A stretch of 64,000 bases of DNA from Oculina patagonica. Lineage: Eukaryota. The notes beneath the pieces were generated by a model. The model was not told the origin of the DNA. It saw nothing but the letters and a program-made list of their open reading frames with translations, and did not search any database. Positions 1 to 64,000 of this stretch are shown here, piece after piece. The translations under genes were made by a program, and so were the position numbers. The DNA is taken from assembly GCF_052425735.1 (NCBI RefSeq), contig NC_135764.1:32922001-32986000 (forward strand), read 5' to 3'. Numbering within the stretch: position 1 is the stretch's first letter; each line of letters begins with the position of its first letter.

Positions 1-267
1 AGCAAATAACATTGTCAGCAAGATCTTCATTAAAATCAGCTCTAATCACAGACATCACATGTTCAGCTGCTATCATTTACCAAGTCAAACATGCATTGCG
101 AAATTATTGCATCCTATTTTCTGCTTTGTCTGCCCCTATTCCCCATACCAGAGAAGGGAACAGGGATTTATATATTATTGGCTTAAATCAACTGTTATGC
201 CTCTATAGAAAAAAATAAAAAATTGGAACATTGTGTAATCATGATTTTTTTTTTTAATTCCTTGCAG

Positions 268-3200
268 ATTTGTACTGGCAAACCGGTAAGTCGAGTCTTT
301 TGGCCTATTGGTTTTGTAAATGTCAATTACTATAAATATTCCTGAAATAAAGTTATTTGTTCAGGAAGGAAGAAGGTCTGTGAACTAGAAAACAGCGAAA
401 TGTTAAGATTGTAATTTAAGATTAGAACTGATTTGTTTTGTGCTACTAAATGCGCCGCAGTGAGCATAGAATAGATGGTATTTTGGAGCATTCAGTTTTT
501 GTTTTACTAAGTATTTTTCATGCATCACACTGTAGGTTGGCTAAACGCATTTTCTGGATTGGAATAGCAAACTTTGTTCTTTCTCCTTTCATTATTATTT
601 GGGTTATTTTGTATTCATTCTTCACTTATGCTGAGGTAGGTGTAATTTCTTTGAAATATTTGTTCTGTAACATGTAGACTTGATAGGTATCCGAACTATG
701 AACCTAAACTCTTGATTTAAAGCAGCCTGAAAACGGCTAGCAACAAAGAAAAATATCATTGAAAATAATTGGTAGTGTTTCCTGACGTTGCAAGCTGTGC
801 GATTACATTTTAGAACATTTAAATTGTGTTGTGCAACAGTGCAACATAAAATTTAAATTAGAGTCATATCTGACCAATCATGGCTGTCGACAAACCCAAA
901 TACTGCACTGAACCAATCAAAAGTCACAGCAAAAACCTGCAACGGATGCTAAGCGCGGGAAATCGCACTGGAAGCCAAATCACGAGTTGTTTGACTTTGT
1001 TCCTGATAAACTGGCTGAATAAAAAAATAGGGGAATATTTTGTTCACTATAAGCAGTCCCTCTTTCTTCTTAGTTCGTTGAGCGTGAAGCAAAGTAAAGC
1101 GCTCGTGGAAAAATGTCCATGGGAAATCTGTGGGACAGACGCGCATCTATCCCTCAGATTTCCCCAGGCCATTTTTCCACCCCCACTCTTTTTCCGTTTT
1201 ATGGTAGACGGACTAAGAAAAAAGAGGGACTGCTCGTACTCAATATATTTTGTGATTGGTTAAATCAAATTGCATGAGTTTTGCGTGCTTGTCTTATGTT
1301 CCTCACACTGTATTTTTTTGTCTGTAGATGGTGAAAAGAGAACCTGATACTTTTGGAGCACGCAAATGGTAAGAGTTCTTACTTGTGTAGTAAGCTATAA
1401 AATAGGCATTCAAGTCTCTTTGGAAGCAAAAGATGTTGCTATTTTGGAGGGTATAATGTCTTATGATTGCCCGTGTTGCTACACAACAAGAGCTATTAAT
1501 ATCGTTTTCTGAGGCGGCTCGTGGGAAATTTGAAAACCTTGACTCCCAACAATTTGTTTTGCATCTTTTCGACGAACCTCTCAAAGAAAACCAACTGACT
1601 GTATTATTGACATTTTACAGGTCCTCCTATGGCAGACTGTTTTTTCGACATTTTAATGAATTGGACCACGAACTCCAGGCAAGGTAAGTGAAAAAAATGC
1701 ATCGTTATTACAAGAACTGATAGTTGGGTGGTTGAATTTACCAGCCAATAACTAATTTGTCGAAATTTGACCAATAATCGAACGTATTGAAACGGGTGTA
1801 GAAACCTCGTTTCCTCTCAGTTCTTATATTTTTTTTCCTTTCACGCGACGTTTTAACCTATTTCTATATTTTTTCTTGCTTTCCAGATTGAGTAGAGCGT
1901 ACGAACCAGCATCCAAATACATGAATCTTTTCGTCTCTCCTTTCATGGCCATCATAGCCAAGTAAGTTTTTTCGTGCTTGTTCGTACAGTCAAGTTTCGT
2001 TTTCCGGAGATCCTCGAGAAGCACCCGAAGAGTTCCTGTGTCTACCTGTCCAATCAAAAAAGATAGGTCGAGCACTCGAAAGATGTTGCGTCAGCTTGTC
2101 GGGTTTAGGTAACGTCATGTTGCTTGGCAAACTCATTCACAAAAATAGCGGGCTCATACAGCCTAGTCTTGGAAGTGGAAAAAACGTGCAAATAAGAGAA
2201 GATAAACCTCGTTTTTTTTTTCAAGGCCATCCCAATAAAATGTTTCGTTTCCCATCGCCCGACCGACCCATTTTAGACCAATTAGATCGTATTCAACGAA
2301 ACGTTTTATTGAGATGGCCCTGAAGCGCTTTAGAAATCCTCGAGTTACAACTAACTGAACAAATTTAATATGGAGCATAAAATAGCGAATCTGTAAATAT
2401 TTTGGAGAAAGTGTAATACATCAATGTTGTTAATATTCCGCAGGAACTTGGCATTTTTTGCTGGAGCACTGTTCGCTGTGTTGACGATATTTACACTCCT
2501 GGACAGGGATGTTCTCCTAGCGGAACACGTGCTCACTGCTATAGCAATATTAGGTGAGGTCAGAGAGATCGAAGTACAAGTATAAACTACTACTTTACAC
2601 CCACCCCCTGATGGGATGCTAGTCCATCAGAGGTTATTCCCGACATTTAGTTAGTGTTTTGCTCCATTTTATACTACAGGGACAGTGCAATATTTGAATG
2701 CTCGGCCCCATTAGCACTTGTGCTACGACCGAGGGTAAACAAATGTCATTTTCTTTTCTTTTTACTGTACGAGTCGTGTCTCGCGCAAGAACAATGGCGG
2801 CCAGGCTCCTACAAGAGCCTTTCGATTCTCAAAGCGAGCGTAAATCACTTACATTTTGTTATTGCGCTTGTTTTTTTCAGGTTTAATAATACGAGGATGT
2901 TACATATTTGTACCTGACGAGGTTGGTTTATTATTTTCGTTGCATTCAAAATGGGCAGTGACCATTGTAGAAAGAAAACAAATTACTTTAAGAACTTATT
3001 AAATTATGCTAGAGCGGTTTTCACTTGAGTGTCGAAAGTAAATTGCGTTTGCTTTGGTTTTGCATTACTACGCTTAGTGATTGGCTTAAAAATCTCGCGC
3101 CACTTTCTCAGCCAATCAGGAGTAAAACCAAAACCAATCGTGACTCGCTCGCGCACGTTTTCCCGCGCTTCGTGCCAGTTACATGTATTTGCCTCGAGTT

Positions 3201-6044
3201 TTGATTGGTTCACTGGATTGTCTGTATCCTTTGTGATTGGCTAGAGTAATTACTTTGGTTTTGGTTTTACGACACTCAATATTGAAAATTGCTCTAAAAA
3301 CTGAGCAAAACAGGTAGCTGGTGCCAAGCGCGGGAAAACCTACGTAAGCAAAGTCAAGAAGTCAAGATTGATTTTGTTCACTTTAGACAGTCAACTAAAA
3401 ACCACCTTATCTCACTTTTTAAATATTTTTTTAGAATACTGTATGGGACCCTGAACAACTGTTAAAGCAAATTGTGTCCCATACGCATTATATTCCTGAT
3501 TCGTGGAAAGGAAAGGCGCACACCAGAGAGGTTTGTAATAGCTTTGCATTTGTTCAATAAACGAGATACAAATAGCGCATAGTAAAATGCAATGTTGATC
3601 TCATCAGCTGCATGCTGCACATAATCATTTTAACCATCATTTAAAAAACAAACGCAAACACCGTATTTTCTCAATTAAACGCCCCCGGTGTTTATTTCAA
3701 GCTTGCTCATCTGAGAAAATCCACAGCCTCCATGAGGCGCCGGGTGGGGCGAGTGCTTTTACCGAGTTTGCTCCTCTGTCTTCAGTTGTATTGTATCTTA
3801 GTGCCTTACTAACTTAGTAATTCATTATCAATTCTCTTTCCAATGTTGTACAATGTACTTTTCAAATTGTTTTGTCAGGTGCGACAAAAATTTTCTCAAG
3901 TGTTTCAGTACAAAGCGGTAAGTTGATGCATTTATAAAGCTGGCGTCTTTAATGTGCTTAAGTTTAGGTTGAGATCCATCCTGGGCAAAGATTGTTGTTT
4001 TTTATGTATTTTAAATTTGAACGTTTGAACGTTTGAACATTTCCACGCTTATTGTCTTTCTGTTATTGATGTTGTGATAGGAATACGTGATTCAGGAGCT
4101 ATTCAGTCCTATCGTGACGCCCTTCCTTCTGTGTTTTAATCTGCGCTACAAATCTCTCGACATCGTGGATTTCTTCAGAAATTTCACTGTTGATGTTGTG
4201 GGTGTTGGAGATGTTTGTTCGTTTGCGCAGATGGACGTGAAAAGGCATGGAAACCCAGAGGTAAGTCCCAAGATCGAAAATGAAAACTTTTCTGTCTTTT
4301 TGACTGCTGCGCTAAACATTACTCGCGAACTTTGAGAATAATTTTGTCTATCTACATGTTCCTAATGCTTATTTCTGCTTATTTTTTAGTGGCTAACTCA
4401 AGGATTAACAGAAGCAACACAATATGAACAAGCTGAGCACGGAAAAACAGAACTGTCTCTTGTTCACTTTTCTGTAAGTGTTCATTTTAGTCTTTCTTGT
4501 TTTGTGTATTGAATGAGTTTGCCGTAAATATTAACCGCAAATTCTGCGTGATTTGCAGATAAGGAACCCGACTTGGAAACCAACAGAACAAGGCGCTCAG
4601 TTTATCAGCACAATTCGGGAAAATGGTTAGTATGAAGTTATTTGCATTACTAGTAGATTAGATTGGTTTCCAATCGAACTATTTCTATGCAATCACGCTG
4701 GGCCAACTCCAACTCTGCCCGTTAAGAAGGATGAGTTGTCTAGCGTCCCTCGCCAAGCGAACGCTCGAGTGTTAGGATCAGTCGGCAAGTCAAAGAATAG
4801 GCTAAGAGAGTGGAAATTCTCATCGTCGTTCCATGGAAACTTAACAAAAGATTACCTCGTGAATTGTAGGATAATGTAAGTGGCTTATGAAAGGCTTTTT
4901 GAATGATTTGAGGCCTTACCTTACGGGACGCTACAGATTGGAAAACTGTTGCTAAAGTTTGACGTTTCAAGGTGTTTGGTTGCCTTGTCTTTCGGTTCTT
5001 GACACGTTTTGCTTATTGTTAAGGTGACAGACTGTATTATTTTGTGTTTTAATTCTGTATAAACGTTGTTTTTACTTCAGCGGTCCAAGAAGGTCTGAAC
5101 CTGAGCCACAGCGCTGCTATGTCTGAAGCAAACTCTCTTCCGGATTACAGATCAGGCAGTGTAAGTGCTGTTTTTAATAGATATAGAGTTTGTCAAATGT
5201 TACATTTGTAAAAGGTATTCATGAATTGTTCTCTCCTCTGTGTCATACCTTCAGTTTCAAGGCTTGCCTTACATTAATCCCATGAGCCTCAGCGATCCGT
5301 CACTCACTCCACTGGGGACTACCGCTGTAACACCAAAGCAGCAGGCTCAAGCAAGGGAAATGTTCATGAATTCCAGCATGATGTATATGCACGAGGTAAG
5401 GAGATTTTACCCAGAAATCAGTTAGCCATAGTAACTCGCTGATGGGCTTTATTCCTCCATTCAATGACACAACTTTTCAAATCTGTTTCAGCTGCGAGAT
5501 CGTCAGGTTGAACAGACTGGAGCACCACGAGTTGCCAGCTTAACGACGACAACAAGACAACAGCAGCAACAGCAGCCATCAACATCCGCTCAGCTTTTTG
5601 AAGAAGAGAGCGAAACAGAACAGTCAAGGTATACAAACAGTACGCGAATTACTAGTCCCCAGCTTGCGTGCAACTTTTGTTAAGGTTGTTCACTGGATAG
5701 CCCCAGGTACATTGCGTTACGACACAAATAGTGGCTCGTGTGTGCGAAGAAGAGGTGAACTATAATTCCTGAAGCGTAACGCGCAAACAAATTTCAGGAA
5801 TAGTATTGAGCTAATGTGAATCGTGCACTATGTTGTCTCATCTTTAAGAAACAAAAAAAATATATATTCTGTATTTCTCAACGTGTGAATAACTAGGGCA
5901 AAAAGGGCGTTTGTGCTTAATTTGTAAACAGTAAACACTGGTTGGTACATGTCAAATTTTCTTTTAAAGGAATTTTGTTTTTCTTAAAATAATTTAAACT
6001 GACGTTGTATTTTGTGTTACAGGGACGACGCAGGGATTGTGTGA
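268..6044 (+). CDS. ATG9A: Autophagy-related protein 9, 3' portion; the gene starts upstream of the window. Approximate exons: 268-285, 536-635, 1329-1368, 1621-1683, 1888-1960, 2444-2553, 2881-2921, 3435-3530, 3879-3917, 4081-4260, 4390-4473, 4559-4625, 5081-5160, 5254-5395, 5492-5628, 6023-6044
   Basis: The spliced translation gives RLAKRIFWIGIANFVLSPFIIIWVILYSFFTYAE, KREPDTFGARKWSSYGRLFFRHFNELDHELQARLSRAYEPASKYMN and IQELFSPIVTPF..DIVDFFRNFTVDVVGVGDVCSFAQMDVKRHGNP. These match recalled ATG9 motifs. Junctions are GT-AG; stop TGA at 6042-6044; AATAAA near 6535. Confidence 0.95.
3010..3296. mobile_element. Palindromic MITE-like repeat in an ATG9 intron
   Basis: Imperfect terminal inverted repeats: TAGAGCGGTTTTCA..TTGAGTGTCG and CGACACTCAA..TGAAAATTGCTCTA. 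Repeated GATTGG motifs inside. Confidence 0.7.
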
Positions 6045-6666
6045 ACGAACAGTGGACGAGTTTGTCAAAAGAAACAACTACTTGATTAGTGTCAAGGAGC
6101 TTTTAACTTCGATTTCGATCGTTCATTAGACTGGATATCACAGTTAAAGACTGGATATGCTACACAAGCTGCTGAAGAATACTTTTCCATGAAACGAAAT
6201 TCAATCCATAGATGTTATCTTTTATTCTGCAATATAACCTCTTTACAATTTTCATTTTACAATTTAGGGTATCTATATTGAGGGTGGTTTTAAAATGCGA
6301 AAAGGTTGTCAAATGTTTCTCATGGTTGTCATATATTGTATAGTTTTAAAATTGTGTTAGTGTTCAAGTTTATGGTGTACACATATTTCCCAAAATTAAG
6401 TTATTCAGCGTTGTGTTTTATTGAATTATATGAGATTTTGTGTAATCAGCACAGAGTGATCGTTTGATACTAACATTTTTCACTCTAAGGGTTATAACGA
6501 TTGTATCATTTGCAATGATTGGTATATAGCGATAAATAAATTAAAAGTGCTTTATTTTCTATAAAGGCTTCATTCTTTCTTTTCTTGTAAACCTAGGGTG
6601 CTTAGTCAAACTCTATGAATACCAAAAGAAAGGCTCAGAAATATAATTCATACTCAGCTTAGTCTC

Positions 6667-6955
6667 GGCGAGCGCTGATCAGAAGGAAAACCCTGGGAAC
6701 ACGAGTCTATTACTGCTCCTGCCTGGCAACGAGTAAGACTGAAGGACAGAGACCATGTGACGTCCTTCATTAGAGTAGTTTTCCTGGAAGGATGGGAGGG
6801 AGGTGTGCCGCCGCTAAGGACAGGTTGGTTTTGGTACTGTTCAGGGTAAGACAACTTGGCGGCGCATGCATCGGCTTTGTAAGATAACTACAGCTGTTTC
6901 AGCCCGTTACATGCGCGAGGGAAAACATTTATGAGTTGCGCCGCCCTTTCTTTTT
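6667..6955 (+). ncRNA. Candidate structured non-coding RNA, possibly Pol III type-3; family unassigned
   Basis: GC-rich island between two convergent gene 3' ends. Several helices: 6685-6691/6778-6784, 6740-6747/6762-6769, 6858-6866/6937-6945. It ends in TTTCTTTTT and has TATAA at 6642-6646 upstream. Confidence 0.35.
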
Positions 6956-7059
6956 CGATGATCTCCTTGGTTTCAAAGATAACAGCTTATTAGTAATTGA
7001 AGTACCCCAATTATAAATGAAGAAACGTTCTCAAACCTGGACTTGAGACCCTTTTTCAA

Positions 7060-7160
7060 GGGTTAGAGCGTCCATCCAGTATCTGGAAGGTCATGGGTTT
7101 GACTACCGTTGGGGACTCAGCCTTTTTTTTTTTTCGACTCGAGAACGCTTCTTTATTTAA
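7060..7160 (+). mobile_element. tRNA-derived SINE fragment related to the 11193-11576 element
   Basis: GGTTAGAGCGTCC..GTATCTGGAAGGTCATGGGTTTGACTACCGTTGGGGACTCAG aligns by eye with the right arm of the 11.2-11.6 kb element. Confidence 0.65.
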
Positions 7161-7696
7161 TATTTAGCCTCTTTTTGTGGTGCAGAGGCCACGTTCAAAC
7201 TTTTACCATTTCAATTGTTACACTCTTTTTCATTTACGTTGTCACGAAGAGACAGTATTTAATACGAAAATTTAAAAGATTTCCGAGTCGATCATATTTT
7301 AGGTTTTATTGTGGACAATTGCCGTGCTAGGTGGTATAGACATAGCCTTGGACTAACAAGAAAGGTCTTCAAGATAAAGTGTCGAAAGAGAAATTGCTGT
7401 GTAAATGTTCACGTTTAATAATAATTTATTTTTTCAATAATACAATTCTTATGTATATATAAGCTACATGCACTTACTCTGTATTTATATAAAAAAAGAT
7501 ATTAAGCAAATTATTCATAATTCCATTGTACTGTATTTAAAAATATAAAACCTCTCTGGTCCTTACTCATTAAATATTTATTTCAAGACGATAGAAGCCT
7601 TACGTAATGTTTCGATGGTGACAAGTGAAATGGACTCACTACACTCAGGTATGTGCACTTTGCTCCTCTCAAGACTGAAGTAACACACCAGCCTAG

Positions 7697-7738
7697 CAGT
7701 GGACAGCTGTTTTTCCTCTTTGGGACTCGTCAGCAATG
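7697..7738 (-). ncRNA. Degenerate type I hammerhead ribozyme, probably inactive
   Basis: The minus strand reads CATTG-CTGACGA-GTCC-CAAAGA-GGA-A-AAA-CAGCTG-TC-CACTG. The CUGANGA core, stem II, palindromic stem III and GUC site are present. C11.1 and G12 are lost, and stem I has a mismatch. Confidence 0.6.
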
Positions 7739-8515
7739 TGCAAGGCATGTGGATAATGGGTGCAAGTTCTTATTTCTCCCACCTCAGTGATCCAACACTT
7801 GTGGTACACAAGGTGGATCTTTGGAGACGAGCGCACTGTTCGTACTGTTTTCTGCATTATTGGGCAGTAAAACTCGGAAACTTACGAAGATTCCCGAAAA
7901 ACTAAAGTTGTTCCCTGACTTAATTTTGGATCTCTCCTGAACAATTCCGGAACATTCATAAGCATCTGGGGATTGGAAGCGATTCTCCAAAAAAATGGTT
8001 ATTACAAAGCCAAAAACTATTTGAGTAATAGTGCACTTCAGAAATGATCAATTTCAAACCGTACAAGATTGAATGGGATACTGCTTCCACTCAATTTTGG
8101 AGAAAATAACTTGAAGGCGTATGGATTGACCAGTTAGTTTCAAGAAATTTTGTTCTACATATGATTTATCGTTACATAATCGCGTGGTCATAATTTTCAA
8201 GTGGTCATTATCACAATGAGTACATATAAATTCTTACTAAAACTGATAATAAAGTGAGTCAAAATATTTCTATAAAAAAATCGGGTTTGACGGATACTTA
8301 ATTCCGTCGTTGCCATGTTGTGGAAATCTGAGAGAAGTCTAAAATGCTGTGGTTTTGCAAAACAGTATCAAGCTCTCACGAGTGTTTCTAAAACTAAACA
8401 GAAACATGGACATAACATTTTCCATTTTTTTTTTTTTACAAAAAAGGTATCCACTTTTCCTATGAACTATTTTCCATTTCCAACTAACAGTTATGCTAAG
8501 TGAACAATTTAACAG

Positions 8516-11500
8516 CTAAGCCTGTACTAATCCTGTATTTTCATCATCATCTTCAACATCATAATAAAAGTCGTCTTCAAGCATCTTTAGTCTGGAGTAG
8601 CCATAATCTTCAAATCGAATCGCTTGTTTTCTCTTTATTCGCCTGTACATATAGTTTCCCGCAATAAGAGCCATGCCGAGGCAGATGAGAACAGCAATAA
8701 CGATTCCTGCAATTTGTTTTCCCTTTGAGGAAGAACTTACAGGAGATGTAGAGGAACTTTGGGTAGTTGGTGTTAATGGGCACTGAAAATATTAAAAAAA
8801 AAAATAATGTCAACTTTAATACAATCTACTTACTTACTACTTATCCTCCGGGCCCATGAGGACTCTGAGGCCGGCCAGAAAACGCGCCATCCATCCCGGT
8901 CCGCCGCCGATGCGACAGCAGCCCCACACTAACACTACCCCAGCCGGTTCTTTCTGTCTCCACGGTTTTAATACAATCTAATGCTTCGTTATTAGGCAAA
9001 TTTACAATTAATATTTGAAGTTCACAAATGATCATAAAATATAAGTGTAATATAATATAAGGAGGCAGTGGTTTACGTGTAGGGAGCTGAGTTGTTTTGG
9101 GCGCTGATGTTGTAATCCAAAGGTCCAGGGTTTAAACCCTCCACCCTTACCACTAGCTGGATTTGTTCTCGGTCGTCCCGAGTTCAAATTCCTGACCAAT
9201 CCTCGGTCACGCTTTGTATATAGCCAACTGGTCTGCCTCCTGCTAGAGTCCTGCTACTATGTTATGACTGTTATGTACATTTCAAATATTTGTTTCCTCT
9301 GTTTCAGTGGCAGGCCTGTAAACTAGCTATCTCAAAGAGAAATGAAGCTATTAAAGTGTATGACCACTATAAAAAACATTTACACTAACAATTTTACTAC
9401 TAACTTTAAGGTGTGAGCGTGCGTAACTTGACGACTGTGTAGTTTTGAGCACGCATATGGGAAACGCTAAAGGGACGAGACGGCCACGCGAGGCCTCTTC
9501 TCGTGATCTAGTGCCCTTTTAATACACGCGCTTGAAAAACTACACAGGCGCCTGCTATGCAGGCTACAAGAAGTGCAGCAAGTTAACCTTACCTCAGGAC
9601 TTGTTGAACATGCAGTCGGCACTTTTAACTTACATCTTGAATAAACAAAAACTCCATAACTGTCATTCTGTGGTTTAAAACTAAATTGGAAAAATTAAAA
9701 AATAAAGATCATTTATTTATTTACACTTTTAAGTAAAATCAAAACGTCACATTATGCCACTGGTGGGACTGTCACAAACTTCCCAGAGTTCTATATCCTC
9801 CTTGTGCTTCAATGTAGGCATAACACTTTCCAGGATGTTATGTGTGCACAAGAAGGTAATCATGGAGACAAAAAGGAAACGTCTTACCTAGCCAAATGTA
9901 CAAATAAGAAAACCCATTTTTGGTATAATTATGGGTGTTCTCAGTAGGTATATATACATTGGTCTGGGATCCCTTTTAATGAACTGGTGTCCCATCTAAG
10001 TGTGACATGTTGTAGTGATACTATTCATTATTGCTCGCCATGGAAGAAATACCGTATTTTCTCGATTAAACGCCGGACCCCGTTTAAACGCCGGCCTCGT
10101 ATAACCGCCGGGTCAAATTTTTTTTTTTTTATTTAAACGCCGGGGGGGTTGTTTGTGGCCCGCGGTTTTTTTTTTGTTGATCATATAATTAATTATTTTT
10201 TTTTTTTTTACATTTTTTTAACCTAAATTATTCTTTTTTTTATTTTTTTTTGATATTCCTTTTTCCGGGGGCTTTTGGGGGGAAAAAAAAAAAAAATTCT
10301 AACCCCTCAAAGAAGGGAAAAAAAAAAAAATATAAAAAAATTGAGAAGATTGTAGCCCCCCCCCCAACCCAAGTATTGGGGGGGTTTATTATAGCTGAAC
10401 CTCTACTCAGTGTCTGATGATTACACATATATTAAAGAACAAATAAAAGGTTTCTTTTAAAGACAATGTCCAGCACTGACCACAAGAGAGCCAGGGCAAC
10501 TTATGGGAGGTGTCTGATAGGAGACATTTGATCCCGTAAGTTTTTTTATTCAGTAGACAAAAGATATTTACCAACCTGTAACAATCCAAAATGTTGGCAA
10601 CTGACCCAATGCAGCATCCAAGGTTATTATAAAAATCCCACACATCCTAAATGAAAAAAAGGGAACAATATTTTAGACTTGAACACCTTTTAATAAAATA
10701 AAGTACCAATAAAAGGACAAGGATAAGAACGTCCTGATGATCTGTAGTTGAACCTCCTCTAGTGTGGCCCCTTTTCTACCACAACCGGGATTTTTTGCCC
10801 CGACCATGCACTGATCCATACACTTAACTCTTATGTAAACCTCCACGTAATGTTCAGCCACAGGGTTGCCTTTGTAGAATTTTGTCTTTATGTACACATT
10901 TAAATGAGAGGTACATTGTATCTGCTATAATATATAACACTGGCTGGATATAGGAAAGAAAATGACAGCAGAACACAGAATGTTCAGGACATGACTTGAT
11001 GTCATCTTTGTTCAGCTCCTCACACTTCTTACAACAGAGTCACAATGCCATTTTGAATGTTTTCACTTTGCAACTAAAATGCAACAGCATTCTGGAATAT
11101 GTTGGCAAAGTGTTTGGGACTTTGGGTTATCAAATTTATTTGTCCCATGCATAACCTAATAAATCCCAAGAGTGACCAACATCAAATTTCTCGTAAATAA
11201 TAAAGATGGTAAATTTTAAGCTCGGTAATAAATAATAAATATAAGATGTTCAACATGACACAAGCATGGGACAAAGAAAAATTCTTAGTCCCCGACAGGA
11301 ATCGAACCCATGGCCTCCCAGAAACCGGTTGGGCGCTCTAACCAACTGAGCTACGAGAGACTCGTTGTGAGCTGCGACATTGCAGAACCTAGCAGTGTGC
11401 AGGACGCGTGTCACATATCAACCTAGTAAATGGCCCAGCTCACAACGAGTCTCTCGTAGCTCAGTTGGTTAGAGTGCCCAACCGGTATCTGGGAGGCCAT

Positions 11501-13672
11501 GGGTTCCATTCCCGTCGGGGACTCAGAATTTTTCTTTGTCCCATGCTTGTGTCATGTTGAACATCTTATATTTATTATCAAATTTCTCCTCCCACTAGCA
11601 ATACTTAATTAAGAGAAAAGGTTATGAGAATTAAAAAATCATCACCAGAGGGAGATTGCTTTGTTCTTTTAACAAATTCTCCCAACTAATAGCATAAGAA
11701 AATGTGTGCAGATCAGTCAGGAGAATTTGTACATGGATATTGAAGCTTACCTGGTGGCAATTGCTAGAACACATATTGTCCTTTATATTCTTGGCAACAT
11801 CACACACCTGCAACAGAAAATATATATACTGGTAACTTCAAATATCACAGGATTTAGAAATTATGGTAGTCTAGAATAAAATGGAATTGCCTTATAATTG
11901 TGGTGAATTCCTTATGTACAACACTGAGTCACCTAAGCAAATGACAAATTATCCCTTAACAACAATATTGTTAGTCAAGGAAAAAGTACTAGACCAGTTG
12001 ATAGCAAAATCCCACCAAAGTTTTCAGATGTTTATAAGTTAAACAGTAAGCTCCCCCAGACATAATATCATCTTAATAATATTTCTCAACTTTCTCTTTA
12101 TGCATTACATTACCTGTATACTTGAATTTGAATTCTTCAGTAGTCCATTAACAAACTTGTCAGCGCATGAGGATTTATCTTGCTCAATACACAGTGACTT
12201 GAGAACTTCATTCACAAAATGGACATACATTCTGTCACTTTCCTAGACCAAGTTCAAATAAATAGGTTTATGTGCGAAACTAACAGTGAAAATGGAGAAG
12301 CATAGAAGAAAAGCAGACCATATTAAGTTAAGATTACTAAACTGTTCCATGCATTGTCACTGATCAACAGCCACTACATAAGTAACAACATCCATGCAAA
12401 TCCCTTCCATGCAAAACCACTACTGGCAACTATTATAGCCACAGCTGAGTATATCCCAGCAAACTAAGCCAGCTAAATTTACCTAACCAGGGTAGCTTGT
12501 CTAATGTATTCAGGCCCTTAAATATAGTTTCAAGGTTTTGATTCTCTATTTATCAGGGGGGAGGGAACTCCCATATAAAAGTATCAGGAATGCTTGCTGT
12601 AAATTTACAGCAACACCCTTAAATATTCCAATCCAATTTGAGTGGTTTGGTTCAAGTGAATTTTTACCCATAAGTGTGTAAGATGTAACTTTAACGTGCA
12701 ACAAATAAGTTGTCTGCTAACGGTTTCTGACACAGCTAAATGGGGAAAGATTTGTTGTGCCAAGTGTTTCCGCAACAATGTTAGCAAGCTCATTCCCAGG
12801 GTCTCTCCTCCCCCCCCTCCCCCCCCCAAGATCAGATCCAGCGAGAGCTCTGGGGGGCGAGGAGAAAGAGGTTGCAATGTTAGCATTATCGTTTTTGTTT
12901 TGTTATTTGTGTTTTTTTGTCTGGGTCATGTCTCTTGGCTGGTAAGTAGCTGTGTTACCTATCACAAAAGGACTGTACAATTCTTTCACCACTTAGCTTG
13001 CAGGAAAAAGAGTTCAGAAGTAATTGTACTTTTCTGCAGCAAGAAAATGTTTCTGAAGCACATTTTCTCAGACAACTTATTTGTGTCATATTGTCATATT
13101 CTCCACGACAAGCACAGCCATAATATCAAATTCCCTCCAGGCAAGGCACAGGGAACCCAACGCCCAGGAAACCCACCATGTACTCAACGTTTTGATGTGA
13201 CTGGTAGACAACATTTGATTACCTTTACGGCTGATTGTCCTGAATGAATGCACCTGTCGACAACAGATTGCATTGTTTTCCAGCATTGCTTTTTGCACAA
13301 GTTCCTCACTGTATTCTGCACTTTTTTAAACCATCCTTTCAAAATCAAATCTGATTTCACTGTTTTATAAAAACAATTATAACTTCCACTGGGGCAGCTT
13401 CCTGACAACAGTTTAAGTTTCGCAAATTCATTTGCAGATGTAGAAGATATAAGGTTAGCGGCAACTGATTTGCAGTCTTGATAAGTCTTGTTCAAATCTG
13501 CACACTTCCCAAAATCCGGCGAAACTTTCAAGATGATGTCATCTTTAAAACTGATTCCATAAGGCTTCAAAAAAACACTGTAGATCTCTAATTCTTTTGA
13601 GGAATACAAGGCAAAAATAAACTTGAAAATGCACAGGTGGAGAAATAAACCAATAAAAGTAATGTTCTTCAT
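8516..13672 (-). CDS. Uncharacterised Cys-rich single-pass (type I) membrane protein, 353 aa. Exons: 13672-13223, 12242-12114, 11807-11751, 10646-10576, 9680-9593, 8782-8516
   Basis: Six GT-AG exons join in frame (1062 nt). The protein has an N-terminal hydrophobic signal, about 18 ectodomain Cys, a Ser/Thr stalk, TM IAGIVIAVLICLGMALIAGNYMY, a basic stop-transfer RRIKRK, and the tail FEDYGYSRLKMLEDDFYYDVEDDDENTGLVQA*. Confidence 0.85.
8826..8968 (-). mobile_element. 5'-truncated 3' end of an RTE-like non-LTR retrotransposon
   Basis: The minus strand encodes a decayed TVETER..G....AA...A.DRDGWR, resembling an RTE ORF C-terminus, with stops and frameshifts. It is followed by a TAAGTAGTAAGTAAGTAG tandem tail. 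Confidence 0.6.
9060..9260 (+). mobile_element. tRNA-derived SINE (decayed)
   Basis: GGAGGCAGTGG head with a degenerate B box (GGTTTAAACC), then CACTAGCTGGATTTGTTCTCGGT..CCCGAGTTCAAA..AGCCAACTGGTCTGCCTCC. Confidence 0.65.
11193..11576. mobile_element. Inverted twin tRNA-derived SINE insertion with a 12-bp target-site duplication
   Basis: Two 141-bp inverted arms (11234-11374 and 11436-11576), each with A/B boxes. They are flanked by ATCAAATTTCTC at 11181-11192 and 11577-11588. Confidence 0.85.
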
Positions 13673-13853
13673 GGCAAGTGATCGAAACTAAGAAGTTTTC
13701 ACTTCCTACTTCTCCGCGAATTACGCCATTTTGTTTCCTTTGTTTCTACGTGTCAGATTACCACTTGTCAGCGGCTTGTATATTAGTACCAGTCTCCTAT
13801 AGCTCGCGCGGTTAATATGGCGGACGAATCTTCCTCAACTTCAGCTTTCTAAC
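13673..13853. promoter_or_regulatory. Bidirectional promoter between the membrane-protein gene and LCMT2
   Basis: Head-to-head start codons about 180 bp apart. CpG-rich, with YY1-like CGCCATTTT (~13725) and AATATGGCGG (~13814). Confidence 0.65.
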
Positions 13854-16800
13854 ATGGATCAGTTTCAAGGCAAGAGAGACGTTCAGGTACATTGATTCCA
13901 TGTTTTTGCAATTAAATTCTGTTGCCTTCTAAGGAAGTAATATCTTTTTTGTATAAATTTGCCAACGTGCATATTTTACAGTTTCCGTCATTTGACTCCT
14001 TTCTAGCCTATGACGATGAGTTATAAAAGCTTTACTAATTTTAAAACCTGAATGAATGAAAATTAGACGATATAAGTTTATAAAAACCAGTTTTTCCGCC
14101 CATCGTAGTCAATCAATATCAATAGATATTAATCACCTGGCATTATTCAACGAAGTATTGTTATGATGGGCCATTCCATTTTATATCCATCCCCCCCCCC
14201 CCCCCTATTGATGAGGTAAGTCAATATTTACCCCCTAAGAAAAAAAGATCAAAGTGCCGACATGATACCCCCCCTTCAGAAATAACCCAGGTTTTTCAAA
14301 GCCCTTCAGAAAAAAAGGCAACTTTTCCGTAACCCCTTCAAAAATCTTTGAAAGATCAAAGAATGCCGACAGGGCTACCCCCTCAGAAATGACTTTCAAA
14401 GCCCTTTTCAGAAAATCTCATCTATAGGGGGTGTATGGATATAAAATGGAATGGCCCTATTAGATTAATGATTAATCAGATTAGAGCATTTTTCCTGGAA
14501 CTAAAGCACTGTTTTCATCTTGCTACAGGTCCAAGGAACAAATGATCGTGCTACATTAAGCAAGTTCTCCACTGTGACACAAGGATACTATGAAGACAAG
14601 TTCCTCCAGTATTTTGTCTCCAAAGCTTCTAGAAGAGCACCTATTATTCATAGGTTAGTGGAGATCAATAATAACTAATATTATTGGTATTTAATTAATA
14701 TTAACTTAATATTGACTCATTCCAATAATTAAATTGTTGTATAATTACCGGTAACTGAATGTCAATTTCAGCTAGGATATAAGCAAACTTAATTGATTAT
14801 CACCACGGGTAGGCAACTCTTACAAGGAAACGGTCAGTAATACATAAAATCTCCCCGTATATTCTGGCACATTTCCCCCTGGGAAAGAAAATTATAGTCC
14901 CCCATGGAGTAACAGGTACAGTCCTCTCCCTGTGTATAAGTTCTGATATCTACCCTGTTGCAGGTCATATTACATAAGGACCAAGGCAATTCATTATATG
15001 GTGAAAGGATTTCTACGGAGCCTAAGGCTTAAAAGTTCTCACAAACAGGTATATATAAGGCCATTTTCATTTTATTAAGTTCAAATATGTGACAGTCTCT
15101 AGGGATGTAGGTTGAAGCTGGTCATCACAAAAAAAACTAAATGTGACAACTTCTTTTTTTTTTAAAAAAAAAAAAGAAAGAATATTTATTTAGGTATGGA
15201 GTAGTTTAGGGTCACCCACATCTGCTGCACCTTGACATTTCATGGCCACTGCACAGGTGGCCCAATAGCTAAGAGAGTTTGAATTTGGTGTAAGTGAATG
15301 GCCCATGCTCAATCCAAATTCACATTACTTTTCTAAGATATTGGATGATACCATTAGTTGGTAAAGGGGGGGGAGGCTTTTTCTCCAACTATACCAGCCA
15401 GTTATGAAATTTTGCTCAAAAATTGTCAAATACTTAGTAAATGGGATAAAAAAATGTTTGAAAGATTTCTTGAGTTGTGCAGCACATTTCAGAGATATGT
15501 ACAAAGTCATGCCCTGCTTCAATGGTATATTTTTATCTGACATTTTAATCTCTGTCAATTTCTTCATCTTAGATTGTTTCTCTGGGAGCAGGATTTGACA
15601 CACTTTTCTTTTCACTTGTCAGTGAAGGTCTTTTGAAAGACACAAAATATTTTGAGGTAAGCTACCACTGCCATCGTACAGTAGAATCACATGTCTGGTA
15701 ATAATTTTGAATTTACATTTAGTTGATATCTCTTCTTCATCTGATACTATAAATTTACTTTTAATAATAATATCCACAGGTTGATTTTCCAGAGGTTGTC
15801 AAACAGAAAGCTTCTTTAATTCTACAACACAAAGAATTATCCCAAGCACTTGGAACAATCACTTCAAGAAATGAAGAGTGGCTCGGGGGAGGTGAGTAAC
15901 TCATCTCCTCTCCCTCCTGCCCCTTCCTCCCTCCCCTCTCAGATTCTCTTCTTTTCTCCTCTCCTCTCCTTGCCTTATCCCTCCCCTCCCCTCCTAATGG
16001 TTGAAAACTAATCTTGTTCCCAGATCTCTTGTGTCTCCTGGTTCTCCGGTTTTATCTCCCTCCACAAAAACCAACACTCCAAATTCCAATTGGACCTTGG
16101 ATGCACGTACACGTCTTAACAAACTCCTGAGCTCTTTTGGTCACATGGGTAAATAAATAACATTTACATTTTACATTAACAAGATGAGTCGAAATTAGTT
16201 AAAAACTGCTTGAGAGAAAAACTAAGTCATGTACCAGTGAGTTTATGTTATTACACTGCTGCTATTTATTGATGTAACCTTAATGAAGTTGATTTGTAAT
16301 GAATTTGGCTTGCTTTGTTCTAATGAACAGGTATTGACAGTGAGAAGTACTCTCTACTGGGATGCAACCTGAAGAATCGACCAGCACTAGAGAGCAGCCT
16401 ACAGAAATGTGGACTAAATACCTCATTACCTACTCTGCTACTGTCTGAAGTTGTGCTGACATATATGGACCCTCCACAAAGGTATCCACAGACTGTTCCA
16501 TTTCACTTAAACAGCAGAACATATGTAAAATAAGAGAGATTTATTATATAGAGAGGGAGACATGGTGGACAAATAGTTAGCGTGCTGGACTCAGGATTGA
16601 GTGGTCTGGGTTGGGGCCCTGGCCGGGGTCTTTGCATTGTGTTCTTGGGCAAGACACTTTACTCTCACAGTGCCTCTCTCCACCCAGGTGTATGTAATGA
16701 ATTTATTGCTGCGAGGAAACCCTGTGATGGACTAGCATCCCATCCAGAGGGAAGAAGAAATACTCCTAGGTTCTTCATGCTACTGAAACCAGGATAAGCT

Positions 16801-19800
16801 CCGACCTGATGGGCCACTAGGCACGAACACAGACTTTACCCTTTTCTATAATATGGAATAATTAAATAAATGCTAATTTTAAGAATTTGGTGCCACATCA
16901 AGACAATACCCCCTTGTTGATGATTTCCTTTATTCTCATCACCTGTCTGCTTGACAAAGTATTCATATTGTAAGGAGAGATAAGACGTTGATCACTGTGT
17001 AATTTTCTGGTTCTTACATGAAGTTCAACAGCCATAATTGGATGGGCGGCACAGTTCTTCACATCTGCAATGTTTGTAATGTTTGAGCAGGTGAGTGAAT
17101 GAAGGATCTGTTATGTTTAGCAAGCTGTTTACTGCATAGTTTCGCAGTTTTGCGCCATCTTGTATGGAGGGGCATGTGTTTTAGAATACAGTGTTAAAAA
17201 TATCCTTTCTCATCAAAATTTAAAACTGTAAATGTGCTGGGAAGCCTGCATTCGCCCTTTTTTAGTTTCCTGTATAATTGTCAGCAACACAGAAAAGTTG
17301 AATATAAGCTTAAAGCAGTTGCTCTTTTCTCTCAAGCAAGTTAGCAGGCTGCTCGTGCTCAGACTTGCTCCAAGCTCGTGCAAATGTGGGACTGTTTTAT
17401 TTGTAGGTTACAATACTTTTAATAGTAAGATATGGCCTCACATGTGTACGAATATGTACAGTTATTTCGATCGCAAAAATCTTTTATATTGTCAAAGAAA
17501 TCTATTTAACATTTAAAATAAATTCGTTTTTGTTGTCTCTAGGTATCCCCTTGTGACCCATTTGGAATAAAAATGTAAGTACATAAAGTTGTAATTTGAA
17601 AACAGTTAGATCCTTAATCGACTCTTTTTTAGCTTTGTACGTAGAGGCATTATTTTGGTGTTATTTAAATTTCGCGATCGCAACTCCACGCCATGCGAAG
17701 GCAGTTTTCAATTACTTGGTGTTCTTGGTTTGAGTTTTTTACTAGATATCGTCTTTGTCGCCGCAAAAACAAATTAGCTGCGAGCAGTGCCAGTAATTGT
17801 AATAATCGCTTGCGGTAAAATATGTTATGTACATTCCCTCATAAGGCATTTAATACATAGACAACATAAAAATAAAATGATGTACTTTTCGATCTCTCGA
17901 ACAAAGGGTCTGTCTGAAGCTTAGCAAGGAACAAACGGTGTGTTTGTGGCGTAATATCTTTGTCAAACAAAGAATGTCCATTTCCGATATTTTCTTATTT
18001 TATTTTTGTTTTCAGAGTTGTCTTTGTCGGTCTTTGTCATATTGATCACCGTTTCTTTGTTTAAAGCAAGACAAGCAAATAAAAAAAGGAAGAACTAATG
18101 AGTTTTTCTGTGTACAGCTTGCCACTGGAACTGCTCACTTAATTGAAATTGCTAGCCACATGGAAAGACTGTTCAGGCATAATAACTTCCAGCGAAAACT
18201 GGGCAAAGTGAGCTTGGCAGCAACCCACTTCTTTTTTTAAATTGTCTTACGTTATTTTTGACGGTATCGTTTTATGCTTTTGTTTGTTTTGTTCTTTTTT
18301 TTTTTTCAATTCTCTGAAATAATGGTACAGGTTCAGATCTCTACGCTTATGAGAAAAAAAAAACTTCGCCTTTCTTCTAACTGGAACATAATTCTTTGTA
18401 ACAGCTCTCTACAACTGGCCACTGATAAAATCACCCTAACGCTTGTGTTTGAATGGAGTTCATCCTTCTTTTTTTTCTTGAACCGTAGAAAACGTTCCGT
18501 CATGGAACCGCTTTAATTTTAAACAAACTGTATCAACCCATCGAAATCACTATGTTCCCCATTCCTTTCCCGAAATGTCTCCAAAACTTCGATGGTCAAA
18601 AAATTCCCCATCATACGATTTCAAAGACGTTTTTTTGCCTTGCTCTAATAGGCTTCCAACAGTTTTTGATTTAGTTTTTACAGGTTAGAATTTTTTTGTA
18701 AGTATCTCGGAACCGTTTCTGCATAACACCGTAGATCAGAGGATTAATCGCGCAACTTGCCGCGCCTGTAAAAGGCAAAATTAGGTAAACTTGACGAGCT
18801 AGACTGTATTCTCCTTGTAGTGTGTCCAGAAATTCGATTGTGAATCCAGGAGTCCAGCAAATCACAAACGCAATCAATACAGCAAAGAGAATTTTCGTGA
18901 TTTTGACCTCTTCCGCGAAGGATTTCGCATTGTCTTCGTGGAGACTAGAAGTTGCAATCTGCGTAAAATGAGAACGAACTTTGCGGAACACTTTGTAATA
19001 GCAAAATATTATGACTGGATAAGTCATAGCAATTAAAACCGAGTACGGCCCGAGGATAAGGGCTTGCTCTTTCTTGTTTCGACTCTTGCAAACGAAGCAT
19101 GCTAGTTTTCCGGGATGAAAACAAAACCTCTGCGATACAAATGGAATTACGAACACTCCAGAAAAGATGGCACATGCTGCGATAGACAGAAGTACGCAAT
19201 TCCGTGTGTAGGCCTTTTGATAGATGTTGACCGACCGGATCATTTTTACATAACGATTTAGTGCGATAAGCGTAAAAGTCAGCACCGAGAAGCACGCAAA
19301 GTAATAAGTTACGATGCCTTGTATCTGACAAAGCGCATCACCAAACGGCCATCTTCCAAGAATCACCACAGCTAAACCCATAGGAACACAAAGAACAGTC
19401 AATATTAAGTCCGACATCGCTAATGCCACAATATAGTAGTTCTGAATTTTACGAAGCGCCCGACATCTGTAGATCGCCAAGCAAAGAATTATATTTCCTA
19501 TCGTGGCCAATATTACGATGATAAAGGCGCCAGTAGTCTCCGCAGCAATCATCCATGTTTCTCTGTTTCCGAGTGATTCCTCGATGCTTCTTTTTCTGTC
19601 TAAAGTGTCAGGCATTCTGTTGATTAAAAAGAATCTGTTTCTGTTGCTATTTTCAAATTGCAATGAATAGATTTCATATCCCCATCTGCTCTTTAGGTCT
19701 CAATTTACTTACAATATTTGTTTTTAAGGAGGCAACCCATATTGAGATCGCCGTAACATGACACTTTATTTGCAGTTTTTCATAAGTTCTTAATTTAATT

Positions 19801-22800
19801 TCTAATACCCAGAGCATACTAATTAGTCGTATTTAGACAGCTGTCTTGCTAGAATTTAATTTCAAAGAAGCGAAGATGTCAAACACTAGTTATAATTGCG
19901 CATTAAAAATTGAACTGCAAAATTTTAACGTTAAAACTCCATTTCCTTAACTGACTAATTGCTGGCAGATATTTCCGCAATTGGCGAAAGAACTATTTCC
20001 CAGCCTGTCTTAATCTTACTATTTACTAAACGACTATCATTTAATTTTTGCAGTCTCGGGGAACGAAGAAAAAAATCGCGCCGGCATTTGTGATTTTCTA
20101 GCCTCTGGGTCTTTAGACTGTCCACAGCTCTCTATTTTTCGTGTTTTTTCGATCGATGAGCGCGCGATGAGAATGCCGAAAGAACTGGACGCCGGCGCAA
20201 AATGTTTGCTTTTTTGCTTTTTTGCGTTGAAAAATCGAGAGGCTGTGGACAGTTTACTGGGTCTTGTGCGTGACCGATTTTTTTAAAATTTGAACTAGCG
20301 AATGTTTCGTGGAGAAACTGCGGTTGTGGGTTGTAAGGATATGCGATCGATTTTGTGAAGTCTCGCTTTTTGTACCCCCTTTCATGTTAGCTGCCTACGT
20401 TTTTCTCAGTGGTTAATTTTTATTCTCAATTTTGCTATTAGAAACGGCCTATCCCTAATTATTTTTCATATTTGTTTTGGTGTTTACACACTCACAAGCA
20501 AGGGACAATATTTAGTCTTTTCTCAGTAAGAGGTCTCAGCTGGGTGAACTTTTCTTGGAAGTTATCACTGGACCAGTCGGGGAAATAAGTGCCAGTTTTT
20601 CCAAATCTTTGTTGAAGCACTAAAGAATTTCCGAATTATTTCATCCAATCAAAAACTTGCGCGAGCGCTCACGAGTACTCCGAGAGCCTTCGCGCGTGCA
20701 AATACGTTATGTTGCTTAGCAACTTCTGGGACGAAAACCGCGGGCTCAGTCACTTCTTGGAGAAGTGATGTCGCCATCAACCGGAAGTTCCAGAAAACTG
20801 CTACAAAAAAAATAAAAAAAGGAAACCAAAATAGCGAGGGTGTGCACTGCGGCTTACCTTTTTCATGTTTCTGCAGATTTTTAAATTTGTGTTTAATATT
20901 TTCGTGGCTGGTCTGACACGCATGTTTCGTCTCCGCCAAGAGACTCATCAGAGACCTTTCGGTGAAAGCTAACTCGTCGAACATCGCGTTCGAAGTCCCG
21001 CTAGCGTCGAAATGATGGTGCAATCTGGCCTTACATCGCGTAAGCATTCCCAATTGCGTAACGTGGTATAAGTATTATCACGTGTAAACAAAAAATAGTC
21101 GAGTTATATCGAATTTTATTTTTTCCCGTCATTTACGCGGCCAGAGACATGAAATTAAATTTCGCAAGGCCAAATTACGAATAACACAGTTGTGATTGCT
21201 TAATATATAATTACATAATTGGATAGTTTTAATTTCTGGGAAACACTTGGCCCAGTTGTAAAAAAGGAATAACTTAAACTGGAGGATAACTCCCGGCAGT
21301 CATCATTATTCATTGAATAAATCTATCCATCATTTAAACTACGGGGGTGGTGGGGACCCGGAGTGCAAAGGTGAGGCCGGCCCGGATAGAAACTACACCC
21401 GACTAAATGTTTCGGCCTTTACCGAAAAGATTGGACCTAGGCCCCTCCCCTGGGGCCGCCACAGCTTGCACTGTTTGTGGATCTGCAGTTCAAATGTAAT
21501 ATGATTTTAATAGTTTACATAAAATAAACCTGAAAATGGTAGAAACTGACCGACTTTTATGGTTCGCAGGATAAACCATTTTAAACATTCAGTTGGTGCA
21601 CCTCTGCATGCCACTGAAGCTTTTCCAACTCGACAAAGTCAAATCCAGCGATTCATGGAAGAGGTTAGTTAAAAAAGATTAATATTAGTTATTTCTTATT
21701 TTTTTCCGCGATGAATGTGTTCCTTGTGTATCAGTCGGTGATAAAAAAAACTTCAGAGTAAATATTAAATAGCTTGATTTTCGGAATAAAAACGTTCGTA
21801 CTCTCTTAGCTTTACAGTTATGAAGTTTTCTTTTATTTTTTCTTACATCATTTAATATACGAACTTTCACGTCCTCTGTAGGGCTGGCCTTTAGTCCATT
21901 GTCCCACTTTGAACTTCTTCTACTACGATACGTTACCAAAGGAGGAAAAAGTTCGATTGGAAGATTTGGAACCTTTTGATGAGTTTGAGGTGTTGATTTT
22001 ACGTCCTGTTTCCTTTTTACTGAGCAATTTTGAAGTAAACAGCACATTGCTTTACAGTTAGTTTCTTAGCAAAACCTGATGCCATCGCGACCCTATCAAT
22101 CAAACTTGGCGCTAAACGTAAAGGTAGCTTGTCATTCGCCCACCTCTTCACGTATTCGCATTGTCACGCAACACTACTCTCTACTTTCGGCTCCTTCTAC
22201 CCGCAATACGGCATTCGGCCAATCACAGTCGGGCTAGAAACGTTGTGTGACGACCAAAATAACAGTTTCGAAGATGAGTCGCTAGCTGCGCTATTAGCCA
22301 GGGTTTGTTTAGACTGAATTGGTTGTGAAACAAGGCTTGCCTATTAAAGGCCCACGACTCTTGAACATTCACTGTACCTATTCCTTGTATTATTCGTCAA
22401 TAATATGAGCTGAATAAAATTATTATTATTATTATTGTACCCGGACTGTAGCATTTTCTTCTCGTCTTTTTTCTAGGAATGGCACCTGATGTGTTCACAC
22501 TACATGGTCCTCTCAGCTTTCAAAGGATCCTGCCAGGATATCAAAGATGAGCTGTTTTATCAGCAAAATGGTAAATATTTTACCAACCAGTATTGAAATT
22601 AATTTAACTCTAACTATAACGAACAATTCAACCAACCAACTAACCAACGACGAACTTTCACTTTATTTAAAGGGACACTGTCACCAGTTTCACTTCAATG
22701 AAAAACTCAAGAGCCTAAAGACATATGGAAACTACGAATAGTGGTCCAATTTTGTTAAAAATCACCATGCAAGTGTTCTGAAGCGATAAACAAGTGTTAT

Positions 22801-25800
22801 TATTGTGATGCCATCAGGAACTTGAGATCTCAACTTGAAAACGTCAGGCTGATTTTTTCAAGTTTTGTCCTTGGGGAGTGGAAAAATACCTAAAAATTAT
22901 TATGGCTCCCTTATTCCTTCAACAACAATTTACTTTATATCTCCATCTTGATGTACTATGTGCATTTCATGTACGAAAAGATCTATTCGCCAATTTTAGT
23001 ACTTTTTGCCGAAAAGCATTAAAATCCCCGTGACAGTGTCCATTTAATGTCTTACAAGAATTTTTTTCATTTCATTTCTGTTTATTCTGTCAACAGCACT
23101 GCATGACGAATCACCACTTCTTGAAGACAGCCCGTGTACAGTTCATACTGTGGATGTTTTACCTTCACGAGATAGACTCAAAAGGTACTCACTGCTAGTT
23201 TTATTGAAGGAGAACAAGACGCAAAAGCGCGTTTTTCATTTAATTGACTGAAATCAATGCAGAACGGAGATGTTTATACTATTTCACCCAAACTTTACCT
23301 GCTGAGTGGCCTCTCCTTTCCCTAACCAGGTTTGGTCACACAGCCACGCCATTGTCTGACGATGTAGTTCTTCTAACTGGAGGATTTGGTCTCGATAATG
23401 GAAAACACATGCGACTTAATGGCGTTCAGTTACTGCGGACTGTGCAAGGTAACTTTTTAACAATCCTTACCCTCTTTTTGAGGTAACGAAGTTATTGTTT
23501 TCACACCAACCTTTACTATCTGTTGTATTTTTTCCTGTCACTAAATATTTTTCTGTCACTAGTTGTATATTGCAATAGACCTTTCTGCCAATACGGTGGC
23601 CATTTGGAATTCTATTGTCTCAAATAGCTATTATGGGATGTCCAGGGAGCTAATACTGCTTAATGTGCCCCCCTGTGGATCTCATAATGTCTTTAAACGC
23701 TATATCGGTGAAAAGGTCTATTCAGACAAGAAGTGACTACAGTGACTGCTTCGTCGAGATAACTCTATTTATTTTTCTTCCAGGCGTTTGGCACTGTACG
23801 GACGTGACATCAGGTTCAGACAATATACTTGGTAAGAAAAGAAGAAAGAGTTACTGTGTCATGACCGAAGGGCGTTATTTATATCTACATAATTTGCACA
23901 AAAAACGTCCACTGAACGAAAAAGGTTTGTGTAAACTCGACCGAAGTCAACTGAAAAGCGATAAAGCATAGATAGGGCTAATAAAAGATGTTAAAATAAA
24001 GGTTTACCACTTGTTATTCCGATGATAAAGATGATGACGATGACGATGAGGGTGACGTCATCGACGAGACGAAAGCGGCGATTGAAACTGAATTTCATTA
24101 CAACTTGTTTTATCTGTTTCATTTCAGGTGGCCGAATCTTCCACACTGCAACAAGATTAAACAACAATAGTATTTTAATATACGGTGGTCGGACATCCCC
24201 GTCAAAACCATGCGCAGAGACACTTCTGCTATCACTACAGGAGAACAATGAATTAGAATCTTCAAATTGTACAACCGGCAGTGATAACTGCTGTCCCGAG
24301 AATGAACATAAAAGAAGTGAGGACATCCAAGACTCTTATGAAGTGAAAAAGAGTTACAAGTATTCGATTTTAAACTGTCAAGGAGATATTCCACAACCAA
24401 GATGGCGACACAGTGCAACACTTTTTGTCTTTCCTGATGGTACGTCAATTTTCTGTTGTGTGTGTAGAATACCAACGCACTTAAACAAGTATCATTAAAC
24501 AAACACGCAATCCATGGTGAGATAGACTACTTGATATTTACCTGTTTGTTCTTAGTCGTCGGCAAATTCCAATCTTCGGAGATTGGAAAGTTTCTTTTTG
24601 TTGTTGAACTAAGTAAGCAACATACATTATCATGTTTTGGGCGATAACATATATTTTTTACCATAAAACCGTACCGTAATCATTTCGATGCTTTACAAAT
24701 CGCTTCCATTGGAAGCAGAGTTTCTGAGGGTTCCTAACAGTGTACAATGCTGAGCTTAGCCGGAGGAAGAGAAGACTAAGAAGAAAGTAGCAGATATTCC
24801 AGCAAACCCTGGCCCTCCGACCCCCCCTGATAACCTCGTTTTTCCATAATGTTACTTTCTTGTTCTTAGGCAGCGAAAACATACTAGTATTTGGCGGACG
24901 TACCTCAACGTGCCTCGCCCTTGGAGACTGTTATTTACTTGATATAAAATCAAGAACATGGAGTAAGGTATTGTTATTGTCTTAAGGGCAGGTTTACATG
25001 TAATTGCTGGATTTATTTGATTTCCTTGTTTCACTTTCCGTACACTTGGTACAAGATCTCTCTCAGAAGCAAGTAGGCTAGCCTGTAAACGCAGACGTAT
25101 TTCCGGAGAGAAACAACAGCCGGAAATACATCTGCGTTCGCAGGCTACAAAAAGGCCGATACGCCGAAAAATATCGAATTCTGATGCAATCCTTTTGATC
25201 GAGCAATAGCCTGTGATATGGCAACACTGGTACCTTCATAACAGGACATAACGAGAAACGTAGTTTCAAATGGTTTTTTGAAACTAAAATTAACATTTCT
25301 CGAGCTACTTCGAGAGTTGAGCTTGCGTTTAGCTGTCCTATAGTCCATTTGGTTGTGGTTAATCCGTTTCTGGCAAGTTTTTCGGTAATATTGTTTTCGT
25401 GCCAACATATCCAAACCATTTCACCAACTTAAAGATTTGTTATTGAATTTATTAATCCTCAGGTTTTTCTCAGTGGAGATGCCGCTGTGTCGCGTCATTC
25501 CCATACCGCATGTGCGTGGAACAACCATGTAGTACTGGCGGGAGGCCTGGATGCTAGTCTTCATGCCCTTGACACGGTTCAGATAATAGATATGCAAGTA
25601 AGGAAGTAATCTGCGCTGCATGTCAAGTTAAGTTAATTTTAGATCAATTTGTGCAAAAACGTTTGCCAAAATTTTATCGGTCAAAAAAAAAATATTTCAT
25701 TCTCAGATTTTATGCTTGCATTTCATGTTAAAAGAAGTTTGACAAAAGCGTGACGTAGCACCTTAAATCAAACAATTCATCCGTTTTTTTTTTTCTAACA

Positions 25801-27194
25801 GATGAACTCTATGACGCTACGGACGTTACAGATTGAACCGCCCTTACCACCAAGGTAATACGTCATCATAGATACATGCTTTTGTAGGGTATGCCAGGAA
25901 AATGCTTACAAGCGAATTTTCAGTTTGGAAATGAACCTTGAGACGAAATACAAGAATATTTATGGTATACCACGAGAAAACAATTGGTCAGTAGTTTATT
26001 CCATGTCAGGTTTTCACGGGAAATTACTGAAAGCCGAGGTACAAATAAACGCGGCGCATTTTGGCGGGAAGTGTTACATCCTCGACGCGGGAAATTATGG
26101 CGGGAAACAATTGCAACTACTAATAGTTGTGACGGACGCGGCAGTTTGGATTATGGCGGGAAAAGGACGGGCGCAAATTGTGGCGGGAAAACACCGTTGC
26201 ATACAACTAGTGGGATACGTTGAATATGAAACAGCTTTCTAGCTTTCTGATTGGCTGAGCCATTTGTGACATGCGATAATAAGTGACATTTATATGTAAT
26301 TTCTCCCACAGTATATACTGAAAACTACTTTATGTAAAACAATAGAAACAAAACTTTGCCCACCATCTACATTGTTTGTTTTATGGCGTTTTTTTTCGTA
26401 AGAAATCGATTACGGTAAGCCTTAAACGTGTGTTTATTGGAAAATAGAATTTAAGGCTGAATCTGTGTTCTGGATCTGCGAGCAAGTGGTTTACATTTTA
26501 ATAATCCTGGTGTACTGTTTTTCTTTCAGATACTCACACACAGCTCATGTTATTCATGACAGCCTTATACTTGTTGGTGGTGTAACGCCAAACTCTTGCC
26601 ACCCTCCTGGGGTGGTTGTTCTTCATCTGAAGTCCCTAACTTGGAAATCCTATACTCTACCGGTTAGTTTAACCTTATTAACTTGTCTTTTTCGTACTCA
26701 CATTGTTCTGAATGGGTGTAAAATGGGGTATTTGTAAATTAAGCTGCGTGCTCAAGGTTTCTATCGGCTGTCGGTTGGCGAAGGGCGAATCCCAGAGTCA
26801 ACTATCAAAGTCGTTAGAAACGGAGAGCAAGCAGTCTCATTGTTTTAGCATACCCAGAGGCTGTTCTATTAAACATAGAACTGTTAAAGCTGATTCATTA
26901 ACGTGCGCGCTCCGATAGCCTACTATCGATCAATATAGTAGGTGACTGTGATTTTCAAATAGTCTGTCACTGGGAAATGCTAACAAATGATAGCCTCGTG
27001 TTTAATGTTGTTCTGCTCTCTTCTCTTTCAAGACGTGCACAGCACCTTCGATGCCTTTGATGCTTCATAATCACCGCAGTGTTTGCTGGGAAGATTCGCA
27101 AGGCATCATGGTTCTGGGCGGAGGAGGGAACTGTTTTTCATTCGGGACTCATTTGAATGACGGGCCGGTGTTTATTGACCTTCCTCTGCTTTGA
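13854..27194 (+). CDS. LCMT2: tRNA wybutosine-synthesizing protein 4 / leucine carboxyl methyltransferase 2 (multi-exon)
   Basis: Exons encode VQGTND..LSK....GYYEDKFLQYFV...RRAPIIHR (~14529), the SAM motif IVSLGAGFDT (~15572), LEPFDEFE-EWHLMCSHY (~21970/22477), kelch repeats (RFGHTA, RIFHTA, RWRHSA, RHSHTA, RYSHTA) and C-terminal GGGGNCFSFGT. Stop TGA at 27192-27194. Confidence 0.93.
14168..14457. mobile_element. MITE (PIF/Harbinger-like) in LCMT2 intron 1
   Basis: Perfect TIRs GGGCCATTCCATTTTATATCCA / TGGATATAAAATGGAATGGCCC. Confidence 0.8.
16553..16845 (+). mobile_element. tRNA-derived SINE with a CORE/MIR-like central block
   Basis: tRNA-like head, then TTCTTGGGCAAGACACTTTACTCTCACAGTGCCTCTCTCCACCCAGGTGTA. 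A second copy lies at ~39045-39825 and a reverse fragment at ~2590-2650. Confidence 0.75.
18671..19615 (-). CDS. Class A (rhodopsin-family) GPCR, melatonin-receptor-like; intronless CDS nested antisense in an LCMT2 intron
   Basis: Seven hydrophobic segments with GN (TM1), LAMSD (TM2), WPFG..C, NRY, CWTP and NPLIY. The ATG at 19615 follows a polypyrimidine/AG acceptor. There is no opsin Lys in TM7. Confidence 0.92.
   Translation of the reverse strand: MPDTLDRKRSIEESLGNRETWMIAAETTGAFIIVILATIGNIILCLAIYRCRALRKIQNYYIVALAMSDLILTVLCVPMGLAVVILGRWPFGDALCQIQGIVTYYFACFSVLTFTLIALNRYVKMIRSVNIYQKAYTRNCVLLSIAACAIFSGVFVIPFVSQRFCFHPGKLACFVCKSRNKKEQALILGPYSVLIAMTYPVIIFCYYKVFRKVRSHFTQIATSSLHEDNAKSFAEEVKITKILFAVLIAFVICWTPGFTIEFLDTLQGEYSLARQVYLILPFTGAASCAINPLIYGVMQKRFRDTYKKILTCKN
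20910..20956 (-). ncRNA. Type I hammerhead ribozyme
   Basis: The minus strand reads GGTCT-CTGATGA-GTCTC-TTGGCG-GAGAC-GAAA-CA-TGCG-TG-TC^AGACC. The conserved core is complete, stems I and II are perfect 5-bp helices, stem III is short, and the cleavage triplet is GUC. Confidence 0.9.
22671..23043. mobile_element. MITE with a TTAA target duplication (Kolobok/piggyBac-type)
   Basis: TTAA-AGGGACACTGTCAC ... GTGACAGTGTCCAT-TTAA. Confidence 0.75.
25079..25147. repeat. Short hairpin (fold-back) MITE
   Basis: TAGCCTG..AACGCAGACGTATTTCCGG / CCGGAAATACATCTGCGTT..CAGGCTA. Confidence 0.7.
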
Positions 27195-29387
27195 TCGGCA
27201 GTATTCGAATATTCACAATCCATGTTGGCATCCTGATTCCAATGTTGTAAACTGCAAGGTCAAGCCTAAAGAACGAAGAGAATTTAAACCGAAAAAAAGA
27301 TAAAGGCCTCGAAATTCTACGAAAAAAATACACCCATGGTACAAAGGTCAGAATTGTGAGAGGAAAATGCAAGTGCTGAACTGGCAAGTGCCATTCGTGA
27401 CGTCATGCTCAAGGTCACACTAGTATAGTCACACTAGTATGTTCATGGTCACGCTAGTGATCTGGCGTAAAGCTGTCGTGTGTGCGTGCAGGTTTGCATT
27501 TTTAAAACTCAAACTATTGATTATATTTTTCACATCACGGCCGCCATGTCAGAACTTCAGTTTGTCTCCAGTTGTTTAAAATTTCTTAAAGCTGAAGAAT
27601 TTAGTCATTTCACCATGTCGTTTTCTTAGAGCTTAGGACGGTATAAATTGCACCAAGATGTACATAGACCCCGAGCAAGTCATTAAACCCCATGTTCATC
27701 AACTTTCTTGTTTCGCCGTTATGCCTTATGGTTTGTTTTAAACTTTTCATTTTTCGTTATAAGTGAAAATGAAAATACCGTTTAGGCTATAAACAGTCCC
27801 CCCCCCCCCCCCCCCCCATACGCCGAGTGATATTGTCCTTTTTCAGTCCTCCAGTTCACGCGCGAAATTATTCAAGATAGCTGCTTCAACATGTTCAAGA
27901 TCGGACGTGAGGGCCGGACTAATCCAGCGCTAAAAATAGAAGGACTTTGCTCAGTCGTATTTCAAAACATTCAGGATAAAATCGACAAGCAGCATATATA
28001 TGATAACCATCGCTGTTTTTCTTTTTAAGTGTTTTGATCAGTGCCTCTAATTAACGTCTAATGTTCCTTGTCGGTAAATCGCGGGATTTTGCAAGAGTTA
28101 TTGTTGTCGTTTTAATAAAAATATGCACGTAGTGTACTTGACTGAATTGAGTAACCATCAGTTCTTCAAAGTTAATTATGTTTCTTGGGAATACAGTATT
28201 GCACATTCTTCCACTGCAGCAGATTTCACAACAACAATTTTACAGTACGCTTATGACAAAATTACTCAATTTTGATTGGTCGAGGGCAGTACTATTAATC
28301 CCACAATGTATTCCGTTAGGAATACCTGTTATTTTTCAATGCGAAGTGCACTTTTGTGTTTTTCAAAACGTCACTTGTACGTGCTTGTACGCTTGATGGG
28401 TTTTACTCTGCAATGTAGATGGTTTTATTTTTAGCAAATAAAGAGTTATTCCAAAGTGCTCACGATGCATGAAAAACGTCAGGGCACGAAATCGATGTAG
28501 AGACACGTACACAAAGTTTGCGATGATCACGAAATCTTCTCTATTACGTAATTTTGCTGAATATAGCGTACTGTAAATAAACATTCGCACGACCTCATGC
28601 AAATCGTGATTAATAGGTTCTCTTCGCAAATTTCACATGGCAGGTGCATTTTTTGAGAACCTTTAATTTCATAACAACATTCAAAGCAACAGCACCACTT
28701 ATACAAATGAAAATTTGAGGCATTGTCGTTTACCGTATACCAGTTTTAAAATTTCCAAACGTGACTGGGGCGTGTTTTTAATTGAGAAAAGATGGTCCCA
28801 GTAGGGCTTAGGTACTTGGCTCCGAATTAAAAAAATATAGCTCTGCAGGACAGAAAAAAGAAGACCAAATCTCGATAACATTATTTCCCGGAGGTTACGA
28901 AATAAACTCAACCATTCAGGTCTCCAGGGAGCCCCCTTTGGGACCGAAAGAATCAGGTGCGTGTAGCGGTGCGTGTTTGTTTGCGTAATAATTAACAGCA
29001 ATTTGTTTATTCCATTCGTCAAAATCATTTTTCAGTGATGGGGTAAAATGCGGTGTTTTTTCCCTTAAAGTTTGACCTTACGCAAAGATTTTTAGAGTAA
29101 TCTATACCTAATTGGGAGAATTCGCACGACCTGGAATGCTTTCCTGAAAACCTTTTTTACTCGATCTCGCTAGTACGTGTTGAAAATCATAATGCCATCA
29201 CGACAAACAATGATATCTGCTCTTTGCCCAGTAATTAACGCCTTGCGAAAATAGAATTGCGAAAGGTCTCATGACCTTTGTTGAGATTTGTAAAGCCTCT
29301 TCAAAATCTATCATCTGGAAATACTACAGCACACGAGCGCGGAATTTCATTGGATGCAACACATGACGGCTTGGGCACGAAGCCGCC

Positions 29388-29398
29388 CTATATAAAGA
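29388..29398 (+). promoter_or_regulatory. TATA box of the small intronless gene
   Basis: CTATATAAAG about 95 bp upstream of the ATG at 29486. Confidence 0.6.
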
Positions 29399-29485
29399 AG
29401 CACTTGGCACGTTTTTCTTTCACAAATAAACTTCAGTCGACCGAGGAAGGGTATTTGCAAGCTTCGCTCCTTCACTGTTTTAACC

Positions 29486-29887
29486 ATGGCAGGCTCTCCG
29501 TGCGAGTACGAGCCCATGAAGGTTTCTTTGGGCACTCTTCCAGAATTCCACGAGGAAATGAAGAGCTATGATCTCAAAGTTGGCGGTCAAGTCCCAGCTG
29601 AAGCTAAGAAAGTTTTCGTGTATACATTCGTCACTACGAACGGAGAGGGCGACTTTCAGCGGGGCTACTACGAGATTTCCACGAGTAAGGGAGGCAAACA
29701 GTACACGCAGTACATGAATGTGGCCACCGGACAAGGCGTGAAAGCTGTAAACTCCGCAAACATGTGGCTTCCGATGGGAGACGGCAAGTTAACAGTGAAG
29801 CTGGTGCACGCTGAAGGCAAGAAGAGCATTGCAAGTGGCGAACACAAAGATTGGAGCGAGCTGTTTGTTATCGGTTACAAATGTTAG
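29486..29887 (+). CDS. Uncharacterised 133-aa intronless protein, predicted beta-rich
   Basis: Good Kozak context (ACCATGG), GC3-rich codons against AT-rich flanks, an upstream TATA box and downstream ATTAAA. No signal peptide. Confidence 0.8.
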   Translation: MAGSPCEYEPMKVSLGTLPEFHEEMKSYDLKVGGQVPAEAKKVFVYTFVTTNGEGDFQRGYYEISTSKGGKQYTQYMNVATGQGVKAVNSANMWLPMGDGKLTVKLVHAEGKKSIASGEHKDWSELFVIGYKC

Positions 29888-31348
29888 TTGAAGCTGAAAG
29901 ACTTATTTTCTTCTCGAAGAGAACATATTTGACGAGAAACTGTTGTAGCGAGCTCAAAGCAAAAAGAGAAACATTAAACACGTGTAGCTACTTGTAGCTC
30001 TAGATATGACGCTATCAACGAACACGTATATGGACCTTGTGTGACAATTGATGTATTTTGTTACTGAAATGTAATCAAACCGCGAAGAATAATATATTAA
30101 ACGCAGCTATTCGAGGTTAAAAGGTCGTTTCATTGATTTCATCTTTCGATTTGTGTACAACATGACAGGGAGGTTTGCGCAATACTTTGTTTCCCGCGAG
30201 GGGAGGGGGCGGGTGTTTTCCAGGTATGCCATACTGATTCGATTTTGCGCCCGCGTACCAATAAGCCTCCCCCTTCCCTCAATGAAATTCGCCTCCCCCC
30301 CCCCCCCAAATAAAAAAAAAGGAAGTCGAGAGAAGTTTTGTAATAAACGCCCCTATTCTACATAGTGCCTCAAATCTTATAAACGCACCCCACACCCATT
30401 TCACGATTGGGCTATGTCGCCGGCTTTCCCAGAGGTAGCCCCCGGGCTTACCAGATCTTAACAGGGAAAAGGACTTTGAATACAGCGGGACTCAATAGGC
30501 CTTATGCATGGTAACGTCATATGCTCAAAATTCACCACCAAGCCTCGTTTACGCGAATTATTTTCGACCTTCGGCCACCTTCATGCAGTTTTCACGTGGG
30601 TATTCTTTTTATCTTTGCTGCTTTGGGAATTTGTTCATGATAAAATTTGCAAGTTTTCCTTTCGAAAGCGAGGCTTGGTGGTGAAACTAGCCAGGCTGAC
30701 GTAAACATGCATCAGGGCTATTTAATTTTTGCCCTGTGGGTAGGAAGGAACATCCATTTGTTAAAAACAAAAAAAGCTCAATATGAAATTACAAGACATG
30801 AAGGCAAATGGGAAAATTTCCGTCAATTGTTTGACGACTCCATTAATTTTTTTCAACAGTTTTATTTGGACAAAACATTTTACAATATCGTCACCATGAA
30901 ACGACAAACAGCTTAACCTGACACTATAAAACATAAAAACACATTCAAAATAGGTTACACAGTCCGTTCAACTTTTACGGTTTCTGTTTTTGTTTTCTTT
31001 TGGTTTTATTTATTAGCTTTATGGACGTACATAAATTTTACACATTCATGATCACTTACATTCAACTCGGTGATCAATTTGTTGAAAATCAGGAGCCATA
31101 ATCGGGGACGTACCCGATCTATTTTTATATATGGCTCCCGTTGAAAATACAAATTAAAAAATGCTGGCATATACAATCGCAGGAACAAGTCCCGTATTTG
31201 GCAAATCTTCGATGACACATACGTAAGTTTCGGAGTTTTATTAACCCAATTAAAAAACAATTTTGTCCTCAGAGCCCGCCTTCGGATCAGGTAACAAGAG
31301 GAACGAAGGCTCTGGAAACGAATTGTTTTAAGAAATAGCGCAAGCTGG

Positions 31349-31653
31349 CCCGGTGTCCTAGCCGATTTTGACCCCCGGGAGTCAATATTTGCTAGCGGAT
31401 TTTGTCCCCCCTTCGCGAATTTTGATCCCCCGTCAAAAGTGATCATACTTCGCTATCGTACTCCTGGAGTACAACGGAGTTCGCGTTTTTCTAAGACTTT
31501 GTGTTACCGTTAGTTGCAACTGTTTTTGTTCATATTAAGGCGTAATTAAAAGTAAGAATTTAGAATTTGTTTCATATCGACGTTGATTAAGACTGAGAGA
31601 GTAAGCTTAAATAACAATTGTTGAGGGGGGGACAAAATCCGCTGTGACACAGG
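31349..31653. mobile_element. MITE-like element
   Basis: Inverted CCGGTGTC..AGCGGATTTTGTCCCCCC / GGGGGGACAAAATCCGCTGTGACACAGG. Confidence 0.6.
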
Positions 31654-31655
31654 CT

Positions 31656-32134
31656 CTAGACTTGCTCCAAGTCGCTCGTTTGATTCGCAGGAGACCACTG
31701 GATACGGAAACGGAGGGCGCGCGCGGGCATAAAAATCAAAATGGCGGCGATCGTGGCGGAACGAGCGACCTCTTTCCGAGCCATTCATCGACGCACAGAC
31801 AAATGAATTTCGCGCGGTCTCTCACGTGCGATTTCAAAGCGAGCTTAGGGACGGACCATTATTTTTTGGAGGGGGGGGGGGGATGAAAAATATTGAAAAA
31901 AATTGTTTGCAGGGCCTGGAAAGACAAAATAAATTGTTTGCAAACACGATATGTATAACAAAGATTAGTAAGAAATTCGAAAAAAAATGTTTGCAGAGGT
32001 GCATAAACTAAAAAAAAAAAGTTTGCAGAGGAAAATTTTTCATCCCCCCCCCCCCCTCCTCCAAGAAAATAATGGTCCGTCCCTTACTCAAGTAACTCTA
32101 TCGTCACGAAACGAGCGACTTGGAGCAAGTCTAG
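31656..32134. mobile_element. MITE with 26-bp TIRs carrying a nested MITE
   Basis: CTAGACTTGCTCCAAGTCGCTCGTTT / AAACGAGCGACTTGGAGCAAGTCTAG. Confidence 0.85.
31848..32083. mobile_element. Nested PIF/Harbinger-type MITE with a TTA target duplication
   Basis: TTA-GGGACGGACCATTATTTT ... AAAATAATGGTCCGTCCC-TTA. Confidence 0.85.
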
Positions 32135-32148
32135 CCCGGCTCATACAC

Positions 32149-34234
32149 TCAATAAAATGGAAACTGCACGCTCTCTTGATGGCGGGCCAGTGTTTCTTGG
32201 AAGCAGCAAGGATATGTGTCTTGTGGTGCGGGATGTTGGTCCAAGACTTGGACCTGCTCTGGTGAGAAGTAAGGAAATGGCACAGGCTCACCAGCATTTG
32301 GTGGCTCTCTCCGCCAGCGGTACCGTCGCTTCTTAAACCAGTTCTGTAGATTTAGGAACACGAAATTCTACTTGAATAAAATGTTTGAAAGGATAATTAA
32401 ATCGCGGCCTTGCAAAAAGAAAATTAACTGTTAAGGGATGAAGCGTTTGATGAAATTAATTGTATTTCCATCACGTCTGACTGAATTGCTTATTGACCTC
32501 AGTAAAACACCTCACATCCTTACAAGTTCCGTTTGTTCATTATTAATTCTTGTTCGAAAAATAGTTAATGCCCGGCAAAAAGGGCGAAGAGTTTGAAAAA
32601 TGCGAAAGGGCATTAATGGAATTGTCTAATGCAGTCAGTTTTACTAGCTTTGTATGCAAATTTAATTTTTAAAACAGCATTCGATTCGGCCAGGCTTATC
32701 ACCAAAGTTTGATTGCCAAGTCCGAGACTGTAAGCCAAGTGAGCCCGCACTGCTTGTGTAGGATATGGATTGCGGTGAAATGCATACTCCAGCTCAAGCT
32801 TCTGATGCAAAGATATCTTTGTTCGCACTGCAGCACGTTTTACTGGCCGGACATGTTTCAACTCGTTCTCGTCCTTCGCGGCAGTTTCTTTCGGGTCTTG
32901 AGTGTTGGCATTAGCTGATCCTGATAAGAAACAAAAGGAAGTTTATGTAAAGAAATGGCCGCTATGACTGATATTATTCAAAAATCGAAAATTAAAAATG
33001 TCATTGTAACAAAATTTCTCTTTACTTCTTCAGGGAAGGATTTAGCCATCGAACGTATAAGGGGGAGGGTTGGATGCCAACCCCCATCCCCGAGCTACTT
33101 AAAGGGTGGGCGCTTATTCGAGGGTGGGCGCCTAATGGAATAAATATAGTAACTTTGTGTTGCCGAAACTTTCGGTAGCTTTTCATTCATCCCTCGCGGA
33201 AATTTTCAGCAGGAATTATAGCAAGCTTGTTTTTTACAGTCCGAAAAGAAGCTGATTGGCTGCGAGAGAGCCAGAAGAGATTACGTCACAAGGAAGCCAA
33301 TTTTGACGGTTTACGAGTCACGGAACTGGTTCAAACTTTGATGCAAATTTACTCGACACAGTTTTACTTGTAAATTTTTAGGTAGCCTAAGTGTAAATTT
33401 GGAATGTTTTTTTTTTGGTATTAATTCAGAGAAAACCGCTCAGATCAGATTGTAACTGTATCTATTCGTTATTTCCTGCACCCAAAAGGAAAGAATTGAC
33501 AATAAATTGAGTGTGGATCAACTGTTCTTGGTCAAGATTTTGGTCTTCAAGGCCAGATGATGAAAAAAAAGGTTTAAGGAGCTATATTGAACTAAATAAA
33601 AATCATTCACTAAACAACTTGGTACAGGGATACGACAGCTACGATTCTTGAAAAGGAAACAACAGCTCGCAAATTTGGGTTACGAGACTTTGTTCTCAAA
33701 AAGTTTCTTCCATTTAAATATTCAGCGAAAAGATCTAAGTGCGTTAATTTACACGGATATCCTTTAAAAGATTCTAAACGATACAGGGAAACAGAACAAA
33801 GGGATTCCAACACTTTTTACTGAAACATTTCTCGTTGGGTGCTCCTGAAAATTGAATGGCGCAAAAATCAAAAATCATTTCTTGTATTACACATCCGTTG
33901 AGCAGACAAACTTGAGATTTAAAAGTTCTTGTCATTTTGGACCACTAGTGTTTCGGTGGCCAGTTTGTTCATACGCTCCCACGCCTTTGTTTCGTCAAAG
34001 TTATTATAAGTGACTGAATTGTGAAAAAATGAGCGCCGGCGAAGGTTCAGATCGCCGCACGCCGCGACAAAGCAGTGTTAGTGTAGCTACTAACTTACCG
34101 AGGTTTTGTGCTATGCTTTGCTCCAGTTCAACGTTAAACCTGGCCAGATTATCATGCCCTTCAGAGACACCTGGCTCGAGATCTAACATGGGCTCCTTCA
34201 GAAATGAATAGAATGAAGATTGAGGGCCGTCCAT
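32149..34234 (-). CDS. Divergent homeobox gene (PRD-like, K50), possibly degenerating. Exons: 34234-34099, 32920-~32700, 32343-32149
   Basis: Homeodomain KRAAVRTKISLHQKLELEYAFHRNPYPTQAVRAHLAYSLGLGNQTL(V)|NWFKKRRYRWRR, with an intron at the PRD-typical codon 46/47 position. The exon 1-2 junction is in frame. Confidence 0.8.
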
Positions 34235-35476
34235 TTTTTCCCGTTGTGCTTAGGAGACAATAACGTCAGCGCCGACACACGAAAATGGTAACAATTGCCA
34301 ATCAAAGTGTACTAAGTATGCAAACAACTAGCTTGGAACCAGTCTCTTCAAATCACGACTGACCAACGCGTGTGGAGCCTTGGGAAGAGTCATAAACTGC
34401 ATGCAGAAGGTTCCACGGCGAGCGTTATCCAGGGCACTGCAGATCGAACTCCAAATGAAAAAAGTTCATTTTGTTTACAGGAAATCAAACTTCGATAAAT
34501 CTACTTAACCAAGCTAGAAGATTTAAGTTCCCATAAAAAAAATTCCTCACAATACATGCTTAGGTGTATATCTAAAAACTTTCATGAAGAAGTGAACTTG
34601 TATTAGTTGTTATATAATAGCTGAGGTTCTCGGGGTATCTTTCTTACAGAAAAAAGTTATTAATTTTTTATCAGAAAAAGATAAATTCCGTATCTTGTAT
34701 CGGTTATAAGTTAGCGCAAATTTTCAGTTCTTGTGCGCGCAAATAAAATACATGTGTGTTGCCATAACCTCGCTTCTCAGTCTGTATATAATATATATAC
34801 CTTGGCAATTTCAAAAAAGAAATAAATCCTATCATTAGGCTCTGTTAAAGATCATAGCATGTCATTTCGCTCCCTCAGATGGTTCTCTCTACGCCGGCGT
34901 CTCGGGAAGTGAAACGATATGGCCAGGGTTCTTCAAACACGCTTTTAAGTGATAAAAAATAAAAGAAATAGCCATTTTCAAAACGTAAATTCCCTAAAAT
35001 TAAAAGTCATGCGCTAGAAATATTTAAAAAGGGAAATGTTTTTGATCACACGTAAAACATTAGGCAATTGACCATTTGGCACGTTATTTGCACTCTAATG
35101 TGTAAAGCTTTATAATTCGTTCTTATGCACATATGCAGATGCGCCGCAAATATTCTTCATGCTATGACCTTTTTTAAGTACCAAATATTCACATGTTTCA
35201 AACATTTCTTCGTTTTGCTGAAAAAAGACGTATTGTGAAAAAGAATGTTTAAATCGCAGCTTCTCGTTAGCGTAATTCACGTCGAACGGATATTTTTACG
35301 TTGACATTCCTTGAACTTAGTAAAAGTCGCTATAATTAACCAATCGGGTGAAGGAATTGATGCGAAAAAATGCGACAAAATGTGCGAGAATTTTGTATAA
35401 AACCTCAGACTCCACTCTCGCATTGATAAGTGTTTCGTGGTCGTTAGTCAGCGAGAAGCCAAGGGAAATATTCTCG

Positions 35477-37111
35477 ATGTCGTCCTCTCCGTTCAATGAT
35501 GCAGTGTTGGACGAATTGTCCTGTCCGATCTGTTTAGAAGATTTCGAGGAACCCAAATGTCTTCCAAATTGTGCCCATAACGTTTGTAAAGGTTGCTTAG
35601 AGGACATCATCAAAGCACGACCGTCTAATAGAAGACACATCAATTGCCCAATTTGCCGAGGAAATGTTCCTATTCCGCGTGAAGGAATATCTGCAATACC
35701 AACCAACACTATGATCAAACGATTGCTAGAGAAAGCTTCTGTCCCACGAGCTGAGAAAGAAATTATGAAAGCTTTGGAGAGAAGCAAGGAAAAGATAGAA
35801 GCACTGCGAAAATCGGCGCAGAAGCCTGGTCAAAGCTTTGCTGCTGATGATGATGTTAAAGCGAAAGGAGAAGCCTTGAAGCGCATCATCAATGACAAGG
35901 CAAGCAAGATTACAAAGATGATAAAGTCGCAAGAGGAGATTATGATTGCAAAGGTAAACGATTACGTAAAAAAGTACGCAGACAAAGATCCTGTCAAGGA
36001 AATTAGTCATTTGCTTGAAAGGCTCGAGCTGTCCGTTAAACAGGCAGAAGAAGTTCTTCGACAGCCAAACAACTCTAAGAAAGTGCAATCAAAAGCGGCT
36101 ATTGTAAAGATGTTGGAAGCAAGCTGTCATTTTGACGTGATGCCCTCCAAAGGTTCACACGCTTTTGACTTGGATTTCTTTCCAAACGAAGACCTCGAGC
36201 AGCGGCTGAAGGCGGAATGGTTCGGAAAGTTGGCAAAAGAAAGCGAAGAAAGTTTAGCGACAAAGCATCTGGCAAAGGTAACTGTGGTGAAAACCATCAC
36301 CGCTGACGATATTGGTGAAACATCTTTCAATCCTTACACGATCGCGTTGTCAGCTCAGAAGGGAGAAATGGCTGTTTTAGACGACGAGTCCAACCGAGTC
36401 CACATTTTAACACAAAGCGGCAACTATCTTCGATCATTTGGCGTGAAATTTGGCGATCTGTACGACGTTGCCTTCCAGCATGATAAATATCTTGACGGTG
36501 TTATTGTCGTGAATCGCTCACACAACCGTCTTTTGGCTTACCACCGGGAAAGTGGAAGGTTTTCTCCGATGTTCTATTCAAGCATGTATGAGAGCGTCTT
36601 CAGTTCGCAGTTTTCAAAAGGGAACTTTTCAAGTGTTTCCACCACGCCTGACGGCCAACAAATTATTGTTACTTCTGAGGCGCTGGATGAGAGTTGTGTT
36701 GCAGTCATCAATGTTCAGCCGACCAGCCAACAAAAGAACAATTTTGTTTTTGGAAAAGGATACCTCCTTTGCCCCAGAAAAGCGCTTTACTACAACAAAG
36801 AGTTCTTTGTTTGCGATCGGGATGATGGAGTTGTCAAAGTGTTTGACGCAAAAGGCGCTTGTCAGCGTGAAATTGGCGAGGATCTAGAATGCCCTCGAGG
36901 AATAGCTATTGACGGAAGCACGGCAAATATCTTGGTCGCAGACCCAGGCACTGACAGCGTTCAAGCTTTCAATACCAGCAATGGCGCATTTGTTGGAAAG
37001 ATAGTTCTGGATGAGGCGCCTGTTAGCATCGGAATAAACACTGACGGACATGCAGTGGTTTGCTATCACGATACTGAGCCTTGTTTAAAAATCCTGTCTT
37101 ACAGGCTTTGA
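35477..37111 (+). CDS. Intronless RING + coiled-coil + NHL-repeat E3 ubiquitin ligase (TRIM2/3/71-like)
   Basis: C3HC4 RING CPIC..C.H..C..C..CPIC, a helical linker, and NHL-type repeats (FNPYTIAL, LLCPRKAL, LECPRGIAID..ILVAD). The likely start is MSSSPF at 35477. Confidence 0.9.
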   Translation: MSSSPFNDAVLDELSCPICLEDFEEPKCLPNCAHNVCKGCLEDIIKARPSNRRHINCPICRGNVPIPREGISAIPTNTMIKRLLEKASVPRAEKEIMKALERSKEKIEALRKSAQKPGQSFAADDDVKAKGEALKRIINDKASKITKMIKSQEEIMIAKVNDYVKKYADKDPVKEISHLLERLELSVKQAEEVLRQPNNSKKVQSKAAIVKMLEASCHFDVMPSKGSHAFDLDFFPNEDLEQRLKAEWFGKLAKESEESLATKHLAKVTVVKTITADDIGETSFNPYTIALSAQKGEMAVLDDESNRVHILTQSGNYLRSFGVKFGDLYDVAFQHDKYLDGVIVVNRSHNRLLAYHRESGRFSPMFYSSMYESVFSSQFSKGNFSSVSTTPDGQQIIVTSEALDESCVAVINVQPTSQQKNNFVFGKGYLLCPRKALYYNKEFFVCDRDDGVVKVFDAKGACQREIGEDLECPRGIAIDGSTANILVADPGTDSVQAFNTSNGAFVGKIVLDEAPVSIGINTDGHAVVCYHDTEPCLKILSYRL

Positions 37112-38080
37112 TTTAAACGAGTGCTAAACACAGACTGTAGAAGAACTCCATTTATAAGATTACTCGCGAAAACATTTGTACTAGATGGATATCTTATATA
37201 TACGCCGGTGTATAATTCCGTCAACTTTTTGTTGTTGTTTTCAATTTTGCGTGTTTCTCGAGTGTTTCGGGTGTTGTAAATTTGTCATAGAGTGTTATTC
37301 TAAGATAAAACGAAAACAAGAAGGAGATCAAGATGTTTTTGTGCACATAAAACTAGCAATTTTGATATTTTGGGTTGTTTGCCCGTATTTTCTGGGTGAG
37401 TTGTTCCCATTAATGTGTATCACATAGTTTTCTTAAATTCTTGCGATTTGAGATTTAAAGTTTGCGACATTGCAAGTTTGGGGTTTGTTTATCATTTCAG
37501 TGACTGCTTCATTCGCACCTCCTCGGCTCTTTTGCACGGAGGCAACCAAATAACTAAAGAGACTATTAGTGTCATTAGTTGATTAAAATAAATTGCCACT
37601 GTTTACTTAGTAAACAAGTCATTTGTAGTTGGAAGATATAACTTTCCGTAAACTATTCGGTCGATAGATGGCTTGATCAGCGACCAGACTGATTTTACCC
37701 GGGCTACTTCATCTTCAACTTTATTACTTCCATCACTTACATAAATAATTCATAAATATATTTTTTAAAAAATCAATAAGTGATGAAGAGCATTCCCCTT
37801 TTTTCTTAGTCCGTCAAGTGTGAAGCAAAAAATCGAGCTTTCTTTCGGACTTAGAAAAACGAAGGAACCGCTTGTAGTAATACGCCCCCCCCCCCCCCCG
37901 GATAATAGGTATTTATTCTTTGTGCATGTGACATCGCGTGACTCGGATCGACACGCGCGCATTGGTGTAATCTTCATGAAGCATACTTGAGGTACTTTTC
38001 AAAATATCAGCGGCAGTATCAAAATGGCGGTTTACTGAAGGTGAACGTGAATGTGGCGAAGGTGAAACTAAAACAGTTTC

Positions 38081-40404
38081 ATGGTTGTTACCGTGTTCAA
38101 AACGATTTACTCTCTACGATTTCTGTTAGGGAGAATCAGTTTAAAGCAATCACCGTTCATTTCGCGTCACATCTTTCAGCCATTTCGTGGGAATATGTCT
38201 AACGTTGCGGTTGAAAAACTGGACTCGCCCGAATTCAAAAGTGTTCTTACTCAAGAACTGTTTACTGTTGCAGCACCATTCCAAGAGCACGGATTTGACA
38301 TAAGAATAGTCGGCGGTGCGGTGCGTGATATTCTTTTGGGTATACAACCAAAAGATGTAGACCTCAGTACAAATGCTACGCCGCCGGAAATGATTGAGTT
38401 GTTCCAAAAGCACAAGATCCATTACATAGAAACAGGCTTACAACACGGTACCGTCACGGCACACGTCAACAAACGAGATTTCGAAGTGACAACTTTGCGA
38501 ATTGACACTGAAACTGACGGCAGACATGCAAAAGTGGAATTTACTCATGATTGGAAGCTAGATGCAGAAAGGCGAGATCTTACATTTAACGCCATGAGTG
38601 TGGGGCTGGACGGGAGTTTGTACGATTATTTTGGTGGACGAAAAGATTTATTCGAACGTCGCGTGAGATTTGTGGGTGATGCAAGGTTGCGGATAAAAGA
38701 GGATTACTTACGAATTCTGAGATATTTTCGTTTCTACGGGAGAATAGCTTTGGAAGCAGACAATCACGACCAAACAACTTTGAATGTCATTCAAGAATGC
38801 TCTGATGGATTGAGAAATATTTCTGTGGAACGTATTTGGATGGAAGTCTCAAAAATCTTGACTGGGAATCACACATCTGATCTTTTACGCCGAATGTATG
38901 AGCTGAATGTTTCTCAGTCCATTGGTGAGTGATGGATAAAAATTTCAAGTCATGAATATCAGTGAGTTCATATATGAACTGTTGAGTCTATACCAAAGAA
39001 AATTGTTCATCTCTTTAATTTGAAGGGAACCATTTACATGAAGGAGGCACAGATTGAGCAGTCTGAGTCCAGGCTCAACCTGCTCTCGGTCACTTGTCTT
39101 ATGTCCTTGGGCAAGACACAGTCACACTTAACTCTCACAGTGCCTCTCTCCACCCAGGTGTATGAATGGGTACCGGCAAATTTATGCTGGGGGTAACCCT
39201 GCAATAGTATGGCATCCTATCTGAGAGGGGGGAGAGGAAATTCTCCTAGTCACTAAAGCTGTGTTCACACTAGGCCGAAACATGATTAGTCTGATCACGA
39301 ATGAAACATGTTTCGTTGTGAATTATCAGCGATGGGTAGAAAGCAGAATATTTGGCAGAACATAGCCACAAAAGTTTACAACGGCAGATACAAGCGCACA
39401 GCATTGCAATGCAAAAACAAACTTCATAAAAAATTCTTCTTTTACTGAAGATACCGCAAACACTGACAATACTGTCTCCTTGAAAACCCTGCTCCATCGA
39501 AGGGCTTGAAAATAAACAGAAAGACAAAGATTTAATGGAAAGTTTATTGTAATTTTGAGCGACATGTATATTTTTTGGTTAAAGTGTACAAGATTTATGC
39601 ATGAACTGTAAAACTGCATAAATTACTCACCAGGCATGAAATGTGTTTGAAACTGACACCTAATGTGAACAATGCAATAACAAGCATGTTTAGGTGAAAC
39701 ATGTTTTCTTGAAACATGTTTATTGCGAACATGTTTCCGGTTAAATGTGAACACAGCTTTATAATACTACAGAAACTGGGATAAACTCCTGCTGTATGGG
39801 ACACTGGCATGATGCAGTTACCCTTTTTTATTCTAGATGATAAACCCTCTCAATATCTTTAAGATATTCTGCTTATTTAATTTCAGGCCTTCCTGATTAT
39901 TCTGAAGAAAGCATGCAGGAGTTGACCAGAGCATGGAATGAACACAAAATCCATCCACTCCAACCTGAAACTCTGTTGTGTACTCTTGTCAAGACTGCAG
40001 AGCAAGCTGAAGACCTAGCTAAACGATGGAAGCTTTCCAATGCTGAAAAAGCCTTGGGAAAATTTACAACGGAGCACAGACAGCCCAAATCCCATGAGCA
40101 TGCTCTGAAGCCATATCAGGACATGATAGTCTCAGCACCTAATACACAGACAAAGAATCTTGTAAAAAGCCATGTAGCAGAACTCTTGCATTACCAAGGA
40201 AGACATGATCATGCGCAGGAAATTAAAGCATGGCACATTCCAGAGTTTCCCATCAATGGAGGACACTTGAAAAAGCTAGGAGTCAAGCCAGGACCAGAGT
40301 TTGGAAAAATGCTTGGAAAACTCAAAGAAGTTTGGAAGGATAGTTATTTTACTGCCAGTGTAGCTGACTTGTTAGATAAAGCTAAACTTTTCAAAGATAG
40401 TTAG
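38081..40404 (+). CDS. TRNT1: CCA tRNA nucleotidyltransferase 1. Exons: 38081-38924, 39887-40404
   Basis: Class II motifs VGGAVRD.LLG..PKDVD, FEVTTLR.D, DAERRDLT.N, RIKEDYLRILRYFRF and ISVERIW.E; C-terminal FPINGGHL..LGVKPG..FG..L..L. The GT-AG junction is in frame. Confidence 0.96.
39045..39825 (+). mobile_element. CORE-like SINE interrupted by a MITE (39254-39761) in the TRNT1 intron
   Basis: The SINE body matches 16553-16845 and resumes after the TIRs TAAAGCTGTGTTCACA / TGTGAACACAGCTTTA. Confidence 0.75.
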
Positions 40405-40595
40405 GACTGTTGTTTACTGGTAGCCTTTAAGTTGTTCTGGCATAGCATCCACTGGTGAAGTCAAAATAACCAAGGCGAACATTCAAACTTTCTTTCCACT
40501 TTTCCGCATAGAATTCAACAGATAATTAAATATTTGAACTTACTAGTGACTTGTTTAAGTGAAAGTCATGTGTGTGAATCCCATAGACAAATTTG

Positions 40596-40989
40596 CCCAG
40601 GGGGGTACTGCGACTTGTAATTGACGGGGATGATTGAATGAAGGCAAAACTCAGGACCCAAAAAAATCCCTAAGTCTTCCGACATTACCCCAAAAAATCC
40701 CTGGACCAAAAATAACCCCCCAAAAAATCCCTTGTCAAATTACCCCTAAATTGCCAGGAGGGGCAATAATGCTTGAGTTTGATGATTCATCTTACCATAA
40801 ATACGCCAAGGCCGTGCCAAGGCACTTTAGTTTGCTTTTAATACCCAAAAATCCCCTATTTGAATCAAGTCACCCAAAAAAATACTTGCCAAATCTTCCA
40901 ACCCAAAAAAATCTTGGAATTGAAAATTTCAAACCCAAAAAATCCTTTGATCATTCCCGTCATTTACAAGCCGGAGTACCCCCCCTGGG
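40596..40989. mobile_element. hAT-like MITE with CCCAGGGG termini; same family as 52418-52756, opposite orientation
   Basis: CCCAGGGGGGTACT ... AGTACCCCCCCTGGG. The internal sequence is largely the reverse complement of the 52.4-52.8 kb copy. Confidence 0.75.
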
Positions 40990-42918
40990 CCAGTTTGTAG
41001 CTGTTGATTTCTATAAAGTTCCTTTGATTGCAAACTTTTTCCCGTTATAAAAATTGGATTTGATAAGCTCCTGATTTAATGTCCTTTGACCTGATTTTGC
41101 CATGCTGTAATTTGCAGTCCTTTGCCAAAAATGTCAATTTGTTATTGCCTATATGAATTTTCTGCTTTACTTGCACAAGTGTTTGACTCATCTTTCTATT
41201 TTTGAATTTCATGATAGAAGTCATACAACTTAGATAAAAGAGCACTGGTGGGGATTTTTCTGCTTATGTAATTAGCAGTGTATGCATATTTTGGTCAGAA
41301 TTTTTTTGCTGCATTTTATAGGACTTTCAGCCTGTGCCCTTTCAGAAGCCAGTGTAGCTTAATTTTTTTCCCCAATAAATGGATTTTAATTTTTTTTGTA
41401 GTTGTCAATACAGATGGGAGGGTGAAAATTTTGTTGGCATCATTCTGTGAGAAGTTGGAAAGTAGTGTTAAAATTTCCATTTTTTTTGTTTTCTGAATGG
41501 CTTCTATTTATTGCTATAACTTATTTGTGACTGTTACAGAAAAATATATCCATACCCCTCCCACAGAAGGTTTTCCCACCGCTATATAAATTTCAGTGTG
41601 GCTTCACACTTTTCTGTTAACAAAATTGGCTTTTAATTCCCACCCCCTTCCCCTTTGGAATTTCTAACAACCTTCCTTGGGGCATTTATGGACATTTCCT
41701 GGAACTGCCTTATTTATAAATTAACAAGAACATTGAGAAGCTTGAGAAGCTTAAAATCGGGCGCTTTGCCTTGAAAGGCAGGGTTCAGTACAGCAGAAAC
41801 CACGAAGCAGTCACTTAAGTAGCACTCAGTCCGACTGTGTTTGTGTAAGTCACAGGGCTTGCATGAGCTGTATTAGTGTGCATAATATAATATCTAGAAC
41901 GTTGTCGAGATTGCATTATTACTTAATGACATGATGGTTTCAATTTATAAATGTATCTCACACAATACAAATAAAAGATTGAAGTAGACGACTAGACAAT
42001 GTAAAGTTTGACTTAGCAAAGTGCAGTGTATTGGTAATACTGTAAGGTGCGGTTTCACCTGACGGTCGTGTGCTTTTCGGTATTTTCCAGGCATTGCACT
42101 TTGATGGGACAGTACTACAACTGTTTACCGGGGAACTACTATTGTCAAGAAAATGATCACAACTTGTTGATGAATGATTGAACATTTGTTTCATACCATT
42201 ACTGTAATAGCAATTGATGAAGGCTTTTAGTACTGAACCAAAGTATAAGGACTGGGAAATACTGAAACCCATTATCAGCCACCTTAAACGGAAATATCTT
42301 GTTGGTGTTTCAAGGAATACAAGGAAACTTCACTCATCCCATGTATCTATGTATTGCGGTATTTTGTAATTTTTTGAGTGATTTTTGGGGATGTTTGGCA
42401 GGTGATAGTTTTTTTTAAAAGAATTAGTAAAATTTAGACAACTAAGAAATATTGAAAATTTAATGTGAATTTAACATTGGAATTTGAAGTTAGAAATTGG
42501 CAGACGGACACCAAACAGTCCCGTGACATCCTGGAGTGTTTTTGCATGGGGGTCAACTGTGTGATGATGTTTCCATTTTTTTCTTCAATCCCCACTGATA
42601 AAGAACTGTTGTTGGTGTTATGTTGGTGTTATCACATGTCAAGCCTTTAACAAGGTATGAAAGAACACAAGGATTTAAATTATTCTGGTGCTCAATTTTT
42701 GCGTAACTAAAATTAATGTTACTCAAATTCCTGATGGATTCTGTCTTAAACTGTTACGAGCTTAGTATTTCCAAATTATTGCATGTCAATGTAAGGCAAG
42801 ACAAGACATGCCTTGGTTCTTATGTAATTCTCTTAAAAACACATAAGATATTGACTATAATTTTGTCTGTGCTATGGCAATTCACAGTGGGGTGGTCTTG
42901 ATGTGTCTTTAACTTGTC

Positions 42919-43834
42919 GACTGGACTGGACTAGTAAAACGCGGACTTGTAAAACGCCTCTAGACACTTCGAATTCCTTGGCCACAATCATCTTACGGCT
43001 CTCTTCAATACATAATGTCTCAAAAAAACAGTAACCTCAGAAAGAAGTCAGAAGCAAATAAGGTCGAAAGACCGAATTTGAACATATAACGGCAAATGTT
43101 CTAATGTCACGAACGTAGGAGTCGTGTAGGCCCGTCACCTTTATTTACCACATACTGCCCCCAAATTAAAACAGTACCCTCAGAAAGAAGTCAGAAGCAA
43201 ATAAGGTCGAAAGACCGAATTTAAACATTTAACAGCAAATATTCTAATGTCACGAACGTAGTCCTGAGTCGTGTAGGCCCGTCACCTTTATTTACGATTG
43301 ACTGTTGATTTCTGGACGGGCCCCGTTCTACCTCGTGCGAGCAATACAAACGACTGCACTCAACAGACGTCAAGTAGTGGAAAGAAAGAAACATATGCAC
43401 ACAACTCATAGCATCAATCCCGTTGTTTTAGTAGGGGTTTGCAGAACGAACATGTGCTATACTGCAAAAACATCTCCACGCTAAAACAGACCATAGAGTG
43501 CTCAAAAAAGCTAGAAATATGCCGTCGAAGAAACACACAAGAGCTTCAAACACAAATTGTTTCGCTCGCTAAACCGTTTAGTTTCCGTTTAGTGTCCGCG
43601 TTCTACAAGTCCGTGCTTAACAAGCCCTCGTTTTACAAGTCCGCGTTTTACAAGTCCGCGTTTTACTAGTCCTCGTTTTACAAGTCCGCGTTTTACTAGT
43701 CCGCGTTTTACTAGTCCGCCTTTTACAAGTCCGCGTTTTACTAGTCCGCGTTATACTAGTCCGCGTTTTACAAGTCTGCGTTTTACTAGTCCGCGTTTTA
43801 CTAGTCCAGTCCAGTCCTCGAAATACAGTATGCC
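42919..43834. mobile_element. Fold-back element with a 15-bp subterminal tandem array and an internal ~120-bp direct repeat
   Basis: 14 copies of GTCCGCGTTTTAC(A/T)A at 43594-43803, with an inverted copy of the terminus at 42919-42957. The direct repeat lies at ~43025-43146 / ~43167-43294. Confidence 0.75.
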
Positions 43835-46800
43835 AAAACTCCCCGCCCTCTAAAGATAAGTCCTTGACGGTTCTTGTCGTTTTTCGGTGCCTATTCATCT
43901 TCGGCATCTTTCTCATCCACCTCTCGTTCTGTCCTGTGTCTGTCATCACACGAAAGAAAAGCTGATTCTCAAAAAATCTGCCACAAAAGGAAATTGACAA
44001 AAACAATATGAAAACCATATATCGAAAGTTTCTTATTCTAAAATTTTATCATACGTCTTAATTCAGAGCTACAAAGAAGTTCCTCCTTTTGAGTTATTGA
44101 TACTGTTCTTACAGTACCTCTTTCCACTAGCGAAATTTTACAAAATTCCTTCGCGGCGAAAAGGTAGCGCGAATCCAGAACAGACTCCAATCGAGCGTGG
44201 GTTAATTCTAGATTACTATTAATTAACTATTACAACATTCATTTTTAAAATAGTTTCCCAAGCCGACTAAGCTAACTAAACGTCGAGTGTATCTTTCAGT
44301 AAACAAAACATGCCGTTATGACGCCGGAAATCCAGCTCACGCATACTATACCCCGTGACTCACGCAAACCTCCGACTTACGTGCTACTACAGTCATTCCT
44401 TTCTAAACATTTTTTTTTTTACCACCACCGTACCTTTCTACCCAAAAAACTCATGAAACCGCCCGGTTTTAACCTGTTTTAACCTTTCAAAAATTAGAGC
44501 GTTCGAAACTAAATAAGATCCGTAATCACAAACAACATACAGCCGTTTACCAGCACTCTTTAAAACTCCTGAAACCCTTCAAAATCAGGCAAAATAAATC
44601 TTTGAAATAACCTTTATCAATGTTTCTTATTTTTTGTTCAGTTCTATAAAATGCCTTTCATACACTACTGTCAAACAAAAATTTTAATTTCCTCAAAGTT
44701 TCAAGACAAAAGAATAACAAATATTTCGTGCACAATGTAATTTGATTAAGCCAATATTATCACGTCTAAAAATACTTCAAGCAATTCAGTGAAAACCCGT
44801 TTTTTTTTCGTATCAACGAAAACCACTTTCGAATAATCAATACATGAAAATAACAATAAGATCAAAAGGAAGAAAGGAACCTTTCTAATTATTTGAAGAC
44901 TTTCAAAGCCGTGATATTATGCATCCAATCCGCGATAAAATTTAATTACAACAAAATCCAAAAGTTCTCATTTTGAATTCCATTTTTTTCAGTTGATACC
45001 TTTATCCAACTTGTGAAAAATTCCATTCAAGTTCCTATTAATACTGTACATTCCCAATGTTTTGCTCAGGTCTTCAGAAGCGTCTTACTAACCAAATCTA
45101 AAATAATTCCAAAACATGCTGTACAAACATTCTACTCTTTGTGACAAACGACTTGACGACCAATTGTTCGAAATGAAAATCGACACAGTTCTTCCTAAAT
45201 AAAAAAAAAGTTTTACGGCGGAGTCAGGCTCAAAAAATATACCGCAAGATCACACCCCCATTCATAGTCAGAAACCAGCAAACCATCTAGTTTGCTAAAA
45301 AAAAACACTGCGTGACATCAATGACGTTACCTTTTTCATTTACAAAAATAACTTTAACTTGTCAAAGTAAGTGCAATTTCACAATGGTGAATATATCGGC
45401 CCAGTTCTCGGCCGGGTCCAGTTCTCGGCCACTTTGTGTTTAACGCGTTTTTTCACACTCCAGTTGAATCAAAAAGAAAAGGTATTTCCTTCAAACGATA
45501 GACTGATTCATGTGCTTTAAGTATCTTGAGTTTGATCGTTCAATTCGATATAGAAAGCTCACACGTCGAGTTTACGCGGAGGTAGTTGTTTGTTTACGGC
45601 TCCAAATTCATGGATGTAGTTAAATTCGTATTTTATCCAAAAGCCCCCACCATACGAGCTAATTTTTGGCATGTGAAACGTAGAATAATTCAGCTTTCTG
45701 CTTTAGTTAACTTTTCGTTGAACCGTTGTATTTTTTGGTCTTAATTTACTTCGAAATTTTTTCTTGCGACGTTTGCGTATTTGCCAGTTCTCGGCCACCC
45801 TGCTCGCTATCACAGCTTAGCGCTTGGTTTTTAATATAATTTCATCTGCTGCTGCCAGAATGAAAGAAATAAATGTTTTAAAAATAAAGTTCAATCTTAT
45901 CTCTAAGTTTTGAGCTGACTCTTGTCTTGTCTATTATTTCTACAACACCTAAATATTTCAAGACCTTTTCACTGCAAAACAAGACGCTAGCAGAGCGTTC
46001 ACTCCGGCCCTGGAAGTGACATAGGGGTGGAGGATTAGGGAGGGGATTGGGTACGTATCGGAACTCCCGGGTATAAGAGGCTAAAATAAAACATAAAATA
46101 CAATAGCAAAGATATCGTTGACGTCACCTATCGTTATTAATGTGCTTTTGTGTAAACTTGTTGGACATTTATCGAACATTTAAATAACAGAGACAATGAT
46201 TGTAAACAAATATCTTCCCTATAAAGAATAAAGAAAAGCTGCCTAGATAAAACTAGGAATATAGACGTTGTTTTACAGTGTGAAGACTTAAATGCAAACA
46301 AATAAACAAAATGACCAGTAAACTTAGACAATACTGTGGAACCCCGATATATAAATGATGTACCAAGGGACTGGCGAAACCATATCGTTATATCGGGGAA
46401 TCGTTAAACGTCTTAAACCGGGATTTCGTTCCGCTGGAGTAAGGACTCGCTAATGAAGACTTGTCAAAATATAAAACCATCTCAATGTGGTACTTCTTGG
46501 TGCAGAAAAGCGTTTTTCGGGAGTTATTTACGAATCACGGAAGCGTTGCGTGACCACCAAATAGCGGCTGCGAAGGAGACTGGAATATTGTTTACACAAC
46601 TCTGAAACTACATGGTTCCTTCCAAAAACTGAATTGGTAATACTTTCTACGCTCTTCATTTACTTAACTATTAATCAAACTACTTGTTTGCATTTTTCTG
46701 GAGTACTGGAGTAATTTTTTAAATCTTTTATAAAACACAAAACTAAAAGTCTGGTCGCCGTTGAAAGATGATCAGATAACACCGCGTCTGTCTCGAAACA

Positions 46801-47728
46801 GATCGATGTCTAGATCTTCAAAACCTAAAATATCGAACTAAAGATGGACAAATGAAAGAAACTTGAAAGAAACGTTATTTCAGATTAATTTTCATAGAAG
46901 GTGAAGCAAAGAAATGTATTCAAAAGGTCTCAAAAGCGTCAATTTTAAAACTCGTGAAACAACCCTTGCACGCTTAATTAAATTTATTCACGCAAAAGCA
47001 TTTCTTGTACTGCAGCGGACGGCTTTTGCATTATAATTTTTTACTTGACTTCTTTTACTGATCCTTGTAAAAATGTCATCTAAAATTCAAAGCAATAATA
47101 TACATAACATTTGCTTTCTGAAGTCTCGAGAAGCCGCAGAAAGTCCTTGATCAAGTCCATGATTTGTATTCAAAACACACTGATATAAAGTACGTCGCGA
47201 CACAGTCTTCGCGGCCACGAAAGAAAGATGGATTTCTTAACACTACCAAGGTTTTAGCAATCTGTACTTTCCCCAGAGAGGGAAGTTTACGTGTTTAGCA
47301 TAACAAACAAGACCTTGAAAGTTTGTAATCCGTTCCGTGGCACAAAAGACTCCGCATCAATGACTTCACTTCAATGGCGACTTTTCCCTGTCGAGGTCAA
47401 GCAGATGGTACGCAAAGCACAATGGGATTACGTCACTCGATTGCGCAATTTTGCAGATTTGTGACTACAAAGAAATCAAACCCATTTTACTACTCCTGGC
47501 CTCCAGCCGGAGTAATAAACCATCTAAATGCACGGGTCACACAATGCGGTTTTGCCAGAACCTGCACATAGGCAACTAGGCGCGTTAAAATCCTTCTTTT
47601 CTAAAGTAAAACAAAGCATCATAAAAATAATTTGGGATCGATATAGTATAAATAGGTTTACAGAGTGATTTTATGACTGTGAAAATTAATTGAGCATTTT
47701 TTTACAGATAATTACGCACAAGCTTTTT

Positions 47729-48541
47729 AGTGGCTGAGAACTGGGCCAAGGTGGCCGAGAACTGGGCCCACAAATGGAGCTTTTATTTTTATTATTGCTC
47801 GGGCAAATTAATTTTTGACCGGTCGATAGCTTTACACCAAAAAGCTGAATAATGTAGCTAGCTCTGGGAGAAATTTCAAGTTCCTGCGGTTCTTCTGAGG
47901 TAAGAAATACAAGTTTACGTCAAAAGTGGCCGAGAACTGGGCCAAGGTGGCCGAGAACTGGGCCCACAAATGGAGCTTTTATTTTTATTATTGCTCGGGC
48001 AAATTAATTTTTGACCGGTCGATAGCTTTACACCAAAAAGCTGAATAATGTAGCTAGCTCTGGGAGAAATTTCAAGTTCCTGCGGTTCTTCTGAGGTAAG
48101 AAATACAAGTTTACGTCAAAAGTGGCCGAGAACTGGGCCAAGGTGGCCGAGAACTGGGCCCACAAATGGAGCTTTTATTTTTATTATTGCTCGGGCAAAT
48201 TAATTTTTGACCGGTCGATAGCTTTACACCAAAAAGCTGTATAATGTAGCTAGCTCTGCGAGAAATTTCAAGTTCCTGCGGTTCTTCTGAGGTAAGAAAT
48301 ACAAGTTTACGTCAAAAGTGGCCGAGAACTGGGCCAAGGTGGCCGAGAACTGGGCCCACAAATGGAGCTTTTATTTTTATTATTGCTCGGGCAAATTAAT
48401 TTTTGACCGGTCGATAGCTTTACACCAAAAAGCTGAATAATGTAGCTAGCTCTGCGAGAAATTTCAAGTTCCTGCGGTTCTTCTGAGGTAAGAAATACAA
48501 GTTTACGTCAAAAGTGGCCGAGAACTGGGCCCCATACTGTA
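47729..48541. repeat. Four near-identical 196-bp tandem units, probably at a transposon end
   Basis: CAAATGG recurs at 47771, 47967, 48163 and 48359. The GTGGCCGAGAACTGGGCC motifs have inverted counterparts at ~45398-45435 and ~45784-45798. Confidence 0.9.
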
Positions 48542-49128
48542 CTTTGCACCGTAAGCTTTTTTCTCTGTCCTTCCGCCGAAGCAAAAAAACACAACCTGAT
48601 TACACATTAACCCAAAAGTCGACCAAGTGTGCCTGCAACGATTTCCTGTCAAAACTAAAATGAAAACCATTGCGGTATGCGTCACCCGTAGCGGTTTTGT
48701 AGCAACCCCGAGCTATCCCCGTCTTTTTGGCCGCGCCAGGAGACTACGCTCTAGGACGACCAAAGGGTAAACCTTAAATCGGCCACGCCCGATTAAAAAG
48801 CTGTATCCTGTTTAGGCTTGTTAATAAATTATTATTTTTCTGCCTGATGACGCTGCTCATAAAAACGCCTCTTAAGCTTCCTGGTTTCTGCTTAGACAGA
48901 TATTTTCCTCAATGCAGCTCCTATATATCCAAGCTTACTTGAAATGGCCATGACATCTCTGTGATCACGTGATTAGATTTTACTCCCCACGACGTCACAC
49001 AAACAGATTTTAGGCGCGGTTGCTCAGTGTCATAGGGTGTTGAACTCGCAGAGGAAGGAAAGGTGCTTGTAGATCGGTGTATATTCTTGAAGATTTAGAC
49101 GAATTTAGGCGGCAAAAAGATTGCCAAG

Positions 49129-49953
49129 ATGTCGAATGCTAAGGAGAAGCAATTGGGCTTGCATAAAGTTATTATGGTGGGAAGTGGTGGGGTTGGAAAA
49201 TCAGCCTTGACTTTACAGTTCATGTATGACGAGGTGGGTATGAAACACCACTTAGAGAAAACCGTTTTTACTCAAACTCGGCTTTGGTAGTTCAGCTTAA
49301 TACGGTTAGCATAAAATGCTAGGTTGTAACAAGAAATAGTGATCCTGTAAAAATTTTAAATTATCAGCGTTTTTAGAGAGTTGTGCTGGTTGCTATCACA
49401 TATATGCCATGTTTGTTGATAAACTTACTGAAGTGTTTGATTTTGTCGTTGTTGATTCCAGTTTGTAGAAGACTATGAGCCCACAAAAGCAGATAGTTAT
49501 CGAAAGAAGGTTGTTCTAGACGGTGAAGAGTGCCAGATTGATATTTTGGACACGGCTGGGCAAGAAGATTACGCAGCGATACGCGACAATTATTTCCGAA
49601 GCGGCGAGGGATTTCTTTGTGTGTTCTCGATCACTGAACCGGAGTCATTTGAAGCCACATCGGAATTTAGAGAGCAGATCCTGCGAGTGAAAGGAGACGA
49701 TGAAAATATTCCTTTCTTACTGGTTGGAAACAAGGCTGATTTAGAAGACAAACGTCAAGTTACAGCGGACGAAGCTCAAGCAAAAGCAAAGGAATGGAAC
49801 GTAGATTGTGTCGAAACGTCAGCGAAAACCAAAGCGAACGTTGACAAAGTCTTCTTTGATCTGATGAGGGAAATAAAATTGCGGAAAGAAGATGGTTTAA
49901 AACCGGTAAAGCAAAAAACTGGAAAGAAGAAAAAGAAGTGTGTAATTTTGTAG
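49129..49953 (+). CDS. RALA: Ras-like GTPase Ral. Exons: 49129-49233, 49462-49953
   Basis: [72 protein letters not shown], a polybasic tail and CAAX CVIL. Confidence 0.97.
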
Positions 49954-50977
49954 ATTTGTGTCTGAGTGACGTGAATTTGTGTCTCTACATGTATGATTTA
50001 AAATGTTGCGGAAATGTTTTTGGACTATGCTTAAGTGATTTACCATTTTAAGCTAGCCAGGTTTAAGCTTATGTACAAATTTCAAGCATGTTCAAAGAGA
50101 TATTTTTAGTTTTCTGTAGTAAATTGAAAACATTAAACCATGTAAATTTAATTAGATTTATTTGGAAAATATTTTTCCTTGAATTCCCAAGAGTGATCTC
50201 TTGTTTTGATCTATCATCATGTTCTCATAACTAACCTCAGTGAAATGAATGTGAATCACAGAGGAGAATTTACATAATGGGCTTGGGAGTTAAAGGATTA
50301 CTCCTGGTGTATTGAAAGTGTTTATAAATAACAGTGACATTGTAAATATTAATCAGTGAACTTGAATTTCAAAGGTTTATTGTCCAAGGCCTTTCATTTA
50401 CTCATAGAATCTGCTATGGGTGCAAATAGTTAAATGCGACATTTTAGTTTTTTTAACCTCAGTGAGTTTGAGCACTTTATTTCAGTTAACATCTTGTTGA
50501 AATAAACCAATAATGTTATTATCACAAAGTGGTGGGTTACTTGTTTCTTTGAAGTTACAAGTCTAGTCTTTCCTCAGAGGGGGGAGGGGGGGGGGTTAGG
50601 GCAGCATCATGCATGCTTGAAATCTGCTGAGCTCTCCATTGTTACATTTTGTCATTGTTTGATGAATAAGTCAGGCCTGTTTTCACAAAATTTGCATGCC
50701 CCACACTTTTCTTTTGTGCCAAACGTTGTTCAAAATACAGTAGAACCCTTTAGGGGAAATGAAAGTGGCCACTTATTACTTTGTGATTGGGGCTCATCAG
50801 AATTAGTGTAAGGCCTTTTAGAAGCATCACGTTATTTCATTGCAAAATAGCTTGGAAAGGAATCAAGGAATCACATGAAGATGACAATAAACTTGTGTTT
50901 TTGATTTTTATCATTTGTCACCTTCTCTTTTAGACTCGTCAGGAAAGAGCTTGTTAAAAACAAAGCCAAACTTTGTA

Positions 50978-51775
50978 TACAGTAGAACCCTGGTAACTCG
51001 AACTCTGAATTAAAACGAAAACCAGTTCGAGTTAAAGGGGTTTCGAGTTACCAGGGTCGATAATTTTGAATATTTAATTTGCCAAGTTAATAATTGATAG
51101 TTTACTGATTTTTCAGCACTTCAGTATACAGTACAGTGCAAATTAAACTTACGGTATCTCGTCAGAAACTCTAACACTATCATAAATTCTTATAAGAGGG
51201 AAAAATTGTTGTCAAATATGTGATCTGTTCAACTTCATTACTCTAATAAATGGGCATCCATGATGAGTTGCAAATTATACCGTAAAATTCCGGTTATAAG
51301 CCCTGGGCTTATACAACTTCATAAGGGTTTTTGGGTAGGGCTTGTAAGCAGATTAAAAAAAAATGTACCGAAATGTGCCACAGGTGTGTTGATCGAAATA
51401 CGGTACATTTTTAAGTTAAAACGCATAATAAAGCAACATTTAGCCCTGTTCAGTACTGTCATCTGACAGAGGGGGGCTTATATCCGGGGGAGCTTATAAT
51501 CAGATGAATTTTTTTGATTCCAGGTAGATGGGCCTATAACCGGGGGGTGGCTTATTAGCGGGGGGGGGGGGGAACTGGAATTCAAGTTGTTAGGGTAAAT
51601 TTGACTCAAAATTCTGATCAAGAGAAACGGAATTTAGTTAGAGTTAGCGGGGTTTTCAAGTTATCCGAGGTCAAGTATGACTGAACAATTGGGTCAAATC
51701 CAAAGAAAATGGAAGTTAGTTCGAGTTAGCAGGTCGTTCGAGTTATCTGAATTTGAGTTACTGGGGCTCCACTGT
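50978..51775. mobile_element. Tc1/mariner-type MITE with a nested second MITE fragment (~51278-51570)
   Basis: TACAGTAGAACCC.GGTAACTCGAA / TTGAGTTACTGGGGCTCCACTGTA, with an internal TACCGTAAAATTCC..ATAAGCCC. Confidence 0.65.
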
Positions 51776-52417
51776 ATTTTATTCTAGCACGAAAAACCCT
51801 CATTGGGATTGCTAAAGGGAGTGACTGCTTAAATGATGGTCGCTTTATTGGGTTTTTTAAGGGTTAGCGGGGGGGGGGGGGTGCTTATAACAGGGGTTCA
51901 ACTGTATTTATTACCAAAAATTGCATATTTCAGAACTTTTTCACGGACACTCAATGAACTAGGAAGGAAGATGCACTAGTCATTTCTATCCTTACCCCTC
52001 ACCCAACAGTGTCAGAAATACACACACACACTCACTCCAGTGCAAGGAATAATACAACAGTTCTCTTGAACCATCAAAAAGTTTATTTTTATACAAAATT
52101 CATTCCAGAAGATTATGTTACAAATGGAAAGTTTTGCCTGAATAAGATGTACTATGCAATTTCTTGACGTTTTTAATGTCTTAGTTTTGTTTTCTGTTTA
52201 TGAGTTGTGTTCAAAAGATGTTTGACAAATCAATCTTGCCCTTATGGGAATTAATAACCTGCGATCAGGCATTCTTTTTTGACCCTCCCGCTGCGAGAAA
52301 AAAGAACGCCTGATGACCCTCCAGCCACAAGAAAAATAATGCCTGATCGCAGGTTAGGGAATAAAAGAGATCAACAGCCTTAAGCAAGCCTGAATTTCAG
52401 CTTTCTTTGACGAGTAC

Positions 52418-52756
52418 CCCAGGGGGAGTACTCCGGAATCCAAGTGACGGGATTTGGGAAGGATTTTTTTGGGGTGGAAATTTTCGATTCCGGGATTTTT
52501 TTGGGTAGGAGAATTTGGCAGGTATTTTTTGGGTGACTTGATTTAAATAGGGTATTTTTTTGGGTATTAAAATCAAACTAAAGTGCCTTGGCAATTGAGG
52601 GGTAATTTGACTAGGGATTTTTTTGGGCGTTTTTTTTGGTCCAGGGATTTTTTTGGGTAATGTCGGGAGACTTAGGGATTTTTTTGGGTCCTGAGTTTTG
52701 CCTCCATTCGATCATCCCCGTCACTTTGATCCCGGAGTACCCCCCCCCCCCCTGGG
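52418..52756. mobile_element. hAT-type MITE with an 8-bp TSD
   Basis: ACGAGTAC is duplicated at 52410-52417 and 52757-52764. TIRs are CCCAGGGGG / CCCCCTGGG. Confidence 0.85.
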
Positions 52757-53133
52757 ACGAGTACGCGACTGGAGGAGACAGAGGAAATTTAGGCTGAAGT
52801 TCAAGAACTTAACAAATGAAATTTCTTTTGCAAGAGTAAAACGTCATCAAATCAACCAAGTTATCATGATTGCTGCACACTGATAACTTTGAAAAACTTG
52901 TTTGCCTTGTTAGAAACATTTCATATTGGCTAGAAAAAGATAATTTTCCTTGGGGCAAAATTATCGCTACTAATCTCTTAAAAATAAAATTAAAGTACCG
53001 GTATGTACAAGTCTTTTGTTGGGTGAAATTAATTTGTTGACTATCTCTTGTTACTAGTAATGTAGTGACATACTTTTGGTCATTGCTTACAAAAGAACTT
53101 GCTGTTTTTTGCAAGTCCCTTGGTACATGTTCA

Positions 53134-56100
53134 TTACCACCTTGGGTAAGATTCTGTGCCACGTTGCGGGCTCGATCTTCTGTTTTCTGCAGCAACAGGA
53201 TAGCGATCATACTGTGAGTCACTATAATCAAACACTTCACGCTTTTGAGAAAAACCCTCTGGATAACGCTCCCTATAAAGATATGAAGCTGATTCTTCCC
53301 TGTATCTTGATGACATTTCATTGTACTCTTTGTTACTGCTTCCTTCCGTGTAACTGTAATGTCTATACTGATCAGAATATGAACGCTGCTTCCCTTGATC
53401 TGTAGGTGGTGACAACTGTTCATAGTGCACACTAGATTGCGAGTACCTGTCTCTTCCTCTGCTATCAGTTTCCTCCCTGGAATATGGATGCGAATAATCA
53501 TCCCGAGAGGCCTCATAAGAGTTCTTGCTAGAGCCTTCTGGATAGTCTCTTCGTTCATCATGTTGATAATACGAATCCTCTAAGTACGTGGCCTTAGGGT
53601 TCTCTCCAGTATATGAATACTGGGTTGATTGTTCTCTGTCGTAGAAGGAATGACTGTCTTTAGAAGCATAAGCATTAGCTGCTGCTGTATCTTCTGTTTC
53701 CATCTCAACTGTCTCAATGCTTTGTCTACGCAGAAATGTTGATGCTTCAAGAGGCGCTAATGAGCTCTCTGTCTGCTCTCCTGTTGCCGGCAGTACAGGG
53801 AGGTTGTCTGAAGGTTCCAAATTGTCAGCTACAGATTCTCTTCTTGTTTGTTTAGCTGAGCCACCATCCTCGGCAACTTTCCCTTCTCCTTTGCGCCTGC
53901 GTTTCTTGCACCACATTTCATGACAGTCCTGCCATGTTGGTAAGCTGAATAAACCATTGATACAAGTAAATTATTAATGTTTTGCATAAGAAACAAGTTT
54001 AAAAAAAACCCTGTAATAAGGTGTGCTCTAAAAGCTGTACTTTTATAACTTGATACAAACACAGAACTAACATAAGCTGCTGATGTAATGATGGCACAAA
54101 CAAAGACAATTTTCATTTTGTGGTCAAAATAAATGAGTGATTAAATCTTTTCTTTTTCTTGCAGTGTTATTGAAACAGTTGTGAAAGCCTAAGAGGATTG
54201 AAATTAGCTGTGGCAGGGATGTAGCTAAGAAAACATAAAGCCCGCTCATTAACAAGCCCAGAAGGCTTTTCTGGTCTTAACAGCTCTAAAAGTTGACCTA
54301 AGTCTTTGTTTTCATGTCTAATTTCTGCCAGATTTAAGTTCTCTTTCAGCTCTTATAATTAGCCGGCAGCCAGCCCTTAGCGACATCCCTGTTGTAGAAA
54401 CATTAGCCTGTGGTTTGAGTTCCCTCAGCATTTCTTGTTCTTCAGAACATCCACTTGTGTTTCGACAGAAAGTGGAAAATACTTTTTTCCCCTTAATTTT
54501 TTAATTCAAAGCTTGAATGTTCAACTGATTAATGTTGGCCTAAACCTTCAGTGGATTTATTTTACACATATCAAGATCATTGTGTAATGCAATAAATATT
54601 ATTGTAGTGTGTGTTGTAAGCAGTTTCTGGAGTGCTTCAGTTATTTTGGCTGTGAACTTGCTTTTTTACCACCATTTGTGAAGGAAAGAACAGTTTGGCA
54701 ACTTTTGACAACATCTAAAATAAAGAAACATCCCTACTGTCGACCTAATGTAACATCTTGCCAAAAGCCAACAAGGACAATGGCAAGACACTGCATGCTT
54801 GTTTGGTAAGAAATAAGTGTTTACCTTGGAGGGCTTATGTTCTCACAGACAATGTCCTTCAGAAATGGATGTTGTAGTGACTCTTCTGCCGTAATTCGTT
54901 TTGAAGGGTCCAACGTTAGCATACGATCAAACAGATCCAGTGCATCAGCTGGCATACTTAGGAAGAAATAAAAACAAAACTTGTCAGTCAACTTAATTTC
55001 TATTAAACTCTAAACTCCACCGTTATTTTTATCTACTTGATAATGGAGTCAAGATGACTTCGAAACATTGTGGCCTAATTTTGCTAATTTTATAGTAAAC
55101 TTCATTCTGTCAAATATTGGAGAACAAGGAGCATGACATGAAAATACTGCTCAATTGTTCTTGTTTGAATGTTCTATGGTTTCACCCAAAGATAAAGCTG
55201 CTTTATAACTCACGGTCTTTCTCTGGAAGTAAAAGGAGCAATTATTAAGTGTGTTTTAATCCTAGTAGCTCCACCAGGAAGCACAAAATTCCAGTTTCCT
55301 TGATGTGAGCTACCAGGAATATTTCTGCTCTCCCTGCATGGGTTTCTGCAGCTGTAGTCCTGCTGCAACAATTTTCTACATAAGTACTCATTAATTATTT
55401 TATACACTTGTAAGGAGAATGGGAGATGTTCATGTACTGTACAAAGTAACAAATTTATTTTTAGGGACGACTTGATAAGAAGTCAACAAGTGCAGTAGCC
55501 AGACCTCTGGAGGCAAAATCTACATGTACAGCTGTAACACCTAAACCATTAAGAATTGATGTTCTTTTTATGTACTTACAAGGAAAACTCATCTTTCAGT
55601 CGTCTCCTGTACTGTTTCTTGGGTTTGATTGTGTGAAAGTGGGGCAGGTGGATAACATCTGGCCATACTGCAGGCATGGGAGTCCCACAGATACGACTAT
55701 GGAGAAAAAAATAAGCAAACGCCATTATGGCATAACAATAATAATAGTAACCATAAAATGCATGTACATTTGACACTAGTGGCAACACACAGGGTGTTTT
55801 TTTTTCCCAAAGATACAAAGGAGTGACATTCATGTGTCCCTATCTCCTGCGTAGATTCGGCTGTACAGCACTTTCTTACATCCTATTTACTCACCCTCGG
55901 ATTTGAAGAATAGCTTTATATAGCTAATTTTTCCAAACATTTCAACAGTATGAACAGTACAATGGGCAAAGACCAGACTACAACACCGGGAACTCCATGC
56001 CCTACTCCTTACAATAAGTATGTGGGTTCTTTCCCGGGGGGAGGCACCCGGTATATTTTTGGGTAGGGGTGTGCCGCTGGGAATTTGAAGCGCTTACCCT

Positions 56101-59100
56101 ATACCAGACCATGTTCAGCTGATTTTTGCAACCCTATACTAGACTAGACACTGAAAATCCCTACCCTATCCCAGACTTGCATTTTGTTAGAACTGTATCA
56201 TTATCAGTGTTTTAATGGAAAACCATCTGTGAACAACGATGCCGCGATGATTTTCATTTACGTTAAGGAAAGCCTCTTTCTCTTCCGAGTTTCTGGACTA
56301 TATTCATCATACCATCGATCCGTTTCCCGGCAAATGCTACCCTTTTCTAGACTAAATCTCTCTGATTTCTATACCCTATCCCAGACTAAACTGCTTGAAA
56401 ACCATATCCTTCACAGCGGCACATACCTATATAGCTCATGTATGGGAGTGCCCCCCGGGGGTTCTTTTACGTCCCCTGCTGACTGTGACACTGAAGATGC
56501 AGGAGACGGGGCCTCGGTTTATCATCCATATCAGAGAAGACTAGAATATCTAACCATTTCCAGATGTCATTGCAAAGGCAGTATATTTTCCTCAGTTATT
56601 TTAAGACCCTGAGCAATGGTCCGCTCATGGACTCAAACCCCAGACCTCCCGCACGGTAATCTGGCACTCTATCAACTGAGCTAACCAGTCGATGGTTAAA
56701 GGATTCAGGATTCATACTCCAAAATAGCTACCTTGTTATATTTTTGTTTTACTTGATCTAGCTATAGGCTTGTCCTTCTCACCTGATGAGTTCAAGCTGT
56801 CCTATCTCCTGCAAGGCTGGAAATATTGGTTTCTTGGTGAATAATTCTCCAAGGATACACCTAAGAAAAGAAACAATATCAGTGTGGCAGAAAGCACTTG
56901 AGTGCATCAACACCTGAAACAGTATACATAATACATAATACATAATACTTTAAGAGGAGGCCTCCAATCACCTAAGGGTGGTTTTCAGGAGGGTCCCCTG
57001 AGAAAATAAATGTTAAACCTTAAAATACATTAAAATCTAAAATGCAATAAAAAGACAAAACCTATGCGGTAAGCTAACTAAGAATAAAAACTAGAACAAG
57101 AATGTAAAGGACTGGTTGCAAAATGAAGACATTTCTGCCTTAGCTCTGAAGATAACAGGTTCTGAGTAGCTACCTGCACCAGATGAGTGTTTCTTAAAAC
57201 TAACCTAGCCCAGTTGATTGGCAATCAAGTCAACAAAATACTTATTGGACAAAATGCTGAGTTTTAGTTTTCAATTTCTTGTAATAGATAATGAAGCTTA
57301 AATGAAATATATGTAACTGACATAATACAATAATTTGTTGTTTAGCCAAACTCATCTAACAACCCAATCAGAGTGCACTAGTCAGATATAATCAGTATTT
57401 ACCCCACACTCCAGATGTCAATACCAGGTCCATAGCGTTCCTCTCCCAGCAGTAGTTCTGGTGGTCTGTACCACAGTGTGATAACTTTATTTGTGTATGG
57501 CCTCCTAAAATCAAGCATTATAAAATTAAATACAGTAAAAGCTATTGTTCAGTGATGTCATTAAAGCCTCATTTTGTTTTAAAAGCCCTTGTTCCCCATA
57601 TAAAAGAAGTATAAATTATTTAAGCAAGCTCTAACTCTACTCAGACCCATCCTGATTAGTGGTGACCACTCTATAACTTTAGGCACTTTTCTGTGTTAGC
57701 AAGTTTGTTCTTGGAGTTAAAATCCAATCTTGAGTCTATATGTATTTTGAGCAATAAATATTTGTCTACCATGCGGCAATTGTTAGCCATACTGTATCAC
57801 GCAACATCTGTTCTGACTAAAAAATGGATGAACCTAATGAATAACATTATTGTGTATACCGGTACATGTACATATGTGTGTAATTCATTGGGGTATACTT
57901 TAAAAATGACCACACCTTTCATCTGCCTCGTACAATCTTGCCAATCCAAAATCTGCCAGTTTTATTTCTCCTCTACAAAAATAAATAAATAAATAAATTA
58001 AAATCAAAATCAAAGTATACACTGTATCTTATAAGGCCACTGTGTTAAAAAATTTCCACTTGCCTTTCCCTCTGTTTAATCATGGTAATATTAAAAGTGA
58101 CTCCCTTGTAAAAACCAACCGGGATCTTGCCGGAATCCTGGTGGGACGGGACCGGGATCCAGCCGGGATTATGGCGGGAAATTCTACCCAGGCGGGAACC
58201 CGGCGGGAAGTCTGCTATCCTGCCGGGATCACGGTTTTGGCAAAATCTTGGCGGGATCCGTCTCTTTTTACAGGGGCTTGTTTTGGAAAACCCCAATTTT
58301 TTTGAAATTAAAGTTAGAATAAATTCAAATTAAGTCTGCTGTTATTATTGCTTGGCCTTCTAAAATCTTGACAATCAGTTTTAACAAGAATACATACTTG
58401 TTACTGAGTAAAATATTGGAGCACTTGATATCCCTGTGAAGGAAATTCTTGCGATGACAGTAGTTAAGACCATCCAAGAGCTGTTTTGTGAAGGACTTGA
58501 TGTGGTCTTCAGTGAAATGAACCAAACCAGATTCCAGTACACCCATAAGATCATGATCCAAGTACTCAAACACAAGATAAAACCCTCCTGCAATAGACCA
58601 AAAAAAGTTCTTAAATTTGCAGACAAAAGTTAGCTACAGTGTAGATCTACCCTTTCTAAAGTACAATTCTCTTTAAATACTAATATTTGGTGAGTACAGT
58701 ACATGCACATCAAGGAAATATTCCATAGATAAGGATAATATTAGACAGTCTGATTTTACTTTAAAACTGTTTTTTTTTATATATTTTGTAACATGTTACT
58801 GTAAACTGTGTAGTCTAACACTTTTTTCTGGCTGAAATTAACATTTTTGACTAAACAGCAAGTCCTTTGTTTTCTACATTTTAGTGAAACCACTAAAAAA
58901 TTCCTTCCCAATTACATTGATCACAATAAAATTATTAAACAAAATAAACTTTTACATGTATACATGTGCTAAAATTATATATTAAAAATATAACTGACCT
59001 TTGTCCTTCCTGAAATCCAGAGCATTAGGTTTGTCTGTCACAATCTCTTTTAAGTTAACAATGTTGGGGTGATTTAGCTGCCGAAGAATTTTGATTTCCC

Positions 59101-61601
59101 TCACTGCTGTAATAGGGAAGCCTTCCTTCTCATTGTCAGTTCGTACTTTTTTCAAAGCAACTAGCTCCCCTGGTAAAGGAATATGAAAATTAATAAAAAC
59201 CCTATGCAAGAAAGGAAATCACTGTCTGTGATGATCAATGTACATGTACATGTAAGTTGAACAATATCACTTAAATTGACAAGAAGTGATACAAAACAAA
59301 TCAGGAAAACAATCAAGAGATGAGAACCAAGCAAACTAGAGGAAGTTTGTATTTTTGATCTCTTTATCTTGCAATATAAATAACCTGGATTTTGCAATGT
59401 ACTATTTTAATTTATTTGTAATTAAACTGTTTGCATGAAGTATGTTGTGTTCTTTCTCACGTGGAAAGAGATTCCACTTTTCAGGGCATTCAACAAAATA
59501 TTTTTCTTCAATTTATTGAAAAGTCTTGAAAATTACTAGTGCACAGGGTGCAAACAAAATACATTTTCCAGGTTGCCCTTCGGGCAAGTTGGCGACATTG
59601 TGTGCTAGCCCGTCTTAAGCCTTTCTTGCTGGCCTTACTTCATCTGCAAACAGAAAAATCCAAAAAAGTAACTTGCCCATTGGGCAAGTCAATGAAAAAG
59701 TCCACTAGCCTGACAGGAAAGTTTACTAGCCCCGGGCAATCGGGAAGGACTTTCTTTGCATGCTGGCTGCATTATACATGGTGAATACAATACTATCAAC
59801 ACACACATGTCATACCTGTTATCTTGTCCTTAGCTTTGTACACTTGTCCATATGTCCCCTCTCCCACTTGGTCAATAATTTGAAACATGTCCACACATCT
59901 CTCCCCCCACTCACTTTCTGCTGGTGTCTTTGGTGTGGTGTCTGGCGTCGACAGTGGTGTTCCACTTTGACTGCTTGGGCCAGAGATTGACGGTATACCA
60001 GAGCCATTAGCATCCTTTAGAGGTCGTAATACAGGAAGGGACTGTTGGTCTGACTTGGGGGATTCAGGAGGTTTTCCATCTGGAGAGCGTGGTGAGTAGG
60101 AAGTAGGAGATTCACCTGGGGTACCAGGAAGTTCCGGTGGTAAAGGTAACGGTGGTAATGTTGGCGCAGGAGGTGGTGGCGGTTTTTCCTCATCTGGAGG
60201 TAATGGAGGAGGTTCCTCACTTGGGAGGGGTGGTGGTACAGGTTCATTCAAAGGAGGAAGAGGAAGTGCTGGCATTGATTTACTTTGATTTACTTTTTTG
60301 GTCTCTTGAGTTTCGGTTTTAACTCCAGATGAATTCAAAACTCCCTTTGTAGGTCCATTTGCTGGTGAAGCCTTTGCATTAGGTTCTAAACTTTGCTTTG
60401 TTGGCTTGCCGACAGCATCCTTCATTAAATTCTTTTTAACACCATCCACAGTTTCAATCCTGTTTTTACCCTTAAACGAAGTTTCCTCTGTAGTGGATAG
60501 TTTCTCTTTAGAGTCTCTATTTGCAGACTTGGTTTCCATTTGCCTTGTATCATTTCTTGACAAATTTGATCTTTGCCATGACGAATTCTTGTTACCAGAT
60601 TTGTATCCCGATTGAGGTACATTTGGGCTATGTGGTGTTCCCCTATGTGGGGACCTCTTTGGAGGTGAGCGACTTCGATTGTTTGTCCTAACTGGCTGAA
60701 GTGGTGACAAAGACCTACTACGTGCCCTACTTCCTTGGTTTTTCCTATTCCTTTGTCCAGAATTCCTAAATGAAGGTGAGGGTGAGTGACGCCCATAAGG
60801 TGAAGGGGACCGTCTCCTGCCACTGTACGATGTAAAGGGCCTGCTGCGACCATAGGGTGAGAAGCGTCCTACCGGCGATCGATAAGGAGATCTCTCCTGA
60901 GACCTATAAGTTCTCATGGGTGACCTCCCTCTTGATTTGTAAGAAGGTGATGGTGATCTTGACTTGTGGTTATAAGGAGATCTTGACCAGGCTTTCATCA
61001 TGGGAGACTTGCTTTTAAAAGGAGACTTGCTTTTAAAAGGAGACCTTCCTCTACTGTAAGGAGACCTCTTTGGACTCATACTCGGTGACTTTGGTCTGTA
61101 AGCTATTGGAACACGAGGTGGTGACTCGGAGCCTCGCTTCTTTGTTACAGAACGCGAGTATTGCTGGTACGTGTCCTTGCTCGGTGGCAGCTTTGGAGAT
61201 GGCGACCTCACATCTTTCCATTTCGATCTCGACACTGGCGATGTAGCTTCCTCTGATGGATGTGGAAGATGCATGGGCGACTTGCCTCGTTTCTTGCCCT
61301 TTTTGCTTGATCCTTGCATTGAATTATCCTTTTTTGACTTCTTTCTCTTTACATTAGTCTTTGATTTTTTCGACGCTACGGGCGAGGGGCTCCGTGAGAT
61401 CGAGCTGTACTTTTGAACAGGCAACTGTTCGGTTTCTTCCGAAGCTGAGGAAATATCTTCATATTGTCCCTTTAGCTTTTCAGCCGAAGCATCAGGTTTG
61501 GGACGTTTTTTATGTCTCTTTTGTTTATGGGATGACTTTTTGCTTTTGCTATGGTTTCGAGCAGAAGGGCTCGATTCCTTTTGATTTCGGGAACTGGGCA
61601 T
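53134..61601 (-). CDS. CDK12: Cyclin-dependent kinase 12/13 (RS-domain CTD kinase), multi-exon; large first coding exon 61601-59816
   Basis: RS/SP-rich N-terminus, a Pro-rich region, [76 protein letters not shown] and [16 protein letters not shown]. Confidence 0.95.
55965..56692 (-). mobile_element. tRNA-derived SINE split by an hAT-type MITE (56033-56459; 8-bp TSD GGTTCTTT)
   Basis: The minus-strand head is GGTTAGCTCAGTTGATAGAG..GGTTTGAGTCC. The insert CCCGGGGG...CCCCCGGG is flanked by GGTTCTTT at 56025-56032 and 56460-56467. A related SINE fragment lies at ~62290-62450. Confidence 0.8.
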
Positions 61602-61868
61602 CTTGATGTTAAATTTTGGCTGAAATGTCACTACATTTTTCACTTCATTGAGAACTAAACCCGTAAAATAAAAGATAAATAAATTGGGATAAAGAGCTTT
61701 TATGAGAAACGCATTTTCATGGTGCAGGAAACAAGATGAAAGTGGATTTTCCAATGATGTTTTGCTCTGGCACCGGCGCCATTTTGGATTGTACAGGCAT
61801 TTGGCGCAAATTGTTATGCGCATGTGTCTTGCATAAATTATGCCAATTCGGCATACTAATTTTCCAAT
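61602..61868. promoter_or_regulatory. Bidirectional promoter between CDK12 and YAE1
   Basis: Divergent ATGs about 270 bp apart, with YY1-like CGCCATTTT (~61778), TGCGCATG and AATATGGCGG. Confidence 0.65.
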
Positions 61869-63521
61869 ATGGCGGACGAACAGGAAGAAATATGGGGAGC
61901 AAACGAGGCGGAGATGGACTTCAGAAAGATGAAGCAAACTCATGAAGTGGTAAAAGACAAGTTATACATTAGAAGAAACATCCAATACTGCTTATAAAAT
62001 TATGTTTTGCTAACATTACATTGCTCATTACCGACATTAACTGTTCAGTAATTTATTAATTCCCAAGCTAGCGCAAGCTTCAACATGAAAATTCTTGCTG
62101 ATTGACATACATTTTCTTTTTATGTTAGTTTTGAGAATTAAGTTCTCCATCAAGACAGTATCTCTAGTTGATCTATTTCTTATTTGTTGCAATGCTTCTG
62201 GGACAATTTTTGAATTGCTGTCTACGAGGTAAAGGTGCAAAGTTTAATTCTTTAATCCATGTGATCGCATGAAGCACCAACCTTTCAGACAGACCACAAT
62301 AATCACCAGCGAGAGTACCCTTATCTCTTTTCTAACAGTGATGTGCGTTCTTTAACGTTCTCTACTAAACCATGACAGAGAACATGCAGGGGATGGGACC
62401 TATGGTTTATCGTCCTTATCTGATCATGAGAAATTGAAGACTAGAAAGTTTATCCTGTTGGGACATTTTATTTTTTAGCTGATGCCACCTCCCCCCCCCC
62501 CCCCCCTAACCTCCAACCTCACAAAGCCTGTTGGAAACCAATAAAATTTTATCCCCTTGGATGCAAACTTCAAAGGTACCGACAGCAAAAATCTAGGGGA
62601 CTCGTGGTCTCGAATTTTTCTTTGACGCCTTCTCAGAGCCTCAATTTCGTTTGCAAGGCTAAAAAGGTCTCAGGCTCGCAGAAAAGATATCAGTCTTGTC
62701 GCCTTGCATTGTCTTGCATATACCATTCAACACCCCTTTTTGATGATGTCAATGTTTCTTTCAGGCTGGCTACCGCGAGGGTCTGGAATCAGGAAAAGAA
62801 ACTAATTTACAACAAGGCTTCAACCAGGGATTTATTTATGGTGCCAACATTTCAAGGGAATGGGGAAAATTGAGAGGAGTTCTGAGGTAAATTTTTTTAT
62901 CATACAGTCAAGAATGGGAACATGATTTTCCCCACCCGCTCTGTTAGATTATTACCGGTAATAATTTTTTATACTTCTTGTTTATGGTTTCACCCTAACA
63001 GTGCCCTGATGTCATTTGCAAGTGCAAAATCTATCCATGATTTAAATCCAAATGTCACTGCTGAAATCACAGAACTACTTGCACTAGTCAGTCAAATGGA
63101 GAAGCATGCTCTTGACATACAAGCTATGCAATGTGCTTTAGAAAGCAGAATGAACCAGACTCAACATTCTTTGGAACCTTTGGAAGTGAAAACTGAACCA
63201 GTCAATCATCACAAGGCGCTTACCAGCAGTGATGAACATAAACTATCTTCAGCATTTGAAATGCTTCATATACAAGATAAAACTAAGGACACTCGAGATT
63301 TAACAGTCAAATGTAAGACAACTGAGAAGAAAGTTGAAACAAGAAGTGACTTGATGGACACAGCTATGCCTGCATTAACCAGCCACTCTGGTGGTACATT
63401 GGAAGCAACTAGGACAGTACCGGTAATTACTGAGCTAGAAAACTTGTGGTCAAGGATTGTCAGTGTGGCTGATAAAATTGGTCTAAGTAGTCAAAAAATA
63501 CTTCTTGTGAAAAATATTTAA
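61869..63521 (+). CDS. YAE1: YAE1 homolog (ABCE1 Fe-S maturation adaptor). Exons: 61869-61949, 62765-62886, 63002-63521
   Basis: The spliced frame gives [27 protein letters not shown].....[11 protein letters not shown], the deca-GX3 Yae1_N pattern. The GT-AG junctions are in phase. Confidence 0.88.
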
Positions 63522-64000
63522 TAAACAGTAACAATGATTCATATTTTAAGATTTTTATTTTGTGTACTTTTTAATGTTTGATCCTTCCATTTGATGGAAA
63601 AGGTTATAATAGTACTGGTCATCTATAAAGATCACATAAAAATCCTGCCATCTCATCAAACGGCTTCTTGTCTCTTGCAAAGTGCAAATAAGAGTTGGAC
63701 TAAACTTTCCCTGCTCCTATCAATCAATCAATCAATCTAATCAGTTTATCAGAAACTGAGAATGAGGCAGCTAAATCTCAAATGCAGGAAATTTTGATGA
63801 TTTAGGTTCCAACATGTCAGCTAAGAAGTAAACTGTTCCAGCCATTCCTGCAAAAGAAAAAAAGAAATAATTGTTGTATTATTAGTATTATTATTATTAT
63901 AAAATTTTATTATACGTCAATAACTTTATTTCACATAACCATTAATAAATGCACATGTTGATAAAAAGAATAAGAATTATTGTTGTTGTTGTTGTTGTTG

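Follow-up and report, generated by a model that had tools for sequence, protein, structure and literature searches.

A hammerhead ribozyme motif in an LCMT2/TYW4-like intron of Oculina patagonica: a probable solo copy of a retrozyme-type repeat

Introduction

Type I hammerheads number more than 6000 in the coral Acropora millepora; they fall into 16 families and are carried by retrozymes and by Penelope-like elements (Cervera and de la Pena 2020, PMC7229834). Penelope-like elements have a characteristic insertion style: copies are strongly truncated at the 5' end, partial tandems serve as pseudo-LTRs, an inverted truncated copy may lie adjacent to the insert, and hammerheads are found near the 3' end (PMC8557442; PMC4209133). 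The hammerheads of metazoan Penelope elements, referred to as min-HHR, have 7-8 bp in helix II, an unpaired (bulged) base ahead of it, and a helix III that is absent or minimal (Cervera and de la Pena 2014, PMC4209133). A Penelope-like origin has been proposed for the retrozymes of animals (bioRxiv 10.64898/2026.07.22.740005). Hammerheads of all three types can also carry a pseudoknot between stems I and II; one study reported such contacts in about 40% of hammerheads and showed that fast cleavage needs them (PMC3088659).

Here, we describe a hammerhead motif in a stretch of 64,000 nucleotides from Oculina patagonica (contig NC_135764.1, positions 32,922,001 to 32,986,000 of the forward strand). 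This whole stretch is called the window, and all coordinates are positions within it. The element is one stray copy of a common and already published kind of coral element and not a new regulator. The motif, the repeat that carries it, the relatives of that repeat, and the possible origins of the copy are discussed in detail below.

The hammerhead motif and its setting

A complete type I hammerhead motif is present on the minus strand at 20956..20910, where none is expected by chance. It is recognized by sequence reading, by alignment to the Rfam model RF00163, by a descriptor scan, and by a family covariance model (R1). Along the minus strand, the 5' strand of stem I (GGUCU, 20956-20952) leads into the core CUGAUGA (C3-A9, 20951-20945), as read from the sequence, and stem II (GUCUC/GAGAC, 20944-20940 and 20933-20929), which includes the G10.1-C11.1 pair, encloses loop 2 (UUGGCG, 20939-20934). 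There follow GAA (G12 A13 A14, 20928-20926), a stem III hairpin at 20925-20916 with the strands ACA/UGU and the loop UGCG, whose A15.1-U16.1 pair is 20925/20916, the residue C17 (20915), which is non-G as H17 demands, and the 3' strand of stem I (AGACC, 20914-20910), which pairs with GGUCU. All invariant positions (C3-A9, G12-A14, A15.1-U16.1, G10.1-C11.1, and non-G17) are therefore in place. Stems I and II are perfect with 5 bp each, stem III has 3 bp and a 4-nt loop, and helix I is open. From the sequence, cleavage is predicted 3' of C17, between 20915 and 20914. The 10-nt stretch of stem III is self-complementary save for two G-U wobbles, and as a result two copies of the motif could share an extended helix III.

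The significance of the motif was assessed by several searches. A descriptor of our own, which allows wobbles and demands at least 4 bp in stems I and II and at least 3 bp in stem III, gives a single match in the 64-kb window, 20956..20910, and no match in 300 mononucleotide shuffles; 100 shuffles searched without any demand on stem I are likewise free of matches. A loose core-only pattern is uninformative, as it matches the window four times, once at the genuine motif, against 1.6 matches expected. The Rfam model Hammerhead_1 (RF00163) aligns with the motif end to end, but its 19.6 bits (E 0.049 on 501 nt) are lower than the gathering score of 34. At the gathering score, Rfam reports no hammerhead in the window, where its matches are two tRNA-like ones elsewhere. 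The hammerheads of related repeats (see below) also fall under the gathering score, with 25.3 and 20.5 bits, so the Rfam model is weak for the hammerhead family with units of 184 or 214 nt to which all of them belong; RF00163 appears to penalize the short stem I of these motifs. The family model R1 has a single match in the window, the window sequence itself being part of that model.

The motif is flanked by a plus-strand gene that combines a leucine carboxyl methyltransferase domain with Kelch repeats (LCMT2/TYW4-like). Coding pieces of this gene are found at 14505-14675, at 16327-16530, and from 21882 on, and RNA contigs contain a GT..AG joint from 21661 to 21880. As its plus-strand exons lie on either side, the hammerhead is intronic and antisense to the gene. 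An intronless open reading frame for a rhodopsin-type G protein-coupled receptor (GPCR) is located at 19663..18671 on the minus strand, i.e. on the same strand as the hammerhead and about 1.25 kb downstream of it. In two RNA runs, neither a splice joint nor coverage links the hammerhead unit to the GPCR, and the stretch 19770-20003 has no contig depth at all in either run. A ribozyme-bearing leader exon for the GPCR, considered as a candidate, was rejected for want of such a joint or coverage.

An earlier note on this DNA, written from its letters, had described much of the above. Its reading of a full catalytic core on the minus strand, of two 5-bp stems and a minimal, near-palindromic stem III (here 3 bp), of the interval 20910-20956 with a cut at 20915|20914, and of a location in an LCMT2 intron, which is borne out by LCM and Kelch exons on both sides, is correct in each respect. 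The Rfam search that it proposed has a divided outcome: the alignment runs end to end, but the score stays under the gathering score.

The repeat unit and its copies

The region 18600-22100 was compared with contigs of two RNA runs (X1 and X2) and with raw reads of two further runs. Contigs of X1 join 21065 back to 20900 with 18 nt in between, and contigs of X2 join 21062 back to 20895 with 16 nt in between. Both joints define a head-to-tail unit of 184 nt; in such contigs, tandem DNA or a tandem transcript is indistinguishable from circular RNA. The window carries about one unit of this repeat at 20882..21065 on the minus strand. The ends are approximate, and weak similarity may continue to about 21077 and to about 20875.

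Word depth in the contigs of the RNA runs is about 340-2300 over 20823-21056 versus 0-10 in unique intron sequence. The contigs that cover this stretch are many and only 90-99% alike, which together with the high depth indicates an origin in many loci. The hammerhead repeat is thus multi-copy and transcribed as a family, with the proviso that contigs from RNA runs may include DNA carry-over. Within the window itself, no second copy of the unit is found by BLAST of 20300-21800, by pattern, or by the family model R1, and the locus is a single plain unit rather than a tandem array. Relatives of the repeat form tandems, and the window copy is hence one solo representative of a tandem-forming family.

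The copy has a GC content of 0.478, and its observed/expected CpG ratio is 1.62 versus 0.77 for the window. The undecayed CpG agrees with a young insertion, or else with a site that is unmethylated. Target-site duplications and terminal repeats were looked for on both sides of the copy, and the only matches are short ones, probably due to chance. Two further stretches of high depth, 20575-20781 and 20114-20253, are separate repeats next to the hammerhead unit; they are missing from the relatives of the unit and hence do not belong to the element. Where contigs depart from the window sequence after 20781, they continue with an inverted copy of 20575-20597. The stretch 20575-20781 may on this pattern be a small element with terminal inverted repeats.

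G12 and predicted folding

G12 is the general base of the hammerhead reaction. At the corresponding plus-strand position, 20928, the two RNA runs read T in 83% and 70% of the depth (18 and 10 contigs), which on the minus strand replaces G12 by A. Among the unit sites listed, no other exceeds 35% for a CpG-type change, and the G12-to-A copies appear to form a derived subfamily rather than to reflect scattered decay. A large part of the expressed family may have lost catalytic activity through this change. The relatives with a 214-nt unit mostly keep G at this position, from which it follows that the window copy has the ancestral, competent state. With its core and three helices intact, the window copy is probably still able to cut. 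Starts or ends of reads do not pile up at 20914/20915 among 26 raw reads. The few polyA reads over the unit all have one direction, which may stand for either strand.

Nearest-neighbour folding favours an alternative structure (−17.4 kcal/mol) over the hammerhead fold (−10.1 kcal/mol). In the alternative, the 5' strand of stem I together with CUG pairs with the 3' strand of stem II, the 5' strands of the two stems being near-duplicates (GGUCUC and AGUCUC). The hammerhead region has no excess stability over shuffles (z about 0), and unit-length RNA is no stabler than shuffles either (z +0.28 and −1.06), so a rod-like unit is not supported. Thermodynamic folding deals poorly with three-way junctions that have tertiary contacts and is for this reason treated as uninformative here.

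A related 214-nt family in metagenome contigs

Public metagenome contigs were scanned with the exact stem II and core pattern, which yielded 120 loci. About 41 of them carry a repeat that is 72-87% identical to 21057..20892 of the window, all from a single JGI project (Ga0126343) and a single ENA project (OFE*/OFHQ*). The contigs of the related loci look like eukaryotic host DNA, as they contain LINE reverse transcriptase (RVT_1). The unit of the relatives measures 214 nt, and its copies are 86-100% (mostly 90-99%) identical to a reference unit taken from locus L063.

The relatives occur in three shapes. Solo copies have variable 5' starts (about 98-165 of the unit) and end 27-61 nt past the cut site. 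Tandems comprise 1.7-2.7 units (L063, L083, and L120), and inverted pairs are arranged head to head (L017, L033, L036, L094, L108, and L114). These solo, tandem, and inverted shapes match the published insertion style of Penelope-like elements (PMC8557442). The Penelope-type shapes are found in the relatives only, the window copy being a plain single unit.

A further link to Penelope comes from one relative. In L001, an open frame at 147-602 runs directly into the unit. Pfam gives no match for this frame, and it scores 0.96 with animal GIY-YIG clusters in a protein atlas. For the atlas cluster that scored highest, and not for the L001 frame itself, structural neighbours combine RVT_1, HTH_animal, and GIY-YIG domains, which is the make-up of the Penelope open reading frame. 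The frame is absent from the other fetched loci, so that it is seen in one of about 41, and in an organism other than that of the window. On these grounds, a link of the unit family to an autonomous Penelope element is suggestive. Tandem units in the manner of retrozymes, the Penelope-type insert shapes, and the GIY-YIG-like frame together support the proposed Penelope-like origin of animal retrozymes.

Selection on the fold and the loop 2 pseudoknot

The hammerhead of the relatives has the stem I GUAU/AUAC, the loop 2 UUGGCC, and the stem III ACG-CCG-CGU, and it shares with the window the core, stem II, and the tail CCAGCCACG. Two pairs have changed on both sides between the window and the relatives: at pair 1.2-2.2 of stem I the relatives have U-A for the G-C of the window, and at pair 15.3-16.3 of stem III they have G-C for A-U. 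In addition, the window copy has gained a fifth stem I pair, G-C, where the relatives have A/C. Across 41 distinct sequences, 91% of cells are standard pairs, as compared with 18-43% when the partners are slid. All both-side changes set the single window sequence against the rest, and the statistics are thin: three such pairs were reached in 49 of 500 shuffles. The hammerhead with its tail is the best conserved part of the unit. It appears that the fold is under selection at the family level, the direction of the changes being that of a ribozyme maintained during family divergence, as far as such thin statistics indicate.

One nucleotide 3' of stem I, the minus strand reads GCCA (20905..20908), which by complementarity is the proposed partner of UGGC (20938-20935) in loop 2. 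Of 41 family sequences, 40-41 retain each stretch; the few changes that occur are uncompensated, and no covariation of UGGC with GCCA is found in these 41 sequences. A similar layout exists in unrelated type I hammerheads from the metagenome scan, in which a 4-bp stem I is followed by a spacer of 0-3 nt and a stretch complementary to loop 2, and there the letters covary (UUGGCU/AGCCAA, GGCA/UGCC, GGCU/AGCC, and UGGC/GCCA). Matches of at least 4 between loop 2 and tail number 11 among 39 parsed non-family motifs versus about 5.5 by permutation, which is not decisive. One non-family locus, L023, has exactly the stem II and loop 2 of the relatives. A distal extension of stem I competes with the pseudoknot, as it overlaps GCCA by 2 nt; it consists of GCUG/CAGC in the relatives and only GCU/AGC in the window, and it does not covary. 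The pseudoknot of loop 2 with GCCA is a reasonable prediction of a contact type that has already been described. The complementarity on which the earlier note had based it is thus joined by conservation, but not by covariation within the family.

Origin and fate of the window copy

We consider it likely that the window element, with a length of about one unit, is an isolated copy of a non-coding, multi-copy retroelement repeat that bears a hammerhead, is of the 'non-LTR retrozyme' type, and is derived from or mobilized by Penelope-like elements, the copy being inserted antisense in the LCMT2/TYW4-like intron. In such a family, as judged from the literature, the hammerhead would act on multimeric transcripts from tandem copies and cut them to RNA of unit length (184 nt for the window species). 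The unit RNA could then circularize, and an RT/GIY-YIG enzyme of the Penelope type could reverse-transcribe it back into the genome. Catalysis, circle formation, and the mobilizing enzyme are here inferred. If transcribed, the minus strand of the window would undergo a single cut, between 20915 and 20914. Since it has just one ribozyme, the window copy would be unable to release a unit or a circle. It is most likely without host function, and its neutrality at the locus is likewise inferred.

The suggestion of a type I hammerhead of the Penelope/retrozyme kind in the earlier note agrees well with a multi-copy repeat that has a 184-nt head-to-tail unit and whose relatives have Penelope-type insert shapes and, in one case, a GIY-YIG-like frame. 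That note ascribed the perfect core to recent insertion or to selection for activity. The undecayed CpG is compatible with the former (or with an unmethylated site), but selection is visible at the family level and not at the locus. Finally, a hidden function at the locus finds no support.

The copy could instead be the 5'-truncated 3' end, or solo pseudo-LTR, of an autonomous Penelope-like element with an open reading frame, and not a copy of a retrozyme that lacks one. This origin is unlikely. It would account for the direct junction of a GIY-YIG-like frame with the unit in L001, and it agrees with the heavy 5' truncation of Penelope-like elements and the position of hammerheads near their 3' ends (PMC8557442, PMC4209133). 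However, the window copy is about one full unit and starts about 55 nt upstream of the junction seen in L001, and thereby includes sequence that the relatives have only in their tandem form without the frame. This extra unit sequence places the window copy nearer to the frame-less (retrozyme) form than to a truncated autonomous element. Moreover, no RT or GIY-YIG open reading frame lies near the hammerhead in the window, no coding remnant of this kind is left upstream, and the motif lacks the 'min-HHR' traits of metazoan Penelope hammerheads (PMC4209133).

A more far-reaching conjecture, which we regard as quite improbable, retains the Penelope-derived metazoan retrozyme and adds a function. 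The pseudoknot of loop 2 with the 3' tail, typical of bacteria and phages, would enable efficient cleavage of the monomer, and at this locus the ribozyme would sever minus-strand read-through RNA 1.25 kb upstream of the GPCR, as an insulator or as a maker of 5' ends.

It is very improbable that the ribozyme has been exapted at the locus, for instance with a part in processing or insulating the 5' leader that belongs to the nested GPCR, or in trimming antisense transcripts of the LCMT2-like intron. The hammerhead lies on the strand of the GPCR frame and about 1.25 kb upstream of it, its core is intact while most expressed members carry G12-to-A, and GT/AG-like sites flank 20860/20800 on the minus strand. 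These points are countered by the missing splice joint to the GPCR and by 19770-20003, which has zero depth in each of the two RNA runs. The contigs that account for the depth of the ribozyme region diverge at the unit ends and hence come from other copies, and the unit sits amid fragments of repeats (20575-20781 and 20114-20253). A chance match to the hammerhead consensus in an AT-rich intron, to which the low Rfam score and a predicted folding not above shuffles might point, is effectively refuted by the lack of descriptor matches in 300 shuffled windows and by dozens of homologous copies elsewhere that have the motif with compensatory stem changes.

Comparison with known systems

The window element and its family share several features with the non-LTR retrozymes of PMC7229834: a type I hammerhead in a short (170-400 nt) non-coding unit with GC below 50%, a short palindromic stem III, tandems (here in the relatives), and abundant RNA with head-to-tail junctions. 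The window copy differs from these retrozymes in being a single unit and not an array, and its unit has no excess of predicted structure. Furthermore, the likely contact of stem I with stem II would be a Watson-Crick pseudoknot and not a canonical loop-loop interaction. Whereas the retrozyme of A. millepora measures 220-240 nt (PMC7229834), the present unit comprises 184 nt and that of the relatives 214 nt, and the sequence is another one. The A. millepora clone Amil224, for example, has the stem II GGCC and the loop AGAAA. Identity with this published family was considered and is rejected, as the hammerhead differs.

With respect to the pseudo-LTR hammerheads of Penelope (PMC4209133; Craig et al. 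2021, PMC8557442), the family resembles them in the 5'-truncated, partial-tandem, and inverted inserts of the relatives, in the one relative copy that abuts a GIY-YIG-like open reading frame, and in a short helix I (4-5 bp). Unlike the min-HHR, the window motif has a helix II of 5 bp, no bulge between A9 and G10.1, and a helix III that is a 3-bp hairpin, and unlike Penelope-like elements, the window locus has no open reading frame. Pseudoknot-stabilized hammerheads (Perreault et al. 2011, PMC3088659) are comparable in that a Watson-Crick match of 4 bp can join loop 2 to the tail past stem I, and the geometry of the window pseudoknot matches that of the metagenomic type I examples L023, L050, L116, and L055. 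Such hammerheads are mostly bacterial or from phages, whereas the pairing in the window is a predicted one, conserved without covariation.

Retrozymes and Penelope-like elements of corals are already known to contain type I hammerheads by the thousands, and the window copy alone adds little. A candidate tertiary contact of the pseudoknot type in an animal hammerhead is of modest value, and so is the hint of an A at G12 in the majority of expressed copies, which the window copy does not have. It is the family with units of 184 and 214 nt, for which we found no description, that links the tandems of retrozymes to the insert shapes of Penelope and to a GIY-YIG open reading frame.

Catalytic state of the expressed copies

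At window position 20928, where the plus-strand C corresponds to core position G12 of the minus-strand type I hammerhead ribozyme (20956..20910), T accounts for 83% of the word depth in the contigs of one RNA run and for 70% in those of the other. Hence, most expressed copies of the family carry A at the catalytic G12. G is retained at this position by the window copy and by most relatives elsewhere. Judged from sequence, the G12-to-A copies look like a derived subfamily that dominates expression of the family, and this subfamily is probably catalytically inactive.

Within 20956-20929, GGUCUC (the stem I 5' strand together with C3) and AGUCUC (the 5' strand of stem II) are near-duplicates, thus an alternative, inactive pairing with GAGAC is possible. 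Thermodynamic folding predicts that this pairing is favoured over the hammerhead fold. Stem I of the relatives, metagenome contigs that carry a related 214-nt unit, is GUAU, and the near-duplication of stems I and II is absent from them.

Neighbouring repeats

A 13-nt inverted repeat, 92% complementary (20861-20873 and 21142-21154), flanks the hammerhead-bearing unit some way off and may be due to chance. The stretch 20575-20781 is a separate high-copy repeat, with an RNA contig depth of 3000-4800. Contigs that depart from the window past 20781 run on into an inverted copy of 20575-20597, which suggests that the complete element is MITE-like, with terminal inverted repeats, and that the window copy is missing one of its ends. 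A third repeat with high depth lies at 20114-20253. Within it, at 20134-20231, several contigs jump over 59-78 nt, pointing to copies that vary in length or to a short tandem inside the repeat.

Further away, 11240-11570 is a near-perfect fold-back, a palindrome of ~330 bp, whose arms bear tRNA-Thr(GGU)-like sequences at 11286-11362 (minus strand) and 11449-11524 (plus strand). This arrangement resembles two copies of a tRNA-derived element placed head to head.

Hammerheads in metagenome contigs

In one relative, L001, positions 147-602 form a GIY-YIG-like ORF with an atlas score of 0.96 to animal GIY-YIG clusters; a Pfam search of this ORF gave no match. Its reading frame continues open across the hammerhead of the adjoining unit, and the 10-nt stretch right before the ORF/unit junction is the inverted complement of the unit's first bases.

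Outside the 214-nt family, a 47-kb contig (L023) contains a type I hammerhead at 5009-5060, also with a predicted 5-bp pseudoknot between loop 2 and the tail. Over the 28 nt of core, stem II, and loop 2 it is identical to the coral-type relatives, a likeness that probably reflects convergence, aided by the search pattern.
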